Assembly: GCA_965285935.1 (NCBI GenBank) | Contig: OZ260663.1 | Coordinates: forward strand, 68,572,001 to 68,636,000 | Source of the DNA: Ophelia neglecta | Taxonomy: Eukaryota | Direction of reading: 5' to 3' | DNA length: 64,000 nt | Shown here: positions 1-64,000 of the stretch, in pieces | Layout of the letters: every line of letters begins with the position of its first letter | How positions within the stretch are numbered: position 1 is the stretch's first letter | Notes under the pieces: model-generated | The model's database searches: none | What the model saw: only the letters and a program-made list of their open reading frames with translations | What the model was told of the DNA's origin: nothing | Translations under genes and position numbers: made by a program

Positions 1-188
1 TTTTTTACTACGACACTGCAATAAAAACAAAGCATGGAAACTTAAGCGGTTGAATATCTGTACATAGGGCTTCTGAATAATTCTTGCAAGTTTGCAGGTG
101 ATGGTTGATGAAGTAATTAATTAAGCATGAGAACTTAAGTGGTTGAAGGGTAAATATATATAGAATTAATATTAAATGTAGTTTGTAC

Positions 189-3100
189 CTTGAAGAAGAT
201 CTTTTTGAATTCCTCAGCATTAGCCCTCCATTCCTCCTCATTGCGGTGTTTTATCACTCCGTCCATCAACTCCAGTGCTGGTATGATTAGATTCATCTGA
301 AAAATCATATCCTCTGATTAACACGTAATCACATGGAAGTTGTAATAATATATCGCATAATGTATACAGCACAACCTGGGAATTGAGGCAATCAAAAGGA
401 CTGGTCAATACTGGTCTGACTATGGCGGTGGTCTGGTTCTAGAGGTATTTTTTACAGTGTCAAGTTATTGGCCTGAACTGACAGGTGGTCTGAATAAAGA
501 GGCAGTATTGCAGGTTTTACTGCAGCTACAAGAGAATTTATCTTTTTTTCTATATTATAATTATTTATATAGAATCAAATTTTTGTATGATGCTTACTGG
601 TTGGAATATTTGAAAACCTTCTAGAATTAAATAAGACAGGTCATTCTCTATCAGACTTTCTGTTAGATGATGAAACTGTTCACAGGTCCAACTGAGATTT
701 TCAGATTCAGATATAGTACAGCTCGATTTGAGTTTTATGAGAGTAGCAGCTGGGGCAGAGGATATCATCCAAGCACAGATACAGCTGAGTGGATCATGGT
801 CCTGAAAAAGTAAATGTCAAAAGCTAAAAAAATGTATCAAAGGAAATGTTTGCAACACAAAATGTTTTACAATTATGCTATAAATATTATTGCGGCTTAT
901 TGATAACCTCCAACATTTTTTACACCATGATTTATATTGAATCCAAAATATTTCCTAGATGGTCAGAGCTCCTACACATCATTAAATGTTGCCTATGAAA
1001 ATCACTAGGGACCACACTGAGCCAGCACTTCTAACAAACATATGATTTATTTAAAATGCATTTTGGATCGCACAATAGAACAATTTACTTGGGGTAAAAT
1101 GTGGATAATCAATTGGAGGAAAAGATAAATGCAAAATACTTTTAATGACAATTATACACCTATTAACAAACAAAAACTTTACCAGATAGTTTGATGCTAG
1201 AACTGCAAGGGTAGAGTTTCCCTGAAGCACAGCAAGATTGCACAAAGAAGACCAAGGGTTTCTTGATTTTGAACATCTCATCAGGATATCAATTGTATTT
1301 TCTTCCACCCCCATACTGCTAGGGTCTGCCATTACAAGAATGTTTAATTAAGGTTACCATTTATAGAAACATGTACCTTCTTTTACAGATAGTCAGCAAA
1401 CTATATGTTACGAATTGAGCCTTACAGCAAGTTCATATTAATCCTTTGTTTAACAGTTGTAAATGGTGGTATGTTAATGAGCTTACCTGACAGACAGTCA
1501 TAGTCTGTAGGAGACACCTCTCTCTTTACCAAAGAGCAATCAATGATGTACTTAAGGTGTTCCTGGAGTGATTTTCTATTAAAATTGTGAACCAGTGCTC
1601 TGACCTGTATAAAACAATCAAAATGTTGTCTTCATTTGACTAGATCTAAATAAACTTCAAACCTTTATACATGAAGGTATGAACTCATCAATCAATTGTT
1701 ATAAAAAAAAACACACACAAGAAATTTGGTTATCAGAATCTGCCATCACTAATAGAGTTCTTACCATTCCTACCCCACTTCCACTTATATTGTCTTTAGG
1801 GACTAGCCAATAACTTATTTTATATTTTACCAACAAACGTAATGTATATTTTGAAGAAGAACATGAGGATAGTTTAGTACCTGGTCAGATGGCACCTGTG
1901 TGAGTTGAGCGAATGTTAAGAACATGACCCAGTCATCTACGAGAGCACAGTCTACAAGGAACTGGTGACTCATTCTCAGACCATGGTACTGACAAAACAT
2001 CATAGGCAGCAGCCATCTCTGGCCAGCCTCTAAACTCCTCCTGCAGCACATAAAACCTTTTGACATCAGCCATTTTATTCATTGCTGATACAGCCAAACA
2101 TATTCAGTGGTTCCTGCCATGTAGGGCCACCCCTCAATCCCAGGAAAAGTGGCCCTACATTGCAGGTGGCCCTTCATCTGAAGTACTTTTACATGGAAAA
2201 GATAGGACCTGGGAATTCAAAAACTGTCCTGCCATTGCAGGTGGCCCTCCATCGGAGGGGCCCTACATCACAGGGACCACTGTATAGGGAATGTCTAGTT
2301 TAGGGAATGTTTGAATCAAAGTATATGACTGCTTGTCTAATCATTTTTCTAGGTATAATCACAGAATTTTTGGTTGTTGCTAACCACAATGCAATATGAA
2401 CATATCTGTTATAGCCATACTGAGTGAAAGAAAGACTGATCGATGTCAGTCCACCACTTGTGAAAATATATATACTGTATGCAATTTCATACATACACAT
2501 TTAGTCTTCTTTTCTGAATTTCCCATTTGGTGGCTTCCTCAAGAAGGCTGAGGATATCCATTGTAGCTGAGGACTTACTGCTACATACACATCTATGAAC
2601 CAGTTCATATATTTCTTTCACCAGTCTTGCTTCAAACTGGTCACCCTGGGCATCATTCTTCATCATCAAATGTTGATTATATGAGAATATCAGAGCAGCA
2701 ACTTGGCAGTGTAGTTTCTGTACAGTGCTGTCTAGCCCAAACATCTCAATAAATGCTATACAAGCAGACACAACTGTGGATTTGTTAAAATTCTTAAGAG
2801 CCATCCAGTAGGCCAGTGTGGTTTCCCTCTGGATGCTAGGAAGATAAATTATAAACACGTCAAATATAAATAAGTGTAGTTTTGATATACAAGGGGGAGA
2901 ATGGGAAACTTTGAAAACTCTGAAAATAAGTAAATTGAAGAAGATATGTAGCCAGGGGCATGCCCGGGGGGGGGAGGGGGGGTTCAGAGGGGGACAAAAA
3001 ACTCGGAAATCTGCGAATCTGCGGAAAATTCTCATGCTTGGATATTTGATATAAGGAGGACTGCAATGATAGGCATTACCTCTTTATGGTAAGAGATTTA

Positions 3101-6100
3101 ACCCCGGCATGCCACTCTGCCATGAGGAAGACACAGAACGCAAAGGATGGCCGACCATGCTTCAGATAGTAGGTGTAGTCAAGCTCCTCAACATGCCCAT
3201 ATTTAGTAACCAAATATTCCTGGGAAAAGTGGGGCATTTCCTGGGAAATATCTGATGAAAATTTAAAAAAGGTATTCACATGATAAATTCAAACTCCAAT
3301 CCAGGTACAAAATAGTATGTTATGATTATTGTTCCTATGCCTTAAGACAGTCTCCTGTACAAACTTATGTTATTAAACCCGTAATGCTTACATTATTACT
3401 TGGTTAATTTATACTCAATTTATCAATGGGCAATGTTTTGGCAGTTTTTGGAATGGCATGAGTACTATATCATATTATTATAGCAATATCTTAAAATCCG
3501 TCTCCTGGCATACTGCAACTGGCTAGTGTCACTTTCAGTCACCATGGATTATAATTTTATTAGCACAGCAACTGTTATGTATGCATGGTACAGGTCAACT
3601 TGCCTTCTGTGGCCAGTGTGTTACTTTTTTGCCATCCAAAGAGGTTTGCTGGGTCATAGCGTGCATTTCCCTAAAAACAGATAAATGACATGTTTTACAT
3701 TCACCATTAAACAAAAAAACCAAATATTTTAATGGCCTCTGCCCTGTTGATTCACATTGCAATCAACTTTATCTCCATTTGAACAACCACCCCACCCCAA
3801 CTTTAAATTATTCCTTCTCCAAAGCCTGTGAATAGTGCACTGTTCCTAATTGTATGATGTAACTAGTAATGTATGTGGAAACTCAAAACTCTAGTTAACC
3901 ATTCAGTATTAAAAAATCATTAACAAATTAATTATTTGTTTTTCAAACTTGTGCTCAAGCCAGTAGGCTATTTGCATTGCTTTATATAATTCAGATAGTG
4001 CCACCAGTGACTGCTTTAGGAAAATTTAATGTGCCGTTAACTTGTACTTTAATAGTTAGTAGTACAGTGTGGACTGAAGTGGACAGGACAGAACAAAATT
4101 AATTTGACATATGCCAGGTGTTAAATTATTTAGTTGAGCTCACATAAATATTGTAGATTTCCCAATATGTTATGAATCAAAAATAATATTAAATTTCAAG
4201 TTTATTGTTGCATGACAGTATAATTGTACAAATAGCAGTAGATATATACAATCGATATACATGGATATACAGTGGTCCCTGCGATGTAGGGCCACCCCTA
4301 TATCCAAGGAAAAGTGGCCCTACATTGCAGGTGGCCCTTCATCAGAGGTACTTTAAAATGGAAAAGATAGGACATGGGAAGCTGTCCTGCCATCGCAGGT
4401 GGCCCTTCATCGGAGGGGCCCTACATTGCAGGGACCACTGTACATGTATATCCTACATTTGATCATAATTTTGTTCACATCAAAGACTCACATATTATTT
4501 TCAGTGCACCTACAATAGGCCTTATCTTAATGTGTGTTGACTCGACTGACCTGCAGTAGTTGATACACATTGATATCCTGGGTGGGGAGGAGCTGAGTGG
4601 AGGGACGTACAAACAGAGCATGGTAAAGTTGGGGTAAGGTGTTCTTCAAAGCAACACCCTTACCACTACTAATAAACTGAAGTAGACAAAACAGATAGAA
4701 TTCATGATTAAGATGGGAATGATCATGTCTTATTGTAAGTCATATGTATATACAGGTATAAATAAGATTTTTTTTGGTGGGGAGAGAGAGAGAGAGACTA
4801 ATCTTTATTAATACCCCACAGTCCCCAGTTCTCCAGTACCAGTACAGCTTTTTCATATACCCCCTCTACCCAGTACAGAATTACCCCAACCCTGTGATTA
4901 CCACCCACCTTACTTTTTATTTCAACCATTTCAACCCCCCACCATGATATAGTGTAAACAGTACAAAAACAAAAACTTATCCCCTTTTGACACTCATATC
5001 CCCCCCCCCAATAATCAAGATGGGAAACTTACCCCCCCCCCCCCCATAAAGTTGTTCAGGCCCATTGTTAGTAAAATAAATATGTTTAAAAACAAGTGCG
5101 TAGAAATAATTGAATTAAAGATCTCCCCAACAAGTGATTGAATATGCTGTGTTCCAAACTATTTTTGATTTACCGTGTTTCCACAGAGAATAAGTTTACC
5201 TGGTCTAGCCGTTCAGGAGCAAACATCAATGTGGCCAGAGATCTGCCGAGGAGAGCCCGATCAACCATATCCATGACAGAGCTGGGAGTCCCCTGCAGAA
5301 AGTGTTCTGCGGACAGACTAGCCTCAAATACAGTGTGAGGATCTGAAATATCACAGCATTAGCCAGCTGAACATAGGCTTCATTTTATTCAAAGCTCATT
5401 GAGTAGCAATTGACAACAAAAAGAAGCTGCAGCCTTCTAAATTAAATTGCTAATTCACATTTTGCAGCAAGAAAGTAAGTGTTACTATAATGGGTGTGGA
5501 ATTTTTCTTGACAAAGATTTGGACATTGGTGAATTTAATACAGAATAGTATTGTCAATTTGGATTTTTACCTTCACACATTCTTTCAATATCTACTGTAT
5601 TTTCTGCATTTGCATAATAACATGTTCAAAACTGTCAAAATATGCTAAAACTAGTGTATGACATGGTTGAGTTCTTACTCTGGAGCTGTTGAGATGCTTG
5701 TCTGAAATGTAGCAGCATGTCTACCCATGGAGGCAGGTCAGTCTGGGCCATCCCCACCTCTCCAAGGTCAAACTCACCACAGCCAATACTGTGAACACAC
5801 ATTGATAAAAGTTACAGTTCATTGGCACTGAACATCTCCCCAAGGGATTTGAGACAGCTGTACACATAAAGGCATGTTACCTGATGGGTTAGTAACTCAT
5901 TCACTGCTGATTATAGGACATTTTGTAAGAGATATCTTGTCAACTGCAGTGAATGATCATGTAAAGATGAATACTGAAATACATGTTGAGTTTGTGTTTT
6001 TATTTTCTCACCTCCAGAAGGTGATGTAGTAGTAGAGTAGTTCTGGCAGGTGATGGTCTATACAGTATTGTATAACAAACTTATGTATACACATCAAAGT

Positions 6101-9100
6101 AAGGGGGTGAGTATTGGGACGCATCTCCACCAGGTGGGGACTCTGAACCAGACTTTGTATCCTGGACAGCCTGTGCACTACTAGCATGGGATCACAGTAC
6201 TCTGCTGGTGAAAATACACCTCTCCTGCAAAACAAGTGGAGCAATTTCTGCATCGAAACATTGTACTAGTTTCAGAACAAATTGACCTGATAACTGTCAT
6301 ATCACATCGTCAAAGGCGACCTTGCATTTATAAATCTCCAGGCACAATTAATTAAGGTGACCATTGAAATATCCCTTAAACAAATTAAAGTTCAAACAGA
6401 TTTGCTTTTTATTCCTTTTTACATACCACAGGGATTGGTATTATATTTTACATGGATATTAAGTTCATAATTGTTGCCTCACTGAATAACAATTAAACAT
6501 TTCATTAATTTTCTATGCTTTTTGCTTCATGATTCTAGCCATGTAACTTTACCTAGCCAGTTCATCCAAAATGACATTTTCAATATATTTTGTAGTGTTT
6601 CCATGGATATAGTTCAGCATTTCCTCATTTATTGGCTGGTTGTATGGCCATGGCTGGCTGATTGTAAGCTCAACGCCTGGCAAGGGAAACTGTATGTCTA
6701 TCCACTGAAGAAGGCGATGACTGTCTAAATAACAGCAGAGATACTGCCACACAATTGATGTACAACAAGAATCCATTTGAGCTGGCTCTGAAACATATAC
6801 AAATTGTGTACATAAAACTCCACTCATTGAACATACACTGACTACTAGTATCTGAAACATCATAATGAAATTTCGATTGAAAAATAATATTGGCCACACA
6901 TAAGAAAATACAAATTTAAGTAAAATTTAAACACAAAATCTTGCAGTACACTTATGATAATTTGGTTAATAGACTTGCCAGAAGTTATCATCAGTGTATA
7001 ATCTCTGTTAAGTGAAGATCATAACCATTAAATTTGTTTGAATGCTTAAACCCATAATTATAGTTTAAGGATATTATTTTTACCATTTCTATACAAGAGC
7101 TGGTCTAAAAGGATGCCAATCCTGTGTTCCTCAGTAAAGTGTTGTATCCAGTCAAACAAAGTGTGTGAATAAAAAGCAGTCTCAGAGTTCATACTATCAA
7201 TGGCATGAATGTCACCACAATTTTTCTGAGGTTGAAAATGGTCGGATGGCTTTTCCATGGATTCTTTCATGTCAAGGGTACCCTCCCATGTACTAGCAAA
7301 TAAGCACATTCATTGAACTTTATTGCATCTCTTGAATTCTTAAATTCTTAAATTTCAACAAGATGTATAAATGATTATTACAGAAGTTATAGGTCAGTAT
7401 TAGAATAACTTATATATAAAAGTAAATTCATTAAATGCAAAATTAGTGTTCCTACATCTCCTGCCCTTCTGTTCTGAGAACTTTTGCCACCTCGAACGAT
7501 GGACATGAGTAGAGGCTTTCCATCTGATGTAGGAAGCCTGCCATTGTTATCTCAGTGTCTGAGAGTTCATTCCTCTGCCGTAGCTCAGTCAGCAGGTAAT
7601 CTCGTAAGGAGTGGTCAGGGGTGAAGAAACACAGCTGGCGCAGTTTGTAGGCCGCATCAAAACCCTAAAACAGGTGCCACAGTTATTGGCTGTTAACATG
7701 TTCTAATGGAAGTGGTCAACAGCAAATATCATAACTATAAAACAATTGTAAAATGTGGCACAAAAACCATTGGCAGGTCTAAATCATACCGCCATTTCAT
7801 TCAAACAGGTTTGTTCAATACTGAAAGTGCAGGCACTAGATGACAAACTAAAATGGACAAGTAATAATCAAGAAAATAAAAAGAATTAAGATTATTAATT
7901 TGCTTTACAAGAATTTAGATTATTAAAGAGTCATACCATATTTCTGAACATGTGATCGGCACTATCCATGTCTCTCTTTTGTAGAAAGGACAATACTCCC
8001 TCCAATCCAATGTCAAGGACATTTGTAAGTTGAGCACATGGTTTTCCCCACCGTTGACATAGATAGGGCTGAAGCTGGAGCAGGCACCCATTCAGTAAAC
8101 CATCAATGATTATTTCCTAAAAAATATATACATGCAACATTTATACAAACATGACATAGTATTGTAGCTATAACCTTGTTGTGTATAAATGTCTAATTCT
8201 TGCCACTTTCAATCAATAAAAAGTTGAAAACAAATTCATATATCTGACTTCTGCTTGTATATGTGCACATGTTAACAAACTATCTACCGGGTAAGCTAAA
8301 TTTCAAAAGAAAATGACTGCTTGAAATTAACATAGAAAACTAGATAGTAGTCGATGTGGATCGAAGTCGACTTGAACAGTCAAGCGACGCCTAGCGGCGT
8401 CGCTTGGATGCCTCCGCCAAGATGTGTATTAGCGGATGAAAGATTAGGGGAAAATTGGTCAGAAGCAGATGTAGTGCTGAAAAGACTTCGCGCGACATAC
8501 AAACCTCACCTGATGAATCATGGTGGCCATCTTGTTTTTCCGATCGGTCTGAAGACAACATGAACAAAAATAAACCGAAGGTGAAATCTCACCCTGTAAA
8601 GCTTCCACAAGACCCCCCATTAATGCACTTTTTAATTATTGCCCTGGCAGCCATTTTTTTTCCGATCTTGCCCAAAACCTTTTCAGCACACTGCCAATGA
8701 TGACTTCTGTGAAGTTTCATAATAATCCCTGCATCCGTTCGAGAGATTTCGCCCGACATACGAACCTTACCTGATGAGTCGTGGCGGCCATCTTGATCGG
8801 TCCGAAAACTATATGAAATGATCCTCTGCTTGCCATATCAAGCTTCCATGAAGACACAAGCGAATTCCTCAGAGCCCTGAATAGTTATACCAATTCAATA
8901 TGCCTATCTCTCACCGTTAAGATTTGACCTTGAAAAAAAAAACCAAGGTGAAATTCAAGGTCACCACTGGATTCCTTGTATATGATTTCCTATTAGTGTT
9001 CAATACATAATATGTGCCTATCTCTACCCATTAAGCTTCCACAAGACCCCCCGTTAATGCATTTTTTAGTTATTGCCCTGGCGGCCATCTTGTTTTTACG

Positions 9101-12100
9101 ATCTTGCCCAAAACCTTTTCAGCACACCGCAATCTCCCATTTATGACTTCTGTGAAGTTTCGGAATAATCCTTGCATCCGTTCGAGAGATTTCGCCCGAC
9201 ATACGAACCTTACCTGATGAGACGTGGCGGCCATCTTATTTTTCCGATCGGTCCGAAAACAATATGAAATGATCCCCTGCTAGCCATAACAAACTTCCAT
9301 GAAGCCACAAGTGTATTTCTCCAATCCCTGAGGAGTTATAGCGGTTCAAAGTGGCACAGGACGGTCGGACGGTCGGTCGGTCGGTCGGTCGGACGGTCGG
9401 TCGGTCGGTCGGTCGGACGGTCGGACGGTCGGACGGTCGGACGGTCGGACGGACGGACGGACAACCCGACTACATAATACCTCCGGACCCTTCGGGGCGG
9501 AGGCATAAAAACAACATTTATTGTACCAAAGCTTTTTTGAACCAAATGGCTGTGTAAGGAAACAGGAAATATTAGAGTTTAAAGCCAAACCTTTTCCTCC
9601 TTAGAATCCCATCCAGTTGTATTCATGCCATCACACACTAGCTCATTGTTTCCTGCACAATCCCCAGTATTTTGGCCGAGTTCTTCTCTGTACTGCCCAG
9701 ATCTTCTATGGATATTATGCTCCTTTTGTTCCAAAAGTATCTTGTGTAATTCTCCAATGTAGTTGGTTAATTTACCCAACATTTTACTAGCTTCCAAAAA
9801 TTGCCTTTCCGAGATTTCTTCTTCTTCATGGGAGGTGGTAAATTTGTTGACAATATTTTTGGTGACTCTATGTAGGTAATCCAAAGTTATCTGCAGCAAT
9901 TGCTCTGCAAAGTTTCTGGACTGAGCATCTCTGAAATTATCCTGTATACTTTTTTGCAGCATTTCTAATGCCATGTCCAAGTGTTCTGGGCTGCCTCGTG
10001 TTTTGGTTTGTGTCTCCTTTCCTTCCTCAGTCTCAAAACTTTGAAGCGTGAAACCTGAAATAAACATTTCCAAATAATGACAACTGTTAAGTTGGCATGA
10101 GAAAACCAAAAGAAGAATAAACCCTGTATTCCCTTAAACTATGATAACTATAACATGGATATATACATAGATGTATTGATTTTTTTAAACCTTAAGGAAA
10201 CTTTGGTCCTTGGAATATGGTGCTATGGTTTATGAATGAAGGTTTGGCTTTGGAAAAGTTTATCTTTACTATGGTTTACGTGTTTAAAAAATTTGTTATA
10301 CAAATTATCTCAAAAAGAGCTTTACTATTTTCTCTGCTTTTGAGAAAGAATGAGACAGTATCAAGTTGTCTGTGTTTGAGTCCTATTTCCAGGGCATGTA
10401 GAGGTATGGAGCAACGGTCCCACTGGTTGATATGACACAACTGGTCAGCAGTGTGTGCAGCCTCATACAACATCAACTGAAACACAAATCATTAATAAAC
10501 AACTACCACATAATAAATAAATAAAAGTAGTGGCCATAATGCCCACATATAAAATAATTTTAGCAACAGAGAATTATCTACATTCTTCTTTAGCAGTTTC
10601 ATTTTGGTAAGGCAAATCTTGCAGTTATCCCAAATTTAATGAAATATATTCATATTTTACTATAAAAATTAATTGGAAAATAATCATTACCGATAACTTT
10701 GTACCAGTAAAGTAATAACTGGTAATATTTATATTTCTTGTGTTTTTGTGATCAGAGAAGAGCAGCATGGTACATATCCTGTATACTAAATGAGATTGGC
10801 ACTGTACTTACCCTATATATTAGATGAGAATGGCACTGGGGAATGGCACTGTACTTACCCTGTATACTAGATGAGAGAGGCACTGTACTTACCCTGTATA
10901 TTAGATGAGCGTGGCACTGTACTTACCCTGTTTACTAGATGAGAATGGCACTGTACTTACCCTGTATATTAGATGAGAATGGCACTGTACTTACCCTGTA
11001 TATTAGATGAGAGTGGCACTGTACTAACCCTGTATATTAGATGAGAATGGCACTGTACTTATCCTGCATATTAGATGAGAGAGGCACTGTACTTACCCTG
11101 TATACTAGATGTTCCTGCTTCACACCTACTGCCAAACAATGTAGACCATGATTTGTTACCACCAACGGTGAGTAGCCATGTGACTTGTGAAGAAATAAGG
11201 CACCATTTGTAGGAAGACTGTAGACAAGAATGGGAATTAACAGCAAGCAATTTGTGTGTACCTGTCCATTCACTTCTTAATATATATATACGGGATTACT
11301 GAAGACAATGAAAAAAAGATGTATTGGCTTGTAAAGGCCTGATGCACCAGGCAATCAAAGTCCACACAAGCAATGACAAAACATTTAAAAACATTATTAT
11401 GATACAACACACCCTATTTCAGTCTGGAGAACTTTTTGTCAAACTGTTTACTAGGAGTTAATCAAATATTTTTGTACATGGCACATGCCTTGATCCCTAG
11501 CTGGGCCTCTGCCACAAATAACACAATTTTTACCCACAAACACTTATTATTCTCATACAGGGCCGTAGGAAGGTATTTTAAAGTGGTGCGGCTGATCCCA
11601 TATCACCACGAGCGTGAGTAAATAAAGTGCGCCCCAGAGAACCCCCCCCCCCTCAGCAAAATTTAGGCTTGATTTGGACAAAAAGTGGTGCGGTCATGGC
11701 CGGTAGAGCCGCTATGGTTCCTACGGCCCTGTCATACTGCAGATTTTATTTAATTTAAGCCTCAAAATGTGGAATGTATTAATCTATATACACTAGATGT
11801 GAGTATCAGTAAACTTTACCTAAAAGTAGTAAATGTCCCATGAACTAAATCCACTAGTAGGCCTTGGTTTTCCTCTGTTTTCATATTCTTATATGTGATA
11901 TATACTTTATCATGTGTGCACACCATCTGACTGCATGCAACTACAGTTTGAGAAACATCACCTCCATCTCCAATTTGAAACAGTGTCCGATCTTTGGTTC
12001 TCAAAATAGAGCTTGTTGGGTTGGATGCTTTTCCGCAAAACCCAGTAATTCTACGTCTACCTTGCTTACAAACAGGAAGTACTTTCTCTTGTGAAATCTC

Positions 12101-15100
12101 TTTTTCAGTTAACATGGTTGTAGTATTCTGGCATTGAGGTATGACAAGCAAACATCCACTAGGGTAGAGAATGATGACATGTGACAGTGATTTTGTGACA
12201 GTCATATCACTTGGTGTCACATCCTGTAGTGACTTTGTTTGGTCGGATGTTGAAAATTCACACAGTCCTAATTCTGTCTGCCACACTATGTTTCCACTGT
12301 GTACTTCCCATATGGCTGTTTATAGGTTAAGGCGTAGCTCTAGGTATCATGATCCAAATTATAAACCATTTACTTTATGAAACATCCACTTTTTTATTAC
12401 ATACATTTAAGTGCTACTTCCTCAAAATAATAAGACAGTGCATGTATCATGATCCAGTGAAAACAACAAAGTATATACAGTGAAACCTGTGAATTAAGAC
12501 CACCCAAGGGACTGGAAAATACTGGTCTGATTTCAGAGGTGATCTGTTTAGATACGTTGTTTAACATTGAAAGTATACATCACAGTCTTCATATTAGTGG
12601 TCTGAATTGACAGGTGGTCTGATTATAGAAGTGGTCTTTAAGGCAGGTTTCACTGTAATCATATAAATATTCTGTTGGTATAATACTCCTTCAAATTATT
12701 TCTACTTTAAGTGAAAGCAGCATTAAATGTTATTGGCATTTATTCTTATCATATAAACATTTTTTTCTTATTTTTGTTTGCAAGTTAAAAGGATACTGAG
12801 ACATTTGTTTCTGTCCAAAGTCAAAAGGTGATCACACACATGCCGGACCATTTGGACAGAGCTACCAAAGTTGAAGACATTCTCCAAGTTAATCCCATGG
12901 CTGCTGAAAGTAAGTTTTATGACATCTGATCCATGGTACACAAGTGCCGAGGGAACAAGACTTCCAGGATTTATGTTGTAGATGAGGAAATGAATAACAC
13001 CTTCAGTGCCTGAAAATAAAAATATAATCACAGCCCCTAAATTGACATGCCACTTAAAAATACATTCTCAGCAATTAACCAGCTCTTTGGCACATTTTAT
13101 CCCAGAAAGACTTTTTTTGAACATTTTTATTAAGATTAGGCCTATTTAAAATTTTAATGAAATTACTGAACAGATTTTAAAGTCTAACTCACATAGTTGA
13201 TCCTTCCCATGTGAAGGTCTGATGACATTTCCATCATGTTTGGTCACCTGTTGCAGGCAAAGGAGGCAAGACCCATTGTTTTGAACCTTGTATGTTGAAA
13301 TACTATTTGAATCATCTGTGATCACAAACGCTGGCCCCCCACTTCCTTCAATCCATGCAAAACTGTCAGGAAATGATAATTAAACATAATTCGAGATTTC
13401 AATATCCCCTGCCTTCATTATTTAAATAACCACCAATCCCAATCAATGTAAAAGCTCTCCAGCGATATATAAATTAGGAACACTAGCTGGAGAGCACCAG
13501 GTTGGTTAGCAAAATTCTGCCTTAATATAAGTGATTGAAGCATTGGGCTGTATATTACTTATACTCTGGACTGGACAGACAACCAATTTTCCTATAAGTT
13601 AATGCCCAATTTTCAAAAGTAGTGATTAACTAATCTTTGCTATTAGCAATACAATGTACTCAAAATTAATATTAGTGGAAAGAAAGAGAGACTAAAATAC
13701 CACAGCACAATCCTGAAAGTTAGTGTAAGGCAATCATTTTTTTAAATGTTGGTTGACAAGACCGCCCTTGTCAATTTAATTGGAAATTGGAATAAAGAAT
13801 TAAGAGGAATTTGCCAATTTTGTTTTTCATGCACAGGAAAAAAATCTCAGAACATATACTTTTACCTTTCCCATTTTATTGTTCAGTTTTGAGACTGCAT
13901 ACTACCACTTTTCACAAGTTCCTGTACCATGATTATTTTGTCCTTGGTTAAATAAATTCCATTTTATTAAGCATAGAGAAAAGAGTATGGTGCGATTCCA
14001 ATGGTGTTGTCACATTTACCATACATTTTCAAGATAAAATATAAAAAATGACAAAAACACCCATAAGGTGTTTCTAAACACCTTATTGAAAAGGGCTAGA
14101 ATAGCTGTAATGGACAAAATTTCATGTATAAATAAACCAAACAGTCATGTTTGTTTTTCGATAATATTTATATACAAATTTCAAGATCAGTGTTCATAAT
14201 GGGATTTGCTGTCATTGTAATGATTGGCAAGTTTTGTTATATTATATTTGTGAGTTCACAATTTATAGGTAAATCTACCAGATTTTTAAGAAATATTAAG
14301 TGAATGTATTTAATAATTAGCCTCATTTCAACAATAACAAATTAAGATATTTATTTATATATGAGTTGCTGGAAGTAGGTTTGTATACGCAGCTGAGCTA
14401 GAAATTTTCATGTTTTTCTGGTGAGAAATGAGTGGTTTTTAGGGACTTGGTTTGATTGGTGTAGTAAAATAGTTCTATGTGAAAGCCTATATTTGCTTGA
14501 TAGCACAATTATGCAAGAAGCTTGTTTGCCCTTGCTTGAATAACAGGTAGTTTTGCATATAAAGGTGGGTATATTGCGTATATTTTTAATGCCACTCCAC
14601 TATAATGCCACTCCACTACACAAGCAGCATTTTGGGATCTCATCAGGTCCCCGATATATCTTACCTTGGCTGTGTTTTTCAGCTGCTTTAACAAATTACA
14701 CCTTTAAATAAATAACACTTACAATTATTTTGAACCCGGCATTGGTTTTATTCCATTTTAAGCATTTGTTGAATCCCTTCCGGCCTACCTCCTGTAATTT
14801 TTGGCAAATATTAATGGTAACATGAAAGGCTTTATTTTAAAGGTCTTGGGCAATTTATTTATTCCCAGAAGTAGCAAAGGCAACCAAAAATTATGGCTGA
14901 AGTAAGGCCAAAAAAAAAAAAAATTATGTTTCCGGTCGCCCGACCCTACCTAGCAAAAGGTGCCCGGTCCTAAAATTTTTATGAGCATCTTAAAAAAAAT
15001 TAACAATTCTCGCCAAAGTCAAAGAAACATCGTCCCTCGCCGTCCCCTAGAAATTTCATTCTCGCGACTTACTCCAGTTGTCTCTAGTAGCGGCACGCGG

Positions 15101-16176
15101 TTGTCTCCAGAATAGAATCAAATCTCTAGCAGAAATGGCGGCGGAGGTTATTTGATCATTACAAAAAAAAATTCAAAAAAAAAAACTTTTTCCTACCTAC
15201 CTACCCTATTTTTTTTGTCCATGTAATAGGAAACATAATTTTTTTTTTTTGGCCTAAGTAAGCAGTGAAGTTAGGAAGGTCCTAACAAGATTCTAGTCCA
15301 ACAGCTGTGCAGTTACACACCTCATATTCATAGGCAGTAGAGGACAAGCGCCTCCCGATCTGATCGAGTCTCTTGTAAGCATTTCTAACCACAAATTTGA
15401 AATTCCCTTTTACATATCACTAATTTTATATCTAAACTTAGAACTGCTTCCTCTGGGTCCTGACTAAGTTCTCTGGGCATGAAGGTGAGGATGGCCTTGT
15501 CTCCGTGACAAGTGCCCCATTTTTTAACGGCATTTTGTTGAAATGTAACTCGGAAGGGTAGCCCAATTATTTCATGTTTTCAAGAAACAGGCTCCGGATG
15601 AATTGAACTGTGCAAAAATGGAGGCCCAGAGAAATGGGCTGTACAATAGCACAATACGCACAATGGATTAATATCTGAAAAATTGGTTGTTGGACAAATG
15701 GATTGCCAGAAAAATGGGTTGTCAGACAAATGATATGACAGGAAAAATACTCATAAAACTTGGGTAAAACTTTGCTCACCGGAAGTAGTGTCAGCATTTG
15801 TTTATGCTTAAAATAAAGTATTGATCTAATAAAAAAAACTATGAGCATATCATCTAAGTTGACCTAATTATCTTAATGAATAGTTTTCTTAAGAAATATT
15901 TGTCAATATTTCCCGAATAAATCATCTTATATAGCGTAAGTAGTATAGCTGTCAGTGGGGTGGGGGGGAATGCACTTCTATACCTTACCTTTTCACGCTG
16001 TCAAGTCTGCTGCAGGACCCATAGTTCACGTTTCGTAACAGCAGGGTGTCATCTTTAAAATGAAGGGCAACTATCTCATGTTCTTTGCTTGAATGTACGC
16101 CGATTGTCCCTCCAGTTATATCAAAATCTGTATTATTTTCGAACTCAGTTAACTGAAAACAAAGCTGGCCGGCCAT
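189..16176 (-). CDS. SPG11: Spatacsin (SPG11), 5' part, 23 coding exons (~1513 aa); the gene continues past the left window edge
   Basis: Phase-consistent exons: 16176-15989, 13362-13193, 13009-12797, 12315-11820, 11217-11097, 10476-10326, 10054-9591, 8116-7937, 7664-7456, 7292-7084, 6787-6553, 6224-6012, 5788-5679, 5342-5200, 4676-4551, 3670-3604, 3251-3080, 2835-2497, 2040-1881, 1604-1487, 1325-1183, 801-598, 296-189. Spatacsin-like motifs: LCHINQWDRCSIPLHALEIGLKHRQLDTVSFFLKSREN, QDINVYQLLQ, DPANLFGWQ, PHFS..LVTKYGHVEELDYTYYLKHGRPSFAF, ILDELAR. Confidence 0.93.
367..522 (+). mobile_element. MITE family B, degenerate copy
   Basis: CAGCACAACCTG...CAGGTTTTACTG. Shares AATACTGGTCTGA and GACAGGTGGTCTGA with 12478-12655. 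Confidence 0.6.
2105..2282 (+). mobile_element. MITE family A (CAGTGGTCCCTG TIR, Tc1/mariner-like)
   Basis: CAGTGGTTCCTG...CAGGGACCACTG followed by TA. Highly similar to 4270-4440. Confidence 0.8.
3252..3603 (-). other. GC-AG intron of SPG11
   Basis: The exon ends ..GCC ACA GAA G|GCAAGT (consensus GC donor). Phase 1 matches the next exon CAG|AT ATT TCC. Read-through hits TAA. Confidence 0.75.
4270..4440 (+). mobile_element. MITE family A, best-preserved copy
   Basis: TA|CAGTGGTCCCTGCGATGTAGGGCC ... GGCCCTACATTGCAGGGACCACTG|TA, i.e. a TA target-site duplication, with internal AGGTGGCCCT subrepeats. Confidence 0.85.
8338..9510 (-). mobile_element. Helentron-associated non-autonomous element (HINE; pearl/CvA/DINE-1-like structure)
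   Basis: 11-bp subterminal inverted repeat ATGCCTCCGCC (8408-8418) / GGCGGAGGCAT (9496-9506). Terminal hairpin AAGCGACGCC-TAGC-GGCGTCGCTT. Internal tandem core repeats (~8600-8880 vs ~9030-9330), a (GGAC/GGTC)n microsatellite at ~9358-9461, and A-rich ends. Confidence 0.8.
10798..11110. repeat. 34-bp tandem minisatellite (~9 copies) made from an SPG11 exon end plus its 5' splice site
   Basis: Unit GGCACTGTACTTACCCTGTATATTAGATGAGAAT starts at 10798, 10845, 10879, 10913, 10947, 10981, 11015, 11049 and 11083. On the - strand the consensus unit contains TACAGG|GTAAGT. Confidence 0.92.
11558..11731. mobile_element. MITE with CAGGGCCGTAGGAA TIR
   Basis: CAGGGCCGTAGGAA ... TTCCTACGGCCCTG flanked on both sides by TCATA (5-bp TSD), with an internal poly-C run. 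Confidence 0.8.
12316..12796 (-). other. U12-type (minor spliceosome) GT-AG intron of SPG11
   Basis: 5' splice site A|GTATCCTTTTAAC at 12796. Branch sequence CCTTAAC (12332-12326) lies 10 nt before the 3' end, with no polypyrimidine tract. The frame joins correctly (..KCL-T-IWEVHSG..). Confidence 0.9.
12478..12655 (+). mobile_element. MITE family B (CAGTGAAACCTG TIR, TA TSD) inside the U12 intron
   Basis: TA|CAGTGAAACCTG ... CAGGTTTCACTG|TA with repeated GTGGTCT motifs. Confidence 0.85.
14906..15254. mobile_element. PIF/Harbinger-like (Tourist-type) MITE
   Basis: TAA|GGCC(A)nTTATGTTTCC ... GGAAACATAA(T)nGGCC|TAA, i.e. a TAA TSD. Confidence 0.8.
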
Positions 16177-16180
16177 TTTT

Positions 16181-16201
16181 ATCACATGATAATCATGTGA
16201 T
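16181..16201. promoter_or_regulatory. Perfect palindrome with two inverted M-box/E-box motifs (TCACATGA / TCATGTGA) next to the SPG11 start codon
   Basis: ATCACATGAT-A-ATCATGTGAT lies 4 nt upstream of the ATG at 16176. An ETS-like CGGAAGT is at ~16277. Confidence 0.55.
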
Positions 16202-19200
16202 TCTCCGTCAAACGGCGTGGGAGGCTACTTGCGATACTCGGATGTATTGCAGTAGATCGTAAACTGGGGGTAGAACGGAAGTTCAAAGAGAACGTTATCA
16301 AGCACATTTTGAGCACATTTATAAGCACTTCTTAGGGATGCATGGCACTTTATTTATACGATAGAGGTGAGGTTGGGGGGAATCCTTGCTCTGGTTTCAG
16401 ATCAAATATGATGACCCCCCTCCCGTCACAGATAGGCTAGTGCCTGATGGGTTTGGTATTCATTGTTATTTTGAACCTCCCCCCCCCCCCCAACACACAC
16501 TTAAGCTTTTAACGAAAAGAAATATAATTCATTGAAGTTCCAAAGTTTTAGATTGTGGCAGAGAATTATCGGCAGTTAAGTTGCAGATTAATGCGGAACT
16601 TCCACCACCCACAAATGTAAAATTTCCCCCTCCCCCAATTTTTCTTGAAATAAATAGATGTCCCCCTCTGCCCCGGGTACAAAAATATGACCCTTGTTCT
16701 TGTAAACCCAGGTTTGCTATAAATAGCCCCCCCCCCCTCGCAAAAGAAAAATCCCTTCCTACCACACCAACAACCCTTCCCCCCCCCCCCTGGCAGTAAT
16801 TATAAAACTCCCCTAATTGCTAATAGTGGGTATCTTTTCATGTTGGGTAATTATTATACATAAATTATAAACTAATAAATGGATAGATTCAAGTCTCCTG
16901 ACCTCCCCAAGTTCAAACATATTGTTTGGTGTAATAGCTTCAAAAATACATAATGATCTTGAATTCTTCCGGGACAAATTTTAGTTCTTTTAGGGGCAGT
17001 TTTATGAACATACAAAGAATAAGATACAATTTTTTGCCTGTTTGGTAGGTAGGCTTCAATTTCATCAAGCAAATTTTTTCCATACTTTCAAATAAGCAAA
17101 GTTCTCTTTCAGCACAGGCACATTTCAAGCTTCCCTTTCTATAGTGGAATTTTAAATGTCCCTTTAACAACACATAAAGGGAAATTTACCTGTGAAAAGG
17201 CTTATAGTACCCAATTAATTTGGAGGGGAATTTATCGTTTTTTATTTTATTGGCTCGATCAGAGCAGCATTATGGCTTAACTGCTCATGACAAAAATGTA
17301 TAATTTCTATTTTTACATCATTTCAATGTAGGAAAACCCACAGTTTGATATTTGTTAATTCGCAGAGTCCAATATCATAGGAACAATTACTTTTTTTTTG
17401 TTAATGATCACATGCACACTGCATAATTATTAGACTGCCATTACATTATTGTGGAGTCATAGAGGTCATAAAAGTCAAGGACATCAAAGAAAACCATCCA
17501 CAGACAGATGGAAATAATTTGAAGGTCTTAAAACAGCATCACAAAAATTTATTATCGCCCAGCCAAATTCAACCATGTCCTGGTAAACTATTAGCCAGAG
17601 CAAAATGCTATGACTTCCATTAACTTTTCAGACCTCCAAGACCATTTCTGTTAGGTATCTCGATTAAAAAGACCTCCCATCCTTTTTTTTTTATTTTTCT
17701 CCTGTATGAGAAACTTGATGCATTGAACTGGCAGCATGTACACTTCCTCAGAATTACTGGAATATGCAAACAATAATGGAATTTCAATTTGTTTTTCTGG
17801 TTTTGTTTATATGCAGATAAGGTTAACAATAAATAAAGAGGAAATATGACTTTCTGAAAGGCTAATCTTGCCCTTTATTTTATTAATTAATTTATATTTC
17901 CTACCGTTTTCACAATTCTGGCAGAGAAGTGGCCCACTCACCAACATCTACCACATACAAGTTGGTACAATATAATTGTAAACACATTAATTTAGTTGCA
18001 TGAAATGTGCAGATAAGGTAGCTTTTGACTATTTTTAGAGCACTGAATTTGCAGATTACAAATCTGTGATCTAAGACCATAATCTAATAATTTTTTCTGC
18101 ATATTACAAGTTTACGAATGTAGTGGTTTAAAAAAAATACATGCCTACAAAGATTTCACACTTTACATTACCGAGGACAGACTTATTAATGTGGTTGAAC
18201 CCAGCATTGCACTTAAATACAGGTCAATCCTATTATACACATTAGTCGATGCATTTTTTTAAATCCTATAATTTACCGCTTCTAAAATCTTGAAAGTCAT
18301 ATCTTTGAATCTAACTGTACATTGCATCATTCAGATTAGACAACTGTTCAGTTAATGAGCAGGAAATGTATGTATGTACTGAATATTTCATATCCATCAA
18401 AACGGCTCATAACCACAACAGCTACAGGAACATGTAATGACAGACTGTAGGCAAACAAAATATACCAAATACATACAGCAAGAAATAAGCTGAAAATATA
18501 CCATGGCAAACAAGTACTTAACAACCGGGGCGGAAATTGGACTTTTCTAACCACTTCTAAGCTTGGGCAAAATCTCATGACATAGACTCTTGGGAGAACA
18601 GTTCTTTCAAAAAAATTCCTGTGAGCCTAATATTGATAAAAAACCTTCTGGTGTATTTCTTTCTAAAGTTTTACCGGGTCTAATGGTGCATGAAATTTTC
18701 ACAGCACTTTCTGTTCACAAGTGCTTGTACTTGTGAAAATAAATTGCTTAAAAGAATTCTGCATTTTTACAGTACATTTGTATTATAATGACAGAAATGC
18801 TCAATAGGAATTTATTTCACTATTTTACTATCGAGGAAATGAAATTTACGCAAAACAGGAAAAATCAGTCTAGCATAGTTACTATACTGCTAGTAGAAAT
18901 TGTGTGAAATTAATTCCCTCAAAAGCACATTTTTTAAACTTGCAAAATAAAATTCCTATGAACAATTTCTGACTTCACAATGCTGAAACTAATTGGTAAC
19001 ATCTGTGTTTGATAATTATGGCTGAAAACATCCATTCAAAGGAAACAACCAGTAATTTACACATTTAAGACGCAAGAGATTAATATTTCATATACATGTA
19101 AATTAACTCATAATAAAAATTGTTAAATTTTCCTATCCTGTGCTTAGGAAAAATATACATCACAAATGATCATTAGAGGCAGTTAGCTAAGCAAGCAATG

Positions 19201-22090
19201 AAGCACATTAAATTCTCAGACGACAGCTGTGCTGGATCAGCAATTACAAATATGGCAAGTTTATCATGGAGTATCTCATTAATCACAATAATATCATAAA
19301 TATACGCAACAGAGTGTATACTAAGCATTAATTGGCGAGCATAGGCAAAATGGTAATCAATAAAACAAAACAGTAGTGCAAATTAGCCAAGAGGTGCTTT
19401 TCTTACAAACTCTGTGGCCATTTGTTGTACACTCACACAATCACAATATTGTACCTGCATACAACATGTACAAAGATGTTGAACTTATTTATCATGAAGT
19501 ATTCACTTGCTGATCATACATGTGATAGACAATGCTGATCTAGGAAATATTACTATGTTACACACACATTCATATGTACTGGTACCTTTCACTGAAAAAC
19601 AAACCTGAAAGTTCAAGTTCACTCCCTTTCCTTTTCAGTGTACCATGCGTCTATGGACACTTTCAGTTACAGAAAGTTATCCAAGCTTGAAAGACTTGCA
19701 TCCCTTATAACTAACCACTAGGCACTGTGACATTAACACACACAATGTACCCTTTAAAAGGAATACATGTGAAAACAATAACTGTGTGTGCCCACAAGCC
19801 AATACAGTACTTGGCCATATTTCCGAAAAACAAATGATTACCAATAGACTTATGAACATATACATACATGAACATGAAATTTGAAAGCAACAATTCATAC
19901 ATTCCTCACTATTAAACAGGTATTGGATAATGATATCACATGTTATAGCACTTAACGCTTATATAATCTAGGTGAAGGTAAGGATACAGTGGACAGGCCA
20001 CCATACAAACAACCGACATGGCACTGAATGAATTATCAATGGTCATTCAATAAACAGTAAAGTGTAATCCTAAGAGAATTTAAATTTTAATAATTCTTTG
20101 ATTACAAATATACTAATAAAATTAGTTTGTTATGGCAATGACTAGGTGTTAACCAAAACAATCGATCTGGCTGTCAGTATGTTGCGGTTTGTGTAGCTAT
20201 TCTTTTTTTTTTAATAAATGAAACTTGAACTACAGACACCTACAGAACATCCACATGTAGGTTTAAAAAAGTTCCAGGAATAAATGCATAATGACTTACA
20301 ACTACAGGTTGTAAACTTAACACACGCAGTGTACCCTCTTAAAAAAATATAACTGAGTTTTATAATCAAGCAAATTCCTGAACACAAAAAATCATCTTAA
20401 CTGAAGGAGTATCAACTCACAACTAGGAGTTGTAAAATTAATCCATATAATTTTCCACCTTATATAACACAAGTTCAATTATTAATATCATACATGTGAT
20501 TCGAAGGTCACGTCCTGTTTGCAAGATTTTCTGAACTTACCACAAAAGGAGCCCTATTGTATTTGGCCCCAACAATGCTGAGTTACTAATTACATGAACC
20601 TAATCATGATTATTATATCTTGTTACCTTGCCCAGGGGGGCTCATACACATATATTACTGCCTGTCCAAACAATTCAAACTGGCAGATCGTTCTGGTCTC
20701 TTTACAGAAAACCTTAAACCGTGCCAACACAATACAATGCCAATAGGCTAAAGCAGCTCCCAACAAATTTATTGAATCATTTTGAAACTGAATTCTTCAC
20801 ATTTTTAAATTTCCTGGCAGATAATTATGTAATGGGAAAAAAAATAACGGTATCTATGCATCTTCTAGGAAACACAAATTTCACAAAACAAGTTTTTTAG
20901 AGTCCCTGACTGTTTCACTACAAAATGAATATAACAGGAATCTCATAAATTAATAAATTGAGAAAAGATTTTATAGGTTTGCTGGTTAGTGACCCAGGTT
21001 ATCCCATGGATGAGCCTGCATGTCTACTCCGTATTATGCTTAGTTATAAAATAAATTATACACCAAAAGTATTATTTCCTATAAAGGGACCTGAGGCTTT
21101 TACAAACTGAAACAGCTGAAAAACAACTGAAAAAGTTGGACAAAAATTTAAAAAAAAAAGTCCCTAACAATAAACTCTCACCATTCATAATGAAAATACC
21201 TGATCATCATCATTGAACATTCAAATAAAAAAAGGTATCAGGAGTCTCATTAAGTTGGTATGACTGATAGTAAGTAGTTTAACCATGATTATGAGAACTG
21301 ATATAACACTGACCTACATGTATGTAATATTAACTATTATTCCATCGTATTTAAAGGTCCCATTCTGAATATAGGTATTTTCTTATGTAAAACTATGGTT
21401 GACGATAGTACACAAAACCAAGTTAAGATTTAACACAACCAACTGCTACACATTTCATTCATTAGGTATCAAACATTCTGACAGCAGGAGTGGTCTAAAT
21501 ATACCAAGTAATTATACAACAAAATCAACAACAAATTGCTAGAAGTTCTGCTTTAGGCTTTACCAGAGCCTTTTCAAGTTAACGCTGGTTCGTCCCTATG
21601 GCAGGAGTCATAATGAAAGCCTGTAAAGGAGCTCTTCCATCTTATCTTATAGTCAGAGGAGTTTCTTTAAATAGCTGCCCCCCCATCCCCCACCAAGGAA
21701 ATATATTGGACATAGTCCTTTATGTAGCCAAAGAAAAAAACCTAAGCATTACAATAAAATATGGCAAATATCATTAAATCCCCGATCCCACACCAAAGTA
21801 TGACTTACCATGACTGATTCAGTCCAATTGGTGCCAACTGGCTGTGACTGATCGTGCAACTAGCAGCAATCAGTCTTTACCAGTCGTGTCATCGTCGGCT
21901 TAACTATAAATACAGGGCATGCAAACCAGATATTTCAGCAGACAAGCTATGCATAACAAGTGGTACAACTTTTCTAACATTGCCTGTGACTTCAATTTGA
22001 AGCCTGGACGTGACCTTTCTGACCTCATAGTGGGACAGGGGCTTTAACCTTACTTGAACATAAATATACATTAAAAATCTCCTACAGTCA

Positions 22091-25000
22091 TTAAACACTT
22101 TTCTTGACAGTGGCATTATATGGAACATACCCATTGGAGTTTAATTCCTGATGTTTCTTTGCATTTCCATTTTGTTCATGAATTGCTGCAGTTCCATTTT
22201 TAAGCCCATTTTGGTGTTCTTTAATGCTCATACTTTGTGCCTCATGCTTTTTTTTATTCCTCATGATGTAAGCATGAATGTAGAAGTTGGTAAATAGGAC
22301 AAGCATGAAGACCATGTAGCCTGCTAACAAGTTCTTTCCCCAACGAGGAAATTCACAACCGCTGACAATGGAGTAACTGGAATGTGTAAGTGTGATGCAG
22401 AACTGGATCTGAAAAAAAAATAATGCCCAAATCAAACAAACCTTGGGAAACAAATGGCTCCCACAAATTTACAGGGATATTCAGTATTCAGATTTACAAC
22501 CCCTTTTTTCCCCAACTTTGACTTAACACAAGAGGGACCTTGAAAATTACATTGCACTTGTATCATTAAAAGTATCCTTCCAGACAATTTTATTCCTTTG
22601 TTATTCTAAATTTAACCTTGAAATTCAACAGCACTTTTGCCATTGCAGGGTATCATTTCCTAATCAACTTGCAACAAAGACGATTATTGCAGTGGATAAG
22701 GCCCCAATATATCTATCTACCGGTATATATAATTTGTCTGGTGGAAAGCAAATATTTGTGTCATATTTCTTCTTACCAAACATCAGACATTCAATAAAAC
22801 CTGTTTACTAGGTTTATTAATTCTCCATATTTAAACATATTGTTCATTTAGCTCAATTAACAAAGTTGAAGTACTTACCAGTTGTAATTGGGTTATATAA
22901 TGTTTAAACCACAGTTTGCCTTTTAGGGAAGGAATCACTGATAATCCGTAATAAGTATACATCACTACGTGCACAAAACAGTTTAGACAACTCCCAAAGT
23001 ATGCTGAAATAGACAGAGTTTATACATTTTATGGCTATCCTAGAAATACTCTTATCTTTACTGTATACAGTTATTATACTTAAATTGAAAACCTTAAATT
23101 AAGATTTTTAATATTAAATAACTGAGCTATATTTTCTTCTATAAGCCATACTTACAGAGCCCTCCTGGTATGAACATCATCACCCACCACCAAATATTGA
23201 GCATAGACATGTGATGAAACACATGGAGGAATGTAATCTGGTTGTTCTTCTTTCGCAGCACCATCAGCACAGTGTCATTCAGCTCAATGGCCTTGGAGAA
23301 GAAATACCACCACATAACTTTTGCCATCTGAAAGAAGACTATAGGTCAAAACTGTGCTTCCAATGCCTGTGCGGAAATGGTTGATAATACTCCTTCACAA
23401 AACCTGAGCACTTATCCAGTTTTATTTATAAATAACTTGTGTTTGAGAGAAAAAAATGACAATTTTGTAAAGTTGGAAACTGGCACATTTATAATCTCCT
23501 TTACTAAATTTTGAAGAGCTAGCTTAAAGCAAACTGTGCATATAAACATCCTCTCAATGCATAATGTATGCTGACAGCTATTTCTTCGCAGAAATGTTTT
23601 AGCAGTTCATATACATGTATATTAACTTACCCGAAGCTCTTTGGGGTTATTTCTAGTCTCTTCATTGAGTGGTGCGCATAACAAACCATAATTCAGCTCC
23701 CAAGCGCTTATTACAATCTGTAAACAAAATAATGTCATTTGGGTGTGAAGAACATCAATAAGACTAGAAGTGTTTTTTTTTTAAATCCACTCTTGCTAGA
23801 GACAAAAGGGTGCGCCTCTGAATTCAATTGGATGCACAAGTTGTACGATAAGTCAGAACAGCTTATAAAAGAACACTAAAAGTATACTGATGGTGCAGCC
23901 CATCAAACTGGTCATCATGAATCTGAAAATTAGCTCTGTGCCTTTTTGATAATCATGTATATACCCCGGGAGTTATCTGTAGAAATAGTCACTGTAGGCA
24001 AAGGAACCATTAATGTTTATAGTCCCTAACTGAGGACACCTTTGCTAAACTACTCTGGTGGTATTCCTAAACAAATAAAGAGGGGAGTCCCCCAGTTCAA
24101 AAATAGGCATATCCAAATCACTGTCAGACATTAAACAGAATCAGATTTTTTATATCAAAATGAGTGGGTTATTTCCTGCATCCCAATAAATAGAAAGATT
24201 GAATTCCAAGTCACAGGAAATTGCACAGAACATTCATGAGTCAAAGTAAATGAAATGACAGACGAAAGTAAAATCTCAAGTCACAAAAACTTAAGGAGGT
24301 ATATCTGAACACATGTAAGCTGTATGTCTTGCAGACCGAATATTTTGAACAAGACAGTGCAAGAATTGTGGTGTTGGTTTTGAGTCAGATGAACACATTG
24401 ACAGCAGGCAAAGCTGGTTTGTTTAAATCTGCAGTGTTACCAAGATAGGGCATGTAGGGGCCTAGGGGGAAAGTGACAGTCTGAACTGAGCAGTCAGTGG
24501 CCCATTCTATAATACAGTGCTTCATGCCCTCTCAGTAAGGCGAGTTACCCTTCAATATGAAAAACAGACACCACGCAAATGATGCTAAGAAATGCCAACC
24601 ATGTTCAGAGTCGGTTGACTTCAACTTTGTGTCTTATCAAATAAGCAAAAGTACGCAGCCAATGACCAACCAAAATTCAAGCACCAGTATTCAACTTATA
24701 CAGGATTGTAAGTTAAACTTCCATACACTCCTGTGACTAGACACGTAAAATTAGTTTGTCTATTAACCTGTGAAAATGACTGATTAATATTACGATTAGC
24801 TGGGTAATCAAAATATACATGGACTTACCTCTACAACCATGTAAAGGGATAGGCCAACTAAGCCTAAATTGTATATCACCATAGGCCATTTCAGATCAAA
24901 AGGCTTTCGGTTTCGCATAATTTTTGTTCCCAGCCAGAGGAACAGCAGATATGATATTGTGAGCGCCCAGACATAGACAGGGTTCCTCCATAAGAGTAGC

Positions 25001-25556
25001 CAGTCCCTGGTACGAGGATCTGGAAAACCAACAAACACCAATGTACATGGATATCAATTGATTCATTATATATACATGTGCAGTCTACAACAAATTGTTT
25101 CTAATCAAGTAGTGTGGTAACCATTATGGAACTGTTTCTACTTAGACCATCAGCTTGGAAGTGTTATTTGCTTAATTAAGGAAATGATCTCCCATGATTT
25201 CAATCATTATCACTAAATCAGTGTACATTAAGTTTTCCTCCTAATAGACAACATACAGTACATGAAGACCTTTATTGGGAAAATTTTTTGATACAAGTCT
25301 TAAACCTTAACCGGCATGGCTTGTAGCCTTGTTCATTTTTTAGAATTGTATCATAATTGATTTTCACAATAACCTGTGACAGAAACAATGGGTCAAGCTT
25401 TTTTCTTTGTAGAACCGGCTGTGAATAATCAAAGATTAGACAAGAATAGGTACCTTAATGCACCTTACTTAGTTACCAGGGGGTGTACTACTGACCTGCT
25501 GTTGGTAAGGCCTCATCATATTGCTCTTTCAGATTTTTTATTGTAGATGCGATCAT
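22091..25556 (-). CDS. ELOVL5: Elongation of very long chain fatty acids protein, Elovl2/5-type PUFA elongase (317 aa, 6 coding exons)
   Basis: Exons 25556-25496 (ACCACCATG), 25019-24829, 23717-23631, 23327-23156, 23003-22879 and 22408-22091 total 954 nt. Motifs: WWYFFSKAIELNDT, QITFLHVFHH (HXXHH), MLNIWWW (ELOVL2/5-like rather than ELOVL4 MFTLWW), HVVMYTYY, TQLQL, and a C-terminal KKSV ER-retrieval signal. Confidence 0.93.
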
Positions 25557-28384
25557 GGTGGTAACTGAATCCCTGTAAGTAAAATAAAGGATTAATGATG
25601 ATAGTAAGTTATTCCTCATAATCATTAATATGTAACTTATAGCTCATTGACCATCGTAGTTTTCAATTTTTTTCTAAAGCAGTGAAGGAAACCCAGATAA
25701 AAATTGTGTTAGCCACCTGGGCTTGTAGCTGCTGAAAACTATTATCCCAACTAATGTAGCCATTTTGGCTCAAAGTTATGTACAAGACCATTCTCTTGAA
25801 TATAGTTAATGAAAAGTGCATATGGATTATAATTTATCTTGGCCACAAAATGACTTTTCTGCAGCAAAAGCACTCGCAACCTTAGCTAATGTTTCTTTAA
25901 GACCTATTAGCCCCACTCCAGAATCATTTAGCTAATGGCGACTGGGTGACAGCCAAAGTTTCATCACTGTTAAAGGATGAAATAAATAGCTCCCCATAGT
26001 TCATTAAATGCATTGAGAATTTAAAATATCTTGCTACATATATTTCAATAACTCATGCAAACCAAGAGAGCGTACATGTAAAACAAACATTTAAGCATTC
26101 AAAATTAGTGAAATATAACAAAACAAACTGACTTTGACACAACAATTGATTTCAAGGAAATGGTTTTTGTTGCTCAAAGCAAAAGATGTGTTATGATGGT
26201 AACATTGAAATGAATTAAGAAAGAATTCCATATTTGGCCAATTTATTCTGTGTTTGAGCAGTTCTTGCTTTTCTTTTTAGATTTCAGTAAACGAAGAAAT
26301 GAAATTCAGCTCTACTTTTACACCTTAAACCTAATTGGTGTTCTTATTAACAGCATGCAGCCATTGTTGTTCACGACACCAATGAATTTAGAAAATATGC
26401 AAAAATGGGATTTATTAAATTGAAACAATTAAATTGGATCACTTAAAATCAAGACCAAACTAGGTTTGATAATTACAACTATTAATTTAGGATCCATAAT
26501 AATATATCGACACCTCTTAAAATTACATGTAAAGGATGTGCTTACAAATGTCCTGAGCTGTCACTGTCTGGGGAGTCCGAATGGCAAAATATCAATAATG
26601 ACAGTATATAACGATCCATGGTTCAGAGTCCAAAATCCAGAAATCACAATTTTTGCATGTATCAAGGATTTACGTCTTAGGCCACCTGTTGGGACAAAAC
26701 TACTGAGGAGATATTGAGAAACCAGCCATTCTTTCAACAGATTCAGCCAAGACTCTGGACTTGGGGCACCATCGACAATAACCAACTCTGGCTAGTCTAT
26801 CACGCTAAGATCGCCTCAAATCTGGACCATTGACACCTTGGTGAAATTCTCATGACTACCTATGGCAACATGTCTGAGCCTTGTCCGGCCAACACCAGCC
26901 TTGTACCCTGATACGAAAGCCCACTCTACAGGTCCTAGCTTCACACACTGCGTTTAAAGCCTTTAGTCCCAACACTTTCCTGTCTGACCACCTTCTAGTT
27001 GGGTTCATTGCTGGCCCTGGCATTAAAGGCATCCAGAACTTGTCAGGAACACACCTCTGAGTCCGGTGATAATTGTAGGAGAAAGGATTCACGCCATTAA
27101 CAACTCACATTTATAGCTCAGAGAATGCACCTCTCGAGTTCAGCAAGAACAACATGTGGAAGGACTCACACCATGAGCTGCTCCATTAAGGACAGCTATT
27201 CCCTACATAACAGAAGTGATATACTCTATGCATTGCTTACTGCCATTAATTGGTGGGCAAGAGTTGTGCAAACAGTACATGACCTCTGCTATGAGGGGAA
27301 GTACAACTCAGGCCATCTGCACAAAGTTCACAGCTTCTAGGTAGACAACACAGAGTTCAAAACATGTCAACTTGAGGATCAAACAGCTACTGAAAACCAG
27401 ACAATTAACACAATGGGGCTTGCAAACATATTTACTAATACCTGACAGTGTAGAAATAAAAAATAATTGTTGTAAAGGCTTCATACATGATGTATATGAA
27501 TTTAGTTTACCTAAATTTATTTTAGCCTTTGTAGTTACAAAAAAAAACAACTACATTGTAAATAACCCAAACATAATTATGTCAAATATAAGAAACAGAG
27601 ACCCGGTGCTTCTTCCTTTAAAAGATTGGCATACATGTATATCATTGTCAATAAGCTAGGCCCACTTGAACATTTTCAAGAGACTATAGTTTTTATTCAA
27701 GTCACTGAGTTAAGACGGCTGGTATAGTAGGGAAGCTTATTTAGACAGGCCTGGTACCTGGTAAGATCATTGTCTGTGGTATATGGATGGAACTTGATGC
27801 ATGTTCTTGTCAGGGCATTATTGACTCTTTAAAAAAATGACACATGTAGGGCTTATAAAGTAATTACAACTTGCAGAAACTTATATTACAGACCCAATGA
27901 AGACCTCAAAATTCACCTTGTCCTTCATCTTCCGAGTTTAAGGCACATATATTGGCGTTAGAAGGTTGTGTTTGACACTACACTATTCATGGCATATATA
28001 TATTTGGAAGTGGCATCTACAGTACCGTCAGTGCGGGGTCCTGGGAGATGAACTTAACATTACTTACATGTTCCAGCTTTTCGACAAGTTCTTGTTTGGG
28101 CCAGGACCTTAGTGTTATTGATGGATGTATGGCAATGATTCAATCATAGTGCAAGTCTAATTTTACAGACATGTTTAGCAGTTTGAAACCAATAATGTTT
28201 CACTGCACTAAGTTTTGTGCTTTTTAAATCCCACAGACATTTTGAGTCAGTTTTTTCGCAAGGCAAACTTTGTCGACATCAAGAATTTATGCAGCGGCTG
28301 GGCATCATTTATTTATTATTGTGGAATTTAATGAAGCTTCTATACACTATTCTATACACTATTGTTGATTGAAAAAAATTCGCA

Positions 28385-28474
28385 AAGTATTTGCATTTTT
28401 AAAAAATAGAGGTATTTGCATTTGATGAAAACTAAAGTATTTGCATTTGATTTAAAGTATTTGGCCCCAGGTCT
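28385..28474 (-). repeat. Short AAAGTATTTGCATTT subrepeats ending GGCCCCAGGTCTG; probable MITE end
   Basis: Three to four copies of (AA)AGTATTTG(CATTT) followed by a TIR-like CCCCAGGTCTG. Confidence 0.4.
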
Positions 28475-30785
28475 GCGTAACTCTTATTGTTTTGGACATG
28501 CTTTTCATTGATAAATGCACTCCCCCTGCAATACAGTATGGATAGGTTTGACAAACAGAATGCAGCACCCAAAGAGTTTTGGAATTTATAGTTAGGCCAA
28601 ATATCCTTGATTTAATTTACGCTGAGTATTTGTGCACACCCGTTCCAGCCCCAACTAACTCGAATAGCATTAGAAAGACCATCAATATACTGCAGTTTTT
28701 AAGACTGTTAAAGTATGAAGATATGTGACTTCATTGATATAAACCACTCGCTCCTTCAGGCCTCATGATATATGTATCTTCTATATTTGGTACCTTCTTT
28801 TGCATGACTTACAGAAGGAACTAAAACCATAAAACTGAATGGTTGATTGGTCTTACTTAATGTCCCATTCTGTACGGAGTAGGCACAGAAGTGAGCAGAA
28901 GCAAAACAAAAACTAAAAATAAATGATAGAAAAAATGCCCCCTCATAATAGGTAAGCAAATATTTATGGCTACAAGGCAGTACAAGCATAAATACAATGA
29001 TTTAAGTACCGTCTATCTCAGTGGTCAGATAATGCCTGGCTGCACTGATTTTCATGAACATACACATGCACAGTACATGCAATAATACTACAGTGTTGTA
29101 AAGTCCCAATCTTAGGTTCATGGTCCATAATGAATTCAAATATCTCATAGGAAAGGACACAAAGATCACTATTTCCAAGTCACTTATTTTCCAGCACAGT
29201 AGATCTAGTTATGAGGTGATGTTTATCTAATCAGCCGATATTCATTAGTAGTTTTGTTAATCTAAGAACCAATGGAAACAATTTTATAATACATGAAGGA
29301 AAAAACACGATCGGACCATGATCATACGATTATCATCAGATACATATACACAAGTACTTAGGTAACATTAGGCAAGTAGATCTACATGTCATCAGAGATA
29401 AACATTGTTTGTAAATAATGAAAATACACTTCAATAAAAATAAATTTTGACCTTAGGCTTCTGAGATGTTAAATTCTAGGGCACATGTACTTAATGACAA
29501 AGGAGATTAGAAATGTAAGCCCATGAGCCAACCAACTATTAGTAAACATGTTTGATGTAGGCCTACAGTTGGGTCAAGATAAATTTTTTTCTCTCTATTG
29601 GCTTTGATTTCTGGAAATTGGTTTGTAATTGTGGGAGTGACTGCTGAAAAGTAGATGAGGAAAACCTGACCAGAGCTTGTTTCCATCCCATCACCCTGCA
29701 TGGAAAGAGTCATACGCCCCATGCTTGATGCTTGTTCTGATTTTCATTCAGAAAGGTCCATTTCTCCGGTTCACAATATTGTGCCTAAGCAACTGGCATG
29801 ATTAATTATAGATTTAAAATTTAGATCTGCATGACTTTGGGACAGGACAAGCGAGCATGTTAATGTCTCTGGGCACGACAACTGGGTAAGATGCCCAAGG
29901 GGAGGGCATACTGTTGGGTATACAACGTACTTGAATACCACTTGATATAAAAAAACCTGCGCGAACAAAGTCGCAGAGTTTTTCTCAGATTTCTTAGCCT
30001 GAGGTATAATGTATTGAAAAAAGGTTAAAAAACTGATGTCAGCTCTTTAATGCTCTGCGTTGCTAGAGTAAAATCTTGTCCAGTGAGGTCCGCAGGCTCC
30101 CCTATTTCAGAGGACCCATATTATGACCCCATTTTGGCAAAAGAAATTATAGTTAAGACTGATGGTTGTGCCAAATGCATGTCTAGAGGGGTATTAACAA
30201 TTTAAGTGGCAACTGCCGCCCCCCCCCCCCCCCCTGGTTAAATTAGTTCATGAATCTCTTGGCTTTAAACAGCTTTTTAAATGTAGGCCTATTTTCTTAT
30301 GGATAGGCTCTATTGATGTGGCCCATTTCACAAAATATTGTATCTACAAAGACCAACATACCCAAGTGATTTTCAGACTTGGGTTATCAAGATATAACCC
30401 TATGCCTGCCGGTATTTGAAAGAGAGAAAGAAAGAAAAAAGAGAAATGTCTTAACGTCTCTCATTGATCAAATTAACAATTTTATCTTTGACCAAATGTG
30501 TTGTAACTTCAGTTATCAGCTGGTTATACAGCTGCAATACAGTTAACTATCTACCGCATATATAAAGGTTTAGGACAGATACTGCATTCACATTCTAAAT
30601 TGACAGATAGGTAAGATTAGCCCTAGATCCTTGATCCCTGGATCTCTACCCGACCATGCCGGCTACCCGCGCTGTCTGAGGGTATTGACCCGCAACATGC
30701 ATCAAAGGGAAGCCGGCCACTTGACTACCCGCATAAACAATACGAAACACTATAACATATTAATAAAATTATACCAGGTACTTAC

Positions 30786-30955
30786 CGTTTGTATAATAAA
30801 TACAGGTGTGTAGAAATTGTGAGTATATGGCTGCTTTTATTTAGAATTAGCTGTCCTGCACGCAGAGAAAACTGATTATAAACCACAACACGCCACGGTC
30901 GGCCCACTTGCGCAGAACATGTGGTAGGAGCAACCGGCCCGCGCAAACCAATCAA
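30786..30955 (-). promoter_or_regulatory. Probable non-coding first exon and promoter of Elovl2/5
   Basis: The ATG exon starts with an acceptor (TTACAG|G at 25572), so an upstream exon is needed. There is a strong donor ACG|GTAAGT at 30786/30785, a TATA-like TTTATAA at ~30880 and a CCAAT at ~30948 in a CpG-enriched patch. Confidence 0.55.
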
Positions 30956-31148
30956 AATGCAGCTTCTTTTAACTGGGTCATGTCAAGGTCGCATTGTGAA
31001 CTGTCGCCATTATCACTTGCTTTCCATGAGACATGTGTTTTTGTTGATGAACAACGTTTTGCAACCCATATTGACAGTGTGAATGAAGACCTAGGGTTTT
31101 TCTATTTAATTTTGATCTACACTTCGTAAGTATAGAAAAAAACGAGCA

Positions 31149-31229
31149 TATAAACTCTTACAAGCACAATCATCATAATTCAGTCAGTCACATACCAACG
31201 GCACACCGCGCCGGTTCTCTTCTGCACAG
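31149..31229 (+). promoter_or_regulatory. TATA + Inr core promoter and short first exon of a + strand transcript
   Basis: TATAAA at 31149-31154, TCAGTC Inr at 31180-31185 and donor CAG|GTACTT at 31229/31230. A second strong donor TTC|GTAAGT is at 31125/31126. Confidence 0.45.
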
Positions 31230-31467
31230 GTACTTGTTCTTGTGTGTGTGTAGGGGTGGGGGGGCGAGCTACATAGATCGCCTGACAGCTATCCCAACGG
31301 TGTATCTAGAATGCGCATCCGTGTCGAATCGTGTCAAACGTACCGGCTGGATAATTACCCAAACAGAGCTGAAATAGCATTTTAGATACACCGGCCCCTA
31401 TCCCATCCCACCCCCACGGACTGTGTAACGAGTACAAACACTTGCTCTTCAAACTAGTCAGCTAGAG

Positions 31468-32249
31468 CGGTCCCGGGTCAACTAGCGCGGGTGCCAACTT
31501 GCACGGTGTTCTATGTGCCAACTCGCGTGGCAGGCAACTCGCGTGTGCTTGTTTTAATATAACGTTAGTTTAGTATGTTGACAAGACATCCATAACTTCT
31601 ATTATGATTTGTTAATATGAAAAAAATAAATAGAAACCATTACTCGCCCTAAACATAGTCACCCTTCATCCAAGTCGGCACATAGAAAAGTGCTGGTTCC
31701 TCGATTAACTGGAAGCCCCATTATAAGTGAATGGGATTCCAGTAGTTGTAGTAAAACTTAGATATTGAATCATGTATTTTCTCTCAAATATTTGTTTTCT
31801 GGATATTGATAGGTGATTTTTCAGGCAGTTTATTCATCTGGCTATCGAGTGATGCCCTTCGTTACCCCAGCAAAATAGTAAGCTTGCCAGCCATTTAATT
31901 TGTGACTAAGGACCTAGGGGTATATGGTAGAGTTTTCAATGTGGTCGGCCTGTTTGCCGACGAAGCCCTAGATGGTAACTAGTGAACTCGCCTTCGAGTG
32001 CCCTACATATTTTATTTCTCATATCTGAGATTAGAAAGCACTGTGACATGGGAATGAGCAATATATATATATAGTTTTAAAAATTCTCGCGATCTATCTG
32101 GCGGTTAAATGACCACAAGTTATTTTTACCACGGCAATGTAGTAAACCAATCCGAACACAATAACTGTGAAAATAACCTCGAGCAACTTGGCACCCGCGC
32201 AAGCTGTGGCCTGCGCAACTTGTGGCCCGCGCGAGTTGACTGGACACTG
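31468..32249. mobile_element. Non-autonomous DNA transposon with GC-rich subterminal repeats
   Basis: CTAGAG|CGGTCCCGGGTCAACTAGCGCGG ... CCGCGCGAGTTGACTGGACACTG|CTAGAG (6-bp TSD), with short repeated CAACT(C/T)GC-type motifs near both ends. Confidence 0.75.
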
Positions 32250-32914
32250 CTAGAGCGCTAGGCCTGAGTATTCGTTATTTATCACGGGGGGGGGGGGGGG
32301 GGACAGAAAATCAGTCGTTCAAATTATTTATGACCCCGACCCTGTGAAAATTTGTACCATGAAATAGTATAAATTGATATATTTTAAATTCATCCACTTT
32401 TGCAAAATACTGTAATGTTCACTTAAAACTGATTGATCGTGAAATCATTACATGCGAACATTGAATTTGCATGTGTATAGAGCCTCTAGCTACCAATTTA
32501 AAACCGGTGGGATGACTTTTTTTTGCAAATTACAAGAGCAAATTTAAACTCACAGGAACAATTTTACCCTTTGTAACATTTTGCGCATGTTTTAATATAC
32601 TTTAAAAGATAATTGGGAAGGCCAGCTGTTCAAAATAAAAATTCCAGAGCTAGTTTTGAATTTTAGGAAAGCTGATCACCTGTTATATAATTATTTCTAT
32701 GTTAACTGTCATGTGCTTCATTACTGACCCATTGTATAAAGGCCTTGACCAGATTATTGGTAAGGGCATGAAAAGAATGGACCTATAGCAGTATTGAACT
32801 CAGATGGATTGCTGATGCTGCACTGCCGAAGACACAACCATGGACATTTAGGCCACTGGTGGTTGACTGGTTTATGGTCACTGGTAGTAAAAACTACACT
32901 TCACCACTGATATA

Positions 32915-34040
32915 GTGTACACAGTTCAATCAGGTCCGTTCAGTTCAGAAGTGTACCATGACCATACCTTAATCTTCACGGATGGGTCGAAGCTTGAAGA
33001 GAAAGTGGCGGCGGCAGCTGTCTCCCATGCTTTCACCTCCAGGATGCGCCTCCCTGATCACAGCTCCATTTTTACTGCCAAAATAATGGCCATTGATCTT
33101 GCTCTGGACCATATTATCCAGTCTAGAGACAGAAAATTGGTTATTGCCTCAGACTCAATGCCGTCGTTCCAGGCTCTAGAAGGGTTTTGTAAGCAGGTCT
33201 AACCCTTTGATTCTCTCCCAACGAGAAACCTTAAATAAAATCCTCAAAAGAGGCAAAACCATTGTACTTCTGTGGGTGCCCAGCCAAGTGGGCATCAAAA
33301 GCAAAGAGGTTGTCAACAGATGTGCAAAAGAGGCTCTGGAAGGTTACATCTTCCCAATTAAGATCCCGCCTAGTGACTACAAGAGCCCAATAAACCAGTA
33401 TAGCTGGAAACAATGGCAAACAACCGGGGACCAGGCCGTAGAAAACAAACTGCACCCTGTCTTCCCCACCATACTGAAATCATTTTGACAGCCTCTTGCG
33501 TCCGGGATGGACGACTTGTCTAGTCTGCCAATCAGCCACCCCCATTTTACACACACTCACCTTCTGAGAAGAGAGGACCCACCTTTTTGTGATGCCTGCC
33601 ATTGCCAGATTACCATCCAACATATTATGTTGGAATGTAGCGTTTTCGCCGAGGCTAGATACCGTTTTTATAGCTTTAACAGTCTCAAAACCTTATTCAA
33701 CAAGGTCTGCCCACAGGAGATCCTTAATTTCTTAAAATCTATAGATCTTTACTACAAAATGTAGTAGATCTTAAACATGGAATCCATTTTAAAAGTTTAT
33801 GGAACTTTCTTTTATCTATTTATTGAAAAAGTAACCTTTAATCTTCCTGTACTAGCACTTTTTAGTCAGAAAAACATCTGACCAATCCACCTAGAAGATT
33901 TTTTATAAAATAGAGCACAATAACCGCTTCTTTCTTCTATTACCCCCATAAATATAATTAGGCAGTACAATAAATGATAAACTATACACAACTTTAGGTA
34001 CGGAATGACCCACATGGTGTCGTTAAGCCCCAAAAAAACA
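32915..34040 (+). mobile_element. 5'-truncated, frameshifted non-LTR retrotransposon (I/Nimb-type) with RNase H and C-terminal CCHC region
   Basis: IFTDGSK, SIFTAKIMAI, ASDSM, VLLWVPSQVGIKSKEVVNRCAKEA and THTHLLRREDPPFCDACHCQITIQHIMLEC are split over three ORFs. The 3' tail is TGACC..GTCGTTAAGCCCCAAAAAAA. Confidence 0.9.
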
Positions 34041-36190
34041 GTGTAAAATGAGTATGACAGTGTTGACCACTAATAGCAACTCATATTCAAGGAATTCCTT
34101 TGTGCCCTTGACTTTAAGCTTTGTCTAGTTTTTAGATCAGATTGAGAAAACTACATGTGCAAGGCCTTGTGGTGCTGGTCTATTGGTGTAGGATTGGTGT
34201 GACACACATAGTGAACTCCAATAAATATCTATTAAAAGTTGCATAAAGACATTATATAAAAAACAGAGCTTAAGAAAAGGGTGGCACACATTTATTTCGG
34301 GCCAATAAGCAATTAAAAGCAAGCTGAACCTATTTCATGGTTATATGAAAAAAAATATATGTCTTTGGTTTCTTAATTATTGGCAGGAATGGCAAACACA
34401 TTGTAAGGTTGTTTTGCCCTATAACTAACATGCCTAATTCCATTAATGGAGCTCTCATGTTGGATAGATCATTTTACTATGCTGTAAAATTTAGATTTTG
34501 TCTAGTTAACATAGCAGATTTGAAGTAGTACACTAACTTTCAAATTTCGTATCTATAATTTAGGCAGTTCCTATTTTTGCTACAGCTTACAGAAACAGGT
34601 TCGGACAAATATCTAGTTGTATTATCTGTGGATGAATGTATTCATGGTTAAATCTAAGAATATTATTCATAGTATAGTGCAAAAGAAGTATTAATGTTTA
34701 GCCCAATGCGGTTGTAAGGAGAGTGAGAGTGCACACTGCTTGCCTTTAAATATCATAAGTGGAAAACCTTTTTTACCAAAAATAAAATATATATCAACAC
34801 TTTCTCGGTATATGTAAAATGGTGAAGAAATCTATAGGGGGAGGTTGCAAGTTATATCTGTGAATTTACAGGGAAACATATTGTAATTACAGAATGAGTG
34901 GTACTCTTTGGTAAACATGTACATAAATTGTATTGTCAAATGTATAATATATCATATGCTGAATGTAGTACGCCTATCTGTATGAGTAAATTCAAATATG
35001 GTAATCACCCAAACATAGTTTATATATACACATTAGATTTATAGCCATGTTGAAATGATGTATTTTTTAAAGCTAAGAACGTTATTTGAATGTTGTGTAT
35101 GTATTATGGTGTGTTCAGTTTTTGGAATACATACCTGTAACTGGCGGCACAAACATCAAGACCCAATGCTTATTTGCATTAGTTCTACACTGTGTTTGTA
35201 CAAGCTTAAAATAATTTATTATTGGTGCTATGCTTCCCCACAAAGAAAAAGTAAATGTATTTGTTAAGAAGTTTATTTATACACTTATATTAAAAGAATA
35301 GTTGAGTAAATGCAAATTCCCATATGGCCAATAATTCTAGACAAAATTATCCTAAATAAAATTGACAGGTAGTTCTTCCAGGTACTGTTTTAAAAATAAT
35401 ATCTTCTTAATAAATTAAATCATGTTGGTAGTTATAAACTTGCACAATAAACATAGGGTAAATCATTGTTTATTGTATCCAGGATCTATATGTTTATTGT
35501 ACTCTTTGTACAAGTATTGTAGATCTTATGTAAAAGCATGAAAACTTATGTGATAATGGGTAATGAAAATTATCCCTTCTAAGTGCTTCCTGCTAGGATT
35601 CTTCAAGCAATTTACTAATTTACACAATTATTCAGGAGGAAAAAGTTTAAATAATGTTTAGTTATATACAGATATATTTTATTAGAGGCATTGTTATTTT
35701 TAAACGTAATTATTATGCATTACTTGATACAATGGTTTTTTTTTATGTATACATAATAATAAACATCAGGCATAAGTTTACACAAGGTTAATAGCAAAAA
35801 TCAGACACTTAATTGTAATACTGCATGCTACACCATACCAATATATATTCCAAAGATTGAAAACACTTGTTGCTATATAGCTGTATTCATCACATATTTT
35901 TAGCTACATTTATATATATACTGAAGGCCCTCAAGAGTATAAGTTATTTGACCAAGATTTTAAATTTTGATCTAGGTATTTAGGAGAAATTTTTTTCTTT
36001 GCACTTTCATTGATTACAAGAATTTGTGTTTTTAGAAGAAAAAAAGAGTTTACTTTATTTGGTGTTATAACTTACTTGATGTGTAGGTGTACATGCCAAT
36101 CCTTTTTTCTAATTGGATTAATCCAGTGTACTAACAATGTAGGCCGGTTACACAGGGTATGGGTGTTTCGAAGGTTATTGACTTGTTTGT

Positions 36191-39100
36191 TTAGGTGGGA
36201 TGACCTGTGTTCTTTTCATTTGGATCTATCTCCTCTGGAATGGAATTACCATTAATTGCTGTGATTTGACGCACCCTCAGACTACAAGATCTTGTCAGTG
36301 GGATAGTATGGTCTGTGACATTGCCAACGGCAGTGCATCCATCTTCTGCCTGACCAATATTTGTCTCCATAGTTCCTGATAAAGCTACAGACAAAGAAAA
36401 GTCAAGTTGCATCTGTGTACTATGTCCTGATGTGGAGGGATATGGGCCAGCCACATTCTCCTCAGACATGTTTGCTTCGGTCATTTTTTTGCCTTTCTGC
36501 TTCACCCATTTGCTCTTACTTGCACTTCTCTTTGAGATGCGTTTTCGAGTTTTCTTTGATTGTTTGTCCACCTCTTCATTGTCATCATCAGCTTTGTCAT
36601 TTTTGCTTATGTTCTTTTCATTACTCGTTTTGTTTCTTTCACTGCTATCTTCATTTGCTTGAGGGTTAACAGTTTTTAACTCTAGATCAGTGCCACCTCC
36701 GGTAGAGTCCCACCTGGTGTAAGATTCACTGGAACCTTCCATTTCTTCTTCATCTTCCAGCAGCTGTGCACAGGAAATTGTGGAAAATGTATACAGAAAA
36801 GGATTAAGGGAGGAATTCACAGGAAATATGAACACAGCTATCCACATGGCTATCTTAGGGTCCACAGTTGCGCCCCGTAGAGATGTGATGCCAATAATTA
36901 TCGGAGGAATCCAGCAGGCACAATCAGTGAGAACAACTAAAGCCAGCTTGCGAGCAATTTTTGCTTCCAAGTCCCCAGTTAAACCTGTTCTTATGGCTAT
37001 GGATAGAAATACCCCTATATATCCAATGGCTAGGAATATAAGTGCGGCAAGATTAAAACCAACAAATATGGCTGTCGCATACTCCCATCCTGTTACTTTG
37101 CCCTCAGTGAGATTAAACAAGAAGCATATGCCATGCTGAATATAAGTGTTTTTTCCAAAGTAATTTAGATTTATTATAGGAAGCATACTTAATATGCCCC
37201 AAATGAGCCATCCAATAAAGGTAAAGGCCTTGATTGTGCGCCTACCAAAACCTCGCTTACCAAAACCAATTACGAGCACTCTGTCTGCAGTGATCAGAAC
37301 TAAAACATATACTGACATCTCAGAGGAGAGCATTGAAACAAAACCTGCCAACTTGCAAAAAAGAGACTTCCTCCATGTGGCATCATACAAATAATAAACT
37401 CCTCTGTAGTGTAAATCAGCCCCGGCAATAATAAGCAGATAAATACCCATTAGCAAGTCTGCAATGCCTAAATTTTGAATAAGGAATGACAAAGGTGTTG
37501 TCTCTTCCTTTTTCTTTCTCCACATAATTACTCCAAGATTGCCCAAAAAGGCAACCAATGCCAATCCCCAAATACCAAATCGGAGATAGACACTGGCCAT
37601 TAAATCAGAACAGGTGGAATATTCTGTTGGAGGATGAGTACATGCGTCCACATGTGTGGCAGCACAACAGAACTGAAACCCAGGAGTGAAAAGCACATCC
37701 AAACTAAGGAGCTTAAGAAAAGTTTTCTCGTGGACTAACTCCAAAGGGTTAAATCTTAGGTCTAGAAATTTCAGAGATTTCAAACCTTGTAGAGCATACT
37801 CTGAAATGTATGTGATTTGATTGTAAGAAAGATTCAGGTATTGAATTCTTGACATGCCGGAAAATGCGTTTGCAGCAATTCCTTTAATGGCCAACATTTC
37901 CAGGTGGAGTTGAGGAAGTTGATGTAAACCATAGAAAGAAAACCCATCCACATTTTTTATAGGGTTCTGGGTCAGATCCAGAAATCGTACACCTGGGAAA
38001 GATGTAAAGAGGTATGTGGTTAATGAAGAAATGTGATTTTTTGACAGAATCAAGTCCCACAGGTTTCTCAGCACCCTGTCAGGGTCAGCTGATTGAGCAG
38101 TGGGAGAGTTGAATCCGTACTGGATATCCTTTTCTGAAATACCATTTTCAGTAAGATCTAAGCGAAACAATCTAGGAAAATATCTATAGAAGTTTGGAAG
38201 GAATGGAATTTGATTCCTGGGTAGTAGCAGGATTCTTATTTCTTCAGGCAACTGAGGAATGGTGGTCAATCCTTGTTCTGCACAGCTAACAGCCATTCCT
38301 TCACACTGGCAACCATTTGGACATTTATATCGACAGTTGGCTTCGTCAAACCCACTTTCACAGTCCTTCACTCCGTCACATAGGCCATCCAGTGGGATGC
38401 AGGCAGAATGAGAATTGCACCGAAATTTTCCATCACATTTAGTGTCCAACACATCTGGCTGCTGAAATGGAAACTCGTCACACAGCATTTCATCCTCACC
38501 AAATGGACATGTGTTGTGACCATCACACACTCTGTCCATCTCAATACAATAACTTTTGTAGCATTTAAACATTCCTGGGCACACAGCTTCTTCACAGTGG
38601 TCAACTGTAGACTGGCCTGGCCCTTGACAGAGCAATTGGTTGTTGAATCTCAGCACACATGCACTGCTTCGTGGATAGCATTGGTTGGCATCAGGCTGTT
38701 TTATAGCATCATTGCATGCCATGTGGTGTGGGTTGTAGACACTGCATGTCCATGATACATTTGCAGATATCTGAACACACTTTTGCTCTATTAATCTGGC
38801 AGGGTCATGGGTAGCTAGCAACTCCTTAAAGGGGCATGTATCTTTAGGGCCACACCCCCAAAGCATGCAGTAGTCACAGTCTTTTTCATCTAGGCCACCA
38901 GTGCATTCTGCTTGGTAGTTACATAACTCTGCTGGTGAAATGCATTTGGTCTTGTCACAGGTTAATGCAGAATTCTTAGTGCACATTGGCACTAGGTTCC
39001 AGACACATTGTTCATCAGAATTATCACGGCAGTTTTTTTCCTTATCGCAAACCTGTGAACCATGAATTATTTCACCACTCTTACATTTGAAGTGCATCGT

Positions 39101-40144
39101 GCCTACTAAAGACTTTCTTTGATGAAATACATATGTGATATTTCTAGTCTCCTTGTCCCTTTGAACAAGCACCTCTGTTTCCCAAAGTGCGGACTGGTTT
39201 GTGAGTATCTGCTCATCACAGTCAACCTCATCAGTGTTTTGGGGGCAATGAGAGACTCCGTCACACCAGAATTGAGCCAGAATACATGAACCGTCGGAAC
39301 AGGTTTTGAAATCAATTGGACAGTTTTTTGGTTGGTTGTCTGTCGAAATGGAGGCAGTTTGGCATAACACATGCTGGGTGTCTTCTGGTTTCACTATTGC
39401 TTTGCAGTTGGCCATCTTTTCAATCTCCCATGTGGTCAGATTTAATTGATCTATTTTTGATACTAGTTTATGACATGCAGTGTAATTGCTGTCTGTTTTA
39501 TTTGTGGTGTTATCTTGTTGTTGATTATGCAATGGAGTAGCAACCCATACTGCCCCGTGTTCTTTTTTATGACCCCACATGATAAATACCTTGTTTACCC
39601 ATTCTAAATCTTTATTTGATATGACTGCTGTCTCTCCGCCATATCTCTTACACAACATGCTAGCTACGGATGGGTCAAACTCCTCTGAGTGTGGTAAAAA
39701 GAAAGGATGATTGTAGGAAAACAACATATAGCATTTAGAATGGTAAGCTTCCCAGTCACGACCACACTCTAAGTCTGATTGTTGTCTTCCCACTAAATTT
39801 TGGCTTATGTTGCTTTGTAGTAAACCCAAAATTATGTCATTTTTTTCCTTTTTCAATTTACTTCTCTCCAGGGTGTCAGTTTCATCTGTTCCATATTCAC
39901 ACACCACCCCCATATTTGGATTGCTCCATTCACCTGGAATTTTGACCCATCTTGTATTGACTTGGGGTGTGTAAACTGCCATTGCAACTTTGTCATTATG
40001 GCTGTGATGCATTCCAAAGAGTTCTTGATGATTAATTCTTGTCCAGTTTGTGGAGACAGTCGGGTACATCTGGTCACCCCATTGGGTTTGGTACCATTCA
40101 GCAAAGGTCAACAGGCCACCCTCAGACCATTGGAAGTTATGAGT
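36191..40144 (-). CDS. GRL101-like LGR GPCR, coding exon 2 (end of CTL1, CTL2, LDLa repeats, LRRNT, LRRs, 7TM, long C-tail; 1317 aa)
   Basis: Acceptor TTTCAG|ACT CAT at 40144 is in frame with the 1306-aa ORF. LDLa repeats (CSDGSCILAQFWCDGVSHCPQNTDEVDC etc.), CPNGCQC LRRNT, LxLxxNxI repeats, FCC..CSDLM hinge, NLGIADLLMGIYL, ITADR, CWIP and NSSLNPFLY. Confidence 0.95.
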   Translation of the reverse strand, partial: THNFQWSEGGLLTFAEWYQTQWGDQMYPTVSTNWTRINHQELFGMHHSHNDKVAMAVYTPQVNTRWVKIPGEWSNPNMGVVCEYGTDETDTLERSKLKKEKNDIILGLLQSNISQNLVGRQQSDLECGRDWEAYHSKCYMLFSYNHPFFLPHSEEFDPSVASMLCKRYGGETAVISNKDLEWVNKVFIMWGHKKEHGAVWVATPLHNQQQDNTTNKTDSNYTACHKLVSKIDQLNLTTWEIEKMANCKAIVKPEDTQHVLCQTASISTDNQPKNCPIDFKTCSDGSCILAQFWCDGVSHCPQNTDEVDCDEQILTNQSALWETEVLVQRDKETRNITYVFHQRKSLVGTMHFKCKSGEIIHGSQVCDKEKNCRDNSDEQCVWNLVPMCTKNSALTCDKTKCISPAELCNYQAECTGGLDEKDCDYCMLWGCGPKDTCPFKELLATHDPARLIEQKCVQISANVSWTCSVYNPHHMACNDAIKQPDANQCYPRSSACVLRFNNQLLCQGPGQSTVDHCEEAVCPGMFKCYKSYCIEMDRVCDGHNTCPFGEDEMLCDEFPFQQPDVLDTKCDGKFRCNSHSACIPLDGLCDGVKDCESGFDEANCRYKCPNGCQCEGMAVSCAEQGLTTIPQLPEEIRILLLPRNQIPFLPNFYRYFPRLFRLDLTENGISEKDIQYGFNSPTAQSADPDRVLRNLWDLILSKNHISSLTTYLFTSFPGVRFLDLTQNPIKNVDGFSFYGLHQLPQLHLEMLAIKGIAANAFSGMSRIQYLNLSYNQITYISEYALQGLKSLKFLDLRFNPLELVHEKTFLKLLSLDVLFTPGFQFCCAATHVDACTHPPTEYSTCSDLMASVYLRFGIWGLALVAFLGNLGVIMWRKKKEETTPLSFLIQNLGIADLLMGIYLLIIAGADLHYRGVYYLYDATWRKSLFCKLAGFVSMLSSEMSVYVLVLITADRVLVIGFGKRGFGRRTIKAFTFIGWLIWGILSMLPIINLNYFGKNTYIQHGICFLFNLTEGKVTGWEYATAIFVGFNLAALIFLAIGYIGVFLSIAIRTGLTGDLEAKIARKLALVVLTDCACWIPPIIIGITSLRGATVDPKIAMWIAVFIFPVNSSLNPFLYTFSTISCAQLLEDEEEMEGSSESYTRWDSTGGGTDLELKTVNPQANEDSSERNKTSNEKNISKNDKADDDNEEVDKQSKKTRKRISKRSASKSKWVKQKGKKMTEANMSEENVAGPYPSTSGHSTQMQLDFSLSVALSGTMETNIGQAEDGCTAVGNVTDHTIPLTRSCSLRVRQITAINGNSIPEEIDPNEKNTGHPT

Positions 40145-41808
40145 CTGAAATTGTTGAAATTAAGTCAGTTTGTAGTATTGGTTAATGTCTACTAGAGTGA
40201 CAATTCTACGTAATGTGACTTGGAATTAAAGTTATAAACAAGTGAATTTTCAGTGACCAGTTATCAAATTTATAGAATATCTTGATTCTTTGAATTAAAA
40301 AAAAACATTTTGAAGTTGAAAATTCATGCTTGTTATAAGATAAATCTGAATTGTAAAAAAATGATGTTAAATTGAAATTTAACTGAAAGTACGATATTTG
40401 AAGCTGGCCTAATTGAATGCAATATTTTCTAAGAAGGAGAATGAGTCCCTTGCATCTAATTATCAATAAAGAAATATATATGATCAGTCACTTTTGATGG
40501 CAATTAAAATTGTCAATCAAACTTTGCTAGTGCAACATGTCTTTTTTCATTGGGGAGACAAGAACTTGCTTTATATATTTTTAAATCACAAAACAATTCA
40601 ATACTGCACCTAATGGTTACCATGATAATCACATATCCCTGTCCGGAGAGCTACCAGCAATGGTGCTTTTTTACAGTCTCAGGGTCAAGAATAATTATGG
40701 TTTCATAATTATGCACCTTGAATTTTGTTGGGTTTTCAATTTTTTGTTTCATACATACAACTTTATAAGAGTTTATAATAGTCATGGGTGAAGCCCCCAC
40801 TTCAGTGTGGAAGAGTTAGCCCAAATATGGGTGGTGCAATTGACTTGAAAGTTATAGGAAATACAGGAGTGCAAACACGACACCAATGTTAGTTTTTCCA
40901 AATTTGAAATGCAATTAATTCAATTTTTCTGGTAAAAAAGACCAGTTTTCAAAATGAAAAGTCCGTATGGGCAAGGCATTAAATTTAAAAACCGAAAATT
41001 GAAATCATTTCTTCTTTTGGCACCCATGGTTTTCTTTTTTGGAGCAAATTCCAATACTTTGCCTGGCATGTCCCCATGCACTTTACATGGAGAAGCTGAA
41101 GAGTGTGTTGTTATTGATCATGATAATGCAGCCATGCGTAATAACTCTTAATCAGACTTGGTCTTGCCTTGATTTTGAAGTTTGCCTCATTATTCTAATA
41201 AATGATAGAGTTTGTTTCTGTCTGCTTGCTTTTGGTTAATATCTCTGGATGACACAAAAAAAAGAGAGATACTAGTAATCAGATGTAAAGACTACAGGCC
41301 GACATGTTAGCATGTTGTTTAGTTCCCAGTGTGAACGACAAAGACTTCAAAGATGGCATAGTGACAGTGGTAATTGAACATGCCCGGGATCTAGCATGAA
41401 CAACAAAAGATCTAGCTAGCATTCATGAGTTTTGTGAAGAAAATGTGACAATACTAAAAACATTTATTTATAATAAGTTACCATAGCAACCTAAAATAAA
41501 ATATGCTCATAATTTTGTATTGGGCGGAAGAGTTGATATTAAAGCAATGCAACCAAAGCTTAAGACTCCAGCCTACTGGGGATAGGCAGGCACACTGTGA
41601 CAGTTGCTGAAACTGTGGTTAGCTGTGTGGGAAATCACAGTCTGCTATAATCAAATATTACTTTAGTGGACATTACAGTTGGCAATCTGACAAGGAAACA
41701 TTGATGGTAATAATAATTATCAATGAAAATTGTTCAGACAAGAGTAATGATTGTTAGTTATATGATCCTGTGTTTTTTTTATTTTGTAGTATTGGGCAAA
41801 GCCTCATC

Positions 41809-44800
41809 ATGAGTGATCCAAGGCAAGAACTGGCCGAAAAACTGGACAGAGAGCTTGATGAATTCCTTCAAGAGAGCATCAACAATCCCAGAGGACCAGC
41901 AATGGATCAGAGTTTTCTTGACATGGATCCGGAGACATTAGCAGCGGTAACTGTGTTCACCATATTTTCTGACTTTCCAAATGTTTCAAAGACAAATATA
42001 TGGTGATCTGCAATGAGTTCAATATGATACTACTGCCAGTGCCACCTCAGACATATAAATTGCTGTTAACTTGGCAACTGCAGTTGACCTTGACTCACTA
42101 CATGTATAGAAATTTCTTGCATACGAGTTACTTGTCTTTTTCAATTTTAACAAAGGACGTAATAAAGCTACAGCATTAGTCAGGGGGTCTGCGTTAGACT
42201 ACTCTTTTTTCTGTGATATGCACCCACCTGGCATTTAACATTTATGTGTCCCAAAAAGAAATGAAATAAATCCCACTTCCATCTTTATGCTTAACACTTT
42301 CACTGCCAATGTCAACTTTTCTTGAGAATATGTAAGCTAGCAATTATGTAAGTTGTACTAAGTAGCATTGCCAATACAGTTACTTTGGCCAATGCTAGAA
42401 AATTCCAAACATAGGTTAAAATGTTACCTATGGACTTTTCGGAGTAGATATACCCTTGAATAAGTTAATACCATGTTGGCTAAACTGAAAGATTTACAAA
42501 TATATATGGAAATAAATTGGCACGCATAGATATGCACCTAGGATAACCTTTAGCGGTGGAAGAGTTTAAAACCCCAAAACCTAGGGAAAATCGTCAAATT
42601 GAAAGATTTAGACAGAAAAAAGGGATAGTGCTTATTAAACCATTGAAGCATCTACTAAGACCATGGTGCTCATATTTTGTATCATCTGGTTAAGATACTT
42701 GGTGACTTTACTTCAGGTTTCTAACTGTCTTGATATTAATTGTTTTAATTAACAGGAACTCAAACAACATCCAGCTTTCATGACTGACTTTGACGAAAGC
42801 AAACCCTTGTCTCCTGCAATGCAAGGACTGCAAGCTCTGAAATACGAGTCGGACTCTGCTGAATGTGTGTACCTTTTGAGCTTACTGTAGAGTTACCAAT
42901 TTGTAATCATAACTTTTGACCGTATGGTGTCAGGAATAACCATGTTAGTATTAAATAAAGATCTTACTCTTGTACATGTATTTGTACATAATAACCATAC
43001 AGATGAATGCATGACTGGAGGATTGTATATTATTATACTGGTACCACTCTTTTCTGTCAGAATGGTAATACTGACTGTGTGAATGTGATTTCTGAGCAAA
43101 GTATTAAGCTTAAAAAAATAATGGTTGAGGTTCTCGTCAGAACTTTCTCTATGAGTGATGCCAGCGGCCAGTTTTTATTTCTTATTTGACTTTGTTTTTA
43201 ATTGTTACATGTACAATATATAATTACTTTACTTTTTGACATAAAAAATGGAAAACTTTCGATTGTTTATATAAATTAGGACATTGCCCATCGGGGGGTT
43301 TGTCACAGGGTCTTTCATTGTTTGGGACATGTGTGTCCCAAGAGGAGAAGGGTAGTATGGAAATATTCAATATTTATTTACTATGTTTTATTTTTTCTTA
43401 TTTTTTGAATTGCAGTTAATGCCACCAGTTACAAAGAAGACGGGAATCAAAATTTTCAGAAAAAAAAATACAGATGGGCAATTGATAATTATACAGAGGG
43501 AATCAAATTAAAAACCAAAAATAAAGAATTGAATGCCATTCTGTATACAAATAGAGCTGCAGCTCACTTCCATTTAGGTAAGATGCATTCCTATTTGGAA
43601 TTTATGCCTCGTTCTCAGTGGTTATGCATTAATGTCATAGACATGTGAGAAAGTCATGTGCAGATGGAGCATTGCAAATTCATATTTGTGATATTGTGAT
43701 ATTCATTTATACGTATTCATTTCAGGGAACTTCAGATCTGCATATAATGATGTGATATTTGGAAGAAAGTTCAAGCCAGACCACAAAAAGGCTATAAATC
43801 GGGGTAAGCTGTTCTAGTCACAAACCTACATCCCATCCTATATTAATCTCAGTCCTAGTGAAATATTTAAAATGAGCATTCTCTGCTGGCTTTTGTGATT
43901 CACTGCCCAAATTGTTTTCAGATGAGAGAGTATTCAAAATGGCTTGTTGTTTTCATTTTATCATAAAACAGGTGCCCAATGCTGTATGGAATTAAAGAAA
44001 TATGACATGTGTGTGAAATGGTGTGAAGACGGTTTACTGGTGAGTCATTACTTAAGTAAAATATGCTTTGATTTAGGTTTGAGAAGGTGTCTGCATTAAG
44101 GTAAAGAACATGCAGGTAAAGCACCGTTTAATCTTGTTTATTCAGAAATCGTGCCTTAAATTTAGAATTAGAAATGTATTCTTATGTCATTATTATTAAG
44201 TTTTGTGTTTCTCATGTCCTATGACCAAAAATATAAGGTCGGTAGGTAAAATGCAAATATTGCAAAAATTATGTATGCTTAAATAATGTTTTGAATTTTA
44301 TATACACTGTGTGTTATATCCAACAATTTTAATCACCAAAAGGAACTGATGTTTAATTAATTGTTTGATTGATTATAAAGAAAAAAATAGGGAACAATTT
44401 TCTGTAAGTGCAACATTGTATTTTTGACTGTTATTGCAATGTGCAATTGGTATTTTATTATTGAAAGATACTTGTAATATTAGAAATGTGATATTTGTTT
44501 TTTGATGTTTCAGTAGTGTACTACAAATATCTTATATACAAAAGAGGATTTTCTCCTTTTGAACTGAAATTCTATGTGTTAACTGATGACTCATTTGCTT
44601 ATGAAATAATATTTAAACTTTGATATCAAAAGCTCATGAATCCACTTACAGTTAAGGTTACATGTCATTGAATATATATCATCACTTCTTCAAATAACTG
44701 AAACAAAATAATAAGTATTTATTAAGGCCATAGTTATTTGATTACTTGGTTTACGGATCTCCTGAAAACTACCGACTCAAAGAAAAAAATTGCCATTTGG

Positions 44801-47800
44801 CACATTTCTTAAAATTTACCACCGACTGTAAAGTCACGTCTTTAAATATTTTGTCAGCCGGGTTTTGTCATTGACATTTTAGTTTGACCAAAGCATATCC
44901 AAGGGCCCCGTTGTATTATCTGTGCACGAGAGCAAATCTGGAGAACATAGATTTTTTCAACGTGTGGCAGGCGAGGAAACTGTAAAAGATGTTAAGTTTT
45001 GTGGGTGTGATTTTTTCCTGACAAATTAGGCCAAGAAAATCCGTAAACCAATTAATCAAATAACTATGGCCTAAGGATATCCACCAAAAATCATTGCTCA
45101 GACTATTCTCAATTAAAAGTGATCTCTTAAGGATATCCATCAAAAAAATTATTGCTTTAATACAACTCTGCATAAAAAATGCATGTGGGGGCACTTTATT
45201 ACTCAAAATTTTCTGGGGGTGGAGGGGATGCCCTCTCCTTTAACCCTTTGTATGCCATGATTCCTGCAATACTTGTTGTTGAGTGAGCTTGATGCTTTGA
45301 CCATTGACATCTGTTCTTCACTTTGCAGCTGGATGGTAAAGACGACTTTTTCCTGAATCTTCGAAACAAGGCAACTAAACTGAAGGCATGATCATGTATA
45401 AGTATATTAAGTGTATATGTTTATATGCATCTGGAAAGATTACTGAATCTGCTATGTAATTTCTAGTCTAATGTGGCCCTAAATGGTTCATAATTTGTGT
45501 GACTGCCACAAAATTCATAAAACTGGACAATTTATAAGGTCAAATTCTTGATTTCATTGGTACTCTAACACTGATCCACAAACATTTATTGTGCCATATA
45601 ATTGTAAGCTATTCCTATCATAACATTTTAGTTCCAGTAATCAGAGGCATAGTTATATTGTCTCATTATAACTGTTAGATTTTTAACGTAAATATACAAC
45701 ACTGTAGGTAGTTGAATTCCTCATCATGTAAACCCAGCTATTATCTTATGATCATATTTCAGAAAGAACAGGAGAGAGATCGAAGAAAGGCTTTGGCCAA
45801 TGAAAGAAAACTAGAAGCAGAGGAAGCTAAGCTGATTAAAGTCATAATTGTAAGCTAATACAGTAACTGCCCTTATAGACATTGCACTGCTAATATAAAG
45901 ACACACTAATTTTTTCACCAACAAAGTTGCCGTCTGCTATAAAGCCCCCACAAATCTTAATGATGAAATCAGACGACACCCTTTTATAGCAATTTTGAGT
46001 CCTACTATGTTAGTTTATGTCATTCAAAATTATTCTTGAAATAAACCCTTTATTTGATTGACTAAATATGAAAGTTAGAGATACCTCAGGTCTCTTTGAA
46101 AAAATACCTGTTAATGGAGGCATTTATACCAGGAAGCCTCCTTAAGGAAAACTCATAGCAGCATGAAACAGAAATTATTACAAATTGGTCAGTGGTACAT
46201 TTGTTTGGTTACCGATAATCACAGTATTTCAGCCAGGCATTTTGGGGATAAAGGAGTAGCTCCAATGGTAATGGCAAATGTGATTCCTAAACTTTCCTTA
46301 AAAGTTTAAATACACATAAAACTCTGGTTCCTGCTTTGCAAACAACAAAAAGGTAGTTAGTAGGATATTTAAATTTTAAATTTAAATCTCATTATTTTAA
46401 TCTCATTATTCTTTTATACTTGCACCTGTAGGAAAAAGGAATACAACTAGCATGTCCAAAAAAGAATGCAGACAAAAATGCCCTTCTTGCAAGTCTAGAA
46501 ACTCATCATCCATCTGGTGCTAAAGTCAAAATGGACGCTGAAGGCAGCTTGTCATGGCCGGTACTTTTCCTCTACCCAGAATTTGGAGAAACAGATTTCA
46601 TTGAATCCTTCCATGAAAATGCAAGGTAATGTACAGTCTTTAGTACTTCATAATTAATATATTAATTACAATTTGTAGGGATTAATGAAATAATGCTAAA
46701 AAACCTCTACATTAGACCAAAAACAAAAAATGAGCTATGAGGTTGTTTAAAGGACATGATCCTACCAAAGAAGCCTACTAAAGTAGATAAATAAAAAATT
46801 CATCAAATCAATAAAACTTAGATAAAAAAAATAAACTCTGTTGTTCAATGTGTTTAGTACAATTTAAAATATATATATTTCTGGTGAAAGACAGTGGTAT
46901 ACTCTTAGACTTTGCCCTCTGTAGTGGCTGCCAATATTAAAAATAAAGCCTGCATCTCGTATGGCAACAGGGCAAGGCAACATAAATTGGACTGGTTCCT
47001 GCCACTATTCACTGTAACAGATAATTCTCAGACACTGGAGTGGTTGAAAAAGGGGTTGGCATTTGGCAAATATCATTAACATTTTAGGGTGTGTCAGTGA
47101 TGGATCCAGGATTTCAGGAAGGGAGGGGGGGGGGGGGGGCAAATTTTCCAAGGCTGACAAGCAAATGTCTAGATTGTCCATGCTACCAACCCTCTGAAAC
47201 CAGTTTGTGTGGGTCCAGAAATAGGCACTGGTTGGGTCCCCTTTTTGGCAAAAGGGGGGCTGGTTCCCAGGGCTCCCCTGTATCCGCCACTGTGTATGGA
47301 TTATCATGAAACTGAATATTAAATATTCTCCGAAAAACCATTGTACAAAGTAATAGAGGGTACAGAATCCATGGGACAAAACAGTACTATACTGGCTCTT
47401 ATGATTCAGTTTTACTAGGAACTCATTTGCTTGTTACCTAAATCAGTTAGTTAATGGAAAAAATGAATATATAAACATAAATCCAGCTTCATTATTTGAT
47501 TTGACAATTTTCATTGCAGGTTTGAAGATCATATTAGTTTAATGTTTGGTTCAGATATTGAGCCCCCTGGCTGGGATCCAGAGAAACACTATACAGCCCA
47601 GTCCATAGAGGTAACATCTCATATAACATTCTACCCCAGTCTACCCCAGTTAATATTATGCTTTGAGGCTGGATGACAAAATCAAGGAAGAGGGGTGGTA
47701 CCCTTTATACATGTATCTGTCTCTCTGAACAATATTACCTAGCTCATCCGTCAAGAAAGTACCAGGCTACAATTAATTTTTAATTACCATTTTATCAAAT

Positions 47801-48895
47801 AACTTTTATTTATAACCCTACCTGATATGGTCAAAGCATGGAAAAGAATCCAAGCTAAACTTTCAGCAGTGACCTGTTCGATGGTCTTGCATGCACACCA
47901 ACTGTTTGATCCTTTTTACATGTACCATCCTGCAGGCAATTCAGCAGCAAAATTTTATGGATATTGACCACAATGGAGGCAGAAATAAAATCTGCCTCCA
48001 GCCTACTTACATGTATGACAGTTCAGTTGTTTGATGGTTGTTTCATCAAATTAAGACCCTTTTTTCACATTATACACACACTGTAACATATACAATTTTC
48101 TTCATCTTACTAAATGCATTGATTAATCTGATGTATAGATCCTCTATGAGATAAAAGAAGAGGAAAGACTTCATGAAGTGCCAATGTCATCTACGCTCAC
48201 TGAGGCACTCAAATCACCGGGGTGGGTACTATGCATGAAAGATTTAGGCTTGTTCATTACATATACTATCTAGTAGATTTTCAGCGTGATTTCCACTGAT
48301 TTGCAAAAAAGTATTCCCATACTAAGGAAAATACAAATTTAGGCATGTGATTGGCAGGAAATCAGTATTCATAAATTTTTTTAGATTCACTTTCCATCTA
48401 TAATGCCAAATACCTGTTGATACTCATCTTCATGTGGGAACCATTTCTTTTCAAACAAATGAAAACAGGTGAACCTTTCTTGAAAAGTACTATCAAGCCG
48501 TTTGGCCCCACAGCAGTGGACAGACTGAAGGGTCAACTACAGTCATTTCTCGTATTTAAATACAATGCACAAACCAGCTAACAATGGACCAATGAGAGTT
48601 TCAATTTAAACCAAAATTATTGTCAACAGTTAGCATGTAATAAAATAGATTATAAATCTTTAGAACTGTCACATTCACAAAAGGACAATAAGTAGTGACA
48701 AAAATGTTAATAAAACTTATATTTTAGTTTAAAAAAAATGTATGCAGTCTCCAATTTCAGTAATGCAATGTATTCGGAACTTAAAACTCTTTCATTGCAC
48801 ATTGCAGGTATGTTGTGAATGGTGGGATGCCAGGATTCTTTATTTTAGTAAAAGGTTCAACATTTGCCAAGAACTTTCATTCAAGATACAAGTAA
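41809..48895 (+). CDS. TTC4: Tetratricopeptide repeat protein 4 (TTC4/Cns1/Dpit47 Hsp90 co-chaperone), 11 coding exons, 384 aa
   Basis: Exons 41809-41946, 42756-42864, 43416-43577, 43726-43803, 43972-44039, 45329-45385, 45763-45849, 46432-46625, 47520-47610, 48139-48221 and 48808-48895 total 1155 nt. Motifs: HPAFMT, LQALKYE, TPR YKEDGN..YTEGIK..AILYTNRAAAHFHLGNFRSA, and wheel-domain WPVLFLYPEFGETDFI. AATAAA at 49002. Confidence 0.93.
44726..45071. mobile_element. PIF/Harbinger-like MITE in a TTC4 intron
   Basis: TAA|GGCCATAGTTATTTGATTACTTGGTTTACGGAT ... ATCCGTAAACCAATTAATCAAATAACTATGGCC|TAA. The ~33-bp TIR has one mismatch. Confidence 0.88.
45386..45762 (+). other. GC-AG intron of TTC4
   Basis: The exon reads ..RNKATKLK then GCA TGA (stop). 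No phase-0 GT donor exists in the exon. AAG|GCATGA joins in frame to CAG|AAA GAA CAG (KEQERDRRK). Confidence 0.7.
47095..47292. mobile_element. MITE with CAGTGGCGGAT-type TIR and poly-G
   Basis: CAGTGATGGATCCAGG ... CCTGTATCCGCCACTG with near-matching 5-bp flanks TGTGT/TGTAT. Confidence 0.7.
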
Positions 48896-49591
48896 CTAAT
48901 TACAGTACATGGTACATGCACTGTCCATAATTTATATTAGATCATTTTAACTTTGTTACATGTCAGTCCTATTTTGAAATATATATATTATATATTAATG
49001 AAATAAACAAGCTATTTATTATTGAAACAAATGTGTTACATAAGATATGTTAATTATGGTCGCCTATGTAACCTAAAACAACTGGTGTGGAATCCGACTT
49101 TAGATTTAAACAATGGTGGCAACAACTGCAGACTGATGAAAAACTATTTGTCTCAATTTTTCAAACTATTGTGGGGTTTAAAACTACTGTAATGGTAAAA
49201 ACATTTTTAAAATTTGGTACAAAGACATAATTAGGCCTATGTATATATAGCCTACAAGCCAATATGACAACTTTCATTAAATAAACCCACAGAGGCTTAA
49301 ATTGAGGCAAACAAGCATGTGAGGAGGCCTCTTTTGCCATGCCAAGTGACGAGATTGGCCTGATAAAGTTTTTAAAATCGACTTCTAGACATGAGAGGAA
49401 TTTTAAATCCACCTATGTTGTCTTATTTTAGGGGACCCTGCTACACCCACTATACCCTGTAAGGTTATTTGAGAGCATGTGATATATATTATGTGTTGAG
49501 AAACCATATTCTTTCAGAACTTGCGGTGGTCAGTTATGTGAAAAATACTTGAAAACCCCCTAAATACATTTAGTTAAAAACAAATCTTTAC

Positions 49592-52528
49592 CTTTAATGA
49601 ACGTTCAAGGCCAAGGAAAATGCCAGTCATCTGCCAGATTTGTCCCAAGTTTCCGCAATCCCCATTATTGGCAGCAACCTCCAGGACTGTTGTTAATTCT
49701 TGGGCAGAACCAATGTTCCACATGTACCCCCCACTTTTAGCACATTCCACCTCGGCTTCATTCCAACTGTCCACAATGGTCAGATTGAATTCATGACTTG
49801 CTTTGTGGTACATGTCCCCAGTATTTACCTCTATGTAACAACTGTTTGAAGTGTTTGTGGGTTTTGAGCTACTGTAGGGCAAAGCTTCAAATTTTAGCAG
49901 TCGTTGCATGATTTCCCTCATTTGTAACATTCTGTACAAATTACAGTGTAGATGCTCATGTATAACGTGTATTTCATGAGACTTGGTGAACCATTTAATT
50001 TTATCATTTGGTAAATAAGCCCATCTGTAATCTGACAGGATTTGTTCAAACTCACTTATATATCGCCTTTCTTGTAGAACAAGTCTACCATGCTGTTGAG
50101 ATCCACAGGGGTGCATTCTGGACTGACTTTCTGTCTCTATTTGAAAATAATATCCTTTTTTATAGAGTATAGTAAACTGTTGTGCTTGCTGAGATTCAAG
50201 AAGCTTTATGGTACCACATGAGCTAAAGTACAATTGGTTTCTTAGGTCGTCTAGCAATGAAACCTGCATGCAGCGCTCTGCTTCGACTCTCATAAACAAA
50301 CTGTTTATTGGTTTCCCGTGTTTACATGTTGAAGAGACGGAAACACGTACGTTATTAGTTATGACATGTCCTTCAGATGAGCTTTCTTGAGAATCAATGC
50401 TCACAGAGAAGAAGCGCCCATGGCTTGTGGATTGTAGCTTGAAAACATCTTTACATTCGTCTGACACCTCTAACTGGCTTGGCTTTGGGCCAGAAACTGA
50501 GAGTGGAATCCAGGAAGCAAAGTAATCTGCAAAAGGGCCAGGAGATCTCACTCTTGTCCTTTCCGGCTTTGGAACAGGCTGCTCATATACCCACTCTGAA
50601 CTCGTTTTCCACCTCTTGATTTTGGTCATTGCAATTGCAGCAAGGAGCTGATATGTTTGGGGAGTCAGTATTTGAAGAAAAAGTTTGCCTCTGTTATGAA
50701 CTAGAAGAGGATGCCAAAAGATATACAGACAATAGCCTGCATTTACTTTTATTACCATTGAATTATCTTCGGCAGAAATAACATAAACCTCGGTGCCCTG
50801 CTCGTGAATGTGCAAACCTGGAAAAATTTGAAGCCCTTTGCATTTTGTTGTCTGCCAATCAATGTCAAGTTTGACATTATCATGAAAAGAATATGCTAAG
50901 ATAGTCAGAGTATTATATGCAGAAACATAAAACGGCATGTCTTTTAGATCTGTTGTAAAGTTTTCAAGTTCACAGAAAGGGCCAACATAATTTTTGATGA
51001 TTGACCCACTTTCCAATCCTGTGTCTATAAAAACTATCCCAGCATATGGGCACCCATCTTCCATATTGTTGGTGTATATTGTAGAAATTGAAACATGTTT
51101 CAAAAATATCTTTATATAATTTGTTTTTATAGTTGCAAATGTCTTGGTGCATTGGCCTGGATGGTTTACTGTATATTCCTTTTCTTGGTCAGAATCACAT
51201 TCTTGGTTATCATGAGGTACAGATTTTAGATGAATACGTACATCTTTTATTGCGGCAAAGTTCCTTATGTCAAAGACAGCCATTGAGACAAAAAGAGTGG
51301 ATCTAAAGATAATAAATTTCCCATAGTTTGTTTTGTTGATGGCTTGTGTACTGGAGTCTGGTCCGTCAAAAACCAAAATGTTGTTTCTAGTTGTCGGACC
51401 AAAGTTATCTCTACCATCAGCCTCATAATAGAGGTGAACATTGTCAATGTAAGAAGCCTTGATTATAAATTTAAGATGTAAGCGAGACAAAGTGATATAA
51501 TCAGCCGGTATGCTAAAGCTTTTGTCCATCGGGTTCTCTAGAGATGGTAGTCTTACGACCGGTATGTGTCCAGTAGTTCTGTCATAAAGTACTGTTCCTT
51601 TACTGATTGTGTCATATACAGCTTCAATGGTAAACTGCCTCGATGATCGGCTGTCCCCCACTTGGCTTCTCAACACAACACGTAATGTACTACTCAGAGA
51701 AATGAAACTAATCGGCAAGGCACTTTGGCACAAATTTTCCTTGTCATACCAAATTAATTGCCCTTTATATTCATTATAAACAATTACTTTTGTTCCCTCA
51801 CAGTTGAAGGTGTCATCAGTGTCAATTTTGGTGAAAGTAAGGTTTACGAGTCCAAAGTCCGAATGTATCAGCCATTTATATAGCAAGTGATCGTATTTGT
51901 CTACAGTTTTATGCATCTTGATATGTCCACAAATACTGTGAAATATGGCAAATTCCTGAAAAAAAAAGCCTTGACCATATGAGTTTTGTGATAAGGTATC
52001 TCCAAAAATTCTTTTAATATCCACGATATTGTGCTGACCAAGCTTACCAGGTTTACTGCAGTATGTGGATCTTATCAGTAATTTGCATGCTGCCAGTCTC
52101 TCCAGAACACCATTCATAACATAAAAAGGTTCTTCAAAACACAGTTTCAGGGCAGTTGATAGAATTCTCCAGTGCAGATGGTATATGTGTTGATGTAGAT
52201 TTCTGGTTTGAGAGGAGAAGCACTCTTGTTGGGTCATTTCACTGAATGACAGCAGTAGTTCCTTAGGATTTATCCCATGTGAGTTAACAATGTTGGACCT
52301 TAGCAGACACATATCACTTTGCTGTGAGCGTTTTGACCGGGTCAGTGAATGTCTTGTGGCAAAATCCTGTGTTGAGGAATGGTTAACATTATATATGTCA
52401 GTGGTACTGTCCATTTTCTTCCAATTCTGCAGTGAATTCGCCCTGCCTGTCATCAGTATAAAGAAATATACTGCCAAATACAGGACTGTGTATTTTGATC
52501 TTTCTGTCCTGAGGTGTTTGAGATTCAT
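49592..52528 (-). CDS. GRL101-like GPCR, coding exon 1 (signal peptide, ~3 degenerate CUB-like modules, first half of a C-type lectin domain; 979 aa)
   Basis: ATG at 52528 is followed by hydrophobic YTVLYLAVYFFILMTG and a furin-like RSKR. CUB-like motifs: WLIHSDFGLVNLTF..C..LC..FISLSSTLRVVLRS, VFDGPDSS, VGPFC. The exon ends WNEAEVECAKSGG..IFLGLERSLK|GTAAAG in phase 0, matching the phase-0 acceptor at 40144. Confidence 0.85.
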
Positions 52529-52860
52529 TTTACCTTGTCTGCAATGGCCTGCTAAATCATGCCTGTGACACAAGGTGTGGCTCTTTTGCTCAGCTTTCTT
52601 GAATACATCAATTTGAAATGTTCCTAATATGATTCCTGCTGTTGTACCTGTTCTATTATCCTAGACCACATAAATGTATATTAAATTACACTAAAACTAT
52701 AAGGCAGAGATGTACATGTACTACAATAATTGAAATATGAGTGTGTTTTCCACTCATATAGAATACCAGCCTGAAGAATGTACATCACATGAATATCAAG
52801 TGAAACTGGAACAGCTACTGATTGTATTACAGCTCTGTACTGTATTAAAATTTCCAAACA

Positions 52861-52874
52861 GTTGCCATAGAAAC
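52861..52874. promoter_or_regulatory. RFX X-box-like motif upstream of the GPCR start
   Basis: GTTGCCATAGAAAC lies ~330 bp upstream of ATG 52528. Similar motifs are at 41477-41490 and 57075-57088. Confidence 0.35.
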
Positions 52875-53579
52875 AATTTGTTTTCTACTTGGCATTTCAT
52901 TTCTTAAACAGGATAGATAATGTTATGCTGCAGTTTCAAACCAAGGTCTGTTTTGATCTGACAGGTAATAATGGGACCTACTATTATTATATAGTCTGGC
53001 TGGAAGCCTTGAAATAGCTTATAGCCCCATATGTTATCCATCCGTGCTTTGAACATTTTTTAAAATGTGGCAAAGTTGTTTTTATTGATATAATATGACC
53101 TACCTATTGGAAGTACCCTAAGAAAACTAAGGTTATTGTGAGGATGAAATGGTCATTTTAGTTAATGACTAAGGGAAACATTATTGCAATGGAAATTAAT
53201 ACTTTGAGGACATCAACCTGCCATGCCTCACTATACAAATATTATGTGGAAAGGCTTATTACAGTAAACTCAATCTTAATGAACTGATTTTTACTTGGTC
53301 TTCAATCAGATATTGCTAAAAAAAATGGTACTGAAGCAAAGCTGACAAATCGGAATAATACTGAAATGTATCCTCAGGACCGGAAGGTACTATAGTGCAA
53401 TTTGGTCAATTTATCTTCGATATTGCTCATTCTGATTGTTGTACAGCACCTAGTAAGCTAAAGACATTAGAAATAAGAAAACATGAATAGCTTAAATATT
53501 TTAAATTGCTTCTGCCATTAGAACCCATTTTTAAATGAGCCAAATGATGGAAATGTAATATACATGGATAAAGATGATA

Positions 53580-53758
53580 CAGTGGTCCCAGTGGTGAAGG
53601 AACCCTCCAATGAAGGTGCTCCATCCAACCACAGGACATTTTTTAATAGCCATGTCCTATCTTTTCTATGTTAATGTCCCTCTGATGAAGGGACATCTGC
53701 TATGCAGGGACACCTTTGCTTGGATTTAGAGATGGCCCCTACATAGCAGGGACCACTG
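53580..53758 (-). mobile_element. MITE family A, diverged inverted copy
   Basis: TA|CAGTGGTCCCAG ... CAGGGACCACTG|TA. The interior is the reverse complement of the 4270 copy (CATGTCCTATCTTTTC). Confidence 0.8.
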
Positions 53759-54129
53759 TAATTAAACAATGCTCACATCTCGGCTAAGAGGCCAATGAAG
53801 CCACATCAACTGGCAGTAGATCTACCCTGCTAATCCTTGTTTTCAAAATAAACACCAATTTGCTCCTGCACTATGCACAAAATGGGCTTGGTTGGGTGGA
53901 ACAGTTTTGTAGAGGAATGTTACTACTTTTAAAGAGTTAAAGAGTACATGTAGTTTTTTTTTACATCAGGTTCAAACTGTATGTACATAAACAGGACAGC
54001 ATACTTTGGGATGGGGGGGAGGGGGGGGGATTAACATTGGTACATCCATTTACAGTCTACTAGCAGAATAAGATAACATGACTTATCACTTAATGTATAG
54101 GCAACCCTGCTGCCATTAATCAACCCTAA

Positions 54130-54470
54130 AGCTTGGCCGAGTGGTTATGGCATTCTCCTTGCAAGTGGTAAATCAGGGTTTAAATGTAGATTGCGTAAAA
54201 CCCAAGACATAAAATAGGTACTGAATACAGATAGCTCCCCTGCCAGCTAGGCGCCTTGTATTTCGGGGTTGGTTTATGACAGATCAATCCAGTGTCAGTA
54301 AATTGTGACTGGGTGGGGTTCCCTGTCTGGTGTCTACGGCAGGTACTCCAGTGAGGCAGCACTGTATAAAGAGGGCATTGGGCCCACTGTCACAAGTAGG
54401 CACCGTGGCAATATGACCATATAAGTGTTGAAAGCCAGGTAAAACCCCAAACAACCACCGACCAACCCAG
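54130..54470 (+). mobile_element. tRNA-derived SINE (Meta/core-domain-like) with an I-clade-like tail
   Basis: A-box TGGCCGAGTGG, central GTGTCAGTAAATTGTGACTGGGTGGGG..CAGTGAGGCAGCACT, tail TGACC..GTTGAAAGCCAGGTAAAACCCCAAACAACC. Flanked by GGCAACCCTGCTGCCAT on both sides. Confidence 0.7.
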
Positions 54471-54512
54471 GCAACCCTGCTGCCATAAAACCAAGATCCC
54501 AGATGTCCCTGG

Positions 54513-55222
54513 CAAGATACCTGCTGTCCCAAGCAAGATACCTGCTGTCCCAAGCAAGATACCTGCTGACCCAAGCAAGATACCTGCTGTCCCAAGCAAG
54601 ATACCTGCTGTCCGAAGCAAGATACCTGCTGTCCCAAGCAAGATACCTGCTGTCCCAAGCAAGATACCTGCTGTCCCAAGCAAGATACCTGCTGTCCCAA
54701 GCAAGATACCTGCTGTCCCAAGCAAGATACCTGCTGTCCCAAGCAAGATACCTGCTGTCCCAAGCAAGATACCTGCTGTCCCAAGCAAGATACCTGCTGT
54801 CCCAAGCAAGATACCTGCTGTCCCAAGCAAGATACCTGCTGACCCAAGCAAGATACCTGCTGTCCCAAGCAAGATACCTGCTGTCCCAAGCAAGATACCT
54901 GCTGTCCCAAGCAAGATACCTGCTGTCCCAAGCAAGATACCTGCTGTCCCAAGCAAGATACCTGCTGTCCCAAGCAAGTTACCTGCTGTCCCAAGCAAGA
55001 TACCTTCTGTCCCAAGCAAGATACCTGCTGTCCCAAGCAAGATACCTGCTGTCCCAAGCAAGATACCTGCTGACCCAAGCAAGATACCTGCTGTCCCAAG
55101 CAAGATACCTGCTGTCCCAAGCAAGATACCTGCTGTCCCAAGCAAGATACCTGCTGTCCCAAGCAAGATACCTGCTGTCCCAAGCAAGATACCTGCTGTC
55201 CCAAGCAAGTTACTGCTGTCCC
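54513..55222. repeat. 21-bp minisatellite, ~33 near-identical copies
   Basis: Unit CAAGATACCTGCTGTCCCAAG with rare single-base variants and no spacers. Confidence 0.97.
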
Positions 55223-55440
55223 AGGCAAGACTGCTGCCATTAAACCAAGATACTTGATGTCCTGGACAATCCGGTTATCATTAAACCAAGAAATGTAATG
55301 CCATAGGCCTCTCTGCTGCAATTAAACCAAGATACCTGTTGTCCCAGGCAGTCCTGCCGCCAGTTTACCAAGATAATTGATGTCCCAGGCAGTCCTGCTG
55401 CAATTAAACCAACATATGAGATGTCCCTGACAGTCCTGTT
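55222..55440. repeat. Older degenerate ~41-bp tandem repeat related to the 21-mer
   Basis: About 5 units resembling GGCAGTCCTGCTGCAATTAAACCAAGATACCTGTTGTCCCA, with related units at ~54100 and 54471. Confidence 0.75.
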
Positions 55441-57210
55441 AATAACTGTACTACTATTTAATCAGTACTACTATTATTTTTACTCTCAGGCAAGATTGTG
55501 TGCTATTACTACTCCCAGCTATTTTGGCAAACAAATGGGGCAGTGTACATGTATATGGGAAAGTTGAGCTAGAAAATATGGCATATCAGGATCTGAAATT
55601 CTCTCTCCCCCCCCCCCCTCCCCATCTTGAGAACTCCGAAAATTTTGTGACTGAACCTTTTGAGGCCCACAAACTCATAAAAAGCAAATGCTTTATAATT
55701 TGTAGGCAATTTGCGGAGGTGGGAGGAAGATGGTTAAAACCTGGAAATTCTAAGGTGTGTGAATATTAGGGACACTGTAGAGGCCAATACAGCCAGTCAG
55801 AGATGACATATGCCTAGTGCAGCTCCTAATTTAGCAGGGGACAGCACTGCATATGACTAGGCAACAGCATTGGTGGGGCTAAACTTGGGGATTGCAGAGT
55901 TATTTTTATGCTCATTGAAATCCATATAGGTATTAGACCAAAGAGAATTACATATTTGACGAGCCCCCTTATACATTAATCATTCATGCATTTTTGTTTA
56001 ACAAATTCCTAATGTTAAATCACCAAGCACAAGTGTAATATGCCCAACTAGCTATAACCACTTACTGGTCACTGTTCCATTCATCCCAATAGCTCTAAAA
56101 TGCAAAATTAAAGAAACCAGTGACATTAATGGTGAAATATAAGGGTTTTACAATATAACTATAACTGGACAAAAACAAAACCAACGGGACAGCAAGGATG
56201 TCACTTTTGGTGTGCCAAGGTCCGAGGGCACATACTCCAGGGCAAACATGTACATGCATACTCCTGTTTGTATACGTTTAAATGCAAATGTGTTTCTCAA
56301 AAAACAATATTTCCTTGTTTCACAAGTATCCCTGACAGTATAATTACATGTAAGTCATGTGATTTCTGGATATTTGTATTTATTTGTATTTGCTATTGGG
56401 AACTCAACCCCACAGAATCAACATTGTAACATTACAGCCAAATATCAAAATGTTCCATATGGTTAAAATACTGTCAAGAGGACAATAAATATGATGAGAT
56501 TGCCTTGCCCTCATACATGTACCATTGGGAAAAGTGTAGAAGCTAGGGACAGATACATTAAGTGCGCATGGAGCCTTTAAAGGATTTTATTTTTGTATCT
56601 CGTTAGGTCATATGATAAATATCTAAATAGTAGGCAGTACAAATTTAATTAAAATATATAGCATGATAATATTATGAAAGATATTTATAATACTCATACA
56701 TCTACCTGTAGGCCTACATCATTTCCTCAATACAGTGTGTATCATTTGTATGCATACATGTATGTACATGTATGGTCTTATCATATTCTAACTGATAAAA
56801 AAAATAGACACTAATTTTAATGGGACCTGTTTAGAAGTTGCATTATAAAGAGAAGTGTGAACTCCAATCCCTGAGTTAATATCACAGTATTCATGCTCAT
56901 TGCATTCTAGAAGATGACAAGATGTCATCTTTTTTGTTGTGGTCCACTCCTCCTTGTGAAGGAAATTCCAATCTTTAAAGGTCTAGGGAAATTTTTAAAT
57001 GATTTACCAAACAAGGCTTCAAAGTGTAAGTTATTATCTTTAACAAATCATTACCAGATAAATATAAAAAATTTGTTGCCATGAAAACAAGTTTATTGTT
57101 CTTTTTGGCAATGTTTTGAAATTTTTTTGAATCTAGCAAATTTCAACGATGTTGCATTTGATAATTTACTAAGACATTGATGATCAAATATACATGTAGA
57201 TATAAATATA

Positions 57211-57381
57211 CAGTATAAACCTGTGAATAAAACCACCGAAGGGACCGCTGGTCTGATATTGGAGGTGGTCTGTTCAGACAGGTTATTTAACATTGAAAAC
57301 ATACAGAATGGTCCTCATATCAGTGGTCTGAATTGGCAGATGGTATGATTATAGAGGTGTTCTTTAAGACAGATTTCACTG
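57211..57381 (+). mobile_element. MITE family B copy
   Basis: TA|CAGTATAAACCTGTGAAT ... CAGATTTCACTG|TA. Colinear with 12478-12655. Confidence 0.8.
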
Positions 57382-60130
57382 TATCCTTATAAAAGGCCAC
57401 CACAAATATTTAGAGTAGTCAAAGTTTGATATACAACAAAAAATCTTCTATTGAAGACCACATTTGAGCAGTGTTGTTAAGAAGTTTTAAGAATTTTTTT
57501 CTTAATTCTCCATAAACCCTGAAAAAGTAAAGGTACATATTTACTGTTACATATTTTATCACTATTATTACAAAAGTAAATATTTGTACAGTATAACATT
57601 GTGAATATTGTTTAATATTTATCACATTGGTTTACAATCTTCTATATGATATCTGTATCTAATGTTATCAGAAATATGACCTTTAACATATACCAGGTGT
57701 ACATACTACCAAAGTCAGGTAAAATTCTCATATGATTCTCAGTAAAAGGCGGTGATCTTGTGTGTTCTTGATTTGCTACATGAAGTCAGGTACAGTAAGT
57801 AAAACCTGTATTATTCACCTAATACATGTAGTAGATGATATATTATTTTGTTAACTAACTCTTTCTTCAGATTCCAGTTCTTGTTACAATATGTTATGAA
57901 ACCTTCTATTTACTGATATCATTTTTCATTGACATATTTACACTCAAAGATACATTAGGTCATTAACCCATTTTAATTATAGGTGTTTATAAATTTCTCA
58001 AGGGTTGTCAAAAGAAGTAATAAAACTGAAAGTGGGGTGTTTTTATCAATATTGTATTTACAAGTTGGTTACTTCTTTAATAGATTAATGACAAGGATTC
58101 TCCTGCATAATATTTTGTCATTATTCTACTGTGTTTAGGGGGCAAGTTTGGTTCAAGGATATCATAATTTGAGTATTTTGGCTTATTTTTTCACATAAGT
58201 CGTGACAAACATCTGCTTAACTTGAATATCTACATTCTACTAACAGAAAAAAGAGGGGTCCTGGTGTCTTTTTCAAAACACAACACTTATTTTTAGTCTT
58301 GGAGTATTCAAAGTGACTAAATTACTATCTAACATGGCCAATAATACCTGAAGTGTATAATTCCTAGCCATACTAGTGTTCTAAGAAGCAGGATAACCCC
58401 TATTTTGTCTTTCTTTTATTGCTTGAATAGATATTCAGGTACATTATCTACCAAAAATTTGGGTGCTTGGCATGACTTACATACAAGTACGTAACATATA
58501 ATTTTCTATAAAAAAAATACAAAAGTATACAGATTTTTTAAAAAGTTTATTTACTATCAATATTCCTTGTTAGACTTGTACATTTAAACATTAAGTATAT
58601 ATTCATGTCACACCAATGCAGGGTAAACCTTGAAATTACATGTTACAGTAGTGGATTAGGTACTGTATAAAAGAATAAACACAAATGAATATATATATAA
58701 CATAAAATAAGTAATTTTTCAGTTTTATTAACTTGGTACTCTTGTTAATTAAAACATTTATCCAATTACCTGATCTGCATCCTTGTTGCCCTATAAAATA
58801 AATCATATTTTGTAATTGAAACTTCCTGGTCATGAAAGTAAATCAGCTGAAATAAGTGTCATTGTGAATATCCTATTCAATCAAGCAGGGGAAAGACTTT
58901 ATTGAATGCATATTTCAAAGGGTTATGCTTATCACGTAGCAGGTGTATTTCTGCTTAGCAGGGCAGCAACGGACCGTGTCCACAATGTACACCTACTGCT
59001 ATGAACAGCCAGATGGTGCCCTGTACTGCCTTAACTTCAGTTCTTATGGCAATTAAGTTGTAAAAGCCAGAGGGTAAATCTAAACTATGCATGGTGACAG
59101 TGTTTGAAAGATGTCAGTCGCATTCTGCCCACAAGCCACACCACGTAGCTGGACTGCACACTTTCATAATAAGATGGATGGACAGAGCATGTACATGTAC
59201 AAGTTGGCCCCCTTTCATTTCCACTACTACATGTAGTTTGAACCATCACATTGCCTGCTCCATCTTGTGGCACTTAATATGGCAATGCCTGGCTCCTCAA
59301 TCAGAATATTGACCAATTCATAGGATAGCAGGCAGCAGAATCTCAAGAAGGGTCAGTGGAAAGAACTCTAATAGCAGGTCAGCAACATTAAGTCTTCACT
59401 GTCCTATCTCGGGTCCATTCATATATGTGCATCATGAACATGCCATATTGCAGGCATTATATCTATATACATGTATACTTAGATAAAGTGGATGATCTAG
59501 GGAGTGATAGACCTAGTGCACCTGAGTGATTCATACCATGTAAATCACCCAGATTGCAGCTTGTCATAGATATCAAGACCAGCGTATGACTTGAGCATGC
59601 TGACACTGGCCCGCCTGCTCAGCCTCAACTTGATGAGTCACTGGTTATAGATGTATGTTTCTACATGGAAATCCAGAGTCTTGACTTGGTGACTGTAGAT
59701 GTGTAGTAGGTGAGTGATACTATTAGATGTTTAACATGCATAACACATGAGAAGCTATTAGATCAGAAAGATGTAGTGCATGGTAGTGATGAACACAAAG
59801 AAAGCCACTATTTACTGGTATCACAGCTAATGTGATAAAAAGGTGACTCCATTATTTAAACCTCACTGACCCATAAGGTATGTGTAGCAATGTGTCTTAA
59901 TGTGGATATACATTCATGTACAGTATATGTTATAACATTTGTCAGAACAAGAATTTAAGAGCAGATGCATGTTCAGTATGCACATACATGAGGTACACAA
60001 GCCTCTTTAACTTACACTTTTAAAATTGGTGATAAATATTGTGCTGATTGCAATATTATAATATTAAACATATTGGATTCACAAAACAAAAGCTGTAATA
60101 TTATACCATGTCAAGTTAGTGGCTTTTTAT

Positions 60131-60850
60131 ATTTTTGCCCCCACCCATTTTTGAAAAACCTGGGAGATATGTATTGGGCCATGTCCTCCGCTAGCGCTGC
60201 CATTTATTTTAGTTATATCTCAGCAAGCGTTATGCCCACTGTAACTATATTCCATAGATGTGGTCATTGGGCCTGGGAAATCTTTATGAGATAGACTAGT
60301 ACTTATCCTACTTCCTCTACAGCAATATGCTTAGGAAAGCTCGTTAACAAAATTGCGCAAAAAGTATTGGAGCTACTTGGATGAAATTGATGGGGAGGAA
60401 GCATTTTAGGTAGAATTAGGCTTAACATGATTCATTTTTGGCGGAAATCCGAATAGATAATAATTTTCCATTGCAATACCAAATAAGAAATGCGAAGAAG
60501 AAATTTGGATAATGTCATATAATGCACTGCATGATGTCATAATGTACATGTATGTCAAGGTCTACTATCTAGGTTGCCAATCCGAGCCTTGTATGCATTG
60601 AGAAGGTGTTTTGAGTGAATAAAAATATTTTGGGTGGACTTTTTATTATTTGCTTTTCTAGCCATTTCATGCGATTTCTAGTGCTTTGAACAAATAAGAT
60701 ATTCACAGAGTTTTTTTTTTGGGGGGGGGGGTGGCATGGTCTGAGCTTACTCTTGGCTTGACTTTGACAGGAGTGATTTTGCAACAGACATGTTTACTGT
60801 TCCTTTTAATTGATGGAGGGCATGCGTTTCCAAACGCCTTTGTTTCTTAT
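60131..60850 (+). mobile_element. Degenerate Helentron-like non-autonomous element
   Basis: T-rich start TTTTTGCCCCCCACC. The 3' end GATGGAGGGGCAT is followed by hairpin GCGTTT-CC-AAACGC and TTTCTTATT. Confidence 0.5.
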
Positions 60851-60999
60851 TTCCTTTTCAGAGGCACAGAGGAGCTCATTAAAATACAAACTTCTAGAAA
60901 TGAGACAGGACAACTTGGTAAGGCAGACTGCCATTAAAAGCTCACTGAGGCAGCCCTGTCAGTATTAATTATGGCCTCAGTGTAAAGCATTCAACTCCA

Positions 61000-61732
61000 A
61001 TGACCGCTACCATGGACCTGCCCGTAAGACTCCTCAACAAAGGAGCAGATTACTTCAGAGAAAGGATGCTACAGAGAGATTCTGGTAAGCTAACATTTTG
61101 TAAACTACAAATAATTATGGAATCATTGATAATCAAAATTGCATAGTTTTGATGGATAATATGCTACATACAAGTACATATAATACGGATACTGGTAATA
61201 ACTATTGTTGGCATGTTCACACCAGTAATTTGACATGAATTTGAGCAAATGACCTGTAATTCTAGCCTGACTTTTAATTGGTTTGCAAAGAGACCTACCC
61301 TTAAAGTAATCTGGGGTCAAAGAGTTTTAATGGCTGCGTCTTAAGTGTGATACCCATATAGACAAACATTCATGTATGCATACACTGGCTCTTATTCCCC
61401 TGTATAATAATACATTATCAAAAAAACCATGCAACTTTGCCTTAAAGAACTTGCATTTTAATAACACACTGTTAATATTCACATCCCTTGAGAGCATGAT
61501 TGTCAAGAATATGTCACTGTTTAACCTTTCTTGTTGTTTGAATGACCCTTAAACAGTTATGAATCACTTCCTTTCACGTTTAAAAAAAATGTTTAACAGG
61601 GTTTGAAAGAACCAACAGAAGAAGTGCTGTAGAGTTACTTGAAGAAACCAAACCACTCTATGTAAAAAGTGAAAGTGTTTGCCATTCTCGACAGATGATA
61701 AACAACTCCTACAACTTGCAAGCTGGTATCAG
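61000..61732 (+). CDS. FAM110: FAM110-family protein, first two coding exons (61000-61084, 61600-61732 or -61725); continues downstream
   Basis: The spliced translation MTATMDLPVRLLNKGADYFRERMLQRDSGFERTNRRSAVELLEETKPLYVKSESVCHSRQ matches the FAM110 N-terminal motif (P.R.LNKGPDYFR..R.SAVERLEADK.KYVKS..V...Q). Donor G|GTAAGC and acceptor AACAG|G are phase 1. An upstream acceptor is at 60861. Confidence 0.85.
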
Positions 61733-61939
61733 GTCGGTGTTTTTAACATTTGGAGTACATGATGTTTAATGAATGAGATTGCTAATACATCAAAACATGA
61801 ATATTTCATCGCTTTATATTAGTAGCTTATTTATAATAAAAGTAGCCCTTAATTGCTTAAAACTTTAACAGACAGTATATTTAATTGATGGTTTCCTTTC
61901 CTAGTTTGTTACTATGGTTTTAAGATCTAGTAGGCAATA

Positions 61940-62150
61940 TACTGTAAAAGCCTTTCATTTCCCTGCCATTAATGTTCATGGTTTTGGGACACTAATTATT
62001 TCCCTGTCCTTTAATATAGTATTTTAGAGGCATGTACAATTGATTCTCACTCTGACTCTAATTTTCATGAGCCTCTTAATCTCGTGGTTTTTGCCTTACC
62101 ACTGAAATTCTTGAAATAAGGGGATTGTGGAACATAATTATTTTACAGTA
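61940..62150. mobile_element. Degenerate MITE (TACTGTAAA...TTTACAGTA)
   Basis: Terminal inverted TACTGTAAAA / TTTTACAGTA about 210 bp apart. Weaker remnants of similar layout occur at ~17980-18165 and ~18780-18980. Confidence 0.5.
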
Positions 62151-64000
62151 ATATGTTGCTGAAAAGTGTTGTAAGTGTGTTTTGTAGCTTATGTTATATT
62201 CATTATCATAAACTCGTCGTTTGTCTGTTGGTAGTTGCTTATAACTTCAGCACACCAACTCAATTTAATTAAATATATTGCCTACCTAATTCAACAAAGT
62301 ACAATGTACAATCAGTAAAACAATGGTAGTGAAAGAGAAGTTTGGATGAATTATTTGTCCCAGTAAAGACCAAAAAAGTAGCTAGTATATTGGTTGGCAG
62401 GAATACAATAAACAATTGATGGTCCTTACAGTTAGTAGTGTTGACGCAATGTAAAGGAAATTTATGTCCAGGATCAGGAACAAATAAGTAGATTTATTTA
62501 TTAATTTTTTGGGTCTTTCCTAGATGCATGCTGTTAGCTAGTATACTAGTCATTTATTTCATTTTTCATTTGATTAAAAGAAAGGGCTGCCTGATATACT
62601 GCTCGTAAAAGATGCCACTTTCCGGGTTGCAAATATTGCTGTGGTTCATTGTGACTTTGATGATTATAATGAAGACAATGCGGGGATGAGCTACGTACTT
62701 CATGTATATGTTATGATTTATTTTGGGCTTATTGTGTAGAAAATTCTTTTTATATAGATCAAAACAGAAATTCCTAGAATGTTGTTTAATAAAGTTCTTT
62801 TACTCAATTGGGGCACAGCATAATTATCATAAAACTGAGGGGTGTTCATTATAATTCCCTGTGTGGAAAGAGGCAGCAAATATGGATCCAGCACCGCAGA
62901 AACTTTTAAGACCCGGTGCCTCCAGCATTCAAAAACCACAGAGTACTGCTAAAACAACAGTCAGGTGGAATAATGCCTGAGAGTATAATTCATTGGTGCA
63001 TTGTGAAAACTTTCCTGATGCAGTCACAAACAGAGAGTGTCCTGGAGAGTGTACATCACAAAGGGAAGAATGTCACAAATATTGTGTATATGGCAAAGCA
63101 TGTGTTTCATGAAATGAAGAATATGCGCTATGAAGAGAAGAGCATACATCACGACGTGATCATAAAGCAAATACAAAGTAAAGAGTGCCCATCATAAATA
63201 AATGTTCATTGCAATTAAAGTAAATGAGATATGTAGTATAATGTAAGGAAGACAAATATGAGTGCTGTTTAATTTTAAGCACTTATAGCCACACTCTCAA
63301 AATAGTAAAACCCATCATTCTGGAGTTTTGAAGGTCTGCAGGAGGTAAGCTGGAAACTATGTATCCCACAGACATATTCATATAGGTTGTGACCAGCAAA
63401 GCCACATGTTGTATCCTTTCTTGGGGTAGGGGGCTTATGTCACAATTGTTTGATAAACCTTGATAATTTTATAATCAACTATGTAATGAAATGTTTGCAA
63501 TATCACTGATGCATCCAAATGGTGGAATAAATTGTGTCAAGTTTCTAATACACATGAAGACAATATTTTATCAATAGCAGCACTAAATGACATTTAATTG
63601 TCCTCATTTGTTAAATGTGGAATGAGCAAAGTCAGCTGAAGTATTACATATATCTATCTTAAGTAAAATTAATGAGTCACTGCTTTATATATCATTATTG
63701 TAAACCTGGAGAGCATGTGAATTTGAGGCGGTCTAGACTATACCTATATTGTGGATGGAGATATCTAAACTCTTCTGATCTGAAATAAGTTTACTGTCTT
63801 AAACATTCCAGTAGTGCATGTGTATCAGAAGGCACCAATCAGTTTTTCTTCCATTGTAAATAATTAATTTGATTCATTTTTAATGTGATTTGCATGTGTC
63901 AATAGAAGTTTCCATTAATGTTGAAAATAAAAAGCTCGGTTAAAGCTTAAGTGATTTTGTGGCACTAAAGCATATTGCTCAGTGTCCAGTGTAGTAAATA

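What the first reader, a model, noticed from the sequence alone, without database searches (positions are those of the whole stretch)
36191..52528. Giant ~2296-aa lectin-type GPCR: CUB-like x3, C-type lectin x2, LDLa array, LRR, 7TM, built from just two huge exons
Seen: the 999-aa and 1306-aa ORFs, 9.4 kb apart, join through a phase-0 GT-AG intron (49591-40145). The junction rebuilds one C-type lectin domain (WNEAEVEC..IFLGLERSLK|THNFQWSEGGLLTFAEW..GVVCEY). Established: GRL101/RXFP-type (type C) LGRs carry LDLa + LRR + 7TM. Here ~1200 extra N-terminal residues add a signal peptide, a furin-like RSKR site, degenerate CUB-like modules, an unrecognised ~300-aa region and two CTL domains. Inference: a glycan or pattern-recognition ectodomain wired directly to a G-protein output, i.e. 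a candidate immune or chemosensory/settlement receptor. The near absence of introns across many domains suggests retroposition or extensive intron loss.
Basis: partly seen in the sequence, partly recalled or inferred. Interest (0 to 1): 0.85.

Follow-up and report, generated by a model that had tools for sequence, protein, structure and literature searches.

The report
Giant CUB–lectin-like GRL101-type receptor gene
This is a real, intact invertebrate gene for a 2,296-residue relaxin/GRL101-type G-protein-coupled receptor with extra CUB and C-type-lectin-like domains, but similar receptors are already catalogued in molluscs and a ribbon worm, so it is a new member of a known, still orphan, kind.

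Summary
Two minus-strand ORFs (979 and 1,317 coding residues) are joined by a phase-0 GT-AG intron (49591-40145). The same two-exon layout, with the intron at the same point and TTC4 nested antisense inside it, recurs at an orthologous locus in another assembly. It also recurs in other assemblies and in paralogues of this genome.

Exon 2 encodes the C-terminal half of a C-type lectin-like domain (CTLD), a second CTLD, five LDLa modules, an LRR block and a class-A 7TM with intact motifs. The second CTLD is confirmed by its predicted fold (Z 11.4). Human RXFP1 is the closest solved structure.

Exon 1 encodes a signal-like start, a conserved RxKR site and two CUB-like modules supported by profile comparison. 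A third claimed CUB is unsupported. About 320 residues stay unrecognised, and the exon ends with the N-terminal CTLD half.

The glycan or pattern-recognition reading is not supported. Neither CTLD has an EPN/QPD or WND motif, and the gene is single-copy with a syntenic orthologue. The architecture is not new: Biomphalaria CTL-LDL-LRR GRL101-like receptors were published in 2025, and CUB-CTL-LDLa-LRR-7TM proteins of 2,296 and 2,298 residues are annotated in bivalves.

No RNA data exist, so splicing and expression are untested. The scan also noted a similar two-ORF receptor elsewhere in this genome (s1-735121).

The parts
49592..52528 (-). Coding exon 1 (979 codons, ATG at 52528, donor after 49592)
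   Evidence: Orthologous ORF P0003 matches at E 1.4e-80.
52439..52528 (-). Signal-peptide-like N-terminus (about residues 1-30: basic start, then the hydrophobic run YTVLYLAVYFFILMTG)
   Evidence: Read. P0003 and P0004 also start with hydrophobic leaders. No signal-peptide predictor was run.
52328..52339 (-). RSKR dibasic (furin-like) motif, residues 64-67
   Evidence: Aligns with RFKR in orthologue P0003 and is absent from P0004. Cleavage is inference.
51599..51931 (-). CUB domain 1 (residues 200-310)
   Evidence: The homologous stretch passes the Pfam CUB gathering score in P0003, P0004 and three paralogues. The family profile hits cubilin CUBs at 1e-21. hhalign against canonical CUBs gives prob 96%, E 1e-9.
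51209..51526 (-). Beta-rich module claimed as CUB-like 2 (residues 335-440); not verified
   Evidence: No Pfam or PDB profile hit. hhalign is not significant. Only a DGP-type pattern is visible.
50819..51166 (-). CUB-like module 3 (residues 455-570; conserved CPYAG...GPFC)
   Evidence: hhalign against canonical CUBs gives prob 88%, E 3.4e-6 over 81 columns in register. There is no direct Pfam or PDB hit.
49844..50806 (-). Unrecognised Cys-containing region (residues 575-895), conserved within the family only
   Evidence: Seven invariant positions, four of them cysteines, across 5 homologues for residues 685-895. No CUB, PDB or Atlas match for 685-895. Residues 575-684 were searched only within the whole-exon profile and gave nothing. 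The AF2 model is unusable.
49592..49843 (-). CTLD 1, N-terminal half (residues 896-979, ending in the FLGL motif)
   Evidence: Lectin_C at E 0.083 alone. The family profile hits the Endo180 CTLD at 3.7e-6. Aligns to 236-290 of the Lectin_C domain of P0028.
40145..49591 (-). Single coding intron, phase 0, GT-AG, 9,447 nt
   Evidence: Same position and phase in L002.
41815..48889 (+). Nested antisense TTC4 gene inside the intron (context, not part of the receptor)
   Evidence: Cns1/TTC4 Wheel domain and TPR hits. About 10 collinear tblastx blocks match the L002 intron.
36191..40144 (-). Coding exon 2 (1,317 codons plus stop at 36191-36193)
39890..40144 (-). CTLD 1, C-terminal half (exon-2 residues 1-85)
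   Evidence: Aligns to 296-382 of P0028, inside its Lectin_C domain, at E 2e-6.
39359..39769 (-). CTLD 2 (exon-2 residues 126-262)
   Evidence: AF2 pLDDT 76.6, pTM 0.73. Foldseek gives 217 PDB hits at E<=1e-3, and every listed one is a CTLD. VIA-align Z 11.4 to the CD72a CTLD. Profile hits PLA2R at 1e-18 and DEC-205 at 1e-17.
38333..39325 (-). LDLa array: LDLa1-3 (residues 274-424), a conserved Cys-rich spacer (425-520), LDLa4-5 (521-604)
   Evidence: Pfam Ldl_recept_a at 6e-25 in 5 stretches. Positions read.
37595..38332 (-). LRRNT, leucine-rich repeats and a short Cys-rich hinge (residues 605-850)
   Evidence: Pfam LRRNT, LRR_8, LRR_4. Aligns to RXFP1 from its LRRs onward.
36761..37594 (-). 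Rhodopsin-class 7TM (residues 851-1128) with NLGIAD, DRV, CWIP and NPFLY motifs
   Evidence: Pfam 7tm_1 at 9.5e-22. Motifs and hydrophobic segments. 68% identical to the orthologue.
36194..36760 (-). Cytoplasmic tail of about 190 residues, Ser/Lys/acid-rich
   Evidence: In frame and 33% identical to the orthologue tail.

Best explanation
The locus is one intact protein-coding gene with two coding exons. It encodes a 2,296-residue type-C (relaxin/GRL101-type) leucine-rich-repeat GPCR of an invertebrate animal.

Reading from the N-terminus: a signal-like leader; a conserved RxKR site; a CUB domain; an unverified beta-rich module; a second CUB-like module; about 320 unrecognised residues; two C-type lectin-like domains, the first split by the only coding intron; five LDLa modules; an LRR block; a short hinge; a class-A 7TM; and a long tail.

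Shown: the domains, the conserved gene structure, orthology with synteny, and membership of a large family in this genome.

Inferred mechanism: the ectodomain captures a protein or glycoprotein ligand. The LRR and LDLa core, which is conserved, does the RXFP1-like binding and activation. The fast-evolving distal CUB/CTLD part adds or tunes specificity. The signal then passes through the hinge to a signalling-competent 7TM that couples to a G protein.

The CTLDs look like protein-binding lectin-like domains, not calcium-dependent sugar binders.
For: - Gene model: ORFs and splice sites.
- Conserved structure: the same two exons, intron position and phase, with TTC4 nested antisense, at orthologous locus L002.
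- Same plan elsewhere: L003, L033 and the P0008 contig, plus three fully checked paralogues. Eleven of 16 paralogue loci start exon 2 in mid-CTLD.
- Junction rebuilds one CTLD.
- Domains: Pfam LDLa, LRR and 7tm_1; CTLD2 fold at Z 11.4 and profile hits; CUB1 and CUB3; ESM features for residues 190-640 point to CUB clusters.
- Type C: human RXFP1 (7tmw) at 2.7e-67 over LRR plus 7TM, against LGR4 at 3e-42 and TSHR at 3e-39. The 7TM tree places it in a 100%-supported GRL101-like clade, apart from glycoprotein-hormone receptors.
- Signalling motifs NLGIAD, DRV, CWIP and NPFLY are present.
- Conservation falls with distance from the membrane: 7TM 68%, LRR 50%, LDLa 48-54%, CTLDs 29-39%, the CUB-like modules 20-37%, the remaining stretches 15-35%.
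- Polymorphism in exon 1: 8 synonymous and 13 non-synonymous changes, no stops or indels, pN/pS 0.43.
Against: - No RNA evidence. No RNA run holds the locus, so splicing, expression and UTR exons are untested.
- Exon 1 of this copy gives no significant Pfam hit on its own. Its AF2 model failed at pLDDT 34.7.
- The middle 'CUB' and residues 575-895 are unassigned.
- The ligand, the G-protein coupling and any RXFP1-like tethered-agonist role for the LDLa modules are inference from family knowledge. GRL101-type receptors are still orphans (PMC11863921).
- The tree held no bona fide RXFP or Lymnaea GRL101 sequence, so type C1 versus C2 is unresolved.
- pN/pS 0.43 rests on 21 SNPs.
Confidence: 0.8

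Rival explanations
1. Same gene, different function. It is an innate-immune or chemosensory pattern-recognition GPCR whose CTLD/CUB ectodomain binds glycans or microbial or environmental cues.
For: - The distal ectodomain evolves fast, at 20-39% identity against 68% in the 7TM, with pN/pS 0.43.
- The genome holds at least 35 related LDLa-LRR-7TM loci, including a tandem cluster on C1 at 143-144 Mb.
- Biomphalaria CTL-bearing GRL101-like genes lie in a schistosome-resistance region (PMC12297450).
- CUB and CTLD are common in invertebrate recognition proteins (general knowledge).
Against: - Neither CTLD has EPN/QPD or WND.
- Only the N-terminal halves match lectin profiles.
- This copy is single-copy, lies outside the cluster, and has a syntenic orthologue. 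That pattern fits a conserved physiological receptor better than a diversifying one.
- There are no expression or binding data.
Confidence: 0.2
2. Two separate genes: a secreted CUB protein from the upstream ORF, and an independent N-terminally shorter LDLa-LRR GPCR from the downstream ORF.
For: No RNA shows the junction. The ORFs are 9.4 kb apart with another gene between them.
Against: - Each ORF would then end or start in the middle of a CTLD.
- Exon 2 has no leader; its first in-frame Met is at residue 26, with no hydrophobic start.
- Consensus donor and acceptor sites sit at exactly the phase-compatible points.
- The pairing, the intron position and the phase recur in the orthologue, in other assemblies and in paralogues with introns of 0.2-4.4 kb.
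Confidence: 0.04
3. A decaying or silent family member: an unexpressed pseudogene that still has open frames.
For: This copy's CUB1 scores below Pfam detection, while the orthologues and paralogues pass. pN/pS of 0.43 is relaxed. Some paralogue loci have shortened ORFs of 607-1,027 aa.
Against: Open frames of 979 and 1,317 codons carry no stop or indel in the reference or in three resequenced runs. All 7TM hallmark motifs are kept. Conserved cysteines are shared with an orthologue at about 27-46% identity, which implies long-term constraint.
Confidence: 0.05

Closest known systems
GRL101 of Lymnaea stagnalis and 'GRL101-like' type C2 LGRs (orphan)
   Same: An LDLa array, then a short LRR block, then a short hinge and a rhodopsin-class 7TM. 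The nearest named database relatives are all labelled GRL101 or GRL101-like. It falls in the same strongly supported clade in the 7TM tree.
   Different: It has only five LDLa modules, against twelve described for Lymnaea GRL101 (bioRxiv 10.1101/2021.04.15.440029). It adds about 1,250 N-terminal residues (CUB-like modules, an unknown region, two CTLDs). It sits in a separate subclade of unnamed sequences, not with the cross-phylum GRL101 set of Lineus, Lytechinus, Oratosquilla and Hypsibius. The coding region has two exons, whereas LDLa and LRR units are usually encoded by single exons.
Biomphalaria sudanica SudRes2 GRL101-like GPCRs (CTL + LDL + LRR + 7TM), PMC12297450
   Same: A C-type lectin-like domain placed N-terminal to LDLa, LRR and 7TM, in an expanded, partly clustered lophotrochozoan family.
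   Different: The snail proteins are described with one CTL and one LDL, and no CUB region. This gene has two CTLDs, five LDLa modules and an additional CUB-bearing region of about 900 residues. It is a single-copy conserved locus, not a hypervariable cluster member. In the tree, the one Biomphalaria sequence included (B. pfeifferi 'GRL101', P0046) is in a different subclade.
Saccostrea echinata LOC133187405 (2,296 aa) and Solemya velum ScPMuIL_008755 (2,298 aa), predicted proteins
   Same: Giant receptors with CUB, then Lectin_C, then LDLa x4-5, LRR and 7tm_1 in the same order. They are of nearly identical size.
   Different: Their N-termini carry ApeC and F5/8-type-C domains and a single canonical CUB. 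They show no detectable similarity to this exon 1: the phmmer search of 1.84 billion representatives found only P0003 and P0004. Identity in LRR plus 7TM is 34-35%, and they sit in a different 7TM subclade.
Lineus longissimus GRL101-like protein P0028 (1,434 aa)
   Same: Lectin_C, then LDLa, LRR and 7TM. Both halves of this gene's CTLD1 align to its Lectin_C domain. It lies in the same 96%-supported 25-row clade.
   Different: It has a single CTLD and no Pfam-detectable CUB. It is about 860 residues shorter and 36% identical in LRR plus 7TM.
Human relaxin receptor RXFP1 (type C1 LGR; PDB 7tmw)
   Same: The best solved-structure match, at 2.7e-67, in one stretch across LRRs, hinge and 7TM. It shares the LDLa + LRR + 7TM plan and the CWIP and NPxxY motifs.
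   Different: RXFP1 has one N-terminal LDLa, ten LRRs and no CUB or CTLD (established knowledge of RXFP1). No relaxin-like ligand is implied here.

Membership tests
Rhodopsin-class (class A) GPCR | Seven-helix domain matching 7tm_1, with D2.50, a D/ERY-type motif, CWxP and NPxxY | tested here: met
   Pfam 7tm_1 at 9.5e-22, 78 bits against a cutoff of 30.5. NLGIAD, DRV, CWIP and NPFLY are present, and a hydrophobicity scan (19-residue window) flags TM-like segments across residues 848-1089.
Leucine-rich-repeat GPCR (LGR) | An LRR ectodomain with LRRNT, joined by a Cys-rich hinge directly to the 7TM | tested here: met
   LRRNT, LRR_8 and LRR_4 lie at exon-2 residues 608-801, directly before the 7TM. 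The alignment to RXFP1 is continuous from the LRRs through TM7.
Type C LGR (relaxin/GRL101 type) | LDLa module(s) N-terminal to a short LRR block, and a 7TM closer to RXFP/GRL101 than to types A or B | tested here: met
   Five LDLa modules. RXFP1 at 2.7e-67, against LGR4 at 3e-42 and TSHR/LHCGR/FSHR at 1e-36 to 1e-39. The GRL101-like clade has 100% support, apart from glycoprotein-hormone receptors.
Type C2 (true GRL101 orthologue group) | Groups with Lymnaea GRL101 and its one-per-genome bilaterian orthologues; a long LDLa array | tested here: inconclusive
   The window falls in a different subclade from the Lineus/Lytechinus/Oratosquilla/Hypsibius GRL101-like set. No Lymnaea GRL101 or bona fide RXFP sequence was available for the tree. 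It has five rather than twelve LDLa modules.
C-type lectin-like domain (fold) | The CTLD fold with its conserved Cys framework and WIGL-type core | tested here: met
   CTLD2: Z 11.4, rmsd 2.3 A over 107 residues to CD72a, with 273 chains at Z>=8; profile hit to PLA2R at 1e-18. CTLD1: its two halves align to one Pfam Lectin_C domain in P0028.
Calcium-dependent carbohydrate-binding C-type lectin (CRD) | An EPN or QPD tripeptide plus a WND motif in the long-loop region | tested here: not met
   No EPN, QPD, EPD, QPN, EPS, WND or related motif occurs in either CTLD. The long-loop halves do not align to lectin profiles.
CUB domain | A match to the CUB profile (beta-sandwich of about 110 residues with the characteristic Cys pairs) | tested here: met
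   CUB1 is met through the family: Pfam gathering score passed in P0003, P0004 and three paralogues; cubilin at 1e-21; hhalign prob 96%. CUB3 has hhalign prob 88%, E 3.4e-6. The claimed middle CUB is not met. The window's own CUB1 sequence alone is below Pfam detection.

The most novel reading that the evidence does not exclude
The exon-1 module (CUB, an unknown beta module, a CUB-like module, then a Cys-rich region of about 320 residues with no detectable relatives outside this family) may be a new ligand-recognition cassette. It would define a lineage-specific repertoire of dozens of two-exon CUB-CTLD-LDLa-LRR GPCRs used for environmental, microbial or conspecific recognition. On this reading the present gene is the conserved founder-like member.
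Probability: 0.2. Interest if true: 0.6.

Novelty: new member of a known kind. Interest (0 to 1): 0.33.

Why it matters
GRL101-type receptors have been orphans since 1994, yet they are widespread and repeatedly expanded in invertebrates. This locus gives a cleanly defined full-length model with an orthologue, conserved synteny and a map of which ectodomain parts are conserved and which diverge quickly. That map is a practical starting point for deorphanisation. It also shows that large single-exon ORFs let such receptors be traced in unannotated assemblies. It does not change the picture of what kinds of GPCR exist.

Tried and rejected
- RNA evidence: the look-up of sequencing runs returned only three DNA-like runs from one sample. 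Read laying showed colinear contigs, with no joints and no loose ends at the donor.
- AF2 on exon 1 with a 5-sequence alignment gave mean pLDDT 34.7. I ran no fold search on it.
- The search for homologous proteins with whole exon 2 found nothing useful, because its words come from the first 500 residues. The A1 profile search found nothing.
- Searching this genome with exon 1 or with P0004 finds only the window itself. The paralogue N-exons are too diverged; A1 against A2 by hhalign gives only prob 37%, E 3.5e-4.
- The internal-repeat test of CUB1 against the second and third modules was not significant.
- Residues 685-895 gave no CUB, PDB or Atlas match.
- A paper search for assembly accession GCA_022702875 found nothing, and one for GRL101 + 'CUB domain' + GPCR found no paper.
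- The source organism could not be identified. The only hint is that the nearest Atlas CUB clusters are mostly annelid.
The only place both exon ends appeared together was a display string with a separator for a motif scan.

Full report
**1. Is it there?**

Both ORFs are present on the minus strand: 49574-52573 (999 aa) and 36191-40111 (1306 aa). The first ATG of the upstream ORF is at 52528. It opens a basic-then-hydrophobic leader.

The donor reads TTAAAG|GTAAAG at 49592/49591. The acceptor reads CAATTTCAG|ACT at 40145/40144. This gives a phase-0 intron of 9,447 nt.

The junction is nearly forced. Exon 1's frame ends six codons past the donor. Exon 2's frame opens only five codons before the acceptor. 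The two coding parts have 979 and 1,317 codons, which sums to 2,296.

All searches were done exon by exon, by reference.

**2. Comparative support for the gene model**

A phmmer search of 1.84 billion representatives with exon 1 found only two relatives: P0003 (E 1.4e-80) and P0004 (E 9e-6). Both are exon-sized ORFs lying just upstream of an LDLa-LRR-7TM ORF on the same strand.

At locus L002 the donor (GACAAGACG|GTAAAT) and the acceptor (TTATTAG|GCA) put a phase-0 intron at the homologous point of the same domain.

The L002 intron also holds the same nested antisense gene as the window. About ten collinear tblastx blocks at 50-89% identity link the two introns. The gene carries a Cns1/TTC4 Wheel domain and TPRs. 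L002 is therefore an orthologous locus with conserved nesting.

The same pairing of an N-exon of 800-1,000 aa with a C-exon of about 1,200 aa recurs widely:
- in L003, with a 233-bp gap;
- in L033;
- on the P0008 contig;
- in three paralogues of this genome that I could check completely, on C1, C8 and C5 at 92.4 Mb.

Eleven of 16 paralogue loci begin their large exon in mid-CTLD. One assembly even has an ORF that reads through the short intron (P0007).

The three resequenced runs are DNA and colinear with the genome. Within exon 1 they carry 8 synonymous and 13 non-synonymous differences, with no stop or indel. That gives pN/pS of about 0.43. No RNA run exists for the locus, so splicing itself remains untested.

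**3. Domains**

*Exon 2.* Pfam gives five LDLa stretches, LRRNT/LRR_8 and 7tm_1. The 7TM keeps NLGIAD, DRV, CWIP and NPFLY.

*CTLD1 (split by the intron).* In the annotated Lineus longissimus GRL101-like protein P0028, Pfam Lectin_C spans 234-376. The exon-1 tail aligns to 236-290. The exon-2 head aligns to 296-382. The two pieces are therefore adjacent halves of one CTLD. The family profile of exon 1 also hits the Endo180, DEC-205 and snaclec CTLDs with its last 80 columns.

*CTLD2.* With a 15-sequence alignment, the second CTLD folds at pLDDT 76.6 and pTM 0.73. Foldseek returns 217 PDB hits at E<=1e-3, and all the listed ones are CTLDs. VIA-align gives Z 11.4 with rmsd 2.3 A over 107 residues to the CD72a CTLD. 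Its profile hits PLA2R at 1e-18 and DEC-205 at 1e-17.

*Sugar-binding motifs.* Neither CTLD contains EPN/QPD or WND. Only the N-terminal halves align to lectin profiles. In CTLD1, the window and its orthologue have both lost the two cysteines that paralogues keep (CTAM... and ...IPC). These are lectin-like domains, not demonstrable carbohydrate-recognition domains.

*Exon 1, CUB modules.* Exon 1 alone has no significant Pfam hit, so the evidence comes from the family:
- CUB1: the stretch homologous to residues 200-310 passes the Pfam CUB gathering score in P0003, P0004 and three paralogues. The family profile hits cubilin CUBs at 1e-21, plus PCPE-1 and TSG-6. hhalign against canonical CUBs taken from related receptors gives prob 96%, E 1e-9.
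- CUB3 (residues 455-570): the same test gives prob 88%, E 3.4e-6, in register.
- The middle module (335-440): nothing.

ESM features for residues 190-640 point to CUB clusters.

*Exon 1, unassigned parts.* Residues 685-895 match nothing, although cysteines there are conserved across five homologues. The AF2 model of exon 1 failed at pLDDT 34.7.

*RSKR.* The motif at residues 64-67 aligns with RFKR in the orthologue but is missing from P0004.

**4. What kind of receptor**

The closest solved structure by sequence is human RXFP1, at 2.7e-67. It matches in one stretch across LRRs, hinge and 7TM, well ahead of LGR4, TSHR, LHCGR and FSHR.

Every named relative is labelled GRL101 or GRL101-like. 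In a 61-row 7TM tree:
- the window pairs with its orthologue P0005 (68% identity, SH-aLRT support 96);
- that pair sits inside a 14-row clade of unnamed sequences (100);
- that clade sits inside a 25-row clade with the CTL-bearing Lineus protein (96);
- everything lies inside a GRL101-like clade (100), separate from the glycoprotein-hormone receptors.

No bona fide RXFP or Lymnaea GRL101 sequence was in the tree, so type C1 versus C2 is not settled.

This genome holds at least 35 related loci, including a tandem cluster on C1 at 143-144 Mb. Exon 1 of this gene, however, is single-copy.

**5. How it probably works**

Between the window and its orthologue, identity falls steadily away from the membrane:

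| Region | Identity |
|---|---|
| 7TM | 68% |
| Hinge | 66% |
| LRR | 50% |
| LDLa modules | 48-54% |
| CTLDs | 29-39% |
| CUB-like modules | 20-37% |
| Remaining stretches (leader, pre-CUB, linker, Cys-rich spacer, tail, unassigned regions) | 15-35% |

The membrane-proximal part is a conserved LDLa-LRR-hinge-7TM engine like that of RXFP1-type receptors. A rapidly changing distal CUB/CTLD region is added to it.

I infer a protein or glycoprotein ligand captured by the LRR and LDLa core. The distal modules would add specificity, co-ligand binding or autoinhibition. Output would pass through a competent class-A 7TM. The ligand identity and the G-protein type are not shown.

A recognition or immune role remains possible, at about 0.2. 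The missing sugar-binding motifs and the single-copy, syntenic status of this copy argue against it.

**6. Novelty**

CTL-LDL-LRR GRL101-like GPCRs were described in Biomphalaria sudanica in 2025 (PMC12297450). Predicted proteins with CUB, Lectin_C, LDLa, LRR and 7tm_1 in that order, 2,296 and 2,298 aa long, are annotated in Saccostrea echinata and Solemya velum. Other GRL101-like proteins from Aplysia, Acanthaster and Dinothrombium carry CUB domains.

Three things are particular here:
- the exon-1 module, which has detectable relatives in only a few unnamed assemblies;
- the second CTLD;
- the conserved two-exon plan, with the intron inside CTLD1.

I rate it a new member of a known, still orphan, kind.

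The two-exon plan is shared by paralogues and by other species. Whatever removed the introns, whether retroposition or loss, predates this gene and cannot be resolved here.

The scan's first stage noted a similar two-ORF receptor elsewhere in this genome (s1-735121). My paralogue checks agree with that note.

Noticed in passing
window 41815-48889 (+), and L002 13765-17216 (antisense to the receptor there): A multi-exon TTC4 gene (Cns1/TTC4 Wheel domain, TPR) is nested antisense in the receptor's only coding intron. The nesting is conserved at the orthologous locus in another assembly, with about 10 collinear blocks at 50-89% amino-acid identity.
   Followed up: partly
window 54284-55321: A long, nearly perfect tandem array with a period of about 24 bp lies about 1.8 kb upstream of the receptor's start codon. 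It is open in several frames (CLGQQVS / GTAGILL repeats) and GC rises to 0.47 there. Not examined further.
   Followed up: no
G000:C1 about 143.19-144.12 Mb (loci L012-L023, L025, L029): A tandem cluster of at least 15 two-exon paralogues: a CUB-bearing N-exon of about 930 aa, an intron of about 300 bp, then an LDLa-LRR exon of about 1,118 aa. Several are near-identical, and some have shortened ORFs of 607-1,027 aa. The one large exon scanned against Pfam gave no 7tm_1 hit at E<=0.1.
   Followed up: partly
window 39890-40144 (-) and L002 exon 2 start: In CTLD1, the window and its orthologue have both lost the two cysteines that paralogues keep (CTAM... and ...IPC). This looks like paired loss of one disulfide.
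   Followed up: partly
P0007 (ENA contig, 1,860-aa ORF): In one related assembly the short intron inside CTLD1 has no in-frame stop. An ORF caller therefore fused part of the N-exon, the intron and the C-exon into one 'protein'. This is an artefact to watch for in ORF-based catalogues.
   Followed up: no
contig of P0006 (no DNA served), upstream of the 1,196-aa receptor ORF: The gene list for the 10 kb upstream of this relative's large exon shows zf-CCHC and gag-asp_protease ORFs on the opposite strand and no N-terminal exon within reach. That suggests a retrotransposon sits in or beside the homologous intron there.
   Followed up: no

What the first reader, a model, noticed from the sequence alone, without database searches (positions are those of the whole stretch)
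40145..49591. Entire 11-exon housekeeping gene TTC4 nested antisense in the only coding intron of the GPCR
Seen: all TTC4 coding exons and its AATAAA (41809-49007) occupy about three quarters of the 9447-bp intron. The usual pattern is a small intron-poor gene nested inside a multi-exon host. Here it is reversed: the ancient multi-exon gene is the guest and the intron-poor receptor is the host. Because the intron splits a single CTL domain, either TTC4 moved into a pre-existing intron or its arrival created one. Constitutive TTC4 transcription should collide with GPCR transcription (inference).
Basis: partly seen in the sequence, partly recalled or inferred. Interest (0 to 1): 0.75.

Follow-up and report, generated by a model that had tools for sequence, protein, structure and literature searches.

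The report
TTC4 gene nested in receptor intron
A complete gene for the chaperone helper TTC4 lies backwards inside the single coding intron of a large receptor gene, an ordinary gene-within-a-gene arrangement in which an old, normally short intron has grown to hold the guest.

Summary
On the minus strand, two open exons (52528-49592 and 40144-36191) of a GRL101-like LDLa/LRR/7TM receptor are separated by a 9447-bp phase-0 GT-AG intron. That intron cuts a C-type-lectin-like domain. On the plus strand the intron holds a TTC4 gene: an 11-exon model, 41809-48895, with AATAAA at 49002. Its Wheel-domain exon is the only such match in the 762-Mb genome.

New here: the intron is older than the nesting. 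Three paralogues in this genome have a phase-0 intron at the homologous lectin position (332, 549 and 1213 bp). So do three relatives' contigs (362, 676 and 1559 bp), and one relative's protein carries a 258-nt read-through insert there. None holds TTC4. This rules out "its arrival created the intron": TTC4 came to lie in a pre-existing intron.

No RNA run was found, so splicing of the host, expression and any transcriptional collision remain untested. TTC4 exon 6 is weak, and exons 10-11 lack independent database support.

Nested antisense multi-exon genes are common in animals. The scan has also noted at least eight in this genome, and the receptor itself (s1-734101). This is an ordinary new member of a known kind, with a clean evolutionary polarity.

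The parts
49592..52528 (-). Receptor coding exon 1 (979 aa). It starts with a signal-peptide-like Met and ends with the N-terminal half of a C-type-lectin-like domain. Donor AAG|GTAAAG.
   Evidence: (residues 919-951 match positions 10-42 of a lectin profile built from homologues)
40145..49591 (-). Receptor intron: 9447 bp, GT-AG, phase 0.
36191..40144 (-). Receptor coding exon 2 (1317 aa plus stop). It holds the C-terminal half of the lectin-like domain, LDLa repeats, LRR, a rhodopsin-type 7TM and the tail.
   Evidence: residues 2-85 match profile positions 73-149
41809..41946 (+). TTC4 exon 1 (ATG; 46 codons; donor GTAACT).
   Evidence: No database hit alone.
42756..42864 (+). TTC4 exon 2.
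   Evidence: No database hit alone.
43416..43577 (+). TTC4 exon 3 (first TPR, of the Hsp90 co-chaperone type).
   Evidence: TPR_1, E 5.7e-6; Hop, RPAP3, and CNS1 6hft_A at E 2.6e-6
43726..43803 (+). TTC4 exon 4.
   Evidence: No hit alone.
43972..44039 (+). TTC4 exon 5 (TPR helix).
   Evidence: (TPR_1, E 0.043, weak)
44146..44175 (+). TTC4 exon 6, tentative: 30 nt, phase 0/0, good acceptor, weak donor GTATTC.
   Evidence: Unverified; the model stays in frame without it.
45763..45849 (+). TTC4 exon 7 (charged linker).
46432..46625 (+). TTC4 exon 8 (start of the Wheel domain).
   Evidence: PF18972, 27.6 bits; 6hfo_A, E 6.3e-14; only copy in the genome
47520..47610 (+). TTC4 exon 9 (Wheel domain continued).
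   Evidence: Wheel positions 33-63, E 0.036; 6hfo_A residues 84-109, E 1.3, colinear with exon 8
48139..48221 (+). TTC4 exon 10.
   Evidence: No hit alone. The assignment rests on frame, splice sites and my recollection of the TTC4 C-terminus.
48808..48895 (+). TTC4 exon 11, with its stop at 48893-48895.
   Evidence: No hit alone.
49002..49007 (+). AATAAA, 107 nt after the TTC4 stop and 585 nt before the receptor's donor site.
44725..45072 (.). MITE-like element (39-nt terminal inverted repeats, 92% complementary) inside TTC4 intron 6. Very high word depth in DNA runs.
   Evidence: I1; depth 1144-2927 in bin 44629-44800
40810..41211 (.). Repeated segment between the receptor acceptor and the TTC4 ATG. 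Short-read contigs break here.
   Evidence: depth 177-427 against about 12-34 beside it; contig ends at 40929/40910

Best explanation
This is a genuine antisense nested gene pair.

The host is a two-coding-exon GRL101-like receptor with a large ectodomain, a C-type-lectin-like domain, LDLa repeats, LRR and a 7TM. Its family carries an old phase-0 intron in the middle of the lectin-like domain.

In this lineage that intron is 9.4 kb instead of about 0.3-1.6 kb. It contains the genome's only TTC4 gene (an Hsp90 co-chaperone of the Cns1/Dpit47 type), with its own start codon, 10-11 exons and a poly(A) signal, on the opposite strand.

Shown: the anatomy, the identity of both genes, that TTC4 is single-copy, and that the intron is shared and therefore older.

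Inferred: the two receptor exons are spliced across TTC4. TTC4 reached the intron by a DNA-level rearrangement; it has introns, so not by retroposition. The two genes are transcribed independently from their own promoters, as is usual for nested genes.
For: 1. Anatomy and phases.

2. Receptor domains. Of the 108 relatives found, many carry GRL101-like or relaxin-receptor names given by their sources.

3. The junction lies inside a lectin domain. The Lineus homologue P0025 has Pfam Lectin_C at 234-376. Residues 72-126 of the last 130 residues of exon 1 align to P0025 236-290, which projects the exon's end to about residue 294. Exon 2 residue 2 aligns to P0025 296. In a profile built from four homologues, exon 1 covers positions 10-42 and exon 2 covers positions 73-149.

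4. The same intron occurs elsewhere. Of 4 own-genome paralogue loci examined, 3 have GT-AG phase-0 introns of 549, 332 and 1213 bp at that position. All 3 relatives' contigs that reach the position have introns of 676, 362 and 1559 bp. P0005 reads through an 86-codon in-frame insert that starts with V (GTN) and ends with Q (CAG) at exactly that point. Several unspliced gene calls on relatives start within a few residues of it.

5. No TTC4 exon was found in the relatives' contigs; the best hit was E 0.045 over 11 residues.

6. TTC4 identity and copy number.

7. DNA contigs of three runs tile 38800-44800, and those runs hold 88-91% of the sampled words of 44000-53000.
Against: - No RNA run was found. 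Neither the receptor junction nor any TTC4 junction has been seen in a transcript.
- The three DNA runs are one sample and may be the assembly's own source. Their contigs do not bridge the repeat at about 40900-40940.
- Neither lectin half hits Pfam Lectin_C on its own. The exon 1 half matches the homologue profile only weakly (i-E 0.0056 in a two-sequence search).
- Exon 1 as a whole found no paralogue in the genome search and no BLASTP hit at E 1e-3 among 110 homologues.
It is therefore unknown how old the nesting is.
- Whether the relatives' genes are orthologues or paralogues of this gene is unresolved.
- The fourth paralogue examined (L004/L028) shows no lectin half and is uninformative.
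- No flanking duplication or relic exon points to a mechanism of arrival.
Confidence: 0.85

Rival explanations
1. The two large minus-strand open frames are separate genes or gene remnants that are not spliced together. TTC4 would then simply sit between two genes.
For: No transcript evidence exists. Exon 1 has no Pfam family and no detectable paralogue by direct search.
Against: - Exon 1 ends, and exon 2 begins, in the middle of one lectin-like domain, with matching phase and canonical sites.
- Exon 2 has no signal peptide or start of its own at the border.
- Six homologous loci (three own-genome paralogues and three relatives' contigs) show the same two-exon layout with a short intron at this point, and P0005 carries an in-frame insert there.
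- The annotated homologues P0024 and P0025 are continuous across the point.
Confidence: 0.04
2. Assembly artefact: the TTC4 segment was wrongly placed between the two receptor exons.
For: Short-read contigs break at a repeat near 40900-40940 and at a heterozygous bubble at 41941-42051. All the runs come from one sample.
Against: - One contig joins exon 2 to 785 bp of the intron.
- The next contigs overlap end to end through TTC4 exons 1-6 (table 8).
- 88-91% of the sampled words of 44000-53000 are present in the runs.
- There are no N runs in the window.
Confidence: 0.03
3. The arrival of TTC4 created the intron. This is the first reader's second option: the receptor was once intronless in this domain.
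For: None found.
Against: A phase-0 intron at the homologous position exists without TTC4 in 3 paralogues, in 3 relatives' contigs, and as an in-frame insert in P0005.
Confidence: 0.02
4. The nesting is functional. Antisense TTC4 transcription through the host intron gates or dampens receptor expression by transcriptional interference, and selection keeps the arrangement.
For: The geometry allows converging polymerases. Interference by nested genes has been shown for some human pairs (PMC3192792, abstract and passages).
Against: - No expression data are available here.
- Reviews describe nested genes as mostly having their own promoters and expression unrelated to that of the host (PMC3325483 passage; Assis et al. 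2008 as cited in PMC3192792).
- The arrangement is absent from every homologous intron that could be examined.
Confidence: 0.08

Closest known systems
Antisense nested (intronic) protein-coding genes of animals, for example the human set of Yu et al. 2005 and the roughly 800 in Drosophila
   Same: A complete gene with its own start and poly(A) signal lies inside one intron of another gene, on the opposite strand. About 63% of human cases are on the opposite strand (PMC3192792 passage). The counts of 158 human to about 800 fly genes come from a PMC3325483 passage.
   Different: The host has only one coding intron, and that intron interrupts a folded domain. The guest has more exons than the host. 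These differences are of degree, not of kind: only about 41% of human nested genes are single-exon.
2mit in intron 11 of Drosophila timeless2; LRRTM genes in alpha-catenin introns
   Same: Protein-coding guests in the opposite orientation within an intron of a larger gene. I saw the abstracts only, in the search listing (PMC3786989 and PMC3933685).
   Different: Those hosts are multi-exon genes with long introns. For LRRTM, the nesting is conserved across jawed vertebrates according to the abstract. Here conservation could not be shown, and the homologous introns examined are empty.
TTC4 / Cns1 / Dpit47 Hsp90 co-chaperones
   Same: A TPR exon of the Hop/RPAP3/CNS1 type, and a Wheel domain (PF18972) whose only PDB match is TTC4 6hfo_A.
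   Different: Nothing unusual was seen in the protein itself. Only its genomic address is unusual.
GRL101-type LDLa/LRR receptors of invertebrates
   Same: LDLa repeats, LRR and a rhodopsin-type 7TM. The named relatives are GRL101-like or relaxin-receptor-like.
   Different: It has an extra 979-aa N-terminal exon with no Pfam family, plus lectin-like domains. That was the subject of another note (s1-734101) and was not pursued here.

Membership tests
Nested (intronic) gene pair | All coding exons and the poly(A) signal of the guest lie within a single intron of the host. | tested here: met
   TTC4 CDS 41809-48895 and AATAAA at 49002 lie inside intron 40145-49591. The transcription start and true 3' end were not observed.
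Nested (intronic) gene pair | The flanking host exons are joined in a mature transcript. | tested here: inconclusive
   No RNA run was found. Indirect support: canonical phase-0 sites, the two halves of one lectin domain, and the same layout with short introns at 6 homologous loci.
Nested (intronic) gene pair | Guest and host are independent genes, not alternative exons of one gene. | tested here: met
   They lie on opposite strands and encode unrelated protein families.
TTC4/Cns1 family | C-terminal Wheel domain (PF18972). | tested here: met
   Exon 8 scores 27.6 bits against a cut-off of 27, and exon 9 continues the profile. The genome-wide family scan gives one over-cut-off match, at this exon. 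6hfo_A, E 6.3e-14. The last half of the domain (exons 10-11) was not detected on its own.
TTC4/Cns1 family | N-terminal three-TPR Hsp90-binding domain. | tested here: inconclusive
   Exon 3 hits TPR_1 at E 5.7e-6 and matches co-chaperone TPRs including CNS1. Exon 5 is weak at E 0.043, and exon 4 has no hit. The joined domain was not searched, because joining exons was barred.
GRL101-like / LGR-type receptor | LDLa repeats plus LRR ectodomain plus a rhodopsin-type 7TM in one chain. | tested here: met
   Ldl_recept_a E 5.9e-25 (5 stretches), LRR_8 E 4.6e-23, 7tm_1 E 9.3e-22, all within exon 2.
C-type lectin-like domain (PF00059) at the junction | Match to the Lectin_C profile. | tested here: inconclusive
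   Neither half hits Pfam alone. The homologue P0025 does (E 1.8e-7, residues 234-376), and both halves align to it and to a four-homologue profile on either side of position 71/72. The joined domain was not scanned.

The most novel reading that the evidence does not exclude
In this lineage a whole 7-9 kb genomic TTC4 unit, the only copy of an essential co-chaperone gene, was transposed at the DNA level into an ancient 0.3-1.6 kb intron of a lineage-expanded receptor gene. The pair is now kept together because antisense TTC4 transcription sets when the receptor can be made. That would be a natural, datable case of gene relocation into an intron creating regulatory coupling.
Probability: 0.07. 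Interest if true: 0.5.

Novelty: new member of a known kind. Interest (0 to 1): 0.25.

Why it matters
The case is small but clean. The intron's age is independently fixed by paralogues and relatives, so the direction of change is known: an old short intron came to hold a complete, single-copy, multi-exon gene.

That makes it a usable example for asking how intron-containing genes get into introns, and whether a host with a single intron tolerates a guest that is probably always on. By itself it does not change what is known about nested genes.

For annotation it matters in two ways. The receptor must be modelled across TTC4. TTC4 must not be merged with, or masked by, the host.

Tried and rejected
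1. RNA evidence. The look-up of sequencing runs (kind rna) on 44000-53000 listed only three runs of one sample, none recorded as RNA. Read laying on 38800-44800 therefore shows DNA contigs only.

3. First word search with exon 2: 2 weak hits among 1822 candidates, because the words came from the divergent first 500 residues. Repeating it on residues 600-1120 gave 108 hits.

4. Third word search, with TTC4 exon 8. It came back blank: 1 candidate, none scored. Given the length window, this says nothing about full-length TTC4 in relatives.

5. Direct genome searches with the two lectin halves and with exon 1 found only the window itself. The paralogues' split lectin domains appeared only with a profile built from homologues.

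6. Pfam on the separate halves and on the short TTC4 exons gave no hits or weak hits. PDB searches for exons 10 and 11 found none.

7. Exon 6. No phase-0/0 candidate passed strict splice filters. The best relaxed candidate is 44146-44175.

8. Traces of how TTC4 arrived. No flanking direct or inverted repeats bracket the gene, only short two-copy matches. No relic receptor exon lies in the intron: ex1 and ex2 gave only E >= 1.9, and 110 homologues gave none at E <= 0.01.

9. Papers. Two reviews (PMC3380635, PMC2747821) are not held. A search for 'TTC4' plus 'nested' returned 6 papers, none relevant by title or abstract. From that search alone, I found no printed description of this arrangement.

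10. Tools not used.
- Structure prediction and fold search: skipped because the informative queries would have been joined exons.
- Supplementary files: not opened.
Full report
**What is there**

The window is G000:C5:68572001-68636000 of a 762-Mb, 223-contig genome and has no N runs.

On the minus strand there are two very long open frames. The upstream one runs from a signal-peptide-like Met at 52528 to 49592, where the sequence reads AAG|GTAAAG. The downstream one begins at 40144, directly after TTTCAG|, and runs to the stop at 36191-36193. Both borders fall between codons. The gap, 40145-49591, is 9447 bp.

Exon 2 carries five LDLa stretches, LRR_8 and a rhodopsin-type 7tm_1. Exon 1 has no Pfam family. 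Among the 108 relatives found with the LRR-7TM part, many carry GRL101-like or relaxin-receptor names given by their sources. The closest, P0003, aligns with exon 2 up to two residues before its end. No further 3' coding exon is therefore needed. 'Only coding intron' is reasonable.

**The junction lies inside a lectin-like domain**

Neither half hits Pfam Lectin_C alone. The Lineus homologue P0025 does, at residues 234-376 (E 1.8e-7). Residues 72-126 of the last 130 residues of exon 1 align to P0025 236-290, which projects the exon's end to about residue 294. This alignment is weak (E 0.46). Exon 2 residue 2 aligns to P0025 296.

I built a 160-position profile from the lectin domains of P0024, P0025, P0035 and P0038. 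It matches exon 1 residues 919-951 at positions 10-42 and exon 2 residues 2-85 at positions 73-149. The E-values there are for a two-sequence search and are weak for exon 1. The alignment with the two exon ends as separate rows shows them abutting, around the conserved IGL motif on one side and the W-x-D motif on the other.

**The guest**

On the plus strand, stop-free segments with GT-AG borders and compatible phases give an 11-exon model. Its CDS is 1128 nt (375 codons plus stop), from the ATG at 41809 to the stop at 48893-48895, with AATAAA at 49002-49007.

- Exon 3 is a TPR of the Hsp90 co-chaperone kind: TPR_1 E 5.7e-6. Its PDB hits are Hop, RPAP3, SGT and CNS1.
- Exon 8 reaches the Pfam cut-off for the Cns1/TTC4 Wheel domain (27.6 against 27 bits). 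Its only PDB hit is TTC4, 6hfo_A residues 36-81, E 6.3e-14.
- Exon 9 continues both the Pfam profile (positions 33-63) and the same chain (residues 84-109), but weakly.
- Exons 1, 2, 4, 7, 10 and 11 have no database support of their own. Exon 5 has a weak TPR hit.
- Exon 6 (44146-44175) is only the best phase-compatible candidate. Without it the frame still holds.

The Wheel exon is unique in the genome by protein search and by Pfam family scan, which gave one match over the cut-off and one at E 5.6 elsewhere. This is the organism's TTC4, not a spare copy.

**Is the intron older than the guest?**

A genome search with the LRR-7TM part found 31 matches at E <= 1e-10. They include a tandem array of about 1000-codon open frames on the same chromosome. 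I extended four paralogue loci upstream and scanned their open frames with the lectin profile.

Three of the four show the N-terminal half at the end of one large open frame and the C-terminal half at the start of the next. In each, a GT-AG phase-0 intron lies between them:

| Own-genome paralogue | Intron length |
|---|---|
| C5:92413832-92414380 | 549 bp |
| C5:90230639-90230970 | 332 bp |
| C5:98794638-98795850 | 1213 bp |

The fourth (L004/L028) shows no lectin half and is uninformative.

Outside this genome, the 1860-aa unspliced gene call P0005 carries an 86-residue insert exactly at the junction. The insert is absent from P0024 and P0025. It begins with V and ends with Q, as a read-through phase-0 GT...AG intron of 258 nt would. 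Several other unspliced gene calls start within a few residues of the exon 2 border.

One metagenome-contig scan returned four loci. The three that reach the position have the same two-exon layout, with phase-0 GT-AG introns:

| Relative's contig | Intron length |
|---|---|
| L029 | 676 bp |
| L030 | 362 bp |
| L031 | 1559 bp |

None of these contigs holds a TTC4 exon; the best hit was E 0.045 over 11 residues.

The intron therefore predates the nesting and is normally 0.26-1.6 kb. Here it is 6 to 37 times longer.

**What could not be shown**

- No run on record as RNA holds the stretch. Host splicing, TTC4 expression ('housekeeping', 'constitutive') and any collision remain inference.
- The three DNA runs are one sample. 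Their contigs tile 38800-44800, joining exon 2 to 785 bp of intron and running through TTC4 exons 1-6. They meet only end to end at a repeat near 40900-40940 and at a two-allele bubble at 41941-42051. This argues against a gross misassembly but is not independent proof.
The contig of the closest relative, P0003, was not seen, so the age of the nesting is unknown.
- Whether L029-L031 and P0005 are orthologues or paralogues of this gene is also unknown.
- No flanking repeats and no relic receptor exons in the intron point to a mechanism. Because the guest has introns, retroposition is excluded by reasoning, and a DNA-level rearrangement is inferred.

**Comparison with what is known**

Genes inside introns of other genes are common in animals.

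- A review passage gives 158 in human to almost 800 in Drosophila. It says they mostly have their own promoters and expression patterns unlike the host's (PMC3325483).
- The introduction of PMC3192792 (passages), citing Yu et al. [quoted passage not shown] Citing Assis et al. 2008, it says 109 human and 752 fly pairs show no expression correlation. I could not read those two sources themselves.
- The same paper shows that interference by nested genes does occur for some pairs.
- This scan's notes list at least eight other antisense nested genes in this same genome. They are unchecked by me.

The arrangement is a new member of a known kind. The reversed exon counts reflect an intron-poor host family rather than a new principle. 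A search for 'TTC4' with 'nested' found nothing relevant.

**Verdict**

The mechanism of arrival and any regulatory consequence remain open. Interest is low to moderate.

Noticed in passing
window 54492-55230 (and 55206-55438): A 21-bp minisatellite with 35 copies at 97% match, followed by a degenerate 41/82-bp array. It lies about 2 kb upstream of the receptor's start codon. It produces the long repetitive ORFs listed.
   Followed up: partly
G000:C5 about 87-107 Mb (for example L015, L017, L020-L022): A large array of GRL101-like genes, each with an open frame of about 1000 codons and 23-25% identical to this receptor's LRR-7TM part. The one member examined has the same split lectin domain.
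   Followed up: partly
window 44725-45072: A MITE-like element with 39-nt terminal inverted repeats inside TTC4 intron 6. Word depth in the DNA runs is about 50-100 times that of neighbouring sequence.
   Followed up: no
window 40810-41211: A moderately repeated segment between the receptor's acceptor and the TTC4 start. Short-read contigs of all three runs end or branch here.
   Followed up: no
window 41941-42051: Two alternative 111-letter contigs differing at 5 places in every run. This is a heterozygous bubble starting at the end of TTC4 exon 1 and running into intron 1 (tables 3 and 8).
   Followed up: no
window 22094-22453 (minus): An exon-sized ORF matching the C-terminal end of the ELO (GNS1/SUR4) fatty-acid elongase family, E 2.8e-8.
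   Followed up: no
window 47005-47379 (minus): A 124-codon ORF with a proline run inside TTC4 intron 8, with no Pfam family. Possibly part of a repeat; not examined.
   Followed up: no
L029 and L031 (contigs JAAUYG010130857.1 and JAAUYG010077902.1): Two different receptors of this family from one assembly filed among metagenome contigs. Both have the two-exon layout, so the record evidently holds animal DNA.
   Followed up: partly
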